Assembly (NCBI RefSeq): GCF_003790525.1
Contig: NZ_CP033635.1
Length of the DNA: 64,000 nucleotides
Source of the DNA: Escherichia coli
Lineage (GTDB): Bacteria; Pseudomonadota; Gammaproteobacteria; Enterobacterales; Enterobacteriaceae
Reading direction: 5' to 3' (one strand)
Shown here: positions 1-64,000 of the stretch, piece after piece
How the letters are laid out: the number at the start of each line of letters is the position of its first letter
How positions within the stretch are numbered: the first letter of the stretch is position 1
Program-made: the position numbers and the translations under genes
Notes under the pieces: model-generated
What the model saw: only the letters and a program-made list of their open reading frames with translations
What the model was told of the DNA's origin: nothing
Databases searched by the model: none

Positions 1-549
1 CTGGGTTGTTAATAGATCAGGTTGCCAACTACCGACCAGGTAAATAGAAAGAAATAAGAAATAGGCAATCAATGGGAATACCAAAAATCCCATTACCCGA
101 ATGGTTGCATGGCGTCCCATCAGAAAAATGAGATTCAGGATTAATACAACCCCCAGACTCACCAACATACGGATGCGAAGATCAATAACCATATGCTTTG
201 CCAGCTGTTCTGTAAGTGAGTTGGTAATTGCCACTGCATATATCAACACGACGACAAAAAAGGCGATGAAGTACAGCGTGGTAATCAGATTACCAATCTT
301 CTTGCCATAGTAGTGTGTTACCGCGCCCGTTATCCCTTCACCTGCTGATGTTTTTGATGAGAGGATGAACTGGCATAAGGCTTTATGTGGCCAATATGTT
401 AAAGGCCAGGCGACCAGAGCAGTAATAAACAGGACCACAGCCCCTGCCGAACCTAACTGAATAGGAAGGAAGAGCGTGCCTGCACCAACGGCTGTGCCGT
501 AGAGCGCGAAACTCCACAGAGTTTCTTCTTTTGACCAAATATTAGACAT
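1..549 (-). CDS. yqeG: Putative amino-acid/H+ symporter YqeG, 5' part only (gene runs off the window start)
   Basis: Reverse-complement translation from the ATG at 547-549 reads MSNIWSKEETLW... and stays open to position 1; hydrophobic membrane-protein composition; position next to yqeF matches the K-12 order. Confidence 0.8.
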   Translation of the reverse strand, partial: MSNIWSKEETLWSFALYGTAVGAGTLFLPIQLGSAGAVVLFITALVAWPLTYWPHKALCQFILSSKTSAGEGITGAVTHYYGKKIGNLITTLYFIAFFVVVLIYAVAITNSLTEQLAKHMVIDLRIRMLVSLGVVLILNLIFLMGRHATIRVMGFLVFPLIAYFLFLSIYLVGSWQPDLLTTQ

Positions 550-803
550 TATCTGAACGTATCATCTACAAATTAAACAAAATGGAGGGCAATTTACCAT
601 AAACCAGGTTAAGTATGGGAGATTAACGCCCTATCTACCTCTCTATTGGTGGGTTAGTGGTTGCAAACCTTACGTGCCAGTTATGTCTCTGACTGCTACT
701 CAGGCGTATTTCCTTTGTGATAATAGTCACTTTTTTTAAACAATTAAGATAACTGTAATTAACAATCATTTACTATTGCACTGTTAATTGGTGCGAGGTT
801 GTG

Positions 804-1985
804 ATGAAAGACGTTGTGATTGTCGGGGCGTTACGGACACCTATCGGCTGCTTTCGTGGTGCGTTAGCGGGTCATTCCGCTGTGGAACTTGGCAGCCTGG
901 TCGTGAAAGCGTTAATAGAACGTACCGGCGTTCCTGCATATGCGGTGGATGAAGTAATTCTTGGTCAGGTGTTGACTGCAGGGGCAGGGCAGAATCCGGC
1001 AAGGCAATCGGCTATTAAAGGTGGTCTTCCTAACAGCGTTTCTGCAATCACTATTAATGACGTTTGCGGTTCCGGGCTTAAAGCACTGCATCTGGCTACT
1101 CAGGCGATCCAGTGTGGCGAGGCGGATATTGTCATCGCCGGTGGCCAGGAAAACATGAGCCGCGCACCACACGTTCTGACTGATAGCCGCACCGGTGCAC
1201 AGCTTGGCAATAGCCAGTTGGTTGATAGTCTGGTGCATGACGGCTTGTGGGATGCCTTCAATGATTATCATATTGGTGTCACCGCCGAAAATCTGGCTCG
1301 CGAATATGGCATCAGCCGTCAGTTGCAGGATGCTTACGCACTTAGCTCGCAACAAAAAGCGCGAGCGGCGATTGACGCCGGACGATTTAAAGATGAAATC
1401 GTCCCGGTAATGACCCAAAGTAACGGTCAGGCGTTGGTTGTTGATACCGATGAACAGCCACGCACTGACGCCAGTGCAGAAGGCTTGGCCCGTTTAAATC
1501 CTTCATTTGATAGTCTCGGTTCTGTGACAGCGGGTAATGCATCATCCATAAACGATGGCGCAGCTGCGGTAATGATGATGAGCGAAGCCAAAGCGCGAGC
1601 GTTGAATTTACCCGTGCTTGCCCGCATTCGCGCATTTGCCAGCGTTGGTGTAGATCCGGCATTAATGGGAATTGCGCCGGTGTATGCGACACGCCGTTGC
1701 CTGGAACGTGTCGGCTGGCAGTTGGCTGATGTCGATCTTATTGAGGCTAATGAAGCGTTTGCTGCTCAGGCGCTTTCGGTTGGCAAGATGCTTGAATGGG
1801 ATGAGCGTCGGGTCAATGTTAATGGTGGTGCGATCGCGCTCGGTCACCCAATAGGCGCGTCCGGTTGCCGAATCCTGGTTTCTCTGGTTCATGAAATGGT
1901 GAAACGTAATGCCCGCAAAGGACTGGCTACGCTTTGTATCGGCGGGGGCCAGGGCGTGGCATTGACCATTGAACGTGACGAATAG
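804..1985 (+). CDS. yqeF: Acetyl-CoA C-acetyltransferase (thiolase II family)
   Basis: ORF track 801..1985 (394 aa, GTG then ATG at 804); thiolase motifs (NDVCGSGL active-site Cys region, C-terminal GHPIGASGCR); starts MKDVVIVGALRTPIG as K-12 YqeF. Confidence 0.9.
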   Translation: MKDVVIVGALRTPIGCFRGALAGHSAVELGSLVVKALIERTGVPAYAVDEVILGQVLTAGAGQNPARQSAIKGGLPNSVSAITINDVCGSGLKALHLATQAIQCGEADIVIAGGQENMSRAPHVLTDSRTGAQLGNSQLVDSLVHDGLWDAFNDYHIGVTAENLAREYGISRQLQDAYALSSQQKARAAIDAGRFKDEIVPVMTQSNGQALVVDTDEQPRTDASAEGLARLNPSFDSLGSVTAGNASSINDGAAAVMMMSEAKARALNLPVLARIRAFASVGVDPALMGIAPVYATRRCLERVGWQLADVDLIEANEAFAAQALSVGKMLEWDERRVNVNGGAIALGHPIGASGCRILVSLVHEMVKRNARKGLATLCIGGGQGVALTIERDE

Positions 1986-2142
1986 CTCTGCATTTCCTCC
2001 TTACCGATAAATATCAGCCGTCATTAATCTGTTGAATAATGGTGGCTGGCGAGTCGACATACATTTTCAGGGCTCCCTGATTTTTCCATTCCCATGACAT
2101 ATTCGTGATCGACACTGCACTTTTTTCAGTCTTTACCTTAAA

Positions 2143-2161
2143 AATGAAACATTGTTTTATT
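2143..2161. promoter_or_regulatory. KdgR operator-like near-palindrome upstream of kduI
   Basis: AATGAAACATTGTTTTATT fits the KdgR box pattern AATRAAAYRNYRTTTYATT as I recall it; lies about 110 bp upstream of the kduI start. Confidence 0.5.
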
Positions 2162-2271
2162 TTTAATTGAAAACCCTATCCCGTGGGCATATCATCCCCT
2201 TATAGAGAAAACGAAACAGCGTTTCACTATCGTTTTCTATTTTCACGCTTCACTGATTATCGGAGGTTGAT

Positions 2272-3108
2272 GTGGACGTAAGACAGAGCATCCACAGTGC
2301 GCATGCAAAAACGCTGGATACCCAGGGGTTGCGCAATGAATTTTTGGTTGAAAAGGTATTTGTCGCCGATGAGTACACCATGGTTTACAGCCACATTGAC
2401 CGTATTATTGTTGGCGGCATTATGCCGGTAACTAAAACGGTTTCCGTTGGCGGGGAAGTTGGTAAACAACTCGGGGTAAGCTATTTCCTGGAACGTCGCG
2501 AGTTAGGTGTTATCAATATTGGCGGTGCCGGTACGATTACCGTCGATGGTCAATGCTATGAAATCGGTCACCGCGAAGCCCTGTATGTTGGTAAAGGCGC
2601 AAAAGAAGTTGTCTTTGCCAGTATTGATACCGCTACTCCGGCGAAGTTTTATTACAATTGCGCACCTGCGCATACGACGTATCCCACCAAAAAAGTCACA
2701 CCAGACGAAGTATCTCCAGTCACGTTAGGCGATAACCTCACCAGTAACCGTCGCACGATTAACAAATATTTTGTCCCGGATGTGCTGGAAACCTGCCAAT
2801 TGAGTATGGGGCTGACGGAGCTGGCTCCAGGTAACTTGTGGAACACCATGCCGTGTCACACCCACGAGCGCCGGATGGAAGTTTATTTCTATTTCAATAT
2901 GGATGATGACGCCTGCGTTTTCCACATGATGGGGCAGCCGCAAGAAACGCGTCATATTGTGATGCATAACGAGCAGGCGGTGATCTCCCCGAGCTGGTCG
3001 ATCCATTCCGGCGTCGGAACCAAAGCTTATACCTTTATCTGGGGCATGGTCGGTGAAAACCAGGTTTTTGATGATATGGACCATGTGGCCGTTAAAGATT
3101 TGCGCTAG
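2272..3108 (+). CDS. kduI: 5-dehydro-4-deoxy-D-glucuronate isomerase
   Basis: 278-aa ORF starting [20 protein letters not shown] (GTG start); matches K-12 KduI; followed 29 bp later by kduD. Confidence 0.9.
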
Positions 3109-3137
3109 TTGTGGGCATAAACGAATAAGGTATTGTT

Positions 3138-3899
3138 ATGATTTTAAGTGCATTTTCTCTCGAAGGTAAAGTTGCGGTCGTCACTGGTTGTGATACTGGG
3201 CTGGGCCAGGGGATGGCGTTGGGGCTGGCGCAAGCGGGCTGTGACATTGTTGGCATTAACATCGTTGAACCGACTGAAACCATCAAGCAGGTCACGGCGC
3301 TGGGGCGTCGTTTTTTAAGCCTGACCGCCGATCTGCGAAAGATTGATGGCATTCCAGCACTGCTGGATCGCGCGGTAGCGGAGTTTGGTCATATTGATAT
3401 CCTGGTGAATAACGCCGGATTGATTCGCCGCGAAGACGCTCTCGAGTTCAGCGAAAAAGACTGGGACGATGTCATGAACCTGAATATCAAGAGCGTATTC
3501 TTCATGTCTCAGGCAGCGGCGAAACACTTTATCGCGCAAGGCAATGGCGGCAAGATTATCAATATCGCGTCAATGCTCTCCTTCCAGGGCGGGATCCGTG
3601 TGCCTTCTTATACCGCATCAAAAAGCGGCGTGATGGGCGTGACGCGATTGATGGCGAATGAATGGGCTAAACACAACATTAATGTTAATGCGATAGCTCC
3701 GGGTTACATGGCGACCAACAATACTCAACAACTACGGGCAGATGAACAACGTAGCGCGGAAATTCTCGACCGCATTCCAGCTGGCCGTTGGGGACTGCCG
3801 AGTGACCTGATGGGGCCGGTAGTGTTTCTTGCCTCCAGTGCTTCAGATTATGTGAATGGTTATACCATTGCCGTGGATGGCGGTTGGCTGGCTCGTTAA
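3138..3899 (+). CDS. kduD: 2-dehydro-3-deoxy-D-gluconate 5-dehydrogenase (SDR family)
   Basis: 253-aa ORF with SDR Rossmann motif (VTGCDTGLG) and catalytic YTASK; matches K-12 KduD. Confidence 0.9.
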   Translation: MILSAFSLEGKVAVVTGCDTGLGQGMALGLAQAGCDIVGINIVEPTETIKQVTALGRRFLSLTADLRKIDGIPALLDRAVAEFGHIDILVNNAGLIRREDALEFSEKDWDDVMNLNIKSVFFMSQAAAKHFIAQGNGGKIINIASMLSFQGGIRVPSYTASKSGVMGVTRLMANEWAKHNINVNAIAPGYMATNNTQQLRADEQRSAEILDRIPAGRWGLPSDLMGPVVFLASSASDYVNGYTIAVDGGWLAR

Positions 3900-3920
3900 T
3901 CCATTCTTCTTACTTTTATG

Positions 3921-3946
3921 ACCCTGCCGCATGGCAGGGTTTTTTA
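3921..3946 (+). terminator. Intrinsic terminator after kduD
   Basis: Hairpin ACCCTGCC-gcatg-GGCAGGGT followed by a T-run, 22 bp after the kduD stop. Confidence 0.6.
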
Positions 3947-4213
3947 TACCTGTAGATCATCATAATCCATATCATGGTTATGAAATAATCCATATCAATT
4001 ATCAATTAATGAACTTTATGAATTTTATCTGCTTTAAAATTAGTTGGTTAATAATAATCTCAATAATTCAACTTAATTTGAAAATTGGAATATCCATCAC
4101 ATAACGACATGTCGCAGCAATTTAATCCATATTTATGCTATTTCCGACCTGACACCTGTGTGAATTGTTCACGTATTTTTTCACTATGTCTTACTCTCTG
4201 CTGGCAGGAAAAA

Positions 4214-5632
4214 ATGGTTACTATCAATACGGAATCTGCTTTAACGCCACGTTCTTTGCGGGATACGCGGCGTATGAATATGTTTGTTTCGGTAGCTGCT
4301 GCGGTCGCAGGATTGTTATTTGGTCTTGATATCGGCGTAATCGCCGGAGCGTTGCCGTTCATTACCGATCACTTTGTACTGACCAGTCGTTTGCAGGAAT
4401 GGGTGGTCAGTAGCATGATGCTCGGCGCAGCAATTGGTGCGCTGTTTAATGGTTGGCTGTCGTTCCGCCTGGGGCGTAAATACAGCCTGATGGCGGGGGC
4501 CATCCTGTTTGTACTCGGTTCGATAGGGTCCGCTTTTGCGACCAGCGTAGAGATGTTAATCGCCGCTCGTGTGGTGTTGGGCATTGCTGTCGGGATCGCG
4601 TCTTACACCGCTCCTCTGTATCTTTCTGAAATGGCAAGTGAAAACGTTCGCGGTAAGATGATCAGCATGTACCAGTTGATGGTCACTCTCGGCATCGTGC
4701 TGGCGTTTTTATCCGATACAGCGTTCAGTTATAGCGGTAACTGGCGCGCAATGTTGGGGGTTCTTGCTTTACCAGCAGTTCTGCTGATTATTCTGGTGGT
4801 CTTCCTGCCAAATAGCCCGCGCTGGCTGGCGGAAAAGGGGCGTCATATTGAGGCGGAAGAAGTATTGCGTATGCTGCGCGATACGTCGGAAAAAGCGCGA
4901 GAAGAACTCAACGAAATTCGTGAAAGCCTGAAGTTAAAACAGGGCGGTTGGGCACTGTTTAAGATCAACCGTAACGTCCGTCGTGCTGTGTTTCTCGGTA
5001 TGTTGTTGCAGGCGATGCAGCAGTTTACCGGTATGAACATCATCATGTACTACGCGCCGCGTATCTTCAAAATGGCGGGCTTTACGACCACAGAACAACA
5101 GATGATTGCGACTCTGGTCGTGGGGCTGACCTTTATGTTCGCCACCTTCATTGCGGTCTTTACGGTAGATAAAGCAGGGCGTAAACCGGCTCTGAAAATT
5201 GGTTTCAGCGTGATGGCGTTAGGCACTCTGGTGCTGGGTTACTGCCTGATGCAGTTTGATAACGGTACGGCTTCCAGTGGCTTGTCCTGGCTCTCTGTTG
5301 GCATGACGATGATGTGTATTGCCGGTTATGCGATGAGCGCCGCGCCAGTGGTGTGGATCCTGTGCTCTGAGATTCAGCCGCTGAAATGCCGCGATTTTGG
5401 CATCACCTGTTCGACGACGACAAACTGGGTGTCGAATATGATTATCGGCGCGACCTTCCTGACACTGCTTGATAGCATTGGCGCTGCCGGTACGTTCTGG
5501 CTCTACACTGCGTTGAACATTGCGTTTGTGGGCATTACTTTCTGGCTCATTCCGGAAACCAAAAATGTCACGCTGGAACATATCGAGCGCAAACTGATGG
5601 CAGGCGAAAAGTTGAGAAATATCGGCGTCTGA
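4214..5632 (+). CDS. araE: Arabinose:H+ symporter (MFS sugar porter)
   Basis: ORF 4085..5632; the true start is most likely the internal ATG at 4214 ([15 protein letters not shown]..., the K-12 AraE N-terminus); the upstream 43 codons are an in-frame extension. Confidence 0.9.
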
Positions 5633-5638
5633 TTTCAC

Positions 5639-5671
5639 GGGCCGGATGTGCTGTACATCCGGCCCTTTTTT
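5639..5671 (+). terminator. Intrinsic terminator after araE
   Basis: GGGCCGGATG-tgctgta-CATCCGGCCC followed by TTTTTT, immediately after the araE stop. Confidence 0.7.
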
Positions 5672-5760
5672 CGTTAATAGAGATTAGGCACCTGGCCGTT
5701 GAGGCGTTTGTCTCGTTCCTTATTCAGCCTTGTTGCGGTAACACACATCAGGAGAGAGGA

Positions 5761-6337
5761 ATGAAAACAATTGGTTTGCTGGGAGGAATGAGCTGGGAAT
5801 CCACTATTCCTTACTATCGTCTGATAAATGAAGGCATTAAACAGCGGCTTGGTGGGCTTCACTCTGCGCAAGTGCTGCTACATAGCGTCGATTTTCATGA
5901 AATAGAAGAGTGCCAGCGTCGCGGTGAGTGGGACAAAACCGGGGATATTCTGGCTGAGGCGGCGCTTGGCTTACAGCGGGCGGGCGCAGAAGGCATTGTG
6001 TTATGTACCAATACGATGCACAAAGTGGCGGATGCCATTGAGTCTCGTTGCTCTCTGCCTTTCTTACATATAGCGGATGCCACTGGACGTGCAATTACCG
6101 GGGCAGGAATGACTCGTGTGGCGCTGCTGGGTACGCGTTACACCATGGAACAGGATTTTTATCGCGGGCGGCTGACGGAACAATTTTCCATCAACTGTCT
6201 TATTCCTGAAGCGGATGAACGGGCGAAAATTAATCAGATTATTTTTGAAGAACTGTGTCTGGGGCAATTTACCGAAGCGTCACGCGCTTATTATGCGCAA
6301 GTGATTGCTCGCCTTGCAGAACAGGGCGCACAGGGCG
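5761..6337 (+). pseudogene. ygeA: ygeA (Asp/Glu-racemase family amino-acid racemase), 5' fragment interrupted by IS4
   Basis: ORF 5761..6354 reads [21 protein letters not shown]... up to ...AEQGAQG, then enters the IS4 left end where the last four codons and stop are IS-derived; the native continuation ([11 protein letters not shown]...) resumes after the element. Confidence 0.85.
6326..6337. repeat. 12-bp target-site duplication, left copy (GCGCACAGGGCG)
   Basis: Identical 12-mer directly abuts both ends of the IS4 element (6326-6337 and 7764-7775). Confidence 0.85.
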
Positions 6338-7763
6338 TAATGCCGATCAGTTAAGGATCAGTTGACCGATCCAGTGGCTGTGTAAGAATCCGGAAACGCT
6401 CACTTGTTTCCGGATTTTTTTATGCACATTGGACAGGCTCTTGATCTGGTATCCCGTTACGATTCTCTGCGTAACCCACTGACTTCTCTGGGGGATTACC
6501 TCGACCCCGAACTCATCTCTCGTTGCCTTGCCGAATCAGGTACTGTAACGCTACGCAAGCGCCGTCTTCCCCTCGAAATGATGGTCTGGTGTATTGTTGG
6601 CATGGCGCTTGAGCGTAAAGAACCTCTTCACCAGATTGTGAATCGCCTGGACATCATGCTGCCGGGCAATCGCCCCTTCGTTGCCCCCAGTGCCGTTATT
6701 CAGGCCCGCCAGCGCCTGGGAAGTGAGGCTGTCCGCCGCGTGTTCACGAAAACAGCGCAGCTCTGGCATAACGCCACGCCGCATCCGCACTGGTGCGGCC
6801 TGACCCTGCTGGCCATCGATGGTGTGTTCTGGCGCACACCGGATACACCAGAGAACGATGCAGCCTTCCCCCGCCAGACACATGCCGGGAACCCGGCGCT
6901 CTACCCGCAGGTCAAAATGGTCTGCCAGATGGAACTGACCAGCCATCTGCTGACGGCTGCAGCCTTCGGCACGATGAAGAACAGCGAAAATGAGCTTGCT
7001 GAGCAACTTATAGAACAAACCGGCGATAACACTCTGACGTTAATGGATAAAGGTTATTACTCACTGGGACTGTTAAATGCCTGGAGCCTGGCGGGAGAAC
7101 ACCGCCACTGGATGATACCTCTCAGAAAGGGAGCGCAATATGAAGAGATCAGAAAACTGGGTAAAGGCGATCATCTGGTGAAGCTGAAAACCAGCCCGCA
7201 GGCACGAAAAAAGTGGCCGGGACTGGGAAATGAAGTGACAGCCCGCCTGCTGACCGTGACGCGCAAAGGAAAAGTCTGCCATCTGCTGACGTCGATGACG
7301 GACGCCATGCGCTTCCCCGGAGGAGAAATGGCGGAACTGTACAGTCATCGCTGGGAAATCGAACTGGGATACAGGGAGATAAAACAGACGATGCAACTGA
7401 GCAGGCTGACGCTGAGAAGTAAAAAACCGGAGCTTGTGGAGCAAGAGCTGTGGGGTGTCTTACTGGCTTATAATCTGGTGAGATATCAGATGATTAAAAT
7501 GGCGGAACATCTGAAAGGTTACTGGCCGAATCAACTGAGTTTCTCAGAATCATGCGGAATGGTGATGAGAATGCTGATGACATTGCAGGGCGCTTCACCG
7601 GGACGTATACCGGAGCTGATGCGCGATCTTGCAAGTATGGGACAACTTGTGAAATTACCGACAAGAAGGGAAAGGGCCTTCCCGAGAGTGGTAAAGGAGA
7701 GGCCCTGGAAATACCCCACAGCCCCGAAAAAGAGCCAGTCAGTTGCTTAACTGACTGGCATTA
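6338..7763 (+). mobile_element. Insertion sequence IS4, complete copy (1426 bp)
   Basis: 18-bp terminal inverted repeats TAATGCCGATCAGTTAAG (6338-6355) and the reverse complement of CTTAACTGACTGGCATTA (7746-7763), one mismatch between them; single transposase ORF; flanked by a 12-bp direct repeat; length equals the known IS4 size. Confidence 0.9.
6422..7750 (+). CDS. insG: IS4 transposase (DDE family)
   Basis: 442-aa ORF from the ATG at 6422 ([19 protein letters not shown]...); the ORF track starts 18 bp earlier at a TTG. Confidence 0.9.
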
Positions 7764-7775
7764 GCGCACAGGGCG
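7764..7775. repeat. 12-bp target-site duplication, right copy (GCGCACAGGGCG)
   Basis: See left copy. Confidence 0.85.
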
Positions 7776-7891
7776 TCATTTTTGGCTGCACAGAAATTGG
7801 TTTACTGGTGCCAGAAGAGCGCAGTGTTCTGCCTGTGTTTGATACCGCGGCGATCCATGCCGAGGATGCTGTCGCTTTTATGCTGTCGTAG
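7764..7891 (+). pseudogene. ygeA: ygeA 3' fragment downstream of IS4
   Basis: In-frame continuation ...[41 protein letters not shown] ending at TAG 7889-7891; overlaps the convergent lysR 3' end. Confidence 0.8.
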
Positions 7892-8813
7892 CTGACGACA
7901 AAATAGCGTCAAGAGAAGTGACCAGTTTCGGTAATCCCGCTTGTAAATGCTCACTAAACGCCTGCACCAGCGCTGATGACGGGCGGTGCAGGGGGCGGAT
8001 CAGGCTGACAGTGAACGGAACCGCAATGCTGAACCGCCGCACCACTAAACCGCTTGCCGCATAATCCAGTGCGGTGAGTGGGTTAACTACCGAAACGCCT
8101 ACCCCCGCCCGTACCATTGCGCAGACTGACGCGGCGCTGTGGGTTTCTACGATCATGCGTCGTTTAACCTGATTCTCAGTAAACAATTGATCCAGGAACT
8201 GGCGATAGCTGTCAGTACGGGAAAGGCTGATGTAGTTTTCACCGTGAAAATCATCCGGCGTTAATACCTTTTTTACCGCCAGCGGATGGCCCGGAGGTAA
8301 CACACACACTTCATCTAAAGAGAGTAATTCGGTACGTTCTGTTCCCGCAGGCGTATGGAGTGTCTCAGTGAGTCCTAAATCATGACGCTGGGCCGAGAGC
8401 CACTCTTCAAGTAGCGGTGATTCCTGGGGCACGATGTTTAAGCTGACATCGGGATAACGTGCCAGAAAGGGTTGCAGGAGCTGCGGTAAAAAAGATTGCG
8501 AAAAGACCGGCAGGCAGGCAATAGACAGTTCTCCCTGGCGAAACTCGCGCAGACTTTCTGCGGCACTGACAATGCGATCCAGTCCGTACCAGGATCGTTG
8601 CACTTCTTCAAACAGACGCAGTCCTTGCACGGTAGGATGTAATCGTCCACGTATGCGCTCAAACAATTTCAGCCCGATAACCTTCTCAAAGCGCGCCAGT
8701 TCGCGGCTGACGGTTGGCTGTGAGGTGTGTAGCAGGTGTGCCGCCTCAGTCAGGCTTCCGGCGGTCATTACCGCATGAAAAATTTCAATATGACGTAAGT
8801 TAACGGCGGCCAT
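7878..8813 (-). CDS. lysR: LysR transcriptional activator of lysA
   Basis: 311-aa [31 protein letters not shown]... with N-terminal HTH; divergent from lysA. Confidence 0.9.
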
Positions 8814-8934
8814 TAGCGCTCTCTCGCAATCCGGTAATCCATATCATTTTTGCATAGACTCGACATAAATCGATATTTTTTATTCTTTTTATGATGTGGC
8901 GTAATCATAAAAAAGCACTTATCTGGAGTTTGTT

Positions 8935-10197
8935 ATGCCACATTCACTGTTCAGCACTGATACCGATCTCACCGCCGAAAATCTGCTGCGTTTGCCCGCA
9001 GAATTTGGCTGCCCGGTGTGGGTCTACGATGCGCAAATTATTCGTCGGCAGATTGCAGCGCTGAAACAGTTTGATGTGGTGCGCTTTGCACAGAAAGCCT
9101 GTTCCAATATTCATATTTTGCGCTTAATGCGTGAGCAGGGCGTGAAAGTGGATTCCGTCTCGTTAGGCGAAATAGAGCGTGCACTGGCGGCGGGTTACAA
9201 TCCGCAAACGCACCCCGATGATATTGTTTTTACGGCAGATGTTATCGATCAGGCGACGCTTGAACGCGTCAGTGAATTGCAAATTCCGGTGAATGCGGGT
9301 TCTGTTGATATGCTCGACCAACTGGGTCAGGTTTCGCCAGGGCATCGGGTATGGCTGCGTGTTAATCCGGGGTTTGGTCACGGGCATAGCCAAAAAACCA
9401 ATACCGGTGGCGAAAACAGCAAGCACGGTATCTGGTACACCGATCTGCCCGCCGCACTGGACGTGATACAACGTCATCATCTACAGCTGGTCGGCATTCA
9501 CATGCACATTGGTTCTGGCGTTGATTATGCCCATCTGGAACAGGTATGTGGTGCTATGGTGCGTCAGGTCCTCGAATTCGGTCAGGATTTACAGGCTATT
9601 TCTGCGGGCGGTGGGCTTTCTATTCCTTATCAACAGGGTGAAGAGGCGGTTGATACCGAACATTATTATGGTCTGTGGAATGCCGCGCGTGAGCAAATCG
9701 CCCGCCATTTGGGCCATCCTGTGAAACTGGAAATTGAACCGGGTCGCTTTCTGGTAGCGCAGGCTGGCGTATTAATTACTCAAGTGCGGAGCGTCAAACA
9801 AATGGGTAGCCGCCACTTTGTGCTGGTTGATGCCGGGTTCAACGATCTGATGCGCCCGGCAATGTACGGTAGTTACCACCATATCAGTGCCCTGACAGCT
9901 GATGGTCGTTCTCTGGAATACGCGCCAACGGTGGAAACCGTCGTCGCCGGGCCGTTATGTGAATCGGGCGATGTCTTTACCCAGCAAGAAGGGGGAAATG
10001 TTGAAACCCGCGTCTTACCGGAAGTGAAGGCGGGTGATTATCTGGTACTGCATGATACGGGGGCATATGGCGCATCAATGTCATCCAACTACAACAGTCG
10101 TCCGCTGTTACCAGAAGTTCTGTTTGATAATGGTCAGGCGCGGTTGATTCGCCGTCGCCAGACCATTGAAGAATTACTGGCGCTGGAATTGCTTTAA
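8935..10197 (+). CDS. lysA: Diaminopimelate decarboxylase
   Basis: 420-aa ORF; PLP fold III decarboxylase; matches K-12 LysA. Confidence 0.9.
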   Translation: MPHSLFSTDTDLTAENLLRLPAEFGCPVWVYDAQIIRRQIAALKQFDVVRFAQKACSNIHILRLMREQGVKVDSVSLGEIERALAAGYNPQTHPDDIVFTADVIDQATLERVSELQIPVNAGSVDMLDQLGQVSPGHRVWLRVNPGFGHGHSQKTNTGGENSKHGIWYTDLPAALDVIQRHHLQLVGIHMHIGSGVDYAHLEQVCGAMVRQVLEFGQDLQAISAGGGLSIPYQQGEEAVDTEHYYGLWNAAREQIARHLGHPVKLEIEPGRFLVAQAGVLITQVRSVKQMGSRHFVLVDAGFNDLMRPAMYGSYHHISALTADGRSLEYAPTVETVVAGPLCESGDVFTQQEGGNVETRVLPEVKAGDYLVLHDTGAYGASMSSNYNSRPLLPEVLFDNGQARLIRRRQTIEELLALELL

Positions 10198-10203
10198 CTG
10201 CGG

Positions 10204-11235
10204 TTAGTCGCTGGTTGCATGATGACTTGCCTCCAGCGACGGAGTTGACACTGAATGGCGACGTACCAGCGTCGGACTAAAGACATTAGTGATTTCCGGG
10301 AGAGGGCGATTATCCGCCAGCGCCAAAGCCAGTTCGGCAGCCTGCGTCGCCATCGTCACGATTGGGTAACGCACGGTGGTCAGACGCGGACGCACATAGC
10401 GTGACACCAGCACATCATCAAAGCCAATTAACGAAATCTCACCCGGTACATCAATACCATTATCATTGAGAACGCCCATCGCGCCCGCCGCCATTGAATC
10501 GTTATAACAGGCTACCGCAGTGAAATTTCTTCCTCGTCCCAAAAGCTCGGTCATTGCCTGTTCACCGCCGCTTTCGTCTGGTTCGCCAAATGTCACCAGC
10601 CGATCATTGGTCGGAATACCACTTTCAGCAAGGGCATCGTAATACCCTTGCAGACGATCTTCGGCGTCAGAAATAGAGTGGTTAGAGCACAGATAACCAA
10701 TGCGGGTATGACCTTGCTGAATTAAATGACGCGTTGCCAGCCAGGCACCGTAACGATCGTCCAGAGCAATACAACGGTTTTCAAAGCCAGGCAGGATACG
10801 GTTGATCAGCACCATACCGGGCATTTGTTTCATTAATGAGGCTAAATCGGCATCCGGGATCATTTTGGCATGGACAACCAGCGCAGCACAGCGATGGCGG
10901 ATCAGTTGCTCAATGGCCTGACGCTCTTTTTGTTCGTTGTGGTAACCGTTGCCAATCAATAAAAAATTACCAGTGTGATAAGCCACCTGTTCGACCGCTT
11001 TCACCATTGCACCGAAAAACGGATCGGAAACATCACCAACGACCAGACCGACCGTTTCAGTGGTCTGCTGCGCCAGCGCACGGGCGTTGGCGTTCGGGTG
11101 ATAGCTAAGAGACTCCATTGCACTATGCACAGCAAGCCGGGAAGCTTCGCTGGCTTTGGGTGAATTATTAATGACGCGGGAAACGGTGGCGACTGAAACG
11201 CCTGCCAGTCGGGCTACATCCTTTATGGTCGCCAT
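10204..11235 (-). CDS. galR: Galactose operon repressor (LacI family)
   Basis: 343-aa ORF MATIKDVARLAGVSVATVSRVIN... with LacI-type HTH. Confidence 0.9.
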   Translation of the reverse strand: MATIKDVARLAGVSVATVSRVINNSPKASEASRLAVHSAMESLSYHPNANARALAQQTTETVGLVVGDVSDPFFGAMVKAVEQVAYHTGNFLLIGNGYHNEQKERQAIEQLIRHRCAALVVHAKMIPDADLASLMKQMPGMVLINRILPGFENRCIALDDRYGAWLATRHLIQQGHTRIGYLCSNHSISDAEDRLQGYYDALAESGIPTNDRLVTFGEPDESGGEQAMTELLGRGRNFTAVACYNDSMAAGAMGVLNDNGIDVPGEISLIGFDDVLVSRYVRPRLTTVRYPIVTMATQAAELALALADNRPLPEITNVFSPTLVRRHSVSTPSLEASHHATSD

Positions 11236-11448
11236 GAAAATACCTTAGTGGGTAAACGCTTACATTCTTTCAGTGTTACGGAAAACGCCCGTTGGTTCAA
11301 GGGGGGGCGTGTTTTCATCGTGGGAATGTGAGCCAAACGCAAATAAGTAAGACAAAAAAAGAGATTGCAAACCTTTGGTTACACTTTGCGAAACGCTGTT
11401 GCGATTGACCGCTGGTGGCGTTTGGCTTCAGGTTGCTAAAGTGGTGAT

Positions 11449-11530
11449 CCCAGAGGTATTGATAGGTGAAGTCAACTTCGGGTTGAGCACATGAATTACA
11501 CCAGCCTGCGCAGATGCGCAGGTTTTTTTT
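11449..11530 (+). ncRNA. omrB: OmrB small RNA
   Basis: Starts CCCAGAGGTATTGATAGGTGAAGTC..., ends with GC-rich hairpin GCGCAGATGCGCAGG plus a T-run; shares 5' and 3' ends with the copy about 200 bp downstream; sits between galR and aas as in K-12. Confidence 0.85.
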
Positions 11531-11645
11531 TGCCGGTCATCAATCTGTAACAGTAACCGACAATTTACACACCTCGTTGCATTTCCCTTCATTCCTTTGC
11601 GTTTTCTCGCTGGCGAAGAGTCGTTGTGCAGACCACAATCAAGAT

Positions 11646-11733
11646 CCCAGAGGTATTGATTGGTGAGATTATTCGGTACGCTCTTCGTACCCTGTCTCTT
11701 GCACCAACCTGCGCGGATGCGCAGGTTTTTTTT
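11646..11733 (+). ncRNA. omrA: OmrA small RNA
   Basis: Starts CCCAGAGGTATTGATTGGTGAGATTATTCGG..., ends with hairpin GCGCGGATGCGCAGG plus a T-run; paralog of omrB. Confidence 0.85.
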
Positions 11734-11799
11734 CGCACCTAATTTACTGTCGCTCGCGTTCTTTATCTCGTGTAATCTCCCTCCATTCGCTTTTACTGA

Positions 11800-15166
<3,367 letters not shown>

Positions 15167-15204
15167 GCTTTCACCAGATGGCATATTCCGCCATCTGGTG
15201 AACG

Positions 15205-16860
15205 TCACATTCCCGAAGGGTGCATACCTTTCGGATACTTCACGCTGTATGAGAATGGCAGACTCACGTTCTCTTTACCTGACAGTTTCAGCGTCCAGGA
15301 CAGTTCACCCGTTTTCGCATCAAACTGCGCCTGACCATACTGCATTTTTTCCACCGTAATATCACTATTAGCACTGACTGGGATCTGGTCGAGCAGAGTG
15401 ATATCCACCGCGTCGCCGTAGCTGTTCTTTACATTAAGGGTGTAACTGAAGTTGCGCACCGCGCTGTCATTAAAGATAGATAACGCATTCTCTTTTTTGA
15501 GTACGGCTTTACGTTGAATAATCAGCTTGGGATCGCGGTTAAGCTGAATATCCAGCGACTTGCCATCTTCCGGCGGCTGCAAATAGCCCACGCCGGTACG
15601 ATTGTTACCAAAGAAGATCTGACTTTCGCCGGGGATTAAATTTAACTGTTCCCACTCTTTAATTTGCACCTGGAGATAAGCGTCATTACTGATCTTCGGA
15701 ATAGCAAAGAAGCGATATTCACCGCTGACCGATTCCTCCTTAATGACCACCGTGCGCGCGGTGTTGTCGCTGTCGATTTGCCACGGCAGCGAAAGCGCAT
15801 AGCGAACATTTTGCGCGGTGAAACTTTCTGGTCGCGCCGAAGCTGGTGCTGCCTGTGCGGCATACTTGCGCCCGGCTGGTCGCTCCCTTGATTTTTGCAT
15901 CTCTGCCTCCAGGGATTTCTGCAATTCTGATGCATCCTGGTCAGACGAATATTCCGAACGCTGTTTCATCACGGGTGTTGCTGAAAGCGAGCCGCTTACA
16001 CCACCATACTCAGTCACATCCACATACAGAGGTTCCAGGTGTGGCAGCGTGAGATGAGTATCAGGTTCACTGGTCGAGAGCACGAGATTAACGTTTTTCC
16101 ATGGCAACCCCGTATACTGGCGAATATTAGCCTTGTAAACCAGACGCAGCGGTTGGTTTATGCCCGTGGCGTGAATATCATAGATCGGCGTCCATGTAGC
16201 ATCAGGAGTTATATAATGCACCACCGCTTTCGCAGTGACGGCTTTTGGGACATATACCTTAGCGATGATAACCTGCGGATCATCGGATGCCTCTGAATCA
16301 CCGTTATTCATACTCTCGCGTTGCTCCAACTTTTCAATTCCAAGCTGGTTATCAGCAAGTTTCTGCGTCAACTCATTGTCAGCCCGTAATAACTCACCAT
16401 TTTTCTCTTTCACCATTTGCAGATACTTGCCAACTTCGGCGGCACTTTTATTGGTTAATGTGCTATTTGCCTCTAATACCTTAATTTGAGCCGCGATATT
16501 GTTTTTCTCGGCGGTCAGTTTTGCCTGTTCCACCTTTACTGCTTTTAACTGTTGCTGAGTATCTGACGGCAGCGCATTCGGCTGTGTTTCCATTAGCGCG
16601 ATACGTGAGGAAAGCACCGTCACTCCGTTATCGATAGAAATGGCGATGCTGTCGTCGGTTACCGAATTGGCGATATTAGTGAAAATAATTTCGCTTTCAC
16701 CTGCCGGTAAGTTGAGTGTCTCTTCACCTTGTAGGCTGGCACCATGCAGATAAACAGTGACGTCTTTGAGTGTTAGCGCTTGAGTTAACTGCGCCCCCCA
16801 GGCGGAGGACAGGCACCCGGTAAGCAACATGGCGAGGGGAATAGGTTTGAAAATCAACAT
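15205..16860 (-). CDS. Hypothetical secreted or lipo-protein with central coiled coil (DUF4139/DUF4140-like architecture, tentative); not recalled in K-12
   Basis: ORF track 15205..16875 (556 aa, TTG); likelier start is the ATG at 16858-16860 preceded by AAGGA (MLIFKPIPLAMLLTGCLSSAWGAQ...); N-terminal signal peptide with possible lipobox LTGC; heptad-like QQQLKAVKVEQAKLTAEKNNIAAQIKVLEAN...; domain assignment is from memory. Confidence 0.7.
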   Translation of the reverse strand: MLIFKPIPLAMLLTGCLSSAWGAQLTQALTLKDVTVYLHGASLQGEETLNLPAGESEIIFTNIANSVTDDSIAISIDNGVTVLSSRIALMETQPNALPSDTQQQLKAVKVEQAKLTAEKNNIAAQIKVLEANSTLTNKSAAEVGKYLQMVKEKNGELLRADNELTQKLADNQLGIEKLEQRESMNNGDSEASDDPQVIIAKVYVPKAVTAKAVVHYITPDATWTPIYDIHATGINQPLRLVYKANIRQYTGLPWKNVNLVLSTSEPDTHLTLPHLEPLYVDVTEYGGVSGSLSATPVMKQRSEYSSDQDASELQKSLEAEMQKSRERPAGRKYAAQAAPASARPESFTAQNVRYALSLPWQIDSDNTARTVVIKEESVSGEYRFFAIPKISNDAYLQVQIKEWEQLNLIPGESQIFFGNNRTGVGYLQPPEDGKSLDIQLNRDPKLIIQRKAVLKKENALSIFNDSAVRNFSYTLNVKNSYGDAVDITLLDQIPVSANSDITVEKMQYGQAQFDAKTGELSWTLKLSGKENVSLPFSYSVKYPKGMHPSGM

Positions 16861-16974
16861 GGTTATCCTTAACAATGGGCACAGACATTGAAACGCGCGC
16901 TGGCGTTGACCAAAAGAGTCTATTGCGCTTTGTCAGGAAAGATGCGGCGAAAAGTAGTGAATACATTCTGAAAA

Positions 16975-17011
16975 GTGGAGAAAAGAGACGCCTGGCGCAA
17001 AACACCAGGCG
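16975..17011 (-). terminator. Intrinsic terminator after tas
   Basis: On the minus strand: CGCCUGGUG-uuuug-CGCCAGGCG followed by UCUCUUUUCUCC, just downstream of the tas stop; implies the downstream unknown gene has its own promoter. Confidence 0.5.
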
Positions 17012-17017
17012 AAAGGA

Positions 17018-18058
17018 TCACGGTGCCGGATACGTATAAACCTGATGCACCGCTTCAATTTCAGCTAATACGTCTTCGCTTAACTCCAGATGCAAACTTT
17101 CGACGTTAGTTTTCAGCTGCTCCATCGTGGTTGCGCCCAGCAGAGTGCTGGCAACAAACGGTTGACGGCGTACAAAAGCGAGCGCCATCTGAGCAGGATC
17201 CAGGCCATGACGTCTGGCGATATCAACATACGCCGCGACGGCTTTTTGCGTTTGCTCACCGCTATAGCGGGTGAACCGACTAAAGAGCGTATTACGTGCG
17301 CCAGCGGGTTTTGCACCATTGAGATATTTCCCGGTCAGCGTGCCGAAACCCAGGCACGAATAGGCCAGCAGTTCGACCCCTTCATACTGACTGACTTCTG
17401 CCAGACCTACTTCAAAACTGCGGTTTAACAGACTGTAGGGATTTTGAATGGTGACAATACGCGGCAGATCGTGTTTGTCCGCCAGATGCAGGTAGCGCAT
17501 TACGCCAAATGCAGTTTCGTTCGACACGCCGATATAACGAATTTTTCCCGCGCGTTGGTACTCTGCCAGTGCGTCCAGTGTATCCAGCAGCGAAACCGCA
17601 GGCGCAGAATCTGTCCAGCTATAACCGAGTTTGCCGAAGCAGTTGGTTGGGCGCTGCGGCCAGTGCACCTGATAGAGATCGAGGTAATCAGTCTGCAGAC
17701 GCTTGAGGCTGTCATGCAGCGCTTCGCGGATATTCTTCCGATCCAGCGCCTGATCCGGGCGGATGCCTTTGTCATTATTGCGCGACGGTCCGCTCACTTT
17801 GGAGGCGATAATTAACTTTTCGCGGCTGCCATGTTTCGCCAGCCAGTTGCCGACGTAGGTTTCGGTTAGCCCTTGAGTTTCGGGGCGCGGAGGTACTGGG
17901 TACATTTCGGCAACGTCGATAAGGTTAATGCCCTGAGCGACGGCATAGTCGAGTTGTGCGTGGGCGTCGGCTTCGCTGTTCTGTTCACCAAACGTCATCG
18001 TGCCAAGCCCCAGCGTGCTGACTTCCAGCGAACTGTGGGGTATACGGTGATATTGCAT
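17018..18058 (-). CDS. tas: NADP(H)-dependent aldo-keto reductase
   Basis: 346-aa ORF MQYHRIPHSSLEVSTLGLGTMTFG...; matches K-12 Tas. Confidence 0.9.
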   Translation of the reverse strand: MQYHRIPHSSLEVSTLGLGTMTFGEQNSEADAHAQLDYAVAQGINLIDVAEMYPVPPRPETQGLTETYVGNWLAKHGSREKLIIASKVSGPSRNNDKGIRPDQALDRKNIREALHDSLKRLQTDYLDLYQVHWPQRPTNCFGKLGYSWTDSAPAVSLLDTLDALAEYQRAGKIRYIGVSNETAFGVMRYLHLADKHDLPRIVTIQNPYSLLNRSFEVGLAEVSQYEGVELLAYSCLGFGTLTGKYLNGAKPAGARNTLFSRFTRYSGEQTQKAVAAYVDIARRHGLDPAQMALAFVRRQPFVASTLLGATTMEQLKTNVESLHLELSEDVLAEIEAVHQVYTYPAP

Positions 18059-18165
18059 AGCCGTTTCCTTTTTATAATCACAACATAAGGAATATAAAAA
18101 TGGCAGAGGGAAGGGAAAAGTGAAAGAGAAAAATCTTAAGGCCAGCCGGATGCTGACCTTATTTG

Positions 18166-18384
18166 TTAACGTTCAATAATTTGCGAAACATCATCACGGT
18201 TAATTTGCATCGCGTTACCTTGCTGATCGTGATAACTCACCAGCCCGGTATCATCATCAATTTCAGGTTTTCCATCGGTCAAAATCATACGGCCATCTTT
18301 GGTCGCCATGACGTAATCACTGGAACACCCGGAAACAGCAAACGCCAGTCCGACTGCAGAAATTATTACTGCCCATTTTTTCAT
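18166..18384 (-). CDS. ygdR: Small lipoprotein (DUF903 family)
   Basis: 72-aa ORF with lipobox AVSGC; paralog of ygdI in this window. Confidence 0.85.
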
Positions 18385-18521
18385 CCGGTTATCCTCATTT
18401 GGCCCACCTATGATAATAGTCTGTTTATAAACCGACGTTATATATCTTGAAAGCAGGAAAATCTTAAACTGTGAGGGTAACAGGAGTGAGTACGCCCTCC
18501 CGCAGGAGAGCGTACGGAGTA

Positions 18522-19235
18522 TCAGAGCGGATTCTTTTTGTTGCGAATCAGGTTGAGGCTTTCAACCGCAATAGAGAAGAACATCGCAAAGTAGATGTAA
18601 CCTTTCGGTACGTGGATGTCGAAACTTTCCAGAATCAAGGTAAAGCCCACCAGAATCAGGAAAGAGAGCGCCAGCATTTTTACCGAAGGATGGCGTTCGA
18701 CAAAATCACCAATCGAGCGTGCGGCGAACATCATCACGCCTACGGCAATCACCACGGCGGCCATCATAATAAACAGGTGATCTGACAGACCCACAGCGGT
18801 AATCACCGAGTCGAGGCTGAAGATAATATCCAGCAGCATAATCTGCACGATAGCGCCGAGGAATGATGAAACGCGTGTTTTCAGCCCTTCTTCTTCACCT
18901 TCAATGGATTCGTGGATTTCCTTGCTGGCTTTCCAGATAAGGAACAAGCCACCCAGAAGCAGAATCAAATCACGGGCGGAAATTTCCTGGCTGAATATTG
19001 TAAAAAGCGGATTTGTCAGGCGCGTAACCCAGGCGATGGATGCCAGCAGCGCCAGACGCATAACCATGGCTCCCGCCAACCCCAGACGGCGCGCATGAGC
19101 ACGTTGTGCTGTGGGGAGCTTTGCCACCACCAGAGAAAGGAAAATAATATTGTCGATCCCAAGAACGATCTCCAGCAGCGTCAGCGTACCGAGCGCAAGC
19201 CAGGCGTTAGGATCGGTTATCCATGCAAATAACAT
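18522..19235 (-). CDS. ygdQ: TerC-family integral membrane protein
   Basis: 237-aa hydrophobic ORF; matches K-12 YgdQ. Confidence 0.85.
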
Positions 19236-19303
19236 CTAAAAAGCCCTGCCAAAAAAATGAAGCGGTAATTATATGCCCGGAAAGCGGCAGGTCAAAGCGA
19301 TGG

Positions 19304-19993
19304 CTACTGGATCAGAAAATGACGGGCCAGTAGCGCACTGGTGAAATTCTTCTTCAAATAAAAGCCGCGCGGCAGCGTCAGAATCCGTTCGCCCCGGACA
19401 CCAATGGCTTCGGTAAGCGCTTTCGCATTCGCTGCTTTCGGTCGTATCTGTAAATATTCCCCGTGACGAGCGGTGATCCGCTCAACCTGACCGAGAACAA
19501 TCATATCCATTAATTCTTCCCAGTCTTCGCGCAGTTGCCGGTCTTCCTCTTCATTCGGGCTCCACAGTAACGGTGATCCTACGCGACGCTGCGCCAGCGG
19601 GATGCTGCGCTCGCCTTCAACCGGTATCCACAGTACGCGTTTGAGCTTGTGGCGCACGTGGCTGGTTTCCCAGGTCACCCCGCTATTACCCGTTAACGGG
19701 GCAACACAAACGAATGTTGTTTCCAGCGGACGACCAAGACTATCCACAGGGATAGTTTTAAGTTCCACGCCCAGAGCAGCAAAATCTTGCTCAGGTTTAC
19801 TCCCTGCGCTGGCACCTAGCCAGATCTCCAGTAACACGCCAATCCAGCCCTTATCGCGTTTTAAATTCTCCGGCGTCACCAGCCCAGCAAGTGCCGCCAG
19901 TTCTCCCAATGTATAACCAGAAAGTTGTTGTGCTTGCGCTAACAATTGTTCTTCAGTTTCGGGAGGAGAGAGCAGTGGGCGAGGTTGGGACAT
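19304..19993 (-). CDS. mutH: Methyl-directed mismatch repair endonuclease
   Basis: 229-aa [36 protein letters not shown]...; matches K-12 MutH. Confidence 0.9.
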
Positions 19994-20149
19994 GTCACGA
20001 TACCTTGGTTAAAAAACAAACAGCAATTATGTGCCGAATATTCGCAGTGTAACTTTTTCCACAGGCGTTGTTCAATTCTCTGATTTATATTGCTTTTTAG
20101 GTTGCCGGTAATCGAGTTGCGCAACACTGCAATGGGTTTTCCAAATCTG

Positions 20150-20540
20150 GTCACTGAAAATAAACAGGATCTTACACCATGTTATCCACAGAAAGCTGGG
20201 ATAACTGTGAAAAACCTCCACTACTGTTTCCATTTACAGCCTTGACGTGCGACGAAACTCCAGTTTTTAGTGGTTCAGTGCTTAACTTAGTGGCACATTC
20301 TGTGGATAAATACGGCATTGGTTGATCTTTCGCCAACCCGTAAATGAGAGGTGTGACCTGGGTCACGAATTACTCTTTTTTATTACTAAAATTACATGTA
20401 ATGCATTGACTGATAATGAATATTTTAAAATGTCCATATCGGGCTTATTCAGAATGCTCCGGGTTTTCCCGTAGTAATTCCGTAGTTCTTCACAACTCTA
20501 TCCACAGAAAAGGTGAATAAAAACGGCTATCCACCCCTTC
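20150..20540. promoter_or_regulatory. DARS2-like DnaA-box cluster in the mutH-rppH intergenic region
   Basis: Perfect DnaA boxes TTATCCACA at 20182-20190 (+) and 20301-20309 (-), near-consensus CTATCCACA at 20498-20506, inside a ~680-bp AT-rich non-coding gap; DARS2 is reported at this locus in K-12. Confidence 0.5.
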
Positions 20541-20677
20541 CTCTGTTTATAACTCTGCACATAACTGTGAGTTATTCAATTGTTATTAGTGTGTAATGCC
20601 CTGCAGAGAGTGGTTTACCGTCTTCCTGGAGTATGAAACAATCATTCGTATATAAAGCTTTATTTTGAGGTAGTCCG

Positions 20678-21208
20678 GTGATTGATGACGATGGCTACCG
20701 CCCAAACGTAGGTATCGTGATTTGTAATCGCCAGGGGCAGGTAATGTGGGCCCGGCGATTTGGTCAGCACTCCTGGCAATTTCCGCAAGGCGGAATCAAC
20801 CCCGGAGAATCCGCAGAGCAGGCGATGTACCGTGAATTGTTTGAAGAAGTAGGATTAAGCCGTAAAGACGTTCGAATCCTTGCTTCAACGCGTAACTGGT
20901 TGCGCTACAAATTACCGAAACGTTTGGTGCGTTGGGACACGAAGCCGGTTTGTATCGGCCAAAAACAAAAATGGTTTCTCTTGCAGCTGGTGAGCGGCGA
21001 TGCAGAAATCAATATGCAAACCAGCAGTACACCAGAGTTTGACGGCTGGCGATGGGTAAGTTACTGGTATCCGGTCAGACAGGTGGTGTCATTTAAACGT
21101 GATGTCTACCGTAGAGTAATGAAAGAGTTCGCGAGTGTGGTGATGTCACTGCAGGAAAATACGCCAAAACCACAAAACGCATCTGCTTATCGACGTAAAA
21201 GAGGTTAA
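20678..21208 (+). CDS. rppH: RNA pyrophosphohydrolase (Nudix)
   Basis: 176-aa ORF, GTG start, Nudix box [22 protein letters not shown]. Confidence 0.9.
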
Positions 21209-21220
21209 GTCACGCCAATT

Positions 21221-23467
21221 ATGCTCACTCGCCTGCGCGAAATAGTCGAAAAGGTAGCCAGCGCACCACGCCTGAATGAGGCGTTAAATATTCTGGTTAC
21301 CGACATCTGTCTTGCGATGGATACCGAGGTCTGTTCGGTTTACCTTGCCGATCATGATCGACGTTGTTACTACCTGATGGCGACCCGGGGGCTGAAAAAA
21401 CCACGCGGTCGCACTGTAACGCTCGCGTTTGATGAAGGGATCGTCGGCCTGGTTGGCAGGCTGGCGGAACCGATAAACCTTGCAGATGCGCAAAAGCACC
21501 CCAGCTTCAAATACGTCCCCTCCGTAAAAGAAGAACGTTTCCGCGCATTTTTAGGCGTACCAATTATTCAACGTCGCCAGTTGCTTGGTGTACTGGTGGT
21601 ACAGCAACGAGAGTTGCGCCAGTATGACGAAAGTGAAGAATCCTTCCTGGTGACGCTTGCCACCCAGATGGCAGCTATTCTTTCTCAGTCGCAGTTGACT
21701 GCCTTGTTTGGACAATATCGCCAGACGCGAATCCGCGCATTACCGGCAGCACCTGGTGTGGCGATTGCCGAAGGCTGGCAGGATGCCACGTTACCTTTAA
21801 TGGAACAGGTGTATCAGGCATCAACGCTGGATCCAGCTCTGGAACGCGAACGACTGACCGGGGCGCTGGAAGAAGCGGCAAACGAGTTTCGCCGCTACAG
21901 CAAACGCTTTGCCGCCGGTGCACAAAAAGAAACGGCGGCTATTTTCGATCTTTACTCGCACCTGCTTTCGGACACCCGGCTGCGTCGCGAATTGTTTGCC
22001 GAGGTTGATAAAGGCTCGGTGGCAGAGTGGGCGGTAAAAACGGTCATTGAAAAATTTGCCGAACAGTTTGCCGCGCTAAGCGATAACTATCTCAAAGAGC
22101 GGGCTGGCGATTTACGTGCGCTGGGCCAGCGATTGCTGTTTCATCTTGATGACGCTAATCAAGGGCCGAACGCCTGGCCGGAACGTTTCATTCTGGTGGC
22201 AGATGAACTGTCAGCGACAACGCTTGCTGAGCTGCCCCAGGATCGCTTAGTCGGTGTTGTCGTGCGCGATGGCGCTGCCAACTCCCATGCTGCGATCATG
22301 GTACGTGCGCTGGGGATACCTACCGTGATGGGCGCGGATATTCAGCCTTCGGTACTGCATCGTCGGACGCTGATCGTCGATGGTTATCGCGGTGAATTGC
22401 TGGTCGATCCGGAGCCGGTACTGCTGCAAGAATATCAGCGGCTAATTAGTGAAGAGATCGAGCTTAGCCGTCTGGCGGAAGATGACGTCAATTTACCCGC
22501 CCAGTTAAAAAGCGGCGAACGCATTAAAGTCATGCTCAATGCCGGTTTAAGCCCGGAACATGAAGAAAAACTGGGCAGCCGTATTGATGGCATAGGACTT
22601 TATCGCACTGAAATCCCATTCATGCTGCAAAGTGGTTTTCCGTCGGAAGAAGAACAGGTGGCGCAGTATCAGGGGATGCTGCAAATGTTCAATGATAAAC
22701 CCGTCACCTTGCGTACGCTGGATGTCGGAGCAGATAAGCAGCTGCCTTACATGCCGATCAGCGAAGAGAATCCATGCCTGGGTTGGCGTGGGATTCGCAT
22801 TACGCTCGATCAGCCGGAGATCTTCTTGATCCAGGTGCGGGCGATGCTGCGTGCTAATGCCGCTACGGGCAACCTGAATATTCTGTTGCCGATGGTCACA
22901 AGCCTCGATGAAGTTGACGAAGCACGCCGCCTGATTGAACGTGCCGGACGTGAAGTCGAGGAGATGATCGGTTACGAAATTCCCAAACCACGTATCGGCA
23001 TCATGCTGGAAGTGCCGTCAATGGTATTTATGCTGCCGCATCTGGCAAAGCGGGTCGATTTCATCTCTGTTGGCACCAACGATCTGACGCAATACATCCT
23101 GGCTGTTGATCGCAACAATACCCGGGTGGCGAACATTTATGACAGTCTTCATCCTGCAATGTTACGAGCTCTGGCGATGATCGCCCGGGAAGCGGAAATA
23201 CATGGAATCGATCTCCGTTTGTGCGGTGAAATGGCGGGCGATCCCATGTGCGTGGCAATCCTCATTGGGCTTGGGTATCGCCATCTGTCTATGAACGGAC
23301 GTTCTGTAGCGCGCGTAAAATACCTGCTGCGGCGCATTGATTTTGCTGAAGCAGAAAATCTTGCGCAGCGTAGTCTGGAAGCGCAACTGGCGACCGAAGT
23401 TCGCCATCAGGTTGCAGCCTTTATGGAGCGTCGCGGCATGGGCGGGCTGATTCGCGGAGGGTTATAG
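21221..23467 (+). CDS. ptsP: Phosphoenolpyruvate-protein phosphotransferase PtsP (EI-Ntr) with N-terminal GAF domain
   Basis: 748-aa ORF 13 bp after rppH; PEP-utilising enzyme I motifs. Confidence 0.9.
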   Translation: MLTRLREIVEKVASAPRLNEALNILVTDICLAMDTEVCSVYLADHDRRCYYLMATRGLKKPRGRTVTLAFDEGIVGLVGRLAEPINLADAQKHPSFKYVPSVKEERFRAFLGVPIIQRRQLLGVLVVQQRELRQYDESEESFLVTLATQMAAILSQSQLTALFGQYRQTRIRALPAAPGVAIAEGWQDATLPLMEQVYQASTLDPALERERLTGALEEAANEFRRYSKRFAAGAQKETAAIFDLYSHLLSDTRLRRELFAEVDKGSVAEWAVKTVIEKFAEQFAALSDNYLKERAGDLRALGQRLLFHLDDANQGPNAWPERFILVADELSATTLAELPQDRLVGVVVRDGAANSHAAIMVRALGIPTVMGADIQPSVLHRRTLIVDGYRGELLVDPEPVLLQEYQRLISEEIELSRLAEDDVNLPAQLKSGERIKVMLNAGLSPEHEEKLGSRIDGIGLYRTEIPFMLQSGFPSEEEQVAQYQGMLQMFNDKPVTLRTLDVGADKQLPYMPISEENPCLGWRGIRITLDQPEIFLIQVRAMLRANAATGNLNILLPMVTSLDEVDEARRLIERAGREVEEMIGYEIPKPRIGIMLEVPSMVFMLPHLAKRVDFISVGTNDLTQYILAVDRNNTRVANIYDSLHPAMLRALAMIAREAEIHGIDLRLCGEMAGDPMCVAILIGLGYRHLSMNGRSVARVKYLLRRIDFAEAENLAQRSLEAQLATEVRHQVAAFMERRGMGGLIRGGL

Positions 23468-23617
23468 CGCGGATCATATACATATCTTTTAACGGTATCC
23501 GGCAACCAGCCTGGTCCCCTTGTGCTATTATTCGCACCTTTGGAGCGCCTGAAACCTGCGGCGCGCATTTCAATCGCTGTTCTCTTTCAGCGAAATAACA
23601 AGAACTTGTGGTGACAG

Positions 23618-24493
23618 ATGACCAGTAGCTATCTGCATTTTCCGGAGTTTGATCCGGTCATTTTCTCAATAGGACCCGTAGCGCTTCACTGGTACGGCCT
23701 GATGTATCTGGTGGGTTTCATTTTTGCAATGTGGCTGGCAACACGTCGGGCGAATCGTCCGGGCAGCGGCTGGACCAAAAATGAAGTTGAAAACTTACTC
23801 TATGCGGGCTTCCTCGGCGTCTTCCTCGGTGGACGTATTGGTTATGTTCTGTTCTACAATTTCCCGCAGTTTATGGCCGATCCGCTGTATCTGTTCCGTG
23901 TCTGGGACGGCGGCATGTCCTTCCACGGCGGCCTGATTGGCGTTATCGTGGTGATGATTATCTTCGCCCGCCGTACTAAACGTTCCTTCTTCCAGGTTTC
24001 TGATTTTATCGCCCCACTCATTCCGTTTGGTCTTGGTGCCGGGCGTCTGGGCAACTTTATTAACGGTGAATTGTGGGGCCGCGTTGACCCAAACTTCCCG
24101 TTTGCCATGCTGTTCCCTGGCTCCCGTACAGAAGATATTTTGCTGCTGCAAACCAACCCGCAGTGGCAATCCATTTTCGACACTTACGGTGTGCTGCCGC
24201 GCCACCCATCACAGCTTTACGAGCTGCTGCTGGAAGGTGTGGTGCTGTTTATTATCCTCAACCTGTATATTCGTAAACCGCGCCCAATGGGAGCTGTCTC
24301 AGGTTTGTTCCTGATTGGTTACGGCGCGTTTCGCATCATTGTTGAGTTTTTCCGCCAGCCCGACGCGCAGTTTACCGGTGCCTGGGTGCAGTACATTAGC
24401 ATGGGGCAAATTCTTTCCATCCCGATGATTGTCGCGGGTGTGATCATGATGGTCTGGGCATATCGTCGCAGCCCACAGCAACACGTTTCCTGA
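23618..24493 (+). CDS. lgt: Prolipoprotein diacylglyceryl transferase
   Basis: 291-aa membrane [37 protein letters not shown]... Confidence 0.9.
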
Positions 24494-24499
24494 GGAACC

Positions 24500-25294
24500 A
24501 TGAAACAGTATTTAGAACTGATGCAAAAAGTGCTCGACGAAGGCACACAGAAAAACGACCGTACCGGAACCGGAACGCTTTCCATTTTTGGTCATCAGAT
24601 GCGTTTTAACCTGCAGGATGGATTCCCGCTGGTGACAACCAAACGTTGCCACCTGCGTTCCATCATCCACGAACTGCTGTGGTTCCTGCAGGGCGACACT
24701 AACATTGCTTATCTACACGAAAACAATGTCACCATCTGGGACGAATGGGCCGATGAAAACGGCGACCTCGGGCCAGTGTATGGTAAACAGTGGCGCGCCT
24801 GGCCAACGCCAGATGGTCGTCATATTGACCAGATCACTACGGTACTGAACCAGCTGAAAAACGACCCGGATTCGCGCCGCATTATTGTTTCAGCGTGGAA
24901 CGTAGGCGAACTGGATAAAATGGCGCTGGCACCGTGCCATGCATTCTTCCAGTTCTATGTGGCAGACGGCAAACTCTCTTGCCAGCTTTATCAGCGCTCC
25001 TGTGACGTCTTCCTCGGCCTGCCGTTCAACATTGCCAGCTACGCGTTACTGGTGCATATGATGGCGCAGCAGTGCGATCTGGAAGTGGGTGATTTTGTCT
25101 GGACCGGTGGCGACACGCACCTGTACAGCAACCATATGGATCAAACTCATCTGCAATTAAGCCGCGAACCGCGTCCGCTGCCGAAGTTGATTATCAAACG
25201 TAAACCCGAATCCATCTTCGACTACCGTTTCGAAGACTTTGAGATTGAAGGCTACGATCCACATCCGGGCATTAAAGCGCCGGTGGCTATCTAA
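24500..25294 (+). CDS. thyA: Thymidylate synthase
   Basis: 264-aa [34 protein letters not shown]..., catalytic Cys region [13 protein letters not shown]. Confidence 0.9.
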
Positions 25295-25315
25295 TTACGA
25301 AACATCCTGCCAGAG

Positions 25316-25343
25316 CCGACGCCAGTGTGCGTCGGTTTTTTTT
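25316..25343 (+). terminator. Intrinsic terminator after thyA
   Basis: CCGACGC-cagtgt-GCGTCGG followed by TTTTTTTT. Confidence 0.65.
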
Positions 25344-25478
25344 ACCCTCCGTTAAATTCTTCGAGACGCCTTCCCGAAATTTTGCAATGTCCTGCAACGG
25401 CGTAAATAGTCCGGAAGATGCGCCGAAGAAATAGAAACTGGCCCTCGTCTTTTTTTCTCCTCGCTCCATACTGCCGGC

Positions 25479-25949
25479 ATGAAAACACAACGTGGTTATA
25501 CGCTGATTGAAACGCTGGTCGCGATGCTGATTCTGGTCATGCTAAGCGCAAGTGGGCTCTATGGCTGGCAATATTGGCAGCAGTCGCAACGGCTTTGGCA
25601 AACCGCCAGCCAGGCGCGGGACTATTTGCTCTATTTACGTGAAGATGCCAACTGGCATAACCGCGACCACAGTATCAGTGTTATCAGGGAGGGGACGTTA
25701 TGGTGCCTTGTGAGTTCCGCTGCTGGGGCCAATACCTGTCATGGCAGTTCACCATTGGTCTTTGTGCCACGCTGGCCCGAAGTCGAAATGAGCGATCTGA
25801 CACCTTCGCTTGCTTTCTTTGGCCTGCGCAATACCGCATGGGCCGGGCATATTCGCTTCAAAAACTCAACGGGCGAGTGGTGGCTGGTGGTTTCGCCGTG
25901 GGGAAGACTCCGGCTTTGTCAGCAAGGAGAAACAGAAGGATGCCTGTAA
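25479..25949 (+). CDS. ppdA: Prepilin-peptidase-dependent protein A (type IV pilin-like)
   Basis: 156-aa ORF with N-terminal prepilin motif [13 protein letters not shown]. Confidence 0.85.
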
Positions 25950-26503
25950 AAGAGCAAGGTTTTTCTCTGCTGGAAGTGTTGATTGCTATGGCGATCAGTA
26001 GCGTATTGTTGCTGGGGGCTGCACGCTTTCTGCCTGCGTTACAGCGTGAAAGTTTAACGAGCACCCGTAAGCTGGCGCTGGAAGATGAAATCTGGCTGCG
26101 GGTATTTACCGTCGCGAAGCATCTCCAGAGGGCGGGTTATTGTCATGGCAGCTGTACCGGCGAAGGGCTGGAAATTGTCGGACAGGGTGACTGTGTCATT
26201 GTGCAGTGGGATGCGAACAGTAACGGTATCTGGGATCGCGAACCGGTAAAAGAGTCCGACCAGATTGGATTTCGTCTGAAGGAGCATGTGCTGGAAACGC
26301 TACGCGGTGCGACATCCTGTGAAGGTAAGGGCTGGGATAAAGTGACTAATCCGGATGCCATCATTATCGACACTTTTCAGGTCGTACGTCAGGATGTCAG
26401 CGGCTTCTCGCCGGTGTTGACGGTTAATATGCGTGCTGCCAGTAAGTCTGAACCGCAAACCGTGGTGAATGCCAGCTATAGCGTGACAGGATTCAACCTG
26501 TGA
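25940..26503 (+). CDS. ppdB: Prepilin-peptidase-dependent protein B
   Basis: ORF 25700..26503; chosen start is the internal ATG at 25940 ([26 protein letters not shown], prepilin-like N-terminus), overlapping the ppdA stop. Confidence 0.8.
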
Positions 26504-26907
26504 ACCGCGAAAAGGGGGGCTCGTCACTGGCTCTGGTCCTGATGCTGCTGATTTTGGGTAGCTTGCTATTACAAGGAATGAGTCAGCAGGATCGCAGTTT
26601 TGCCTCTCGCGTGAGCATGGAAAGTCAGTCATTGCGCCGCCAGGCCATCGTTCAGTCGACGCTGGAGTGGGGAAAAATGCACTCCTGGCAGACACAGCCC
26701 GCAGTTCAGTGCTTACTGTACGCTGCCACCGGTGCCCGGGTTTGTCTGCGTTTATTGGCAGATAATGAGGCTTTATTGATTGCCGGTTATGAAGGCGTTT
26801 CGTTGTGGCGAACAGGCGAAGTCATCGATGGAAACATTGTTTTTTCGCCACGCGGCTGGAGCGATTTTTGTCCGCTGAAAGAGAGGGCGTTATGTCAGCT
26901 TCCCTGA
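26500..26907 (+). CDS. ygdB: Pilin-like hypothetical protein YgdB
   Basis: 135-aa ORF overlapping the ppdB stop; N-terminal hydrophobic segment. Confidence 0.8.
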
Positions 26908-27215
26908 AGAATCAACAAGGCTTTAGTCTGCCGGAGGTAATGTTGGCGATGGTGTTGATGGTGATGATTGTCACTGCGTTATCGGGTTTCCAGCGAACAT
27001 TAATGAACAGTCTTGCCAGCAGAAACCAGTACCAACAGCTCTGGCGGCATGGCTGGCAGCAAACGCAACTGCGTGCGATTTCGCCACCTGCCAACTGGCA
27101 GGTCAACCGAATGCAGACATCGCAGGCGGGATGTGTCAGCATCAACGTTACGCTAGTTTCACCCGGGGGCAGAGAAGGCGAGATGACCCGCCTGCATTGC
27201 CCGAATCGTCAGTAG
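26892..27215 (+). CDS. ppdC: Prepilin-peptidase-dependent protein C
   Basis: Internal ATG at 26892 of ORF 26805..27215 gives [21 protein letters not shown] (prepilin motif). Confidence 0.8.
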
Positions 27216-27227
27216 TCAGGAGCCGCT

Positions 27228-30200
27228 ATGTTAAGGGTCTACCATTCCAATCGTCTGGACGTGCTGGAAGCGTTGATGGAGTTTATTGTCGAACGCGAAC
27301 GGCTGGACGATCCTTTCGAACCAGAGATGATTCTGGTGCAAAGTACCGGTATGGCGCAGTGGCTGCAAATGACCCTGTCGCAAAAGTTTGGTATTGCGGC
27401 AAACATTGATTTTCCGCTGCCAGCGAGCTTTATCTGGGATATGTTCGTCCGGGTGTTACCGGAAATCCCCAAAGAGAGCGCCTTTAACAAACAGAGCATG
27501 AGCTGGAAACTGATGACTCTGCTGCCGCAACTGTTGGAGCGCGAAGACTTTACCCTGTTGCGGCATTATCTGACTGACGATAGTGACAAGCGAAAACTGT
27601 TCCAGCTTTCTTCAAAAGCGGCGGACCTGTTTGACCAGTATCTGGTCTATCGTCTGGACTGGCTGGCACAGTGGGAAACAGGACATCTGGTAGAAGGGTT
27701 GGGAGAAGCACAGGCCTGGCAAGCGCCGTTGTGGAAGGCGTTGGTGGAATATACCGACGAACTCGGGCAACCGCGCTGGCACCGCGCCAATCTCTATCAG
27801 CGCTTTATCGAAACGCTGGAGTCCGCGACGACCTGCCCGCCGGGGCTACCTTCGCGCGTCTTTATATGCGGTATTTCCGCGTTACCGCCTGTTTATCTCC
27901 AGGCGCTACAGGCGCTGGGTAAACATATTGAAATCCATCTCCTGTTTACCAACCCCTGCCGTTATTACTGGGGCGACATTAAAGATCCTGCTTATCTGGC
28001 GAAACTGCTGACTCGCCAGCGCCGACACAGTTTTGAAGATCGCGAATTACCGTTATTTCGCGACAGCGAAAATGCCGGACAGCTCTTTAACAGCGATGGT
28101 GAACAGGATGTCGGTAACCCGCTGCTGGCCTCATGGGGCAAGCTTGGGCGCGACTACATTTATCTTCTTTCTGACCTGGAGGGCAGCCAGGAGCTGGACG
28201 CTTTTGTCGATGTGACGCCAGACAACCTGCTGCATAACATTCAGTCTGACATTCTGGAACTGGAAAACCGCGCCGTTGCGGGTGTGAACATCGAAGAGTT
28301 TTCCCGTAGCGATAACAAACGCCCGCTTGATCCACTGGATAGCAGTATCACCTTCCACGTTTGCCATAGCCCGCAGCGTGAAGTTGAAGTTTTACACGAT
28401 CGCTTGCTGGCGATGCTGGAGGAAGACCCGACACTTACTCCGCGCGACATCATCGTGATGGTGGCCGACATCGACAGCTACAGTCCGTTTATTCAGGCAG
28501 TGTTTGGTAGCGCACCTGCGGATCGTTACCTGCCTTACGCCATTTCCGACCGTCGTGCGCGGCAGTCACATCCGGTACTGGAAGCGTTTATCAGCCTGTT
28601 ATCACTGCCTGACAGTCGCTTTGTGTCAGAGGATGTGCTGGCGCTGCTGGATGTGCCGGTGCTGGCGGCGCGGTTTGACATCACCGAAGAAGGGCTGCGT
28701 TATTTACGTCAGTGGGTCAACGAATCTGGCATTCGTTGGGGGATAGATGACGACAACGTTCGCGAGCTGGAACTCCCCGCCACCGGACAACACACCTGGC
28801 GATTTGGCCTGACGCGTATGTTACTAGGCTACGCGATGGAGAGCGCGCAGGGCGAGTGGCAATCGGTTCTACCTTATGATGAATCGAGCGGCTTAATTGC
28901 AGAACTGGTGGGGCATCTGGCTTCACTGCTAATGCAGCTAAACATCTGGCGTCGCGGGCTGGCGCAGGAGCGTCCGCTGGAAGAGTGGTTGCCGGTTTGT
29001 CGCGATATGCTCAACGCCTTCTTCCTGCCGGATGCGGAAACCGAAGCGGCGATGACGCTGATCGAACAACAATGGCAGGCGATTATCGCCGAAGGTTTAG
29101 GTGCGCAGTATGGCGACGCGGTGCCGCTGTCACTATTGCGTGATGAACTGGCACAGCGCCTGGATCAGGAACGTATCAGCCAGCGTTTTCTCGCCGGACC
29201 GGTTAACATTTGTACTCTGATGCCAATGCGTTCCATCCCATTCAAAGTGGTTTGCCTGCTGGGAATGAACGACGGCGTTTATCCACGCCAGCTTGCGCCA
29301 TTGGGCTTTGACCTGATGAGCCAGAAACCGAAGCGTGGCGACCGTAGCCGTCGCGATGACGACCGCTATCTGTTCCTGGAAGCGTTAATTTCCGCGCAGC
29401 AAAAACTCTATATCAGCTATATCGGGCGTTCTATTCAGGATAACAGTGAACGTTTCCCGTCGGTACTGGTGCAGGAACTGATCGACTACATCGGGCAAAG
29501 CCATTATCTACCGGGCGATGAAGCGCTCAACTGTGATGAAAGCGAGGCAAGGGTAAAAGCACATCTTACTTGCCTCCATACCCGAATGCCGTTTGATCCA
29601 CAAAACTACCAGCCAGGCGAACGACAAAGCTATGCTCGTGAATGGCTACCCGCGGCCAGCCAGGCTGGTAAAGCACATTCTGAATTTGTTCAGCAGCTGC
29701 CGTTTACCTTACCGGAAACCGTGCCGCTGGAAACGCTACAACGATTCTGGGCACATCCGGTGCGGGCATTTTTCCAGATGCGTTTGCAGGTGAACTTCCG
29801 TACCGAAGACAGCGAAATCCCCGACACCGAGCCATTTATTCTGGAAGGACTTAGCCGTTATCAAATCAATCAGCAGTTATTGAATGCACTGGTTGAGCAG
29901 GATGATGCCGAACGCTTGTTCCGCCGCTTCCGGGCGGCAGGGGATTTACCGTATGGCGCTTTTGGTGAAATTTTCTGGGAAACACAGTGCCAGGAGATGC
30001 AGCAGCTTGCCGACAGAGTCATTGCCTGTCGCCAGCCGGGGCAGAGTATGGAAATTGACCTCGCCTGCAACGGTGTGCAGATAACTGGCTGGTTGCCGCA
30101 GGTGCAGTCGGATGGCCTGTTGCGCTGGCGTCCCTCTTTATTAAGTGTGGCGCAGGGAATGCAACTTTGGCTGGAACACCTTGTCTACTGTGCCAGCGGT

Positions 30201-30596
30201 GGTAATGGTGAAAGTCGCCTTTTTCTACGCAAAGACGGCGAGTGGCGTTTTCCGCCGCTTGCAGCCGAACAGGCTTTACATTACCTCTCACAGCTGATTG
30301 AAGGGTATCGTGAAGGAATGTCCGCGCCATTGCTGGTGTTACCTGAAAGTGGCGGCGCGTGGCTAAAAACCTGTTATGACGCGCAAAACGATGCCATGCT
30401 GGATGACGATTCCACGTTGCAAAAAGCCCGAACGAAATTCCTTCAGGCTTACGAAGGCAACATGATGGTGCGTGGCGAAGGTGATGATATCTGGTATCAA
30501 CGGCTCTGGCGGCAATTAACACCAGAGACAATGGAGGCCATCGTTGAACAGTCGCAACGTTTCCTGTTACCGCTGTTTCGCTTTAATCAGTCATGA
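27228..30596 (+). CDS. recC: Exodeoxyribonuclease V gamma subunit
   Basis: 1122-aa ORF MLRVYHSNRLDVLEALMEF... Confidence 0.9.
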   Translation: MLRVYHSNRLDVLEALMEFIVERERLDDPFEPEMILVQSTGMAQWLQMTLSQKFGIAANIDFPLPASFIWDMFVRVLPEIPKESAFNKQSMSWKLMTLLPQLLEREDFTLLRHYLTDDSDKRKLFQLSSKAADLFDQYLVYRLDWLAQWETGHLVEGLGEAQAWQAPLWKALVEYTDELGQPRWHRANLYQRFIETLESATTCPPGLPSRVFICGISALPPVYLQALQALGKHIEIHLLFTNPCRYYWGDIKDPAYLAKLLTRQRRHSFEDRELPLFRDSENAGQLFNSDGEQDVGNPLLASWGKLGRDYIYLLSDLEGSQELDAFVDVTPDNLLHNIQSDILELENRAVAGVNIEEFSRSDNKRPLDPLDSSITFHVCHSPQREVEVLHDRLLAMLEEDPTLTPRDIIVMVADIDSYSPFIQAVFGSAPADRYLPYAISDRRARQSHPVLEAFISLLSLPDSRFVSEDVLALLDVPVLAARFDITEEGLRYLRQWVNESGIRWGIDDDNVRELELPATGQHTWRFGLTRMLLGYAMESAQGEWQSVLPYDESSGLIAELVGHLASLLMQLNIWRRGLAQERPLEEWLPVCRDMLNAFFLPDAETEAAMTLIEQQWQAIIAEGLGAQYGDAVPLSLLRDELAQRLDQERISQRFLAGPVNICTLMPMRSIPFKVVCLLGMNDGVYPRQLAPLGFDLMSQKPKRGDRSRRDDDRYLFLEALISAQQKLYISYIGRSIQDNSERFPSVLVQELIDYIGQSHYLPGDEALNCDESEARVKAHLTCLHTRMPFDPQNYQPGERQSYAREWLPAASQAGKAHSEFVQQLPFTLPETVPLETLQRFWAHPVRAFFQMRLQVNFRTEDSEIPDTEPFILEGLSRYQINQQLLNALVEQDDAERLFRRFRAAGDLPYGAFGEIFWETQCQEMQQLADRVIACRQPGQSMEIDLACNGVQITGWLPQVQSDGLLRWRPSLLSVAQGMQLWLEHLVYCASGGNGESRLFLRKDGEWRFPPLAAEQALHYLSQLIEGYREGMSAPLLVLPESGGAWLKTCYDAQNDAMLDDDSTLQKARTKFLQAYEGNMMVRGEGDDIWYQRLWRQLTPETMEAIVEQSQRFLLPLFRFNQS

Positions 30597-30771
30597 GTGC
30601 TGTATAAAAATTGCGCAATATATCTGCTTGCTTTATGATGCGCACCAGTCACGGACTGATGGATATATAGACATAGGCTGACTCGTGCAGCACAAGATTA
30701 AATTCTGGCAGATGATTTGCGTTAACCTGTTGAATCTGGCCAGAAAATAAAGTTGATTATGAGGTCCGTGA

Positions 30772-33660
30772 ATGCCCCGCAGCATCTGGTTCAAAGCATT
30801 ATTGTTGTTTGTTGCCCTTTGGGCACCCTTAAGTCAGGCAGAAACGGGATGGCAGCCGATTCAGGAAACCATCCGTAAAAGTGATAAAGATAACCGCCAG
30901 TATCAGGCTATACGTCTGGATAACGGTATGGTGGTCTTGCTGGTTTCTGATCCGCAGGCGGTTAAATCGCTCTCGGCGCTGGTGGTGCCCGTTGGGTCGC
31001 TGGAAGATCCCGAGGCGTATCAGGGGCTGGCGCATTACCTTGAACACATGAGTCTGATGGGGTCGAAAAAGTACCCGCAGGCTGACAGTCTGGCCGAATA
31101 TCTCAAAATGCACGGCGGCAGTCACAATGCCAGCACGGCACCGTATCGCACGGCTTTCTATCTGGAAGTTGAGAACGACGCCTTGCCCGGTGCGGTAGAC
31201 CGCCTGGCGGACGCTATTGCAGAACCCTTGCTCGACAAGAAATACGCCGAACGTGAACGTAATGCAGTGAATGCCGAATTAACCATGGCGCGTACGCGTG
31301 ACGGGATGCGCATGGCACAGGTCAGCGCAGAAACCATTAACCCGGCACACCCCGGTTCAAAGTTTTCTGGTGGTAACCTCGAAACCTTAAGCGACAAACC
31401 AGGTAATCCGGTACAGCAGGCGCTGAAAGATTTCCACGAGAAGTACTATTCCGCCAATCTGATGAAGGCGGTTATTTACAGTAATAAACCGTTGCCGGAG
31501 TTGGCAAAAATGGCGGCGGACACCTTTGGTCGCGTGCCGAACAAAGAGAGCAAAAAACCGGAAATCACCGTGCCGGTAGTCACCGACGCGCAAAAGGGCA
31601 TTATCATTCATTACGTCCCGGCGTTGCCGCGTAAAGTTCTGCGCGTTGAGTTTCGCATCGATAACAATTCAGCGAAGTTCCGTAGTAAAACGGATGAATT
31701 GATTACCTATCTGATTGGTAATCGCAGCCCAGGTACACTTTCTGACTGGCTGCAAAAGCAGGGATTAGTTGAGGGTATTAGCGCCAATTCCGATCCTATC
31801 GTCAACGGCAACAGCGGCGTATTAGCGATCTCTGCGTCTTTAACCGATAAAGGTCTGGCGAATCGCGATCAGGTTGTGGCGGCCATTTTTAGCTACCTCA
31901 ATCTGTTACGCGAAAAAGGGATTGATAAACAATACTTCGATGAACTGGCGAATGTGCTGGATATCGACTTCCGTTATCCGTCAATCACCCGTGATATGGA
32001 TTACGTCGAATGGCTGGCAGATACCATGATTCGCGTTCCTGTTGAGCATACGCTGGATGCAGTCAATATTGCCGATCGGTACGACGCTAAAGCAGTAAAA
32101 GAACGCCTGGCGATGATGACGCCGCAGAATGCGCGTATCTGGTATATCAGCCCGAAAGAGCCGCACAACAAAACGGCTTACTTTGTCGATGCGCCGTATC
32201 AGGTCGATAAAATTAGCGCACAAACTTTCGCTGACTGGCAGAAAAAAGCCGCCGACATTGCGCTCTCTTTGCCAGAGCTTAACCCCTATATTCCTGACGA
32301 TTTCTCGCTGATTAAGTCAGAGAAGAAATATGACCATCCAGAGCTGATTGTTGATGAGTCGAATCTGCGTGTGGTGTATGCGCCAAGCCGTTATTTTTCC
32401 AGCGAACCCAAAGCTGATGTCAGCCTGATTTTGCGTAATCCAAAAGCCATGGATAGCGCCCGCAATCAGGTGATGTTTGCGCTCAATGATTATCTCGCAG
32501 GGCTGGCGCTTGATCAGTTAAGCAACCAGGCGTCGGTTGGTGGCATAAGTTTTTCCACCAATGCTAACAACGGCCTTATGGTTAATGCCAATGGTTACAC
32601 CCAGCGCCTGCCGCAGCTGTTCCAGGCATTGCTCGAGGGGTACTTTAGCTATACCGCTACGGAAGATCAGCTTGAGCAGGCGAAGTCCTGGTATAACCAG
32701 ATGATGGATTCTGCAGAAAAGGGCAAAGCGTTCGAGCAGGCGATTATGCCCGCGCAGATGCTCTCGCAAGTACCATACTTCTCGCGAGATGAACGGCGCA
32801 AAATTTTGCCCTCCATTACTTTGAAAGAGGTGATGGCCTATCGCGACGCCTTAAAATCAGGGGCTCGACCAGAGTTTATGGTTATCGGCAACATGACCGA
32901 GGCCCAGGCAACAACGCTGGCACGCGATGTGCAAAAACAGTTGGGCGCTGATGGTTCGGAGTGGTGTCGTAACAAAGATGTCGTGGTCGATAAAAAACAA
33001 TCCGTCATCTTTGAAAAAGCCGGTAACAGCACCGACTCCGCACTGGCAGCGGTATTTGTACCGACTGGCTACGATGAATACACCAGTTCAGCGTATAGTT
33101 CTCTGTTGGGGCAGATCGTACAGCCGTGGTTCTACAATCAGTTGCGTACCGAAGAACAGTTGGGCTATGCCGTGTTTGCGTTTCCAATGAGCGTGGGGCG
33201 TCAGTGGGGCATGGGCTTCCTGTTGCAAAGCAATGATAAACAGCCTTCATTCTTGTGGGAGCGTTACAAGGCGTTTTTCCCGACCGCAGAAGCGAAACTG
33301 CGGGCGATGAAGCCAGAAGAGTTTGCGCAAATCCAGCAGGCGGTAATTACCCAGATGCTGCAGGCACCGCAAACGCTCGGCGAAGAAGCATCGAAGTTAA
33401 GTAAAGATTTCGATCGCGGCAATATGCGCTTCGATTCGCGTGATAAAATCGTGGCCCAGATAAAACTGCTGACGCCGCAAAAACTTGCTGATTTCTTCCA
33501 TCAGGCGGTGGTCGAGCCGCAAGGTATGGCTATTCTGTCGCAGATTTCCGGCAGCCAGAACGGGAAAGCCGAATATGTGCATCCTGAAGGCTGGAAAGTG
33601 TGGGAGAACGTCAGCGCGTTGCAGCAAACAATGCCCCTGATGAGTGAAAAGAATGAGTGA
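30772..33660 (+). CDS. ptrA: Protease III (pitrilysin), periplasmic M16 zinc metalloprotease
   Basis: 962-aa ORF with signal peptide and inverted zinc motif HYLEHM. Confidence 0.9.
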   Translation: MPRSIWFKALLLFVALWAPLSQAETGWQPIQETIRKSDKDNRQYQAIRLDNGMVVLLVSDPQAVKSLSALVVPVGSLEDPEAYQGLAHYLEHMSLMGSKKYPQADSLAEYLKMHGGSHNASTAPYRTAFYLEVENDALPGAVDRLADAIAEPLLDKKYAERERNAVNAELTMARTRDGMRMAQVSAETINPAHPGSKFSGGNLETLSDKPGNPVQQALKDFHEKYYSANLMKAVIYSNKPLPELAKMAADTFGRVPNKESKKPEITVPVVTDAQKGIIIHYVPALPRKVLRVEFRIDNNSAKFRSKTDELITYLIGNRSPGTLSDWLQKQGLVEGISANSDPIVNGNSGVLAISASLTDKGLANRDQVVAAIFSYLNLLREKGIDKQYFDELANVLDIDFRYPSITRDMDYVEWLADTMIRVPVEHTLDAVNIADRYDAKAVKERLAMMTPQNARIWYISPKEPHNKTAYFVDAPYQVDKISAQTFADWQKKAADIALSLPELNPYIPDDFSLIKSEKKYDHPELIVDESNLRVVYAPSRYFSSEPKADVSLILRNPKAMDSARNQVMFALNDYLAGLALDQLSNQASVGGISFSTNANNGLMVNANGYTQRLPQLFQALLEGYFSYTATEDQLEQAKSWYNQMMDSAEKGKAFEQAIMPAQMLSQVPYFSRDERRKILPSITLKEVMAYRDALKSGARPEFMVIGNMTEAQATTLARDVQKQLGADGSEWCRNKDVVVDKKQSVIFEKAGNSTDSALAAVFVPTGYDEYTSSAYSSLLGQIVQPWFYNQLRTEEQLGYAVFAFPMSVGRQWGMGFLLQSNDKQPSFLWERYKAFFPTAEAKLRAMKPEEFAQIQQAVITQMLQAPQTLGEEASKLSKDFDRGNMRFDSRDKIVAQIKLLTPQKLADFFHQAVVEPQGMAILSQISGSQNGKAEYVHPEGWKVWENVSALQQTMPLMSEKNE

Positions 33661-36600
33661 TGTCGCCGAGACACTAGATCCTTTGCGCTTGCCCTTACAG
33701 GGCGAGCGCCTGATTGAAGCCTCTGCCGGCACAGGCAAAACCTTTACGATTGCGGCGCTCTATTTGCGCCTGTTACTTGGACTAGGCGGTTCTGCCGCCT
33801 TTCCCCGCCCGCTGACCGTTGAAGAACTGCTGGTGGTCACCTTTACCGAGGCTGCCACGGCAGAATTGCGCGGTCGTATCCGTAGCAATATCCACGAGTT
33901 GCGCATCGCCTGTCTGCGTGAAACCACCGACAATCCACTGTACGAACGCCTGCTGGAAGAGATCGACGATAAAGCGCAAGCCGCGCAGTGGTTGTTGTTA
34001 GCCGAGCGGCAGATGGATGAAGCGGCAGTCTTTACTATTCACGGCTTTTGCCAGCGCATGCTCAACCTGAATGCCTTTGAATCCGGCATGCTGTTTGAGC
34101 AGCAGCTGATTGAAGATGAGTCTCTGCTACGCTACCAGGCCTGCGCCGATTTCTGGCGTCGCCACTGCTACCCGCTGCCGCGTGAAATTGCCCAGGTCGT
34201 CTTTGAAACCTGGAAAGGGCCGCAGGCGTTACTGCGCGATATTAATCGTTATCTGCAAGGCGAAGCGCCGGTTATCAAAGCGCCGCCGCCCGATGATGAA
34301 ACGCTGGCTTCCCGCCACGCGCAAATTGTGGCGCGTATTGATACGGTAAAACAGCAGTGGCGCGACGCGGTGGGTGAACTGGATGCGCTGATCGAATCTT
34401 CTGGTATTGATCGACGCAAGTTTAACCGTAGCAATCAGGCTAAATGGATCGACAAGATCAGCGCCTGGGCAGAAGAAGAGACCAACAGCTATCAGTTGCC
34501 AGAGTCGCTGGAAAAATTCTCTCAGTGTTTCTTAGAAGATCGCACGAAAGCCGGGGGGGAAACCCCGCGACATCCACTGTTTGAGGCGATCGATCAACTG
34601 CTTGCAGAACCATTGTCGATCCGCGATCTGGTGATCACTCGCGCATTAGCTGAGATCCGCGAAACAGTAGCGCGTGAAAAACGCCGCCGTGGCGAATTGG
34701 GTTTTGATGACATGTTAAGTCGGCTCGATTCCGCGCTGCGTAGTGAAAGCGGCGAGGTATTGGCAGCGGCGATCCGTACGCGATTCCCGGTGGCAATGAT
34801 CGATGAATTTCAGGATACCGACCCCCAGCAGTACCGAATTTTTCGCCGTATCTGGCACCATCAGCCGGAAACCGCATTGTTGCTGATTGGCGACCCGAAA
34901 CAGGCCATTTATGCATTCCGGGGTGCGGATATCTTCACTTATATGAAGGCGCGTAGCGAAGTTCACGCCCACTACACCTTAGACACCAACTGGCGTTCCG
35001 CACCGGGAATGGTGAACAGCGTTAACAAACTTTTCAGCCAGACTGATGACGCGTTCATGTTTCGTGAAATACCGTTTATTCCTGTGAAATCTGCCGGGAA
35101 AAATCAGGCGTTACGTTTTGTGTTTAAAGGTGAAACGCAGCCTGCGATGAAAATGTGGCTGATGGAAGGCGAAAGCTGCGGCGTTGGCGACTATCAAAGT
35201 ACCATGGCGCAGGTATGTGCTGCGCAAATCCGCGACTGGTTACAGGCTGGGCAGCGCGGGGAAGCGTTGCTGATGAACGGCGATGATGCACGTCCGGTAC
35301 GTGCTTCGGACATCAGTGTGCTGGTGCGCAGCCGCCAGGAGGCCGCTCAGGTGCGCGATGCCTTAACGCTGCTGGAAATCCCTTCCGTTTACCTTTCGAA
35401 CCGCGACAGTGTTTTTGAAACTCTGGAAGCACAGGAGATGCTTTGGCTGTTGCAGGCGGTGATGACACCCGAACGTGAGAACACCCTGCGCAGTGCGCTG
35501 GCAACGTCAATGATGGGGCTGAATGCGCTGGATATTGAAACGCTGAATAATGACGAACATGCGTGGGATGCGGTAGTCGAAGAGTTCGATGGTTATCGGC
35601 AAATCTGGCGCAAACGTGGCGTTATGCCGATGCTGCGGGCGCTGATGTCGGCGCGTAACATTGCAGAAAACTTGCTGGCAACAGCAGGCGGTGAGCGGCG
35701 TCTTACCGATATCTTGCATATCAGCGAATTGCTACAAGAAGCCGGCACGCAGCTGGAAAGTGAACATGCGCTGGTACGCTGGTTATCGCAACATATCCTC
35801 GAGCCAGACAGTAATGCCTCCAGCCAACAAATGCGTCTCGAAAGTGATAAACATCTCGTGCAGATTGTCACGATCCACAAATCGAAAGGGCTGGAATATC
35901 CATTGGTCTGGCTGCCGTTTATCACCAATTTCCGCGTCCAGGATCAGGCGTTTTATCACGATCGCCACTCGTTTGAGGCTGTTCTGGATCTTAATGCTGC
36001 GCCAGAAAGCGTCGACCTCGCGGAGGCCGAACGTCTGGCGGAAGATCTGCGTTTGCTTTACGTGGCGCTGACGCGTTCGGTTTGGCATTGCAGTCTCGGC
36101 GTTGCACCGCTGGTGCGCCGTCGTGGCGATAAAAAAGGTGATACCGACGTCCACCAAAGTGCGCTCGGGCGTTTGCTGCAAAAAGGGGAACCGCAAGATG
36201 CGGCAGGGCTTCGCACCTGTATTGAAGCGTTATGCGATGATGATATTGCCTGGCAAACGGCACAAACTGGTGATAACCAGCCCTGGCAGGTTAATGATGC
36301 ATTAACTGCAGAACTGAATGCGAGGACGCTACAACGATTGCCCGGCGATAACTGGCGTGTCACCAGCTACTCCGGTTTGCAGCAGCGTGGTCACGGTATC
36401 GCTCAGGATCTGATGCCACGGTTGGATGTTGATGCCGCAGGCGTGGTCAGCGTCGTTGAAGAACCGACGTTAACACCGCATCAGTTCCCGCGCGGTGCGT
36501 CACCGGGGACATTCTTGCACAGTTTGTTTGAAGACCTCGATTTTACCCAGCCGGTTGACCCGAACTGGGTACAGGAAAAACTGGAGCTCGGTGGCTTTGA

Positions 36601-37195
36601 ACCGCAGTGGGAACCGGTGTTGACTGAGTGGATCACGGCTGTCCTCCAGGCACCTCTCAATGAAACGGGTGTTAGCCTGAATCAGCTTTCCGATCGCGAT
36701 AAACAGGTGGAGATGGAGTTTTACCTGCCGATTAGTGAACCGCTTATCGCCAGCCAGCTTGATGCACTAATTCGCCAGTTTGACCCGCTATCCGCTGGCT
36801 GCCCGCCGCTGGAGTTCATGCAGGTACGCGGCATGTTAAAAGGCTTTATCGACCTGGTATTCCGCCACGAAGGGCGTTATTACCTGCTCGACTATAAATC
36901 CAACTGGTTGGGTGAAGACAGTTCGGCTTACACCCAACAGGCTATGGCAGCGGCAATGCAGGCACACCGCTATGATCTGCAATATCAGCTTTATACCCTG
37001 GCGCTGCACCGTTATCTGCGCCATCGCATTGCTGATTATGACTATGAGCGCCACTTTGGCGGCGTTATTTATCTGTTCCTGCGTGGCGTTGATAAAGAAC
37101 ATCCGCAACAAGGGATCTACGCGACCCGACCCAACGCCGGGTTGATTGACCTGATGGATGAGATGTTTGCCGGTATGACCCTGGAGGAGGCGTAA
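33653..37195 (+). CDS. recB: Exodeoxyribonuclease V beta subunit (helicase/nuclease)
   Basis: Start ATG at 33653 ([30 protein letters not shown], Walker A) overlapping the ptrA stop; the ORF track begins 9 bp earlier. Confidence 0.9.
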
Positions 37196-39021
37196 TGAAA
37201 TTGCAAAAGCAATTACTGGAAGCTGTGGAGCACAAACAGCTACGCCCGCTGGACGTGCAGTTTGCCCTGACCGTGGCGGGAGATGAACATCCTGCCGTCA
37301 CCCTCGCGGCGGCACTGTTAAGTCATGATGCCGGAGAGGGACACGTTTGTTTGCCGCTTTCACGACTGGAAAATAACGAGGCATCGCATCCGCTGTTGGC
37401 GACCTGTGTCAGTGAAATCGGTGAGCTACAAAATTGGGAAGAATGCTTGCTGGCTTCACAAGCGGTCAGCCGGGGAGATGAACCAACGCCGATGATCCTC
37501 TGTGGCGATCGTCTTTATTTGAATCGCATGTGGTGTAACGAGCGCACAGTGGCACGCTTTTTCAACGAAGTGAATCATGCCATTGAGGTTGATGAAGCTC
37601 TACTGGCGCAAACCCTGGACAAACTTTTTCCAGTAAGCGATGACATTAACTGGCAAAAAGTGGCGGCGGCAGTGGCGCTGACGCGGCGGATTTCGGTGAT
37701 TTCCGGCGGTCCTGGCACCGGTAAAACGACCACCGTAGCGAAGTTGCTGGCAGCCTTAATTCAAATGGCCGACGGAGAACGCTGCCGTATCCGTCTGGCT
37801 GCACCAACGGGTAAAGCTGCCGCGCGCTTAACCGAATCTCTCGGCAAGGCTTTGCGCCAGTTACCGCTGACCGATGAACAAAAGAAACGCATTCCGGAAG
37901 ATGCCAGTACTTTGCACCGATTGCTGGGCGCACAGCCGGGTAGCCAGCGTTTACGTCATCATGCCGGTAACCCGCTGCATCTTGATGTGCTGGTAGTAGA
38001 TGAAGCGTCAATGATCGATCTGCCGATGATGTCGAGACTGATAGACGCCTTGCCCGATCATGCGCGAGTGATCTTTCTCGGCGATCGTGATCAACTGGCC
38101 TCGGTTGAGGCTGGGGCTGTGCTGGGCGATATTTGTGCTTATGCCAATGCCGGCTTTACCGCCGAGCGTGCCGGGCAGCTAAGCCGCCTGACGGGAACTC
38201 ACATTCCGTCAGGAACTGGCACAGAAGCGGCATCTTTGCGCGACAGTCTCTGCCTGCTGCAAAAAAGCTATCGTTTCGGCAGCGATTCTGGCATTGGTCA
38301 GTTAGCTGCGGCGATTAACCGTGGTGATAAAATGGCAGTGAAAACCGTTTTTCAGCAGGATTTTACTGATATCGAAAAACGGCTTTTACAGAGCGGCGAA
38401 GATTATATTGCGATGCTTGAGGAAGCTCTTTCGGGTTACGGACGTTATCTGGATCTGCTGCAAGCGCGTGCCGAGCCGGATTTAATCATTCAGGCGTTCA
38501 ATGAGTACCAGCTTTTGTGCGCCCTGCGGGAAGGGCCGTTTGGCGTGGCTGGACTGAATGAGCGAATTGAGCAGTTTATGCAACAGAAGCGCAAAATTCA
38601 TCGTAATCCGCACTCTCGTTGGTACGAAGGCCGACCGGTGATGATTGCCCGTAATGACAGCGCGCTTGGGTTGTTTAATGGCGATATCGGTATTGCGCTG
38701 GATCGCGGGCAGGGGACGCGCGTCTGGTTTGCGATGCCGGACGGCAATATTAAGTCTGTGCAACCGAGTCGCTTGCCAGAGCACGAAACGACGTGGGCGA
38801 TGACGGTACATAAATCGCAGGGATCGGAGTTCGACCATGCGGCGTTGATTTTACCGAGCCAACGCACGCCAGTAGTAACACGAGAGCTGGTTTACACTGC
38901 GGTGACCCGCGCGCGTCGCCGTCTGTCGCTGTATGCCGATGAGCGCATTTTAAGTGCGGCAATTGCCACGCGCACCGAGCGGCGCAGCGGTCTGGCGGCG
39001 TTGTTTAGTTCACGGGGATAA
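37195..39021 (+). CDS. recD: Exodeoxyribonuclease V alpha subunit
   Basis: 608-aa ORF; ATG overlaps the recB TAA (TAATG); Walker [11 protein letters not shown]. Confidence 0.9.
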
Positions 39022-39029
39022 ACGTAATT

Positions 39030-39070
39030 GCCGGATGCGACGCACGAGTGTTACGCATGTCGCATCCGGC
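39030..39070. repeat. REP-like palindrome between the convergent recD and argA
   Basis: GCCGGATGCGAC ... GTCGCATCCGGC inverted repeat with 12-bp arms. Confidence 0.5.
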
Positions 39071-39082
39071 GATTTTCATCGC

Positions 39083-40414
39083 TTACCCTAAATCCGCCAT
39101 CAAAACTTTGGATTTACGCTGGTAGTTGTACAACTGCTTTTTGCTCTCGGGCAGTAAATCAATATCCACTGGGGTAAATCCACGTTCCTGGAACCAGTGA
39201 ATACTGCGCGTGGTCAGCACAAACAATTTGCTTAAGCCGCTCTGCTTCGCCTGAGCGGCAATGCGTTCCAGCAGAACCTCGCCCCGTGATGAGCTGCGGT
39301 AATCCGGGTGAACTGCCACACAGGCCATTTCCCCAATCTTCTCTTCCGGGAACGGATAGAGCGCGGCGCAGGCAATAGTCGTGTTATCGCGCTGAATAAT
39401 GGTGAATTTGTCGATTTCCATCTCCAGCTGCTCGCGAGAACGGCGTACCAGAATACCTTGCTGCTCCAGTGGGCGAATCAACTCCAGAATGCCGCCAATA
39501 TCGTTGATTGTTGCGCGACGAATTTGCTCGGCGCTTTCCATCACAATCTGCGTACCGATACCGTCACGTGAGAACAACTCTTGCAACAGCGCGCCATCTT
39601 CCTGATAACTGATTAAATGACAGCGACGCACGCCGCTGCGGCAGGCTTTCACTGCGCCACGCAAAAAGCGCACCGTACCGGAGTTGTAATCGCCTTTCTC
39701 TTCCTGGGCTTCTACCCGCGCTTGCGCTTCGTTAGGGAAAAGTTCTGAGACAATATCACCGTCGTCATTAGTGACGCCCTGTGAAGAGCAAAAACCAATC
39801 ATCTTCTCAGCTTTCAGTTTGATGGCCAGTTGAGTGGCAATCTCTTCCGAGGTCAGATTAAAGCTCTCGCCAGTGACTGAAACCGCGACCGGCCCCAGCA
39901 GCACTATCGCACCGCTGTCCAGTTGACGATGAATCGCATCTTCGTCAATCCGCCGGATACGCCCGCTATGGCAGTAATCCACACCGTCATCCACGCCCAG
40001 CGGCTGGGCAATAATAAAATTGCCACTGACGACGTTGATATGCGCGCCCTGCAGCGGCGTGTTATTGAGACTCATCGACAGGCGAGCAGTAATATCCAGT
40101 TGCAATGTTCCCGCAGCCTGCTTCACCAGTTCCAGTGTTTTGGCGTCGGTCACGCGTATATTTTTGTGATATAGCGGTTCGTGGTGATGCGCTGCCAGAT
40201 TTGCATCGATCTGCGGGCGCGCTCCATAGACCACGACCAGACGGATGCCGAGGCTGTGCAGCAACCCGATATCATTAACGATACTGGAGAAATTCTCATG
40301 CTCAATGGCTTCACCGCCGAGCATTATGACAAACGTTTTTCCCCGGTGGGTATTGATATAGGGAACCGAATGGCGGAATCCCTCGACCAACTCGGTTTTA
40401 CGTTCCTTTACCAC
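39083..40414 (-). CDS. argA: N-acetylglutamate synthase
   Basis: ORF track 39083..40480; annotated start is the GTG at 40412-40414, giving (M)[33 protein letters not shown]...; amino-acid kinase plus GNAT domains. Confidence 0.9.
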
Positions 40415-40645
40415 GGCACACCTCTTTGCATGATTATTCGAAATTATTGTATTTTTATTCTGTTTTTTCGCAGGGTGCAAGTGTAAATTTTATGCGGGAG
40501 CGACTTTTTTATCAGTAATACCGTGAATATAAAAAGAATGTTTACCGTTTTATAGATGACAGATTATGCGTCTTTCGCTAAAGTTTCCGGTCAAATTGGT
40601 CGTTTACTTGTTACACAGCTTAGATTTCTTTTGCTCGGGAGAGGC

Positions 40646-41899
40646 ATGTCAGGATCCAACACTGCAATCAGCCGTCGTCGTTTACTGCAAGGCGCGGGTG
40701 CCATGTGGCTATTGAGCGTAAGTCAGGTCAGCCTGGCTGCGGTCAGCCAGGTCGTGGCGGTGCGCGTCTGGCCTGCGTCCAGCTACACCCGCGTGACGGT
40801 AGAATCTAATCGTCAGCTGAAATATAAGCAGTTCGCGTTGAGTAATCCTGAACGCGTGGTGGTGGATATCGAAGATGTAAACCTGAACTCGGTGCTCAAG
40901 GGGATGGCTGCGCAAATCCGCGCTGACGACCCGTTCATCAAGTCGGCGCGCGTCGGGCAATTTGACCCGCAAACCGTACGTATGGTTTTTGAATTAAAGC
41001 AAAACGTAAAACCGCAGCTGTTTGCCCTTGCGCCGGTCGCCGGGTTTAAAGAGCGTCTGGTGATGGATCTCTATCCTGCCAATGCACAGGATATGCAGGA
41101 CCCGCTGCTGGCGCTGCTGGAGGATTACAACAAAGGCGACCTCGAAAAGCAGGTGCCGCCAGCACAAAGTGGTCCACAACCGGGTAAAGCTGGGCGGGAT
41201 CGTCCGATTGTCATTATGCTTGACCCTGGTCACGGTGGCGAAGACTCCGGTGCGGTGGGGAAATACAAAACACGCGAAAAAGACGTAGTATTGCAAATAG
41301 CTCGCCGTCTGCGCTCTCTGATCGAGAAAGAGGGCAATATGAAGGTGTACATGACGCGCAATGAAGACATCTTCATTCCGTTGCAAGTGCGCGTAGCAAA
41401 AGCCCAGAAACAGCGTGCTGACTTGTTTGTCTCTATCCATGCCGACGCCTTTACCAGTCGCCAGCCGAGCGGTTCCTCGGTGTTTGCGCTCTCAACCAAA
41501 GGCGCAACCAGTACTGCGGCAAAATATCTGGCACAAACCCAGAACGCCTCGGACTTGATTGGTGGCGTAAGCAAAAGCGGTGACCGCTATGTCGACCACA
41601 CTATGTTCGATATGGTGCAGTCGCTGACCATTGCTGACAGCCTGAAGTTTGGTAAAGCGGTGCTGAATAAGCTCGGTAAAATCAACAAGCTGCATAAAAA
41701 TCAAGTTGAACAGGCCGGGTTTGCCGTACTAAAGGCACCAGATATTCCCTCCATTCTGGTCGAAACGGCGTTTATCAGTAACGTTGAGGAAGAGCGTAAA
41801 CTGAAAACGGCGACTTTCCAGCAGGAAGTTGCGGAGTCTATTCTTGCGGGAATTAAAGCGTATTTTGCCGATGGGGCGACGCTGGCGAGAAGGGGATAA
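40646..41899 (+). CDS. amiC: N-acetylmuramoyl-L-alanine amidase AmiC (Tat-exported)
   Basis: Internal ATG at 40646 gives [23 protein letters not shown] (twin-arginine signal); amidase_3 C-terminal domain. Confidence 0.9.
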
Positions 41900-42070
41900 T
41901 GTTTTTATTTATTCAATGAATTTATATTTCGTTGAATAGATAACATTTACCTGAATATTAGACGCTGGTTTTGTGACTGATGTCGGATATTTGAATGTCG
42001 GCTTGAAAAATAAGCCGACCATCTCTTTAATTAAGCACAATTCCGTGTAATGTATACGCATTAGTTAATC

Positions 42071-42145
42071 ATCTTGTAACTGTTAAATCAGGCAAGGCAA
42101 TGTTTGAAGTAATCATTACTTCTGACGTGCCTTGCCTTTTTTTTT
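42071..42145 (+). promoter_or_regulatory. RAT-like element overlapping an intrinsic terminator in the leader of the islet antiterminator gene
   Basis: CTTGTAACTGTTAAATCAGGCAAGGC resembles BglG/SacY-type RAT sequences (TTGTTACTG...CAGGCAAAACC); it overlaps the 5' arm of an extended hairpin (GGCAAGGCA 42091-42099 / TGCCTTGCC 42128-42136, with inner GAAGTAAT/ATTACTTC pairing) followed by nine Ts; GGAG lies about 8 bp before the ATG at 42157. Confidence 0.55.
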
Positions 42146-42156
42146 GGAGCCATGAA

Positions 42157-42981
42157 ATGATCATCGAAAAAGTCATGAACAATAATTGTGTACAGGCATC
42201 GATGAATGGACAGGAGGTTATCATTTCTGGGCCTGGCGTCGGTTACAACAAAAAATATGGAATGTCGGTCCCTGAGCATCCGGCTAACCGGATTTTTTAT
42301 GTCAGAAATGAACAAAAAAATAAACTCTACAAATTGATTGAACATGTGGATATTGAGTATGTTTTTGTTGCCGAAAAAATAGTGCAATATGCGGAGAACA
42401 ATCTCGAAAAAAATCTCAATCCATCGCTACTATTGATTCTTGCTGATCACATTTCGAATGCAATATCCCGAGTCGCTTCAGGCATACAAATTAATAATGT
42501 TTTCCTTGATGAAATCAAAGCGTTGTACAAAGCAGAGTATGCGATAAGTCGCGATGCATTAACTATCATTAATGAGCAATTCAGCGTTCAACTTCCTGAT
42601 GATGAGATTGGTTTTATAGCATTGCATATTTTAAATAATTATGAAAATTCAGTTGATTATGAATCAGTACGGATTATTGAGTTGTCGCAAATAATCACGG
42701 GGCTTATTGAAGTTGTTTATAACAGAAAGGTGGACAGAAGTTCATTTAATTATTCCAGGTTCATGATACACCTTAAATATTTTTCAAGTCGCGTATTATG
42801 TAATGAAAAGATAAAACAAAAAGATATTGGTGACATCTATGAGCAGTTTCTTGAGAAAGACATCCTGTTACAGCGCGCAATTCATGAAATTGAACGGTAT
42901 CTGTATGCCACTTTTAAATATGAATTAATTTTAGAAGAAAAACTATATCTCTCAATTCGTACCAAAGTATTAATGGACTAA
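42157..42981 (+). CDS. BglG/LicT-family PRD-containing transcription antiterminator
   Basis: ORF track 42100..42981; start taken at the ATG at 42157; N-terminal CAT-like region (IEKVMNNNCVQASMNGQEVIISGPGVGY) and PRD regions with conserved His contexts (LPDDEIGFIALHIL, RFMIHLKYFSSRV) resembling BglG (LPKDEVGFIAMHL, RLVTHLKFLSWRI). Confidence 0.8.
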   Translation: MIIEKVMNNNCVQASMNGQEVIISGPGVGYNKKYGMSVPEHPANRIFYVRNEQKNKLYKLIEHVDIEYVFVAEKIVQYAENNLEKNLNPSLLLILADHISNAISRVASGIQINNVFLDEIKALYKAEYAISRDALTIINEQFSVQLPDDEIGFIALHILNNYENSVDYESVRIIELSQIITGLIEVVYNRKVDRSSFNYSRFMIHLKYFSSRVLCNEKIKQKDIGDIYEQFLEKDILLQRAIHEIERYLYATFKYELILEEKLYLSIRTKVLMD

Positions 42982-43012
42982 TTATATATAACATTTATAT
43001 GAGATAACCCAC

Positions 43013-44593
43013 ATGAAACAAAAGAAAGCCTGGAGTTTTTTTCAGAGCCTGGGAAAGGCATTCATGTATCCCATTGCTCTGCTAAGTGTATGTGGCATGA
43101 TGCTAGGGCTGGGAAGTGGTTTAGCCAGTGATGATATGGCAAAGTTAATTCCATTTCTGGCTATTCCAATAATTAAAACCATACTTGATTTCATTGTTAG
43201 TCTTGGTTTGTTTGCCTTTGTTAATTTACCTGTATTGTTTGCGATAGCGATTCCCTTAGGATTATTAAAAGATAAAGAGGATAAAGCCTATGGTGCTTTT
43301 TCTGGCTTAATTGGTTTTATGGCGATGCATCTGGGAACGAACTTTTATCTTAAACAGCACGACTTATTGGTCGCTGCTGACCAAATGTCGACACATGGGC
43401 AAACCATCATTCTGGGGATCCAGTCCTACAATACCAGCGTGTTAGGGGGAATTGTTGCTGGGTTATTAGTCGCCAGCATGTATAAAAAGATCGTTAATTT
43501 ACGCATTCCTGAATCATTAGGTTTTTATAGCGGCCCACGTCTGGTGCCTATCATTACACTGATTGTGATGAGTGGATTTGGTCTGATCATCCCTTTTATC
43601 TGGCCGCCGTTTTTCAATCTTTTCATGCTCATTGGCCACTGGATTTCAACTTCCGGTCCTGTTGGCTATTTTTTCTATGCAGTCGCCGAACGCGTGACGA
43701 TACCTTTTGGTTTAAATCACCTGGTGACGTCAGTTTTCCGCTTTACCCCCATCGGCGGATCGGCAGTGATCGGCGGCGAAGAGTATTATGGCACCCTGAA
43801 CATGTTTATGGCGTACGTCAAAGAGAATGCGGTCATTCCGCTGGATTTGGCGGGGAAAATGGAACAGGGCAAACTGATGATTCAGTATGGTCTGGCTGGT
43901 GCCGCGCTGGCGATGTATCGCACTGCTCATGCTCAAAACAGAAAAGCTATCAAAGCATTGCTTATTTCCGGGGTGCTTACAGTCATTATTGGCGGCGTCA
44001 GCGAACCGATTGAGTTTCTGTTCTTATTTGTCAGTCCACTGCTGTTTGTCTTCCATGCATTTATGAATGGATTCGCCAACATGGTCTTGCCATATATGGG
44101 CGTGAAGATGGGATTTACTGGCGATCTGATTCAATTTATTAGCTTTGGCGTATTGCGTGGCACAAGAACAGGTTGGCCAATAGCGGTGTGTGTCGAAGTG
44201 GCCTATTTCTTTATTTATTACTTTGTGTTCCGTTGGACTATTCTCAAATTTAACCTGATGACGGTAGGCCGTGAAGAGTCCAGTCCTGTCACGCTGAACG
44301 CTCATGAGGATACGGCTATAGCGGATATCCCAACTCCTGATAAATCAGAGCTGCAAGCGGCGGAGCAGATGGTTAAGGCACTTGGTGGTAAAGAGAATAT
44401 TAAGTCACTGGATAATTGCGTAACTCGTTTACGTTTAACAATCGCAGATATGGGATTGCTTGACGAGGCTGCAATAAAAAGAGCCGGCGGAATTGCGGTT
44501 GTTAAACTTGATCAAAATACCCTACAAGTCATTATCGGTACTAAAGTCATCGCCTTGCGTCGGGATATGGATAACTACATGGGGATATGCTGA
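43013..44593 (+). CDS. PTS glucose-family EIICB component, MalX-like
   Basis: 526-aa polytopic ORF with C-terminal EIIB motif NCVTRLR; collinear similarity to K-12 MalX (SYDLGKAFMYPIALLS vs FQQLGKTFMLPVALLS; EPIEFLFLFVSP vs EPLEFLFLFVAP). Confidence 0.85.
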   Translation: MKQKKAWSFFQSLGKAFMYPIALLSVCGMMLGLGSGLASDDMAKLIPFLAIPIIKTILDFIVSLGLFAFVNLPVLFAIAIPLGLLKDKEDKAYGAFSGLIGFMAMHLGTNFYLKQHDLLVAADQMSTHGQTIILGIQSYNTSVLGGIVAGLLVASMYKKIVNLRIPESLGFYSGPRLVPIITLIVMSGFGLIIPFIWPPFFNLFMLIGHWISTSGPVGYFFYAVAERVTIPFGLNHLVTSVFRFTPIGGSAVIGGEEYYGTLNMFMAYVKENAVIPLDLAGKMEQGKLMIQYGLAGAALAMYRTAHAQNRKAIKALLISGVLTVIIGGVSEPIEFLFLFVSPLLFVFHAFMNGFANMVLPYMGVKMGFTGDLIQFISFGVLRGTRTGWPIAVCVEVAYFFIYYFVFRWTILKFNLMTVGREESSPVTLNAHEDTAIADIPTPDKSELQAAEQMVKALGGKENIKSLDNCVTRLRLTIADMGLLDEAAIKRAGGIAVVKLDQNTLQVIIGTKVIALRRDMDNYMGIC

Positions 44594-45768
44594 TGGATGT
44601 TTTTAATACTCCTATTTCCCGCAAAGGAACATATTGTACCCAATGGGACTTTTGCGAGGACAGATTTGGTGTAAAAGATGTATTACCATTCTCTATTTCA
44701 GATATGGATCTTCCGATACCAGACGCTATCACCAGAGCATTAAAAAAACGTCTGGAACACCCGATTTTAGGGTACAGCCGTTGGCAGCATGATGACTATC
44801 TGAATGCGATAGTCAATTGGTATCATCAACAATATAAAACTGAAATCAAACCAGAATGGATCACCTATAGCCCAAGCGTGATGTACTCCATTGCTAAAGC
44901 AATAGAGTTATTGACATCGCATGGTGATAATATTCTCGTTTTTACACCTGTCTATAATGCATTTTTTGATATAATTAAACATAGCGAGAGAAATATTCTG
45001 ACAGCCTCTTTGATTATAAAAAATGAGGGGGGCTACGCTATCAATTGGCAAGATTTTGATCTTAAGATTCAAAGCGCAAAGATGGTGTTATTATGTAATC
45101 CTCATAACCCGACAGGAACAGTCTGGTCGGAAGAAGAACTGCATAAAATCGCTGCAAGCTGTACAAGGCATAATGTCTGGTTATGTTCAGATGAAATCCA
45201 TAGTGATTTTGTTTTTAATCGTAGCTTTACATCCGCGCTTAAAATAAAAAAAGAAAAAGTAGTAGTATTTAACTCGATATCGAAAACATTTAATGTTCCT
45301 GCACTAACAGGATCGTATATGATTTCAACTGACGATAATTTTAATCATAAGTTCAGAACGATATCGAGGTATCGCGATTTTGTAAACTCCCCATCAGTAC
45401 TGAATATAATTGCAACTATTATTGCCTATAACGAATGTGAGGGATGGTTAAAGTCATTAAAGGCACATATTGCCTCTAACATTCAATTCACCCAGCAGTA
45501 TCTGAACGAAAACACTCCAGAATTGATCGTAAGGCCAGCTGATGGTTGCTATTTTTCGTGGATAGATTGCTCTGCTATTGGTTATCCCTTTGATGAATTC
45601 TACAGTCGATTAATTCATGAAGGCAAAGTGGGCATTATGGCGGGGAATGTCTATGGAACGGAGGGGGAGGGCTACCTTCGTCTGAACCTGGCCTGCGGTC
45701 GAGAAAAATTATATATGGGGCTTACGCGTCTTGCGAGTGTAATTAAAAATATTAATCAAGGAAAATAA
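44587..45768 (+). CDS. PLP-dependent C-S lyase / aminotransferase class I-II, MalY-like
   Basis: 393-aa ORF overlapping the PTS stop; GTYCTQWDF vs MalY GTWCTQWDY; PLP-lysine context SISKTFNVPALTG vs MalY SGSKSFNIPALTG. Confidence 0.85.
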   Translation: MLMDVFNTPISRKGTYCTQWDFCEDRFGVKDVLPFSISDMDLPIPDAITRALKKRLEHPILGYSRWQHDDYLNAIVNWYHQQYKTEIKPEWITYSPSVMYSIAKAIELLTSHGDNILVFTPVYNAFFDIIKHSERNILTASLIIKNEGGYAINWQDFDLKIQSAKMVLLCNPHNPTGTVWSEEELHKIAASCTRHNVWLCSDEIHSDFVFNRSFTSALKIKKEKVVVFNSISKTFNVPALTGSYMISTDDNFNHKFRTISRYRDFVNSPSVLNIIATIIAYNECEGWLKSLKAHIASNIQFTQQYLNENTPELIVRPADGCYFSWIDCSAIGYPFDEFYSRLIHEGKVGIMAGNVYGTEGEGYLRLNLACGREKLYMGLTRLASVIKNINQGK

Positions 45769-45770
45769 AA

Positions 45771-46367
45771 ATGAACAGCACGGATCTTATCCATCTCATT
45801 AAACATTTTATGCGTAACGAACATAAAGCAGTTGAAGAAGTTATTGATTCCCCCCTTTCGGAGGTCGCAAATTTAATTAAAGTATTACAGTCTTGTCAGG
45901 GGAAAGTTGTTTTTATTGGTGTCGGTAAGTCCGGTATTATTGCCCGAAAACTCGCCGCAACATTTGCCAGCACTGGAACTCCCTCGTTTTTTGTTCACGG
46001 TACGGAAGCGGTACACGGCGACCTTGGAATGGTGGCGAAAGACGATGTTGTTATTCTTATTTCAAACAGTGGTGAGACGGCGGAAATCCTGGCGACACTG
46101 CCTAGTCTGAAAAAAATGGGTAATTATTTGATCTCTTTTACACGCAGTCATCACTCATCGCTTGCGATAAGTTGTGATTTATCCGTTGAAATTCCCGTAA
46201 AAAGTGAGGCGGATAATTTAGGTTTAGCGCCGTCATGCTCATCAACAGTCGTTCTGGTTGTTGGTGATGCGGTGGCGCTTGCGCTCTCCGAATTGAAAAA
46301 GTTTACTCGTGCTGATTTCGGCTTATATCATCCAGGAGGTGCGCTCGGTATTAAAGCAAACTCATAA
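45771..46367 (+). CDS. SIS-domain sugar-phosphate isomerase (KdsD/GutQ-like, no CBS domains)
   Basis: 198-aa ORF; GVGKSGIIARKLAATFASTGTPSFFVH and LISNSGETAEIL closely resemble the SIS core of arabinose-5-phosphate isomerases. Confidence 0.75.
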   Translation: MNSTDLIHLIKHFMRNEHKAVEEVIDSPLSEVANLIKVLQSCQGKVVFIGVGKSGIIARKLAATFASTGTPSFFVHGTEAVHGDLGMVAKDDVVILISNSGETAEILATLPSLKKMGNYLISFTRSHHSSLAISCDLSVEIPVKSEADNLGLAPSCSSTVVLVVGDAVALALSELKKFTRADFGLYHPGGALGIKANS

Positions 46368-46429
46368 TTTCAAAATATAAATACAGTAACCGGTCACGCC
46401 ATCTTTTGGGGTGGCGTTCTTTGAAGTGA

Positions 46430-47386
46430 GTGTCAGCTATGAAAAATGTTCTGGTCACCGTCCCCAGCTTTTCAGCACGCTGTGTTTCCGCCAGCAAGTT
46501 GCTAAGAGAGAATAATTTTAATCTTATTATTAAGAATAATGTGGAGCATCTGCTTAAATCAGAATCCACTGCATTACGAGAATCTATTTGCGCGGTCATC
46601 GCCGGAAAAGATTGTTATCAGGCGGACACGCTATCATTGCTGTCTGGTGTGAAAATAATATCGAGATTCGGGACGGGGATAGACAATATTGATCTTCGTG
46701 CGGCACAGCAATCCGGTATTGTTGTCAATAATGCGGTTGGGATTAATTCAAATGCGGTTGCGGAATTTATCATTGGACTTATCTTCGCGAGCATGAGAAA
46801 TATCCCCGGTAGCTATCATGCGATGCAAAATGGTTATTGGGGCGAGTCGCATGGCTGCGAGTTACAAGGTAAACGTATTGGCCTGCTTGGCTACGGCAAT
46901 ATTGGCAAAACACTGGCGAAAAGGTTATCTGGTTTTGATGTTGAGCTTTTAGCTTTTGACAAACAACCCGATTTCCAGGCCGCAGGCAAAGATGGAGTTC
47001 AGTTCGTATCAATTGAAGATATCTTTATGCAGTCTCATGTCATCATCGTTCTTTTGCCATTTTCTCCGGAGCTGGAGAACTTCATTAGTCATAAATATTT
47101 GTCGATGATGCGCAATGGTGCTCTGATCATCAACGCCGCAAGGGGAAAGTTGCTGGATGAGGGTGCTTTACTTCAGGTAATTGAAGAACGAAATGTTTTT
47201 GCAGCACTGGATGTGTTTAGCTCTGAACCGCTAGCGCAATTTAGCCCATTGCTACATGCCAAGAATATCATTACAACGCCGCATATTGCGGCCGCCACCG
47301 TTGAGTCATACCAGCAAACCGGGATATACGTTGCCCAGTCGATAATTGATTACTTCGCAGGAAGGGAGATAAAAAACGTGCTGTGA
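46430..47386 (+). CDS. D-isomer-specific 2-hydroxyacid dehydrogenase family protein (NAD-binding)
   Basis: 318-aa ORF with dinucleotide-binding motif GLLGYGNIGKTLAKRL and family-typical C-terminal TPHIAAAT. Confidence 0.75.
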   Translation: MSAMKNVLVTVPSFSARCVSASKLLRENNFNLIIKNNVEHLLKSESTALRESICAVIAGKDCYQADTLSLLSGVKIISRFGTGIDNIDLRAAQQSGIVVNNAVGINSNAVAEFIIGLIFASMRNIPGSYHAMQNGYWGESHGCELQGKRIGLLGYGNIGKTLAKRLSGFDVELLAFDKQPDFQAAGKDGVQFVSIEDIFMQSHVIIVLLPFSPELENFISHKYLSMMRNGALIINAARGKLLDEGALLQVIEERNVFAALDVFSSEPLAQFSPLLHAKNIITTPHIAAATVESYQQTGIYVAQSIIDYFAGREIKNVL

Positions 47387-47411
47387 GTTCAGCTAAGGAA
47401 TATTTCAGGTA

Positions 47412-47445
47412 CAAAAAAACCGCAATTTGTGAAACACATTGCGGT
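47412..47445 (-). terminator. Intrinsic terminator of the metZWV tRNA operon
   Basis: On the minus strand, hairpin ACCGCAAT/ATTGCGGT followed by a U-run, immediately 3' of the last tRNA copy. Confidence 0.5.
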
Positions 47446-47464
47446 TTATCAGCATCATAAGTGT

Positions 47465-47541
<77 letters not shown>

Positions 47542-47575
47542 TCACCGTACTGCTTTTACTTCATCAAATTTTGAT

Positions 47576-47652
<77 letters not shown>

Positions 47653-47685
47653 TCACCGTACTGCTTTACTTCATCAAATTTTAAT

Positions 47686-47762
<77 letters not shown>

Positions 47763-47970
47763 TCCGTGGATGCGCACTATACTCTGCTCGCGTTTTCATG
47801 CAACCTTTTTTTTACCCCGATCACGGATTTGGCATGATTTTGAACAAAAACAAATCACTAAAGCCTATTTTTTGTGCAAAATTTGCGTCGGGGAGAGGCT
47901 GCTCATTTCATTAAACGCGGCGGTTTGTTATCTTCGTTGCGCCTTATTTTTTAACCTGAAGAAGAGAACA

Positions 47971-49068
47971 ATGAAAGGACGTTGGGTAAAGTACCTTCTT
48001 ATGGGCACGGTTGTGGCAATGCTTGCCGCCTGCTCTTCCAAACCAACCGATCGCGGACAGCAATATAAAGACGGGAAATTTACCCAGCCTTTCTCTCTGG
48101 TGAACCAGCCAGATGCCGTTGGCGCGCCGATTAACGCCGGTGATTTTGCCGAGCAAATTAACCATATCCGTAATTCGTCACCGCGTCTGTATGGCAACCA
48201 GAGTAATGTTTATAACGCGGTGCAAGAGTGGCTGCGCGCAGGCGGTGATACCCGCAATATGCGCCAGTTCGGCATTGATGCCTGGCAGATGGAAGGTGCC
48301 GACAACTATGGTAACGTGCAGTTTACCGGTTATTACACGCCAGTAATTCAGGCGCGCCATACCCGCCAGGGCGAGTTTCAGTATCCGATTTACCGTATGC
48401 CGCCAAAACGTGGTCGTCTGCCGTCTCGTGCGGAGATCTACGCGGGGGCATTGAGCGATAAATACATCCTCGCTTACAGCAACTCTCTGATGGATAACTT
48501 CATTATGGATGTGCAGGGTAGTGGGTATATCGACTTTGGTGATGGCAGTCCGCTTAACTTTTTCAGCTATGCAGGGAAAAACGGTCATGCCTATCGCAGC
48601 ATTGGTAAGGTGCTGATCGACCGTGGCGAAGTGAAAAAAGAAGATATGTCGATGCAGGCGATTCGTCACTGGGGTGAAACACACAGTGAAGCCGAGGTTC
48701 GCGAGCTGCTGGAACAGAACCCGTCTTTCGTCTTCTTTAAACCGCAATCTTTTGCTCCGGTGAAAGGGGCAAGTGCGGTGCCGCTGGTTGGTCGCGCTTC
48801 AGTTGCGTCCGATCGTTCCATTATCCCGCCTGGTACAACCTTACTGGCAGAAGTGCCGCTGCTGGATAATAACGGCAAATTTAACGGTCAGTACGAACTA
48901 CGGCTGATGGTGGCGTTGGATGTCGGTGGTGCAATCAAAGGCCAACACTTCGATATTTATCAAGGTATCGGGCCGGAAGCCGGACACCGCGCAGGTTGGT
49001 ACAACCACTATGGACGTGTTTGGGTGCTGAAAACCGCCCCGGGCGCAGGTAACGTCTTTAGCGGCTGA
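47971..49068 (+). CDS. mltA: Membrane-bound lytic murein transglycosylase A (lipoprotein)
   Basis: Internal ATG at 47971 of ORF 47689..49068 gives MKGRWVKYLLMGTVVAMLAACSS (lipobox); the upstream in-frame extension runs through the tRNA genes and is not coding. Confidence 0.9.
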   Translation: MKGRWVKYLLMGTVVAMLAACSSKPTDRGQQYKDGKFTQPFSLVNQPDAVGAPINAGDFAEQINHIRNSSPRLYGNQSNVYNAVQEWLRAGGDTRNMRQFGIDAWQMEGADNYGNVQFTGYYTPVIQARHTRQGEFQYPIYRMPPKRGRLPSRAEIYAGALSDKYILAYSNSLMDNFIMDVQGSGYIDFGDGSPLNFFSYAGKNGHAYRSIGKVLIDRGEVKKEDMSMQAIRHWGETHSEAEVRELLEQNPSFVFFKPQSFAPVKGASAVPLVGRASVASDRSIIPPGTTLLAEVPLLDNNGKFNGQYELRLMVALDVGGAIKGQHFDIYQGIGPEAGHRAGWYNHYGRVWVLKTAPGAGNVFSG

Positions 49069-49144
49069 TGTGTTATTCTGTATACCGTTTTGACGGATAC
49101 GACAGGGTGAGGGATAACCTCGCCCTTTTTAATTCTGAGGTGCT

Positions 49145-49951
49145 ATGTCTGTGGTAATTAGTGATGCATGGCGTCAGCGTTTTGGTGGCACAGCGCGTCT
49201 GTATGGTGAAAAAGCATTGCAACTGTTTGCTGACGCGCATATTTGTGTGGTTGGTATCGGTGGTGTCGGTTCCTGGGCGGCGGAAGCGCTGGCGCGCACG
49301 GGGATTGGCTCAATCACGCTTATCGATATGGATGATGTGTGCGTCACCAATACCAATCGGCAAATTCATGCCCTGCGCGATAACGTTGGGCTGGCAAAAG
49401 CGGAAGTTATGGCGGAGCGTATTCGCCAGATTAACCCGGAGTGCCGTGTAACGGTGGTGGATGATTTCGTGACGCCGGATAACGTAGCGCAGTATATGAG
49501 CGTGGGTTATTCGTACGTGATTGATGCCATTGATAGTGTACGGCCCAAAGCGGCGCTGATTGCTTATTGTCGGCGCAATAAAATCCCACTGGTCACAACC
49601 GGTGGCGCGGGTGGGCAGATTGACCCGACGCAGATTCAGGTTACCGATCTGGCGAAAACGATTCAGGACCCGCTGGCGGCGAAGTTGCGTGAGCGCCTGA
49701 AAAGCGATTTTGGCATAGTGAAAAACAGTAAAGGTAAGCTCGGCGTGGATTGCGTGTTCTCTACCGAAGCGCTGGTGTACCCGCAGTCAGATGGCACGGT
49801 CTGTGCAATGAAAGCTACGGCGGAAGGGCCAAAGCGGATGGATTGTGCATCTGGATTTGGTGCCGCGACGATGGTGACCGCCACCTTTGGTTTTGTTGCG
49901 GTTTCTCATGCGCTGAAGAAGATGATGGCGAAAGCGGCGCGTCAGGGGTAA
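49145..49951 (+). CDS. tcdA: tRNA threonylcarbamoyladenosine dehydratase (E1-like)
   Basis: 268-aa ORF with ThiF/MoeB-type nucleotide-binding motif VVGIGGVGSWAAEALAR. Confidence 0.9.
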   Translation: MSVVISDAWRQRFGGTARLYGEKALQLFADAHICVVGIGGVGSWAAEALARTGIGSITLIDMDDVCVTNTNRQIHALRDNVGLAKAEVMAERIRQINPECRVTVVDDFVTPDNVAQYMSVGYSYVIDAIDSVRPKAALIAYCRRNKIPLVTTGGAGGQIDPTQIQVTDLAKTIQDPLAAKLRERLKSDFGIVKNSKGKLGVDCVFSTEALVYPQSDGTVCAMKATAEGPKRMDCASGFGAATMVTATFGFVAVSHALKKMMAKAARQG

Positions 49952-49957
49952 ACAATC

Positions 49958-49990
49958 AGGTCGGATGCGACGCAAACGTCCTTTCCGACC
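49958..49990. repeat. REP-like palindrome between tcdA and csdE
   Basis: GGTCGGATGCGACGC...CCTTTCCGACC inverted repeat. Confidence 0.4.
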
Positions 49991-50001
49991 CGGTTCTGTG
50001 C

Positions 50002-50445
50002 TTAAACCTGCTTCGCCGCAGCGATAATCGCCTCGCTTAACGCATTCAACCCCTGGCTGCGTGAGGCGCTAAGTTGCGCACGCAATCCCAGCTCATCAAA
50101 CAATGCCAGCGGCGACTGTGCCTGCAATTCGGCGGCGGTTTTGCCCTCAACGGCAGTCAACAACACCGCAAGCAGGCCGCGCACAATGCGTCCTTCGCTG
50201 TCGCCAAAGAAATGCATCTTGCCGTTTTCAGCCATGGTATATCCCAGCCAGACGCGGTTTTCGCATCCGGCAATCTCTTTAGCCTGCGCTTTTAACTCGT
50301 CTGGCAAAGCCGGCAGCTGTTTCCCCAGCATGATCAACTGGCGATATTTATCTTCCCATTGCGACAACGGTGCGAAGGTATTGCGTAACGTTTCTGCGGT
50401 TACGGTTGTGCCGAACGGATGTCCGGCGAATTGCGGGTTCGTCAT
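50002..50445 (-). CDS. csdE: Sulfur acceptor protein CsdE (SufE-like)
   Basis: 147-aa ORF; start overlaps the csdA stop (TAATG on the coding strand). Confidence 0.85.
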
Positions 50446-51650
50446 TAATCCACCAATAATTCCAGCGCGCGGTCAACGGCATTCACCAGCGCATCCACAT
50501 CACTCTTTGTATTATATGGCGCAAAAGAGGCGCGCAGTGTGCCGGTTACGCCTAATTCTGCCAGTAGCGGCTGAGCGCAATGCTGCCCGGCCCGCAGGGC
50601 AATACCGTACTCCGCCAGCAGTGTCACCATATCGCTGTGATGAACTCCAGCAAAATCAAAGGCCAGCAGGCTGGAATCCTGGCAGCGGAATGAACGAAAG
50701 CCTGGACGTTTCGCCAGCGCTTCTTCTGCAAGCGTTGCTAAGCTACGGCTCCAGCTTTCGGCCTGGTTGATATCGTAATCTGTCAGCCATTCCAGCGCCG
50801 CGCTTAATCCTATGACGCCAGCGACATTTGGCGTTCCTGCTTCCAGTTTCCACGGCGCAGATTGAGTCGTGAAGCCGTCAAAACTCACTTCGTGAACCAT
50901 TTTGCCGCCGCCCAGCCAGGGCGACATCGCTTCCAGCAGTTCTGGTTTGCCATACAGCACGCCGATGCCTGTCGGGCCATACAGTTTGTGACCTGAAAAA
51001 GCATAGAAATCAATATCCAGTTGCTGAACATCCGCGGGGAAATGCACCGCCCCCTGAGCACCATCAACCATCACCACCATCCCGGCTGAATGAGCAAAAG
51101 TAATCGCTCTCGCCAGATCCGGGCAACCGCCAGTGACGTTCGACATCTGGCCCAACGCCAGAATCCGACTACGGGGAGTAATCAGTTCTGGCAACAAATC
51201 GACATCCGGCAGTCGCTGCGCATTAAGCGGCAATTTCACCACTTTGGCCCCCGTTTGTTGGGCGACCATCAGCCAGGGGACGAGGTTGGCGTGGTGTTCT
51301 GCCACACTGACAATAATTTCATCGCCCGGTTGCAGACGCGGACGCGCATAGCATTGTGCCACCATGTTGATGGATTCAGTGGTGCCGCGCGTCCAGACGA
51401 TAGTTTTATCATCCGGTGCATTCAGTAATTGTGCCACTTTTTCCCGCGCAGCTTCGTAACGCGCGGTCAGGCGTTGGGCTTCGGCAAACTGGCTGCGATG
51501 GACGTTTCCGGCGCTCAGGCTATAAAACTGTCGGGTGGCTTCAACCACGGCTTCAGGTTTAAGCGCGGTCGCGGCGCTGTCGAGATAGACGCCCGCATCC
51601 TGTAGCGCGGGAAACTGGGCGCGAAACTGCGCGGGATTAAAAACGTTCAT
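50445..51650 (-). CDS. csdA: Cysteine desulfurase CsdA (PLP-dependent)
   Basis: Start taken at the ATG at 51648-51650 giving [16 protein letters not shown]...; the ORF track extends 12 codons further. Confidence 0.9.
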
Positions 51651-51841
51651 GGTACTCCTCGGCTTGATGCACCGATCGTGACGCAAAATTCACTTTGATA
51701 CAAGGAGAGTGCTAACCATCAGAATTATCTGGATATCCTGGCGAAGCCGCGTCAGTAACATATGCTGAATAGTGTTAGGCGTTAATTTTAGCCTGTTAAT
51801 CAATACTATTAAGATTTATTAATCGCTTTAAGGAGAAGATG

Positions 51842-52069
51842 ATGAAAAAGACTGCCGCAATTATTTCTGCCTGTATGCTGACTTTTGCCCTGAGCGCCTG
51901 TTCCGGTTCGAACTATGTGATGCACACCAATGACGGACGTACCATCGTCTCTGACGGCAAACCACAGACTGATAACGATACCGGTATGATTTCGTATAAA
52001 GACGCTAATGGCAACAAACAGCAGATCAACCGTACTGACGTGAAAGAGATGGTCGAACTGGATCAGTAA
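51842..52069 (+). CDS. ygdI: Small lipoprotein (DUF903 family)
   Basis: 75-aa [36 protein letters not shown]...; clear paralog of ygdR. Confidence 0.85.
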
Positions 52070-52086
52070 TTCGCGATCGCAAGGTA

Positions 52087-52292
52087 AAAAAAAAGCACCG
52101 CAATTAGGCGGTGCTACATTAATCACTATGGACAGACAGGGTAAATGTACAGGAAGTGAAAAAAGGTAGCTTTGCTACCATGGTCTGAATCGCAGACCAA
52201 TTGCAAACACAACAACACAACATCACAACCGTAAGCCAAAAGTTCACCAGAACACGCATTCCGATAAAACTTTTCGTTCCGGCTCAGGAAGT
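52087..52292 (-). ncRNA. gcvB: GcvB small RNA
   Basis: Minus-strand sequence starts ACTTCCTGAGCCGGAACGAAAAGTTTTATCGGAATGCGTGTTCTGGTGAACTTTTGGCTTACGGTTGTGATGTTGTGTTGTTGTGTTTGC and ends in hairpin GCACCGCCTAATTGCGGTGC plus a U-run; divergent from gcvA. Confidence 0.85.
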
Positions 52293-52420
52293 GCCGCCAC
52301 TATAGGTATTTGCTGGTAGAAGCTCAACGGACAATTTATAATGGCTCAGATTAAAAAAACTAATAGGTTACACAGTGTGATCTAATTGTTAAATTCATTT
52401 AACATCAAAGTTTAAAAGCC

Positions 52421-53338
52421 ATGTCTAAACGATTACCACCGCTAAATGCCTTACGAGTTTTTGATGCCGCAGCACGCCATTTAAGTTTCACTCGCGCAGC
52501 AGAAGAGCTTTTTGTGACCCAGGCCGCAGTAAGTCATCAAATCAAGTCTCTTGAGGATTTTTTGGGGCTAAAACTGTTCCGCCGCCGTAATCGTTCACTC
52601 CTGCTGACCGAGGAAGGGCAAAGCTATTTCCTCGATATCAAAGAGATATTTTCGCAATTAACCGAAGCGACGCGTAAACTCCAGGCCCGTAGCGCTAAGG
52701 GGGCGTTGACGGTCAGTTTACTCCCCAGTTTCGCCATTCATTGGTTGGTTCCGCGACTTTCCAGCTTTAATTCAGCTTATCCGGGAATTGACGTTCGAAT
52801 CCAGGCGGTTGATCGTCAGGAAGATAAGCTGGCGGATGATGTTGATGTGGCGATATTTTATGGTCGGGGCAACTGGCCGGGGCTACGGGTGGAAAAACTG
52901 TACGCCGAATATTTATTGCCGGTGTGCTCGCCGCTACTGCTGACTGGCGAAAAACCCTTGAAGACCCCGGAAGATCTGGCTAAACATACGTTATTACATG
53001 ATGCGTCACGCCGTGACTGGCAGACATATACCCGACAGTTGGGGTTAAATCATATCAACGTTCAGCAAGGGCCAATTTTTAGCCATAGCGCCATGGTGCT
53101 GCAAGCGGCTATCCACGGGCAGGGAGTGGCGCTGGCAAATAACGTGATGGCGCAATCTGAAATTGAAGCCGGACGTCTTGTTTGCCCGTTTAATGATGTT
53201 CTGGTCAGTAAAAACGCTTTTTATCTGGTTTGTCATGACAGCCAGGCAGAACTGGGTAAAATAGCCGCCTTTCGCCAATGGATCCTGGCGAAAGCCGCTG
53301 CTGAACAAGAAAAATTCCGCTTTCGTTATGAACAATAA
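52421..53338 (+). CDS. gcvA: Glycine cleavage system transcriptional activator (LysR family)
   Basis: 305-aa ORF MSKRLPPLNALRVFDAAARHLSFTRAAEELFVTQAAVSHQIK... Confidence 0.9.
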   Translation: MSKRLPPLNALRVFDAAARHLSFTRAAEELFVTQAAVSHQIKSLEDFLGLKLFRRRNRSLLLTEEGQSYFLDIKEIFSQLTEATRKLQARSAKGALTVSLLPSFAIHWLVPRLSSFNSAYPGIDVRIQAVDRQEDKLADDVDVAIFYGRGNWPGLRVEKLYAEYLLPVCSPLLLTGEKPLKTPEDLAKHTLLHDASRRDWQTYTRQLGLNHINVQQGPIFSHSAMVLQAAIHGQGVALANNVMAQSEIEAGRLVCPFNDVLVSKNAFYLVCHDSQAELGKIAAFRQWILAKAAAEQEKFRFRYEQ

Positions 53339-53356
53339 TTTACGTAGGGTACGACC

Positions 53357-53752
53357 ATGACCAGCCGTTTTATGCTGATTTTCGCCGCCATTAGCGGCTT
53401 CATTTTTGTGGCTCTGGGCGCTTTTGGCGCGCATGTGTTAAGTAAAACCATGGGGGCCGTTGAGATGGGCTGGATCCAGACCGGCCTCGAATACCAGGCG
53501 TTTCATACGCTGGCGATCTTAGGTCTGGCGGTGGCAATGCAGCGTCGCATCAGTATCTGGTTTTACTGGAGTAGCGTTTTCCTCGCGTTAGGCACGGTGC
53601 TGTTCAGCGGCAGCCTTTATTGCCTGGCGCTGTCCCATCTGCGTTTGTGGGCGTTTGTCACACCGGTTGGCGGTGTGAGCTTCCTTGCGGGCTGGGCGTT
53701 AATGTTAGTTGGTGCTATCCGTTTAAAGCGCAAGGGCGTAAGTCATGAATAA
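53357..53752 (+). CDS. ygdD: DUF423 inner-membrane protein
   Basis: 131-aa hydrophobic ORF overlapping the rlmM start. Confidence 0.85.
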
Positions 53753-54845
53753 GGTTGTATTGCTGTGCCGTCCGGGCTTTGAAAAAGAGTGCGCCGCAGA
53801 AATTACCGATAAAGCCGGCCAGCGGGAAATTTTCGGTTTTGCCCGCGTGAAAGAGAATGCGGGTTATGTCATTTATGAATGTTATCAACCTGATGATGGC
53901 GATAAGTTAATCCGTGAGCTGCCGTTCAGTTCATTAATTTTTGCCCGCCAGTGGTTTGTGGTGGGGGAACTCCTGCAGCATTTGCCGCCTGAAGATCGTA
54001 TTACCCCCATTGTCGGTATGTTACAGGGCGTAGTAGAGAAGGGCGGTGAACTGCGTGTTGAAGTTGCCGATACCAACGAAAGCAAAGAGTTGCTGAAATT
54101 CTGCCGTAAATTCACCGTGCCGCTACGCGCTGCCTTGCGTGATGCGGGTGTGCTGGCGAACTATGAAACGCCGAAGCGTCCGGTTGTGCATGTATTCTTT
54201 ATTGCACCAGGCTGTTGCTATACCGGTTACTCATACAGCAACAATAATTCGCCGTTCTATATGGGCATTCCGCGCCTGAAATTTCCGGCAGATGCGCCGA
54301 GTCGTTCCACGCTCAAACTGGAAGAGGCATTTCATGTGTTTATTCCCGCGGATGAGTGGGATGAACGCCTGGCGAACGGGATGTGGGCGGTGGATTTGGG
54401 CGCTTGCCCAGGCGGCTGGACCTACCAACTGGTGAAGCGCAACATGTGGGTTTATTCCGTCGACAACGGCCCGATGGCGCAAAGTCTGATGGATACCGGG
54501 CAGGTAACGTGGCTGCGGGAAGACGGTTTCAAATTCCGTCCGACACGCAGCAATATCTCCTGGATGGTATGCGATATGGTTGAAAAACCGGCGAAAGTTG
54601 CGGCATTGATGGCGCAGTGGCTGGTTAATGGCTGGTGCCGTGAAACCATTTTCAACCTCAAACTGCCGATGAAAAAACGCTACGAAGAAGTGTCACACAA
54701 TCTGGCGTATATTCAGGCACAGCTTGATGAACATGGCATAAATGCTCAGATCCAGGCGCGGCAGTTGTATCACGATCGCGAAGAAGTGACGGTGCACGTC
54801 CGCCGTATCTGGGCTGCGGTGGGTGGTCGTCGCGACGAGCGATAA
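53745..54845 (+). CDS. rlmM: 23S rRNA 2'-O-ribose C2498 methyltransferase
   Basis: 366-aa [28 protein letters not shown]... Confidence 0.9.
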
Positions 54846-54888
54846 CAGGCAAGGCCGGGGCGTCGTCTCCGGCCTGCTACCCTTTCCG

Positions 54889-55620
54889 TCAGGCTGTTAC
54901 CAAAGAAGCCGCAACCTGGCGCTCATCAGAAATAATGTGCGTGACCTCATCCAGATGCCCGATGCGGGCTTCCCCTGAACGATTAAATTTACTTTTATCA
55001 ATCAATAACAACGATTGCGCGGCGCGTTTTAATAGCATTGATTTGTAATCAGCGTTGATGGCATTGGAGTCCCACAGTGCGCCGCTGCTATCGATCCCTT
55101 CACAAGAAAAAATAAACAGATCGATTTCCAGCGATTTAAGCTGGGAAATCAGCGAGGGATTGACGTAACAACCATATTTGCGCTCAAGTGTGCCGCCGGA
55201 ACTGATCAGTTGAATGCGTTCACGTTTACCGAGTTCATGGCAAATCGGATGGCTATTGGTGAAGACCTGGATGTTGATGTCAGGCAACTGGCGTGCCAGA
55301 TACCAGCAGGTTGAACTGGCGTCTAATGCTATTACCATCCCTTCTTCAATCCACGCGAGCGCCTCGCGCGCGATATCTGCTTTATGCGCATAATGGCTTT
55401 TCAACCGGATGTGAAAGGGATCGCCACTGTCTTGATTTTGACGGTGGATATATTTAGCGCGTCCATGATTGCGCAGAATTTTACCCTGCGTCTGTAATTC
55501 ATTGAGATCGCGACGAATGGTTTCTTTACTGACCTTTAGCTGTTCAGAGAGAGCTTCCGTGGTCAGGCTGGTATGGTTCAGCAGCAGGTCGACTATCGCT
55601 TGCTGGCGTGCCGCTTTCAT
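54889..55620 (-). CDS. fucR: L-fucose operon activator (DeoR family)
   Basis: Start at the third in-frame ATG giving MKAARQQAIVDLLLNHTSLTTEALSEQLKVSKETIRRDL (DeoR HTH). Confidence 0.9.
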   Translation of the reverse strand: MKAARQQAIVDLLLNHTSLTTEALSEQLKVSKETIRRDLNELQTQGKILRNHGRAKYIHRQNQDSGDPFHIRLKSHYAHKADIAREALAWIEEGMVIALDASSTCWYLARQLPDINIQVFTNSHPICHELGKRERIQLISSGGTLERKYGCYVNPSLISQLKSLEIDLFIFSCEGIDSSGALWDSNAINADYKSMLLKRAAQSLLLIDKSKFNRSGEARIGHLDEVTHIISDERQVAASLVTA

Positions 55621-55677
55621 ATTTTTCACCCCATCATTCGATAACCGCCCGCGTCATGCGGGCGTACCGGTATGAGA

Positions 55678-56100
55678 TTACGGTGTTACCCCTTTTTTTA
55701 AAAGAATATTCCCGTACTTCGCTCGTTCGCCTGTGATAACGATCGCAAAGGCTTTTTGCGCCCGTTCATAAAACGCAAAACGATTGATGCGGATGATGTC
55801 AGGACAGGGGGCTTGTAGTGAAAGCGCATTACGATAACGTCGTTCTACTTCAGGATCGAGAGTGTCACCTTCTACCGCCGCCATCATCACCAGCGGCGGT
55901 GCATAACTGTCCAGTTCAAATAACGGGATAATCGCCTGGAGCAAGTCACTCACCAACAGGCCATCAGCGCGGATCACCTGCGGTCCCATCGAATGGGCGG
56001 GAAAGTGAGCATCGGAAAAAATAATTTCATCTCCATGTCCCATCTCTGCCAGCACTTTCAATAGTTCGGGAGAAATTAACGGCGAAATTGTTTTCAGCAT
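55678..56100 (-). CDS. fucU: L-fucose mutarotase
   Basis: 140-aa [38 protein letters not shown]... Confidence 0.9.
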
Positions 56101-56101
56101 T

Positions 56102-57520
56102 TCACACTTCCTCTATAAATTCAGGTTCAGTTTGCGGGTAGAAATAACGGTACTGATAATGAATCTGCGCGCGGGCTTCTTCCGGGCTGTTAAATTCCCC
56201 TACGCCATACCAACCGAACAGCGCAGCTCCTGCGACGGTCGTTTCTGCGTCGTCGAGAACTTTTACCGGAATATCAAGCATATTGGCTTTAATCTGATTC
56301 CACAATGTGTTGCGACTTCCTCCGCCAACTAACAATAATTCAGAGGCTTTAAAGTGCCCGATTTTTTCCAGCATCTGTAGATTGCGCTGTAATTGCGTGG
56401 TTAACCCTTCCAGCGCCGCGCGATAGAAATGCCCCCGCGTGGTATTAAGCGTCACTCCTTGCCAGCCAGCGTTCTGACACGACAATAAATCACACTGCAT
56501 TTTCACTCCATCTGCGCCAGGAGCGATCAGACGAGCTTCTTCAATCAACATTTGCCAGGGAGTTTCAGCCGTCCAGAACAGTTTTCTCACCCATTCCAGC
56601 ACGCCGGATGCCAGCCATTGCATACCTGGGTTATACAACCCTGCCTGGCTATCCAGTTCGCAGGTAGAACCGGCGTACTGACTTAACAGCGAAGTATCAA
56701 CCTGGGCGCTGCGGACCATTAAAATTTCCCATGTACCGGAAGAGAGCACGGGTTCATTTTGTTCGGCACCAGCGCCAAAAAGGGCGAACTGGGTATCGTG
56801 ACCTGCGGAAATCACCGGTATGCCAACGGGTAAGCCGAGCATTGCTGCGGCGCTGTTCTGTAGCGTACCAATCTGTTCACCCGCTTCCACCAGACGAGGG
56901 AAGAGTCGGCGTGGAATACCGGTGGCTTGTAAAATTTGCGGACTGAAATCGCGTTGCTGGATATCCAGCATCTGGCTGGTTCCGGCCATCGTAATATCAG
57001 TAGTGAATTCGCCGGTTAAACGGTGGTTAATCAGCGACGAAATAAAGAGCCAGGCGTGCGCGCGTTCCAGCAGTTGTGGATGATTTTCTTTCAACCACAC
57101 CAACTTATATAACGTATTGAAACTAAAGGCTCCGACTCCAGAAATAGCCTGCAACTGCTGTGCGGAGATCAACCGTTCAATATTGTCCATTACCGCGGCT
57201 GTTCGCGGACATTTCCAGCTAATGATCGGATAGAGCAGATTGCCTTGCTTATCTACCAGAGCGCCATCCACACCAAAGGTGGTGACGGCGATACCGCGGA
57301 TGTGGCAATCAGTCAGTTCACTATTGATTTGCCGACAGCAATCAGCAAAGCGTTGCAAAATGGCGTCTAAAGACCACTGGTGCCAGGTGTTGTTTTCCAT
57401 CGCGATATCGCTGGCATTAGGCGTTGAGGCGCGGGCAACAATTTTTCCCTGCCGATTAACCGCGATGGCCCTGACATTGGTCGCGCCACAGTCGAGTACC
57501 AGGATAACTTCTTGTTTCAT
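56102..57520 (-). CDS. fucK: L-fuculokinase
   Basis: FGGY-family kinase; start placed at the ATG at 57518-57520 ([21 protein letters not shown]) because a palindrome just upstream would otherwise fall inside the coding region; the ORF track allows a start 30 bp further up (57550). Confidence 0.85.
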
Positions 57521-57538
57521 AATCGCTCCTGCAATATA

Positions 57539-57607
57539 GCCGGATAACATTGCTTATCCGGCTAACCACTCTTGCTTGTTCAGGCCCGGTAGCCGGAGCG
57601 ACCGGGC
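57539..57607. repeat. REP-like palindromes in the fucI-fucK intergenic spacer
   Basis: GCCGGATAA-cattgc-TTATCCGGC and GCCCGGT-agccggagcg-ACCGGGC hairpins. Confidence 0.4.
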
Positions 57608-57628
57608 ATCACATCAGGGAGTAATGTA

Positions 57629-59404
57629 TTAACGCTTGTACAACGGGCCGTAGTTCTGGCAAGCGCGGTAATCCTGGCCTTCAATATCCATGCCGTGCGC
57701 GGCCCAGGCAGAAGGACGATACACTTTGGTCTCTTCAACGTTGTGCATACATACCGGGATACGCAGCATGGAGGCAAGAGTGATAAAGTCTGCGCCAACG
57801 TGGCCGATGGTCAGAACCCCGTGGTTAGCGCCCCAGTTCGCCATTACCGAGTACACATCCGTAAACGGCCCTTTACCGGTGAGGCGCGGTGCAAACCAGG
57901 TGGTTGGCCAGGTTGAGTTGGTGCGTTTGTTGAGGATGTCATGCACATCCTTCGGCAATTCCACGCTCCAGCCTTCCGCGATTTGCAGTACCGGTCCCAG
58001 GCCTTTGATGATGTTGACACGAGTCATGGTGAACGGGACGCCGCCTTCGGTAAGGAAGCGGGAAGAGTAACCGCCGCCACGGAAGTATTCGTGGATCGCC
58101 GGGCACCATTCGGTAGCGGCGAGGCAAGCGTCAGCCTCTTGCTGAGAGATTTCCCAGTGCGGCTTCATCGTCGGGTTACCTTCGCTGTCGCGTTGTTTAC
58201 AGGAACCGTCCAGCGCAGCAGAACCGGAGTTGATCAAATGGATGATGCCGTGTTCTGCCAGTCCATCGAGTTTATGCCCCGTTACACGCTCAATTGCTTC
58301 TGGTGACCAGTAGGTACGCACATCGGCAAATACCTGAGCGGTGCCGGTGAGTTGGTGACCCATTAGCATTGCCACGCCGTTAAGACTGTCGTTTTCGGTC
58401 GCCACGACAAAGGGTTCGCGCACGCCATTCCAGTCAAATGAACTGTTGAGGAGCGCTTCGGCGGTGTCACCATTGGGATATTGATCGGTCCAGTGGCGTT
58501 GTCCCTGGAAGCCCGCAGCGATGGCGTTGTAGCCAAGTGATTCTTCCACGCGACCAATATCGGCCAGTTTGCTGTTGCCTTGCATCATGTCGCGGATACA
58601 CATCGCCATCAGTAAACTTTCGCGCAGAACTGCGCGGCTTTGCTCGGCATTGCGTTGATACTGTTTGTTATTTTCATCTTCGCCATAACGGAAGTTTTTA
58701 TCAGCCCAGGCCAGCGCCATTTCCAGTTCGGCTTCGTCGTAAATCTTCTGATCGATACGGCGACGCAGTTCGGTCATATCCACCGCCTGGACTTTCATTC
58801 CCAGCCAGGATTCAAAGAAGTTGTGATCAACAATAGAACCGGCGATACCCATCGAAACGCCGCCCAGCGACAGATAGCTTTTACCTTTCATGCTGGCGAC
58901 GGCCAAACCGGCGCGGGCAAAGCGCAGCAGTTTTTCTTCAACATCAGCAGGAATCGATGTGTCATCGGCATCCTGAACGTCATGACCGTAAATGGAGAAT
59001 GCCGGGATGCCTTTCTGGCTGTGAGCTGCCAGAGCCGCTGCCAGGTAAACAGCGCCGGGACGTTCGGTGCCGTTAAAGCCCCAAATGGCTTTCGGGCGGG
59101 TTGGATCCATGTCGATGGTTTCACTGCCATAGCACCAGCAAGGGGTTACCGTAATGGTGAGGCCTACATTCTGACTGCTGAATTTTTCTTCGCAAGCAGC
59201 GGCTTCAGCCATACCCGCGATACAGGTATCGGAAATGACACACTCGACGGCAGCTCCACAGGCATGGCGCAGTTTCTCGGTCAGCAGTGCGGCCGTGGCT
59301 TTCGCCATATTCATTGTTTGTTCTTCAAGCGACTCACGAACACCCATGCGACGACCGTCAATAACCGGGCGGATACCAATTTTCGGTAAGCTGATTTTTT
59401 TCAT
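57629..59404 (-). CDS. fucI: L-fucose isomerase
   Basis: 591-aa [33 protein letters not shown]... Confidence 0.9.
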
Positions 59405-59436
59405 TACAGATTCCTCACTTTATTCGGAAAATATGT

Positions 59437-60753
59437 TCAGTTAGTTGCCGTTTGAGAACGGAAACGGGCAAAGATAAAGATGACTGCGAAGCAGAGTGCG
59501 GGGATCAGTTCAGCTGTGGGGATGTTGCCCGCAGCGTCACTGACAAAACCCATGACCGGAGTGACAATACCGCCGCCAATAATGGTCATAACGATGAAGG
59601 ACGAACCGTATTTGGTGTCCTGGCCGAGATTCTTAATGCCCAGCGAGAAGATTGTTGGGTACTGAATCGACATAAAGGCACTGCATAAAGTCAGGGCTAT
59701 TAAACCCACATGACCGCCAGCGAAGGCTGAGATCAGGCACAGTGCCATAGCAATTAATGCGTAGGCTGCCAGGACTTTGTGTGGTGCGAAGCGACTGATG
59801 AGCCAGGTACCGGTGAAACGACCAATAAAGAAGCACACCATGGTTCCGGTTAAATAGTTAGCGGCAAAGCCTGCTGTCATACCTGGAATTTCTTCTACAG
59901 CGTAGCGAATTAAATAGCTCCAGCAGGCCGTTTGTGCGCCAACGTAGCAGAATTGCGCTAATACTGCCCAGCGCCAGTGGCGAATACGCGCCAGGCGAGA
60001 AAGCGATGCGGAGAACGATCCTTGTTTGGCGTCACTGTGATTATCACTCTGCAATGCCGGGAATTTCGTCAGCATGATCAGCAGGGCGACCAGTAACACG
60101 ATAGCCACGATGATCATATAAGGTGTCTGTACCGATAATACCAGGCTGTGTTTATACGCACTCAATTGCTCTGGAGACATTTTATCGAGAACGTCTTGCG
60201 ATTGATGTGGCACGTTAGACAAAATAAGACTTTGCCCAAAGACAACCGCGATAATTGCGCCAAATGAGTTAAATGTTTGCGCAAGATTTAAGCGGAAGTG
60301 ACCACTGCTTTCCGGCCCTAATACCGTAACAAAAGGGTTTGCGGCAGTTTCCAGACAACCTAATCCGGCTGCAATAATAAATAGGCCAACTAAAAACAAG
60401 GTGTAGTTCATTATTTCTGCGGCGGGCCAGAATAATGCAGCGCCGAAGGCATATAAAAACAATCCGGTAATAATCCCTGCTTTATAACTGAGTTTTTTCA
60501 TCAATATCCCGGCAGGGATTGGGATAATGAAATAACCAAAGTAAAAGGCCGATTGGATCAGGCCAGCCTGGAAATTTGTCAGCGTAAAAGCCTGCTGGAA
60601 TTGAGGCAATAAAATGTCGTTAAGGTTATTGGCTACCGCCCAAAGAAAAAACAGTGAGCACAGCAGTGCAAATGGAATAATGTAACTTCTGCTTTGCCCT
60701 GCATCTTTATCTACCGCACGGTAACTCTGCGTTTGTATTGATGTGTTTCCCAT
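59437..60753 (-). CDS. fucP: L-fucose:H+ symporter (MFS)
   Basis: 438-aa polytopic ORF; first gene of the fucPIKUR operon. Confidence 0.9.
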   Translation of the reverse strand: MGNTSIQTQSYRAVDKDAGQSRSYIIPFALLCSLFFLWAVANNLNDILLPQFQQAFTLTNFQAGLIQSAFYFGYFIIPIPAGILMKKLSYKAGIITGLFLYAFGAALFWPAAEIMNYTLFLVGLFIIAAGLGCLETAANPFVTVLGPESSGHFRLNLAQTFNSFGAIIAVVFGQSLILSNVPHQSQDVLDKMSPEQLSAYKHSLVLSVQTPYMIIVAIVLLVALLIMLTKFPALQSDNHSDAKQGSFSASLSRLARIRHWRWAVLAQFCYVGAQTACWSYLIRYAVEEIPGMTAGFAANYLTGTMVCFFIGRFTGTWLISRFAPHKVLAAYALIAMALCLISAFAGGHVGLIALTLCSAFMSIQYPTIFSLGIKNLGQDTKYGSSFIVMTIIGGGIVTPVMGFVSDAAGNIPTAELIPALCFAVIFIFARFRSQTATN

Positions 60754-61299
60754 AGCATCCTCTTAGGTTCAGAAGCTTAAGCACGTAATCGGTTATGTTT
60801 TCAAAAGTGCAAAACCAGCGAGTTCGGGCTTCATATCAGTAAATATTTGCCTGTCTGAAATGAACTCATGGATTCATTTTCAAATAAAAAACGCTCTGTA
60901 ATATGACGGCGGTCACACTTATTAGCCGGAAGGTGACTTTATGTGACTACCATCACTTTAATAATCGAAATTTCATGCCCGTTTCAGAAAATAAATCATA
61001 AAAAACACAAACCAGATGACCGTATTAATTGTTTGTGCCGAAAACGGGCATTCCTGGCAGGGAAGAGTAGAAAAATGACCGTTTTGATAAATATTTTTAA
61101 GAGCGGTCATTTTTAATGGGGTTATAAAAAGAGAAATTGCAGTTATTTACTGTGATTAGTTGAACCAGGTCACAAAATATAAGCTTGTGAATTTCTTTCT
61201 GGTTAATCAGGAAGAATATGGTGAGTAATTAAACGGCTAATTCAATAGTGTGAAAGGAACAACATTATTGCCCTGTTTTGAATCAGAGAGAGGTAGCTA

Positions 61300-61947
61300 A
61301 TGGAACGAAATAAACTTGCTCGTCAGATTATTGACACTTGCCTGGAAATGACTCGCCTGGGGCTGAACCAGGGGACAGCGGGTAACGTCAGTGTACGTTA
61401 TCAGGATGGGATGCTGATTACGCCTACAGGTATTCCATATGAAAAACTGACGGAGTCGCATATTGTCTTTATTGATGGCAACGGCAAACATGAGGAAGGA
61501 AAACTCCCCTCAAGCGAGTGGCGTTTCCATATGGCGGCCTATCAAAGCAGACCGGATGCCAACGCGGTTGTTCACAATCATGCCGTTCATTGTACGGCAG
61601 TTTCCATTCTTAACCGACCGATCCCCGCTATTCACTACATGATTGCGGCGGCTGGCGGTAATTCTATTCCTTGCGCGCCTTATGCGACCTTTGGAACACG
61701 CGAACTTTCTGAACATGTTGCGCTGGCTCTCAAAATTCGTAAGGCAACTTTGTTACAACATCATGGGCTTATCGCTTGTGAGGCGAATCTGGAGAAAGCG
61801 TTATGGCTGGCGCATGAAGTTGAAGTGCTGGCACAACTTTACCTGACGACCCTGGCGATTACGGACCCGGTGCCAGTGCTGAGCGATGAAGAGATTGCCG
61901 TAGTGCTGGAGAAATTCAAAACCTACGGGTTACGGATTGAAGAGTAA
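61300..61947 (+). CDS. fucA: L-fuculose-1-phosphate aldolase
   Basis: 215-aa ORF MERNKLARQIIDTCLEMTRLGLNQGTAGNVSVRY... Confidence 0.9.
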   Translation: MERNKLARQIIDTCLEMTRLGLNQGTAGNVSVRYQDGMLITPTGIPYEKLTESHIVFIDGNGKHEEGKLPSSEWRFHMAAYQSRPDANAVVHNHAVHCTAVSILNRPIPAIHYMIAAAGGNSIPCAPYATFGTRELSEHVALALKIRKATLLQHHGLIACEANLEKALWLAHEVEVLAQLYLTTLAITDPVPVLSDEEIAVVLEKFKTYGLRIEE

Positions 61948-61974
61948 TTTCGTAAAGCAACAAGGAGAAGGATG

Positions 61975-63123
61975 ATGGCTAACAGAATGATTCTGAACGA
62001 AACGGCATGGTTTGGTCGGGGTGCTGTTGGGGCTTTAACCGATGAGGTGAAACGCCGTGGTTATCAGAAGGCGCTGATCGTCACCGATAAAACGCTGGTG
62101 CAATGCGGCGTGGTGGCGAAAGTGACCGATAAGATGGATGCTGCAGGGCTGGCATGGGCGATTTACGACGGCGTAGTGCCCAACCCAACAATTACTGTCG
62201 TCAAAGAAGGGCTCGGTGTATTCCAGAATAGCGGCGCGGATTACCTGATCGCTATTGGTGGCGGTTCTCCACAGGATACGTGTAAAGCGATTGGCATTAT
62301 CAGCAACAATCCGGAGTTTGCCGATGTGCGTAGCCTGGAAGGGCTTTCCCCGACCAATAAACCCAGTGTACCGATTCTGGCAATCCCCACCACAGCAGGT
62401 ACTGCGGCAGAAGTGACCATTAACTACGTGATCACTGACGAAGAAAAACGGCGCAAGTTTGTTTGCGTTGATCCGCATGATATCCCGCAGGTGGCGTTTA
62501 TTGACGCTGACATGATGGATGGTATGCCTCCAGCGCTGAAAGCCGCGACGGGTGTCGATGCGCTCACTCATGCTATTGAGGGGTATATTACCCGTGGCGC
62601 GTGGGCGCTAACCGATGCACTGCACATTAAAGCGATTGAAATCATTGCTGGGGCGCTGCGAGGATCGGTTGCTGGTGATAAGGATGCCGGAGAAGAAATG
62701 GCGCTCGGGCAGTATGTTGCGGGTATGGGCTTCTCGAATGTTGGGTTAGGGTTGGTGCATGGTATGGCGCATCCACTGGGCGCGTTTTACAACACGCCAC
62801 ACGGTGTTGCGAACGCCATCCTGTTACCGCATGTCATGCGCTATAACGCTGACTTTACCGGTGAGAAGTACCGCGATATCGCGCGCGTTATGGGCCTGAA
62901 AGTGGAAGGTATGAGCCTGGAAGAGGCGCGTAATGCCGCTGTTGAAGCGGTGTTTGCTCTCAACCGTGATGTCGGTATTCCGCCACATTTACGTGATGTT
63001 GGTGTACGCAAGGAAGACATTCCGGCACTGGCGCAGGCGGCACTGGATGATGTTTGTACCGGTGGCAACCCGCGTGAAGCAACGCTTGAGGATATTGTAG
63101 AGCTTTACCATACCGCCTGGTAA
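61975..63123 (+). CDS. fucO: L-1,2-propanediol oxidoreductase (lactaldehyde reductase, iron-containing ADH)
   Basis: ORF 61972..63123; start at the second ATG (MANRMILNETAWFGRGAVG...). Confidence 0.9.
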   Translation: MANRMILNETAWFGRGAVGALTDEVKRRGYQKALIVTDKTLVQCGVVAKVTDKMDAAGLAWAIYDGVVPNPTITVVKEGLGVFQNSGADYLIAIGGGSPQDTCKAIGIISNNPEFADVRSLEGLSPTNKPSVPILAIPTTAGTAAEVTINYVITDEEKRRKFVCVDPHDIPQVAFIDADMMDGMPPALKAATGVDALTHAIEGYITRGAWALTDALHIKAIEIIAGALRGSVAGDKDAGEEMALGQYVAGMGFSNVGLGLVHGMAHPLGAFYNTPHGVANAILLPHVMRYNADFTGEKYRDIARVMGLKVEGMSLEEARNAAVEAVFALNRDVGIPPHLRDVGVRKEDIPALAQAALDDVCTGGNPREATLEDIVELYHTAW

Positions 63124-63141
63124 ATGCGCTGATGTGATAAT

Positions 63142-63174
63142 GCCGGATGCGACGCTAGCCGTGTCTTATCCGGC
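63142..63174. repeat. REP element between the convergent fucO and xni
   Basis: GCCGGATGCGACGC...TTATCCGGC palindrome. Confidence 0.5.
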
Positions 63175-63227
63175 ATATAAGTGCATTAAATTCAATGTGT
63201 TGATAATCGTTTGCATCCGGCACGCCG

Positions 63228-63998
<771 letters not shown>

Positions 63999-64000
63999 GA

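Follow-up and report, generated by a model that had tools for sequence, protein, structure and literature searches.

The REP pairs, or BIMEs, of Enterobacteriaceae are extragenic, lie between tandem genes and consist of two inverse G+C-rich palindromes whose feet point toward a short, variable linker (PMC3333891), and the spacer between fucI and fucK of Escherichia coli has the same layout. A 5' GTAG foot and a mismatch in the stem of the REP are both needed for binding and cleavage by TnpA-REP (Ton-Hoang et al. 2012, PMC3333891), and a perfect palindrome abolishes TnpA-REP binding in vitro (PMC3333891). REP325 attenuates transcription, partly via Rho, and also protects the mRNA upstream of it (Harris et al. 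2026 preprint, doi 10.64898/2026.03.23.713779). For tandem gene pairs with a REP between them, the median log2 ratio of upstream to downstream expression is 0.96, versus -0.09 for controls (Harris et al. 2026 preprint). For the fucI-fucK spacer, we consider a decayed BIME, a 472-aa FucK start and a stabiliser or attenuator role of the hairpins, taken together, to be probably the best explanation.

The window analysed here is the whole stretch of 64,000 nucleotides of E. coli DNA. The 600 bases around the spacer show 100% identity to strain ATCC 11775 and were found in 5,424 of 5,426 complete E. coli genomes. The fuc locus of ATCC 11775 is identical to that of the window, and its RefSeq annotation was used for fucI; the spacer is likewise 100% identical to that of K-12 MG1655. 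The features are as follows.

57629-59404, minus strand: coding sequence of fucI (L-fucose isomerase), with the stop codon TAA at 57631-57629, from the ORF list and the RefSeq annotation of ATCC 11775 and K-12.
57521-57628, minus strand: fucI-fucK intercistronic spacer of 108 nt, transcribed within the fucPIKUR mRNA.
57580-57608, minus strand: HP1, the iREP relic, which the mRNA reads as UGCCCGGUCGCUCCGGCUACCGGGCCUGA, with the foot CCTGA (canonical CCTAC).
57567-57579, minus strand: linker between HP1 and HP2, 13 nt, ACAAGCAAGAGUG, from the multiple alignment.
57537-57566, minus strand: HP2, the REP relic, which the mRNA reads as GUUAGCCGGAUAAGCAAUGUUAUCCGGCUA, with the foot GTTAG (canonical GTAGG).
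57548-57550, minus strand: upstream in-frame ATG in the HP2 loop, the start of a legacy 482-aa FucK, judged non-functional.
57526-57530, minus strand: Shine-Dalgarno sequence AGGAG of fucK, 5 nt upstream of the ATG, read from the sequence.
56102-57520, minus strand: coding sequence of fucK (L-fuculokinase), 472 aa, from RefSeq, FUCK_ECOLI, tblastn in 43 orthologs and Pfam FGGY_N.
56102-57550, minus strand: long form of the fucK ORF, in which the ATG at 57520 is the second in-frame ATG.

The first-pass annotation had marked 57521-57628, which is exactly the gap from the fucI stop codon to the ATG at 57520, and had described two hairpin-forming palindromes in it. Both palindromes are real and non-random by a repeat search and by folding against shuffles. 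HP1 is an inverted repeat with 10-nt arms (57584-57593 and 57598-57607) that are 90% complementary (9 of 10 pairs) around a 4-nt loop; its stem pairs 57607-57601 with 57590-57584, followed by two inner G-C pairs and the loop UCCG at 57597-57594, and it retains one C/U mismatch. HP2 has 11-nt arms (57537-57547 and 57554-57564) that are 100% complementary around a 6-nt loop, so that the mRNA forms a perfect 11-bp stem of 57564-57554 with 57547-57537, closed by the loop GCAAUG at 57553-57548, and it lies 16 nt from the fucK start. Folded on the minus (mRNA) strand, HP1 reaches -18.2 kcal/mol (z -3.2, equalled by 1 of 200 shuffles) and HP2 -17.5 kcal/mol (z -4.8, by none of 200), while the whole spacer reaches -46.4 kcal/mol (z -4.9, again none of 200). 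In K-12, window positions 57584 (HP1) and 57537 (HP2) correspond to about 2937404 and 2937451.

The 64-kb window has only six sites at which a perfect inverted repeat combines a stem of 10 or more with a loop of 3-8, where shuffles predict 0.2. Four others, at 5639-5665 (GGGCCGGATGTGCTGTACATCCGGCCC), 6387-6416, 7734-7759 and 15170-15202, are perfect as well, their stems measuring 11-13 bp and their loops 4-8 nt. The minimum free energy fold of the spacer adds an outer stem (57625-57619 with 57571-57565), which we rejected since the natural polymorphisms 57623 T>G and 57622 A>C break its pairing; the extended outer stem around HP1 is probably not real. The covariance models of Rfam 15 gave no match in window positions 55000-60000 at E up to 1 and nothing at the gathering threshold in five orthologous loci, and a scan of the spacer with the sigma-70 promoter consensus returned no site.

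The origin of the two hairpins became apparent from other genomes. The orthologous locus was collected from 43 of them and each fucI-fucK spacer was extracted, which gives 44 loci including E. coli. Two canonical REPs in inverse orientation occupy the same position in 25 of the 43 spacers (Klebsiella, Citrobacter, Salmonella, Raoultella planticola and others). A typical pair reads ...GCCCGGTGGCGCAAGCTTACCGGGCCTAC-linker-GTAGGCCGGATAAGCGCAGCGCCATCCGGC..., or in fuller form TTTGCCCGGTGGCGCAAGCTTACCGGGCCTAC - linker - GTAGGCCGGATAAGCGCAGCGCCATCCGGC, and the Klebsiella/Citrobacter element at this spacer is GCCCGGTGGCGC...TTACCGGGCCTAC. The E. coli arrangement was found in three spacers, from E. 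albertii and two divergent Escherichia lineages; a single REP is present in two, a different dispersed repeat in two, and a plain G+C hairpin in 11, six of which also have a run of at least 5 T.

In a multiple alignment, HP1 corresponds to the first element of the pair, an iREP ending in CCTAC, and HP2 to the second, a REP beginning with GTAGG. The order in E. coli, an iREP-like HP1, a 13-nt linker and a REP-like HP2 with both feet toward the linker, matches the layout of the 25 orthologous spacers. HP1 agrees with the Klebsiella/Citrobacter iREP consensus TGCCCGGTGGCGCAAGCTTACCGGGCCTAC at 23 of 30 positions, and HP2 agrees with the orthologous REP consensus at 23 of 32. With the Shine-Dalgarno region excluded, local alignment of the E. 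coli spacer scores 31 against K. spallanzanii and 29 against C. braakii, compared with a shuffle mean of 14 and a maximum of 23-24, and none of 500 dinucleotide shuffles reaches either score. Alignment to the Salmonella spacer, which carries other REP types, was not significant, as 32 of 500 shuffles reach its score. The linker differs among genera in both length and sequence, and BIME linkers are likewise variable (Ton-Hoang et al. 2012, PMC3333891). The term 'REP-like' used in the first-pass annotation is thus borne out by the canonical REP/iREP pairs at the orthologous position and by an alignment that 0 of 500 shuffles reach.

These comparisons show HP1 and HP2, as judged from their sequence, to be the remains of a BIME, an iREP and a REP facing each other across a 13-nt linker, and they show that a BIME in the fucI-fucK spacer predates the divergence of Escherichia from its relatives. 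Because canonical pairs occupy the orthologous position and the alignment lies beyond the reach of shuffles, the E. coli hairpins are best read as a decayed, immobilised BIME. Covariation across genera, seen at 3 of 13 pairs, is confounded in that the REP types are palindromic by construction. In Kosakonia, the hairpin of the spacer shares the GCCCGG/CCGGGC stem and has a T-rich tail behind it, and because of this shared stem HP1 could descend from an old terminator hairpin instead of a mobile REP.

For the head of a REP we take the consensus to be GTAGGCC(G/T)GATAAG. HP2 matches it at 12 of 14 positions, and 11 of 100 window shuffles have at least two such matches, so that its likeness to a REP consensus is evident yet incomplete. 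The REP head occurs exactly at three other intergenic sites in a 50-kb piece of K-12 and also elsewhere in the orthologous loci. The iREP consensus is dispersed in records of Klebsiella, Salmonella, Enterobacter and Citrobacter; a single Klebsiella record can hold as many as 8 copies, while E. coli genomes have few of this canonical iREP (HP1) type, 1-3 places each. K-12 RefSeq has no repeat features across the 50 kb even though canonical REPs are present there, so the absence of such a feature at the spacer is uninformative. No previous account of REPs in the fucI-fucK spacer turned up in a search of the literature, and in 40 sampled genomes the spacer is without annotated features.

Several observations from the collected records stand beside this picture. 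In the window, a REP-like hairpin at 63140-63185 on the minus strand lies between ygdG and fucO and corresponds to K-12 REP203; it reads ATATGCCGGATAAGACACGGCTAGCGTCGCATCCGGCA in the window strain, markedly unlike the K-12 copy GAGCCGGATACGCCGCAAACGTCGTATCCGGCA. Because REP203 is the REP between ygdG and fucO, the fuc element is apparently outside the numbered K-12 REPs. In Citrobacter amalonaticus (locus L011, 2317-2500) and Citrobacter sp. MGH106 (locus L044, 2382-2500), another repeat that ends in ...CTGCAACGTGAAATATGACGGGTATG replaces the REP pair. It resembles ERIC/IRU, and in 922 E. coli genomes segments of it align with unrelated intergenic sites, the identity being 83-87%. A contig of the actinobacterial assembly Agrococcus sp. 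HG114 (locus L046, 382 bp, coverage 0.9) holds a FucK fragment that is 100% identical to the FucK of the window and is probably contamination, and a record labelled Serratia marcescens (locus L010) has a fuc spacer of the Citrobacter/Klebsiella type with an 85% identical FucK, and may be mislabelled or a mixed assembly.

The E. coli pair has departed from the canonical form in the features that TnpA-REP reads. The GTAG/CTAC feet are mutated in both hairpins, HP2 beginning with GTTAG and HP1 ending with CCTGA, and HP2 is without the apical part and the stem mismatch of a canonical REP, all 11 of its pairs being perfect. A blastn search (word 11, E up to 10) finds a median of one and at most three copies of the spacer per E. 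coli genome, and detected no family of like copies of the element in E. coli genomes at these settings. Because the feet are mutated and the stem mismatch is gone, the REP-associated transposase should, by the criteria of PMC3333891, have ceased to act on the pair. Since foot, stem mismatch and copy number all depart from a canonical REP, we do not call it one and file it as a fixed, single-copy part of the operon that descends from a BIME and would work like REP hairpins.

In E. coli 13KWH46 (NZ_CP019250.1, locus L050, 2170-3500), a 1331-bp insertion of the IS3 family lies in the apical loop of HP1, at window positions 57594-57598, with a 5-bp target duplication CTCCG and the same orientation as the operon; fucK, fucU and fucR are still annotated as intact. 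By its ends and length we take it to be IS2, which is not REP-specific. The REP-specific IS1397, whose presence would have spoken functionally for a REP at this site, was considered for this insertion and rejected on the length of 1331 bp, the 5-bp duplication and the resemblance to IS2.

Of the 5,424 E. coli genomes, 5,257 have a spacer with an identity of at least 99%. The variant E. coli and other Escherichia that were examined differ at 15 positions of the spacer. Only two of these belong to the core stems, which comprise 40 positions, and both changes are pairing-neutral (G-C to G-U at 57584 and U-A to U-G at 57590). The avoidance of the core stems by substitutions gives a one-sided Fisher p of 0.034 from few and phylogenetically related sequences. 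Three Escherichia substitutions fall in the HP2 loop, at 57553, 57551 and 57548. Across genera, a fold z below -2 was obtained for 41 of the 44 orthologous spacers, whatever element they contain. The fucI-fucK junction seems to keep a hairpin that is made of different material in different lineages.

These data bear on whether the pair is now simply a dead BIME with no present function, in which case it would be nearly invariant simply for want of diversity within E. coli, and any intergenic repeat would be tolerated in the spacer. Both features recognised by the RAYT are gone, the polymorphisms break the outer stem extension, other lineages have unrelated elements here (a single REP, an ERIC-like repeat, plain hairpins), and one E. 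coli strain carries an insertion, taken to be IS2, in the HP1 loop with the fuc operon annotated as intact, all of which would be expected of a neutral relic. Against this, substitutions avoid the core stems and the two exceptions keep the pairing (p = 0.034), HP2 is now a better hairpin than a canonical REP, and a stable hairpin is found in the spacer of every lineage (41 of 44 with z below -2). On this balance, a neutral relic is a possibility to be taken seriously, though we doubt it.

A second reading places the function in the DNA, with the 11-bp inverted repeat and its 6-bp spacer acting as a dimeric operator, for example for FucR, or as a gyrase or IHF site of the BIME type. Some BIME classes are reported to bind IHF or gyrase, and a dimeric regulator would fit well on a perfectly palindromic site. 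IHF is mentioned for the linker of BIME-1 (PMC3333891), whereas the 13-nt, non-conserved linker of the fuc pair is unlike the long conserved L linker of BIME-1 (PMC3333891). Moreover, no second copy of the motif exists in the 64-kb window, the fucA-fucP control region included; the ygdG-fucO REP is the sole further sequence that comes near it; and the orthologous sequences are ordinary REPs without a conserved operator. We therefore regard a DNA-level site as very unlikely.

The identity of the element also bears on the start of fucK. The first-pass annotation held that the shorter fucK is the likelier one and proposed a comparison with the curated N-terminus. RefSeq K-12 (NP_417283.2, the second version of this entry), PGAP and Swiss-Prot FUCK_ECOLI all give 472 aa. 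The UniRef representative FUCK_ECOLI, the 472-aa K-12 sequence, is found on at least 1000 contigs, while the 482-aa forms are found on 45 and 3 contigs, in a few GenBank records. In tblastn searches of 43 orthologs, every match begins at residue 1 of the short FucK. Position 1 of Pfam FGGY_N corresponds to residue 5 of the 472-aa form and to residue 15 of the 482-aa form, and alignments with PDB homologues start at residues 2-10 of the latter proteins; the 472-aa FucK has the domain start near the initiator Met that is expected of an FGGY carbohydrate kinase. In addition, a GGAG located 6-9 nt upstream of 57520 is invariant in 19 aligned orthologous spacers, and a purine-rich equivalent of the Shine-Dalgarno sequence is present in all 44 loci.

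The upstream ATG, at 57550-57548, forms the last three bases of the HP2 loop. No Shine-Dalgarno sequence stands ahead of it, and its region from -15 to -5 is the 5' arm of HP2, which is paired with a probability of about 1. The codon is destroyed in E. albertii (57548 G>A), and 12 of the 44 loci are without an in-frame upstream start. We conclude that fucK starts at 57520 and encodes 472 aa, which is correct and already known to curators, and that the HP2 loop contains the ATG at 57550 by accident. The earlier preference for the shorter fucK is upheld by the 472-aa RefSeq and Swiss-Prot entries, the FGGY_N position, the invariant GGAG and the loss of the upstream ATG in E. albertii. Its supporting argument, that a start at 57550 would make the palindrome coding, holds for the loop ATG and the 3' arm (57547-57537) and fails for the 5' arm, which sits at the place of a Shine-Dalgarno sequence; as an argument for the short start it is weak alone, and the conclusion is right on the stronger grounds given above.

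A 482-aa FucK starting at 57550, as the real or an additional product with the 3' arm of HP2 as coding sequence, would have an in-frame ATG without an intervening stop, this ATG is unpaired in the loop, and the form appears in some GenBank records, including older annotations of K-12 derivatives. Such a product would nevertheless have to start without a Shine-Dalgarno sequence, with positions -15 to -5 locked in a perfect 11-bp stem (pairing about 1), from a codon that is lost in E. albertii and has no in-frame counterpart in 12 of 44 loci. Neither the FGGY_N domain nor any alignment with a PDB homologue takes in its 10 additional residues, RefSeq and Swiss-Prot choose 472 aa, and the loop substitutions at 57553, 57551 and 57548 suit a free loop and not codons. 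We give the long FucK hardly any credence.

With the 472-aa start, the whole element is extragenic and lies within the 108-nt spacer, and HP1 and HP2 would act in the fucPIKUR mRNA. At about -18 kcal/mol each, the two hairpins may be barriers to the 3'-to-5' exonucleases PNPase and RNase II, and some modest attenuation, probably helped by Rho, may take place at them too. As a result, the fucP-fucI segment would outlast fucK-fucU-fucR or be made in excess over it. We put the chance that the hairpins have a measurable stabiliser or attenuator effect at about even, on the strength of analogy with described REP hairpins. A literature search found no experiment on the fucI-fucK spacer, and the transcript-end data sets consulted list neither fucI nor fucK. 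For REPs at large, no general effect on mRNA half-life is reported (Harris et al. 2026 preprint), which counts against a stabiliser.

Published counts allow a look at the expression ratio. The supplementary RNA-seq baseMean is 1727 for fucI and 869 for fucK (Harris et al. 2026, doi 10.64898/2026.03.23.713779), from which we obtain a fucI/fucK log2 ratio of 0.99 raw and 0.67 per kb. This ratio is in line with the stabiliser/attenuator model, as a single uninduced data point averaged over conditions. Along the operon, the uninduced counts per kb in the same supplement are 171 for fucP, 972 for fucI, 612 for fucK, 660 for fucU and 575 for fucR. The first gene, fucP, is therefore ~5.7-fold below fucI per kb, which neither the hairpins nor simple polarity explain. 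Because fucP is so far below fucI, other effects are clearly at work, and an internal promoter or processing at the fucP-fucI junction is possible. Reviews name fucI and fucK as targets of Spot 42; a pairing of Spot 42 with the spacer was examined with an approximate sRNA sequence and was dropped as the duplex energies are no better than those of shuffles (75 of 200).

The hairpins could also be thought to act on translation. The apex of HP1, UCGCUCCGGC (57601-57592), would in this case be an anti-Shine-Dalgarno sequence for GCAGGAGCGA (57532-57523) and tune fucK. Nine of the 10 positions are complementary, and the duplex reaches -18.2 kcal/mol, an energy that 24 of 2000 dinucleotide shuffles attain. 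Seven orthologous spacers, from other genera and E. whittamii, do not have the duplex, which was created by E. coli-specific changes from the iREP consensus and is kept through a C-to-U wobble change in a divergent Escherichia. The match was, however, found post hoc and its p, about 0.012, is modest; the minimum free energy fold is more stable than the alternative one by 6.4 kcal/mol, HP1 forms first during transcription, and experimental support was not found. An anti-Shine-Dalgarno role is thus very improbable. The fuller version, in which the decayed iREP has been domesticated and its Escherichia-specific apex UCGCUCC pairs across HP2 with the fucK ribosome-binding site, is a shade less probable again. 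If it were true, a former mobile repeat would set the FucI:FucK translation ratio, with the perfected HP2 bringing the partners together.

The first-pass annotation had suggested, next to mRNA stabilisation, a partial terminator within the operon, a pair of roles in keeping with published work on REPs. Hairpins that resemble a classical, Rho-independent terminator are found in other genera. Six loci of Raoultella, Enterobacter sp., Symbiopectobacterium and Kosakonia (L024, L025, L040, L043, L030 and L037, at ~2445-2500) have spacers of 51-57 nt with one G+C hairpin and a T-run directly upstream of the fucK Shine-Dalgarno sequence. A terminator scan confirms an intrinsic-terminator-like hairpin in two of them, L025 and L043 (Raoultella terrigena and Symbiopectobacterium). 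The E. coli hairpins are themselves G+C-rich and stable, and the Raoultella terrigena and Symbiopectobacterium spacers in the orthologous position match the terminator consensus, yet the consensus scan calls no site in the E. coli spacer. There, HP1 is followed by CUGAACAAGC and HP2 by UAUAUUGCAGG, neither of which is a U-tract. Because the U-tract is missing, a classical intrinsic terminator is unsupported in E. coli, and we consider such a partial terminator highly unlikely; the attenuation proposed above for the stabiliser/attenuator model would probably be Rho-assisted.

In summary, the element is an unannotated example of a well-known kind of repeat with a start codon beside it that has already been corrected, ordinary and unsurprising to a specialist. 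Its use lies elsewhere. The legacy 482-aa FucK of some GenBank entries has been extended too far, into a repeat element, which is a matter of annotation hygiene. Positional orthology recognises REP relics that motif-based REP catalogues miss. Furthermore, a stable hairpin is present at fucI-fucK in every lineage examined and is drawn from at least four unrelated elements, namely a REP pair, a single REP, a terminator-like hairpin and an ERIC-like repeat. Because a hairpin is kept across lineages from such unrelated elements, this suggests a modest conserved need to uncouple the expression of fucPI from that of fucKUR.

Placed among the known systems, the fuc hairpins are 72-77% identical to the canonical REP/iREP at the orthologous Klebsiella/Citrobacter position, and they differ from a BIME in the feet GTTAG and CCTGA, in the perfect 11-bp stem of HP2 without mismatch or apex, and in being present as one copy per genome. 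The attenuator-like hairpins of Raoultella, Enterobacter sp., Kosakonia and Symbiopectobacterium are stable G+C structures that occupy the same place, from the fucI stop to the fucK Shine-Dalgarno sequence; these are not REPs and carry a run of 5-7 T, whereas E. coli has two hairpins and no T-run. Stem-loops without a U-tract at the ends of transcription units resemble the fuc hairpins in their intrinsic-terminator-like energy and in that they would block trimming by PNPase and RNase II, but they mark the ends of transcription units while the fuc hairpins sit inside an operon.

The nearest functional parallels lie between co-transcribed genes. REP hairpins stand in such a position in REP325 of the yjdM-yjdN operon (Harris et al. 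2026), as do the hairpins of the classical malE-malF REP stabiliser (Newbury et al. 1987), and the fuc hairpins share it. The REP325 and malE-malF elements are canonical, annotated and experimentally supported, whereas the fuc element is a degenerate relic known from its sequence. The effect that would be expected of all three is the same, a stabilised upstream transcript together with reduced downstream expression, and the raw fucI/fucK log2 ratio of 0.99 resembles the median of 0.96 for REP-containing tandem pairs (Harris et al. 2026).
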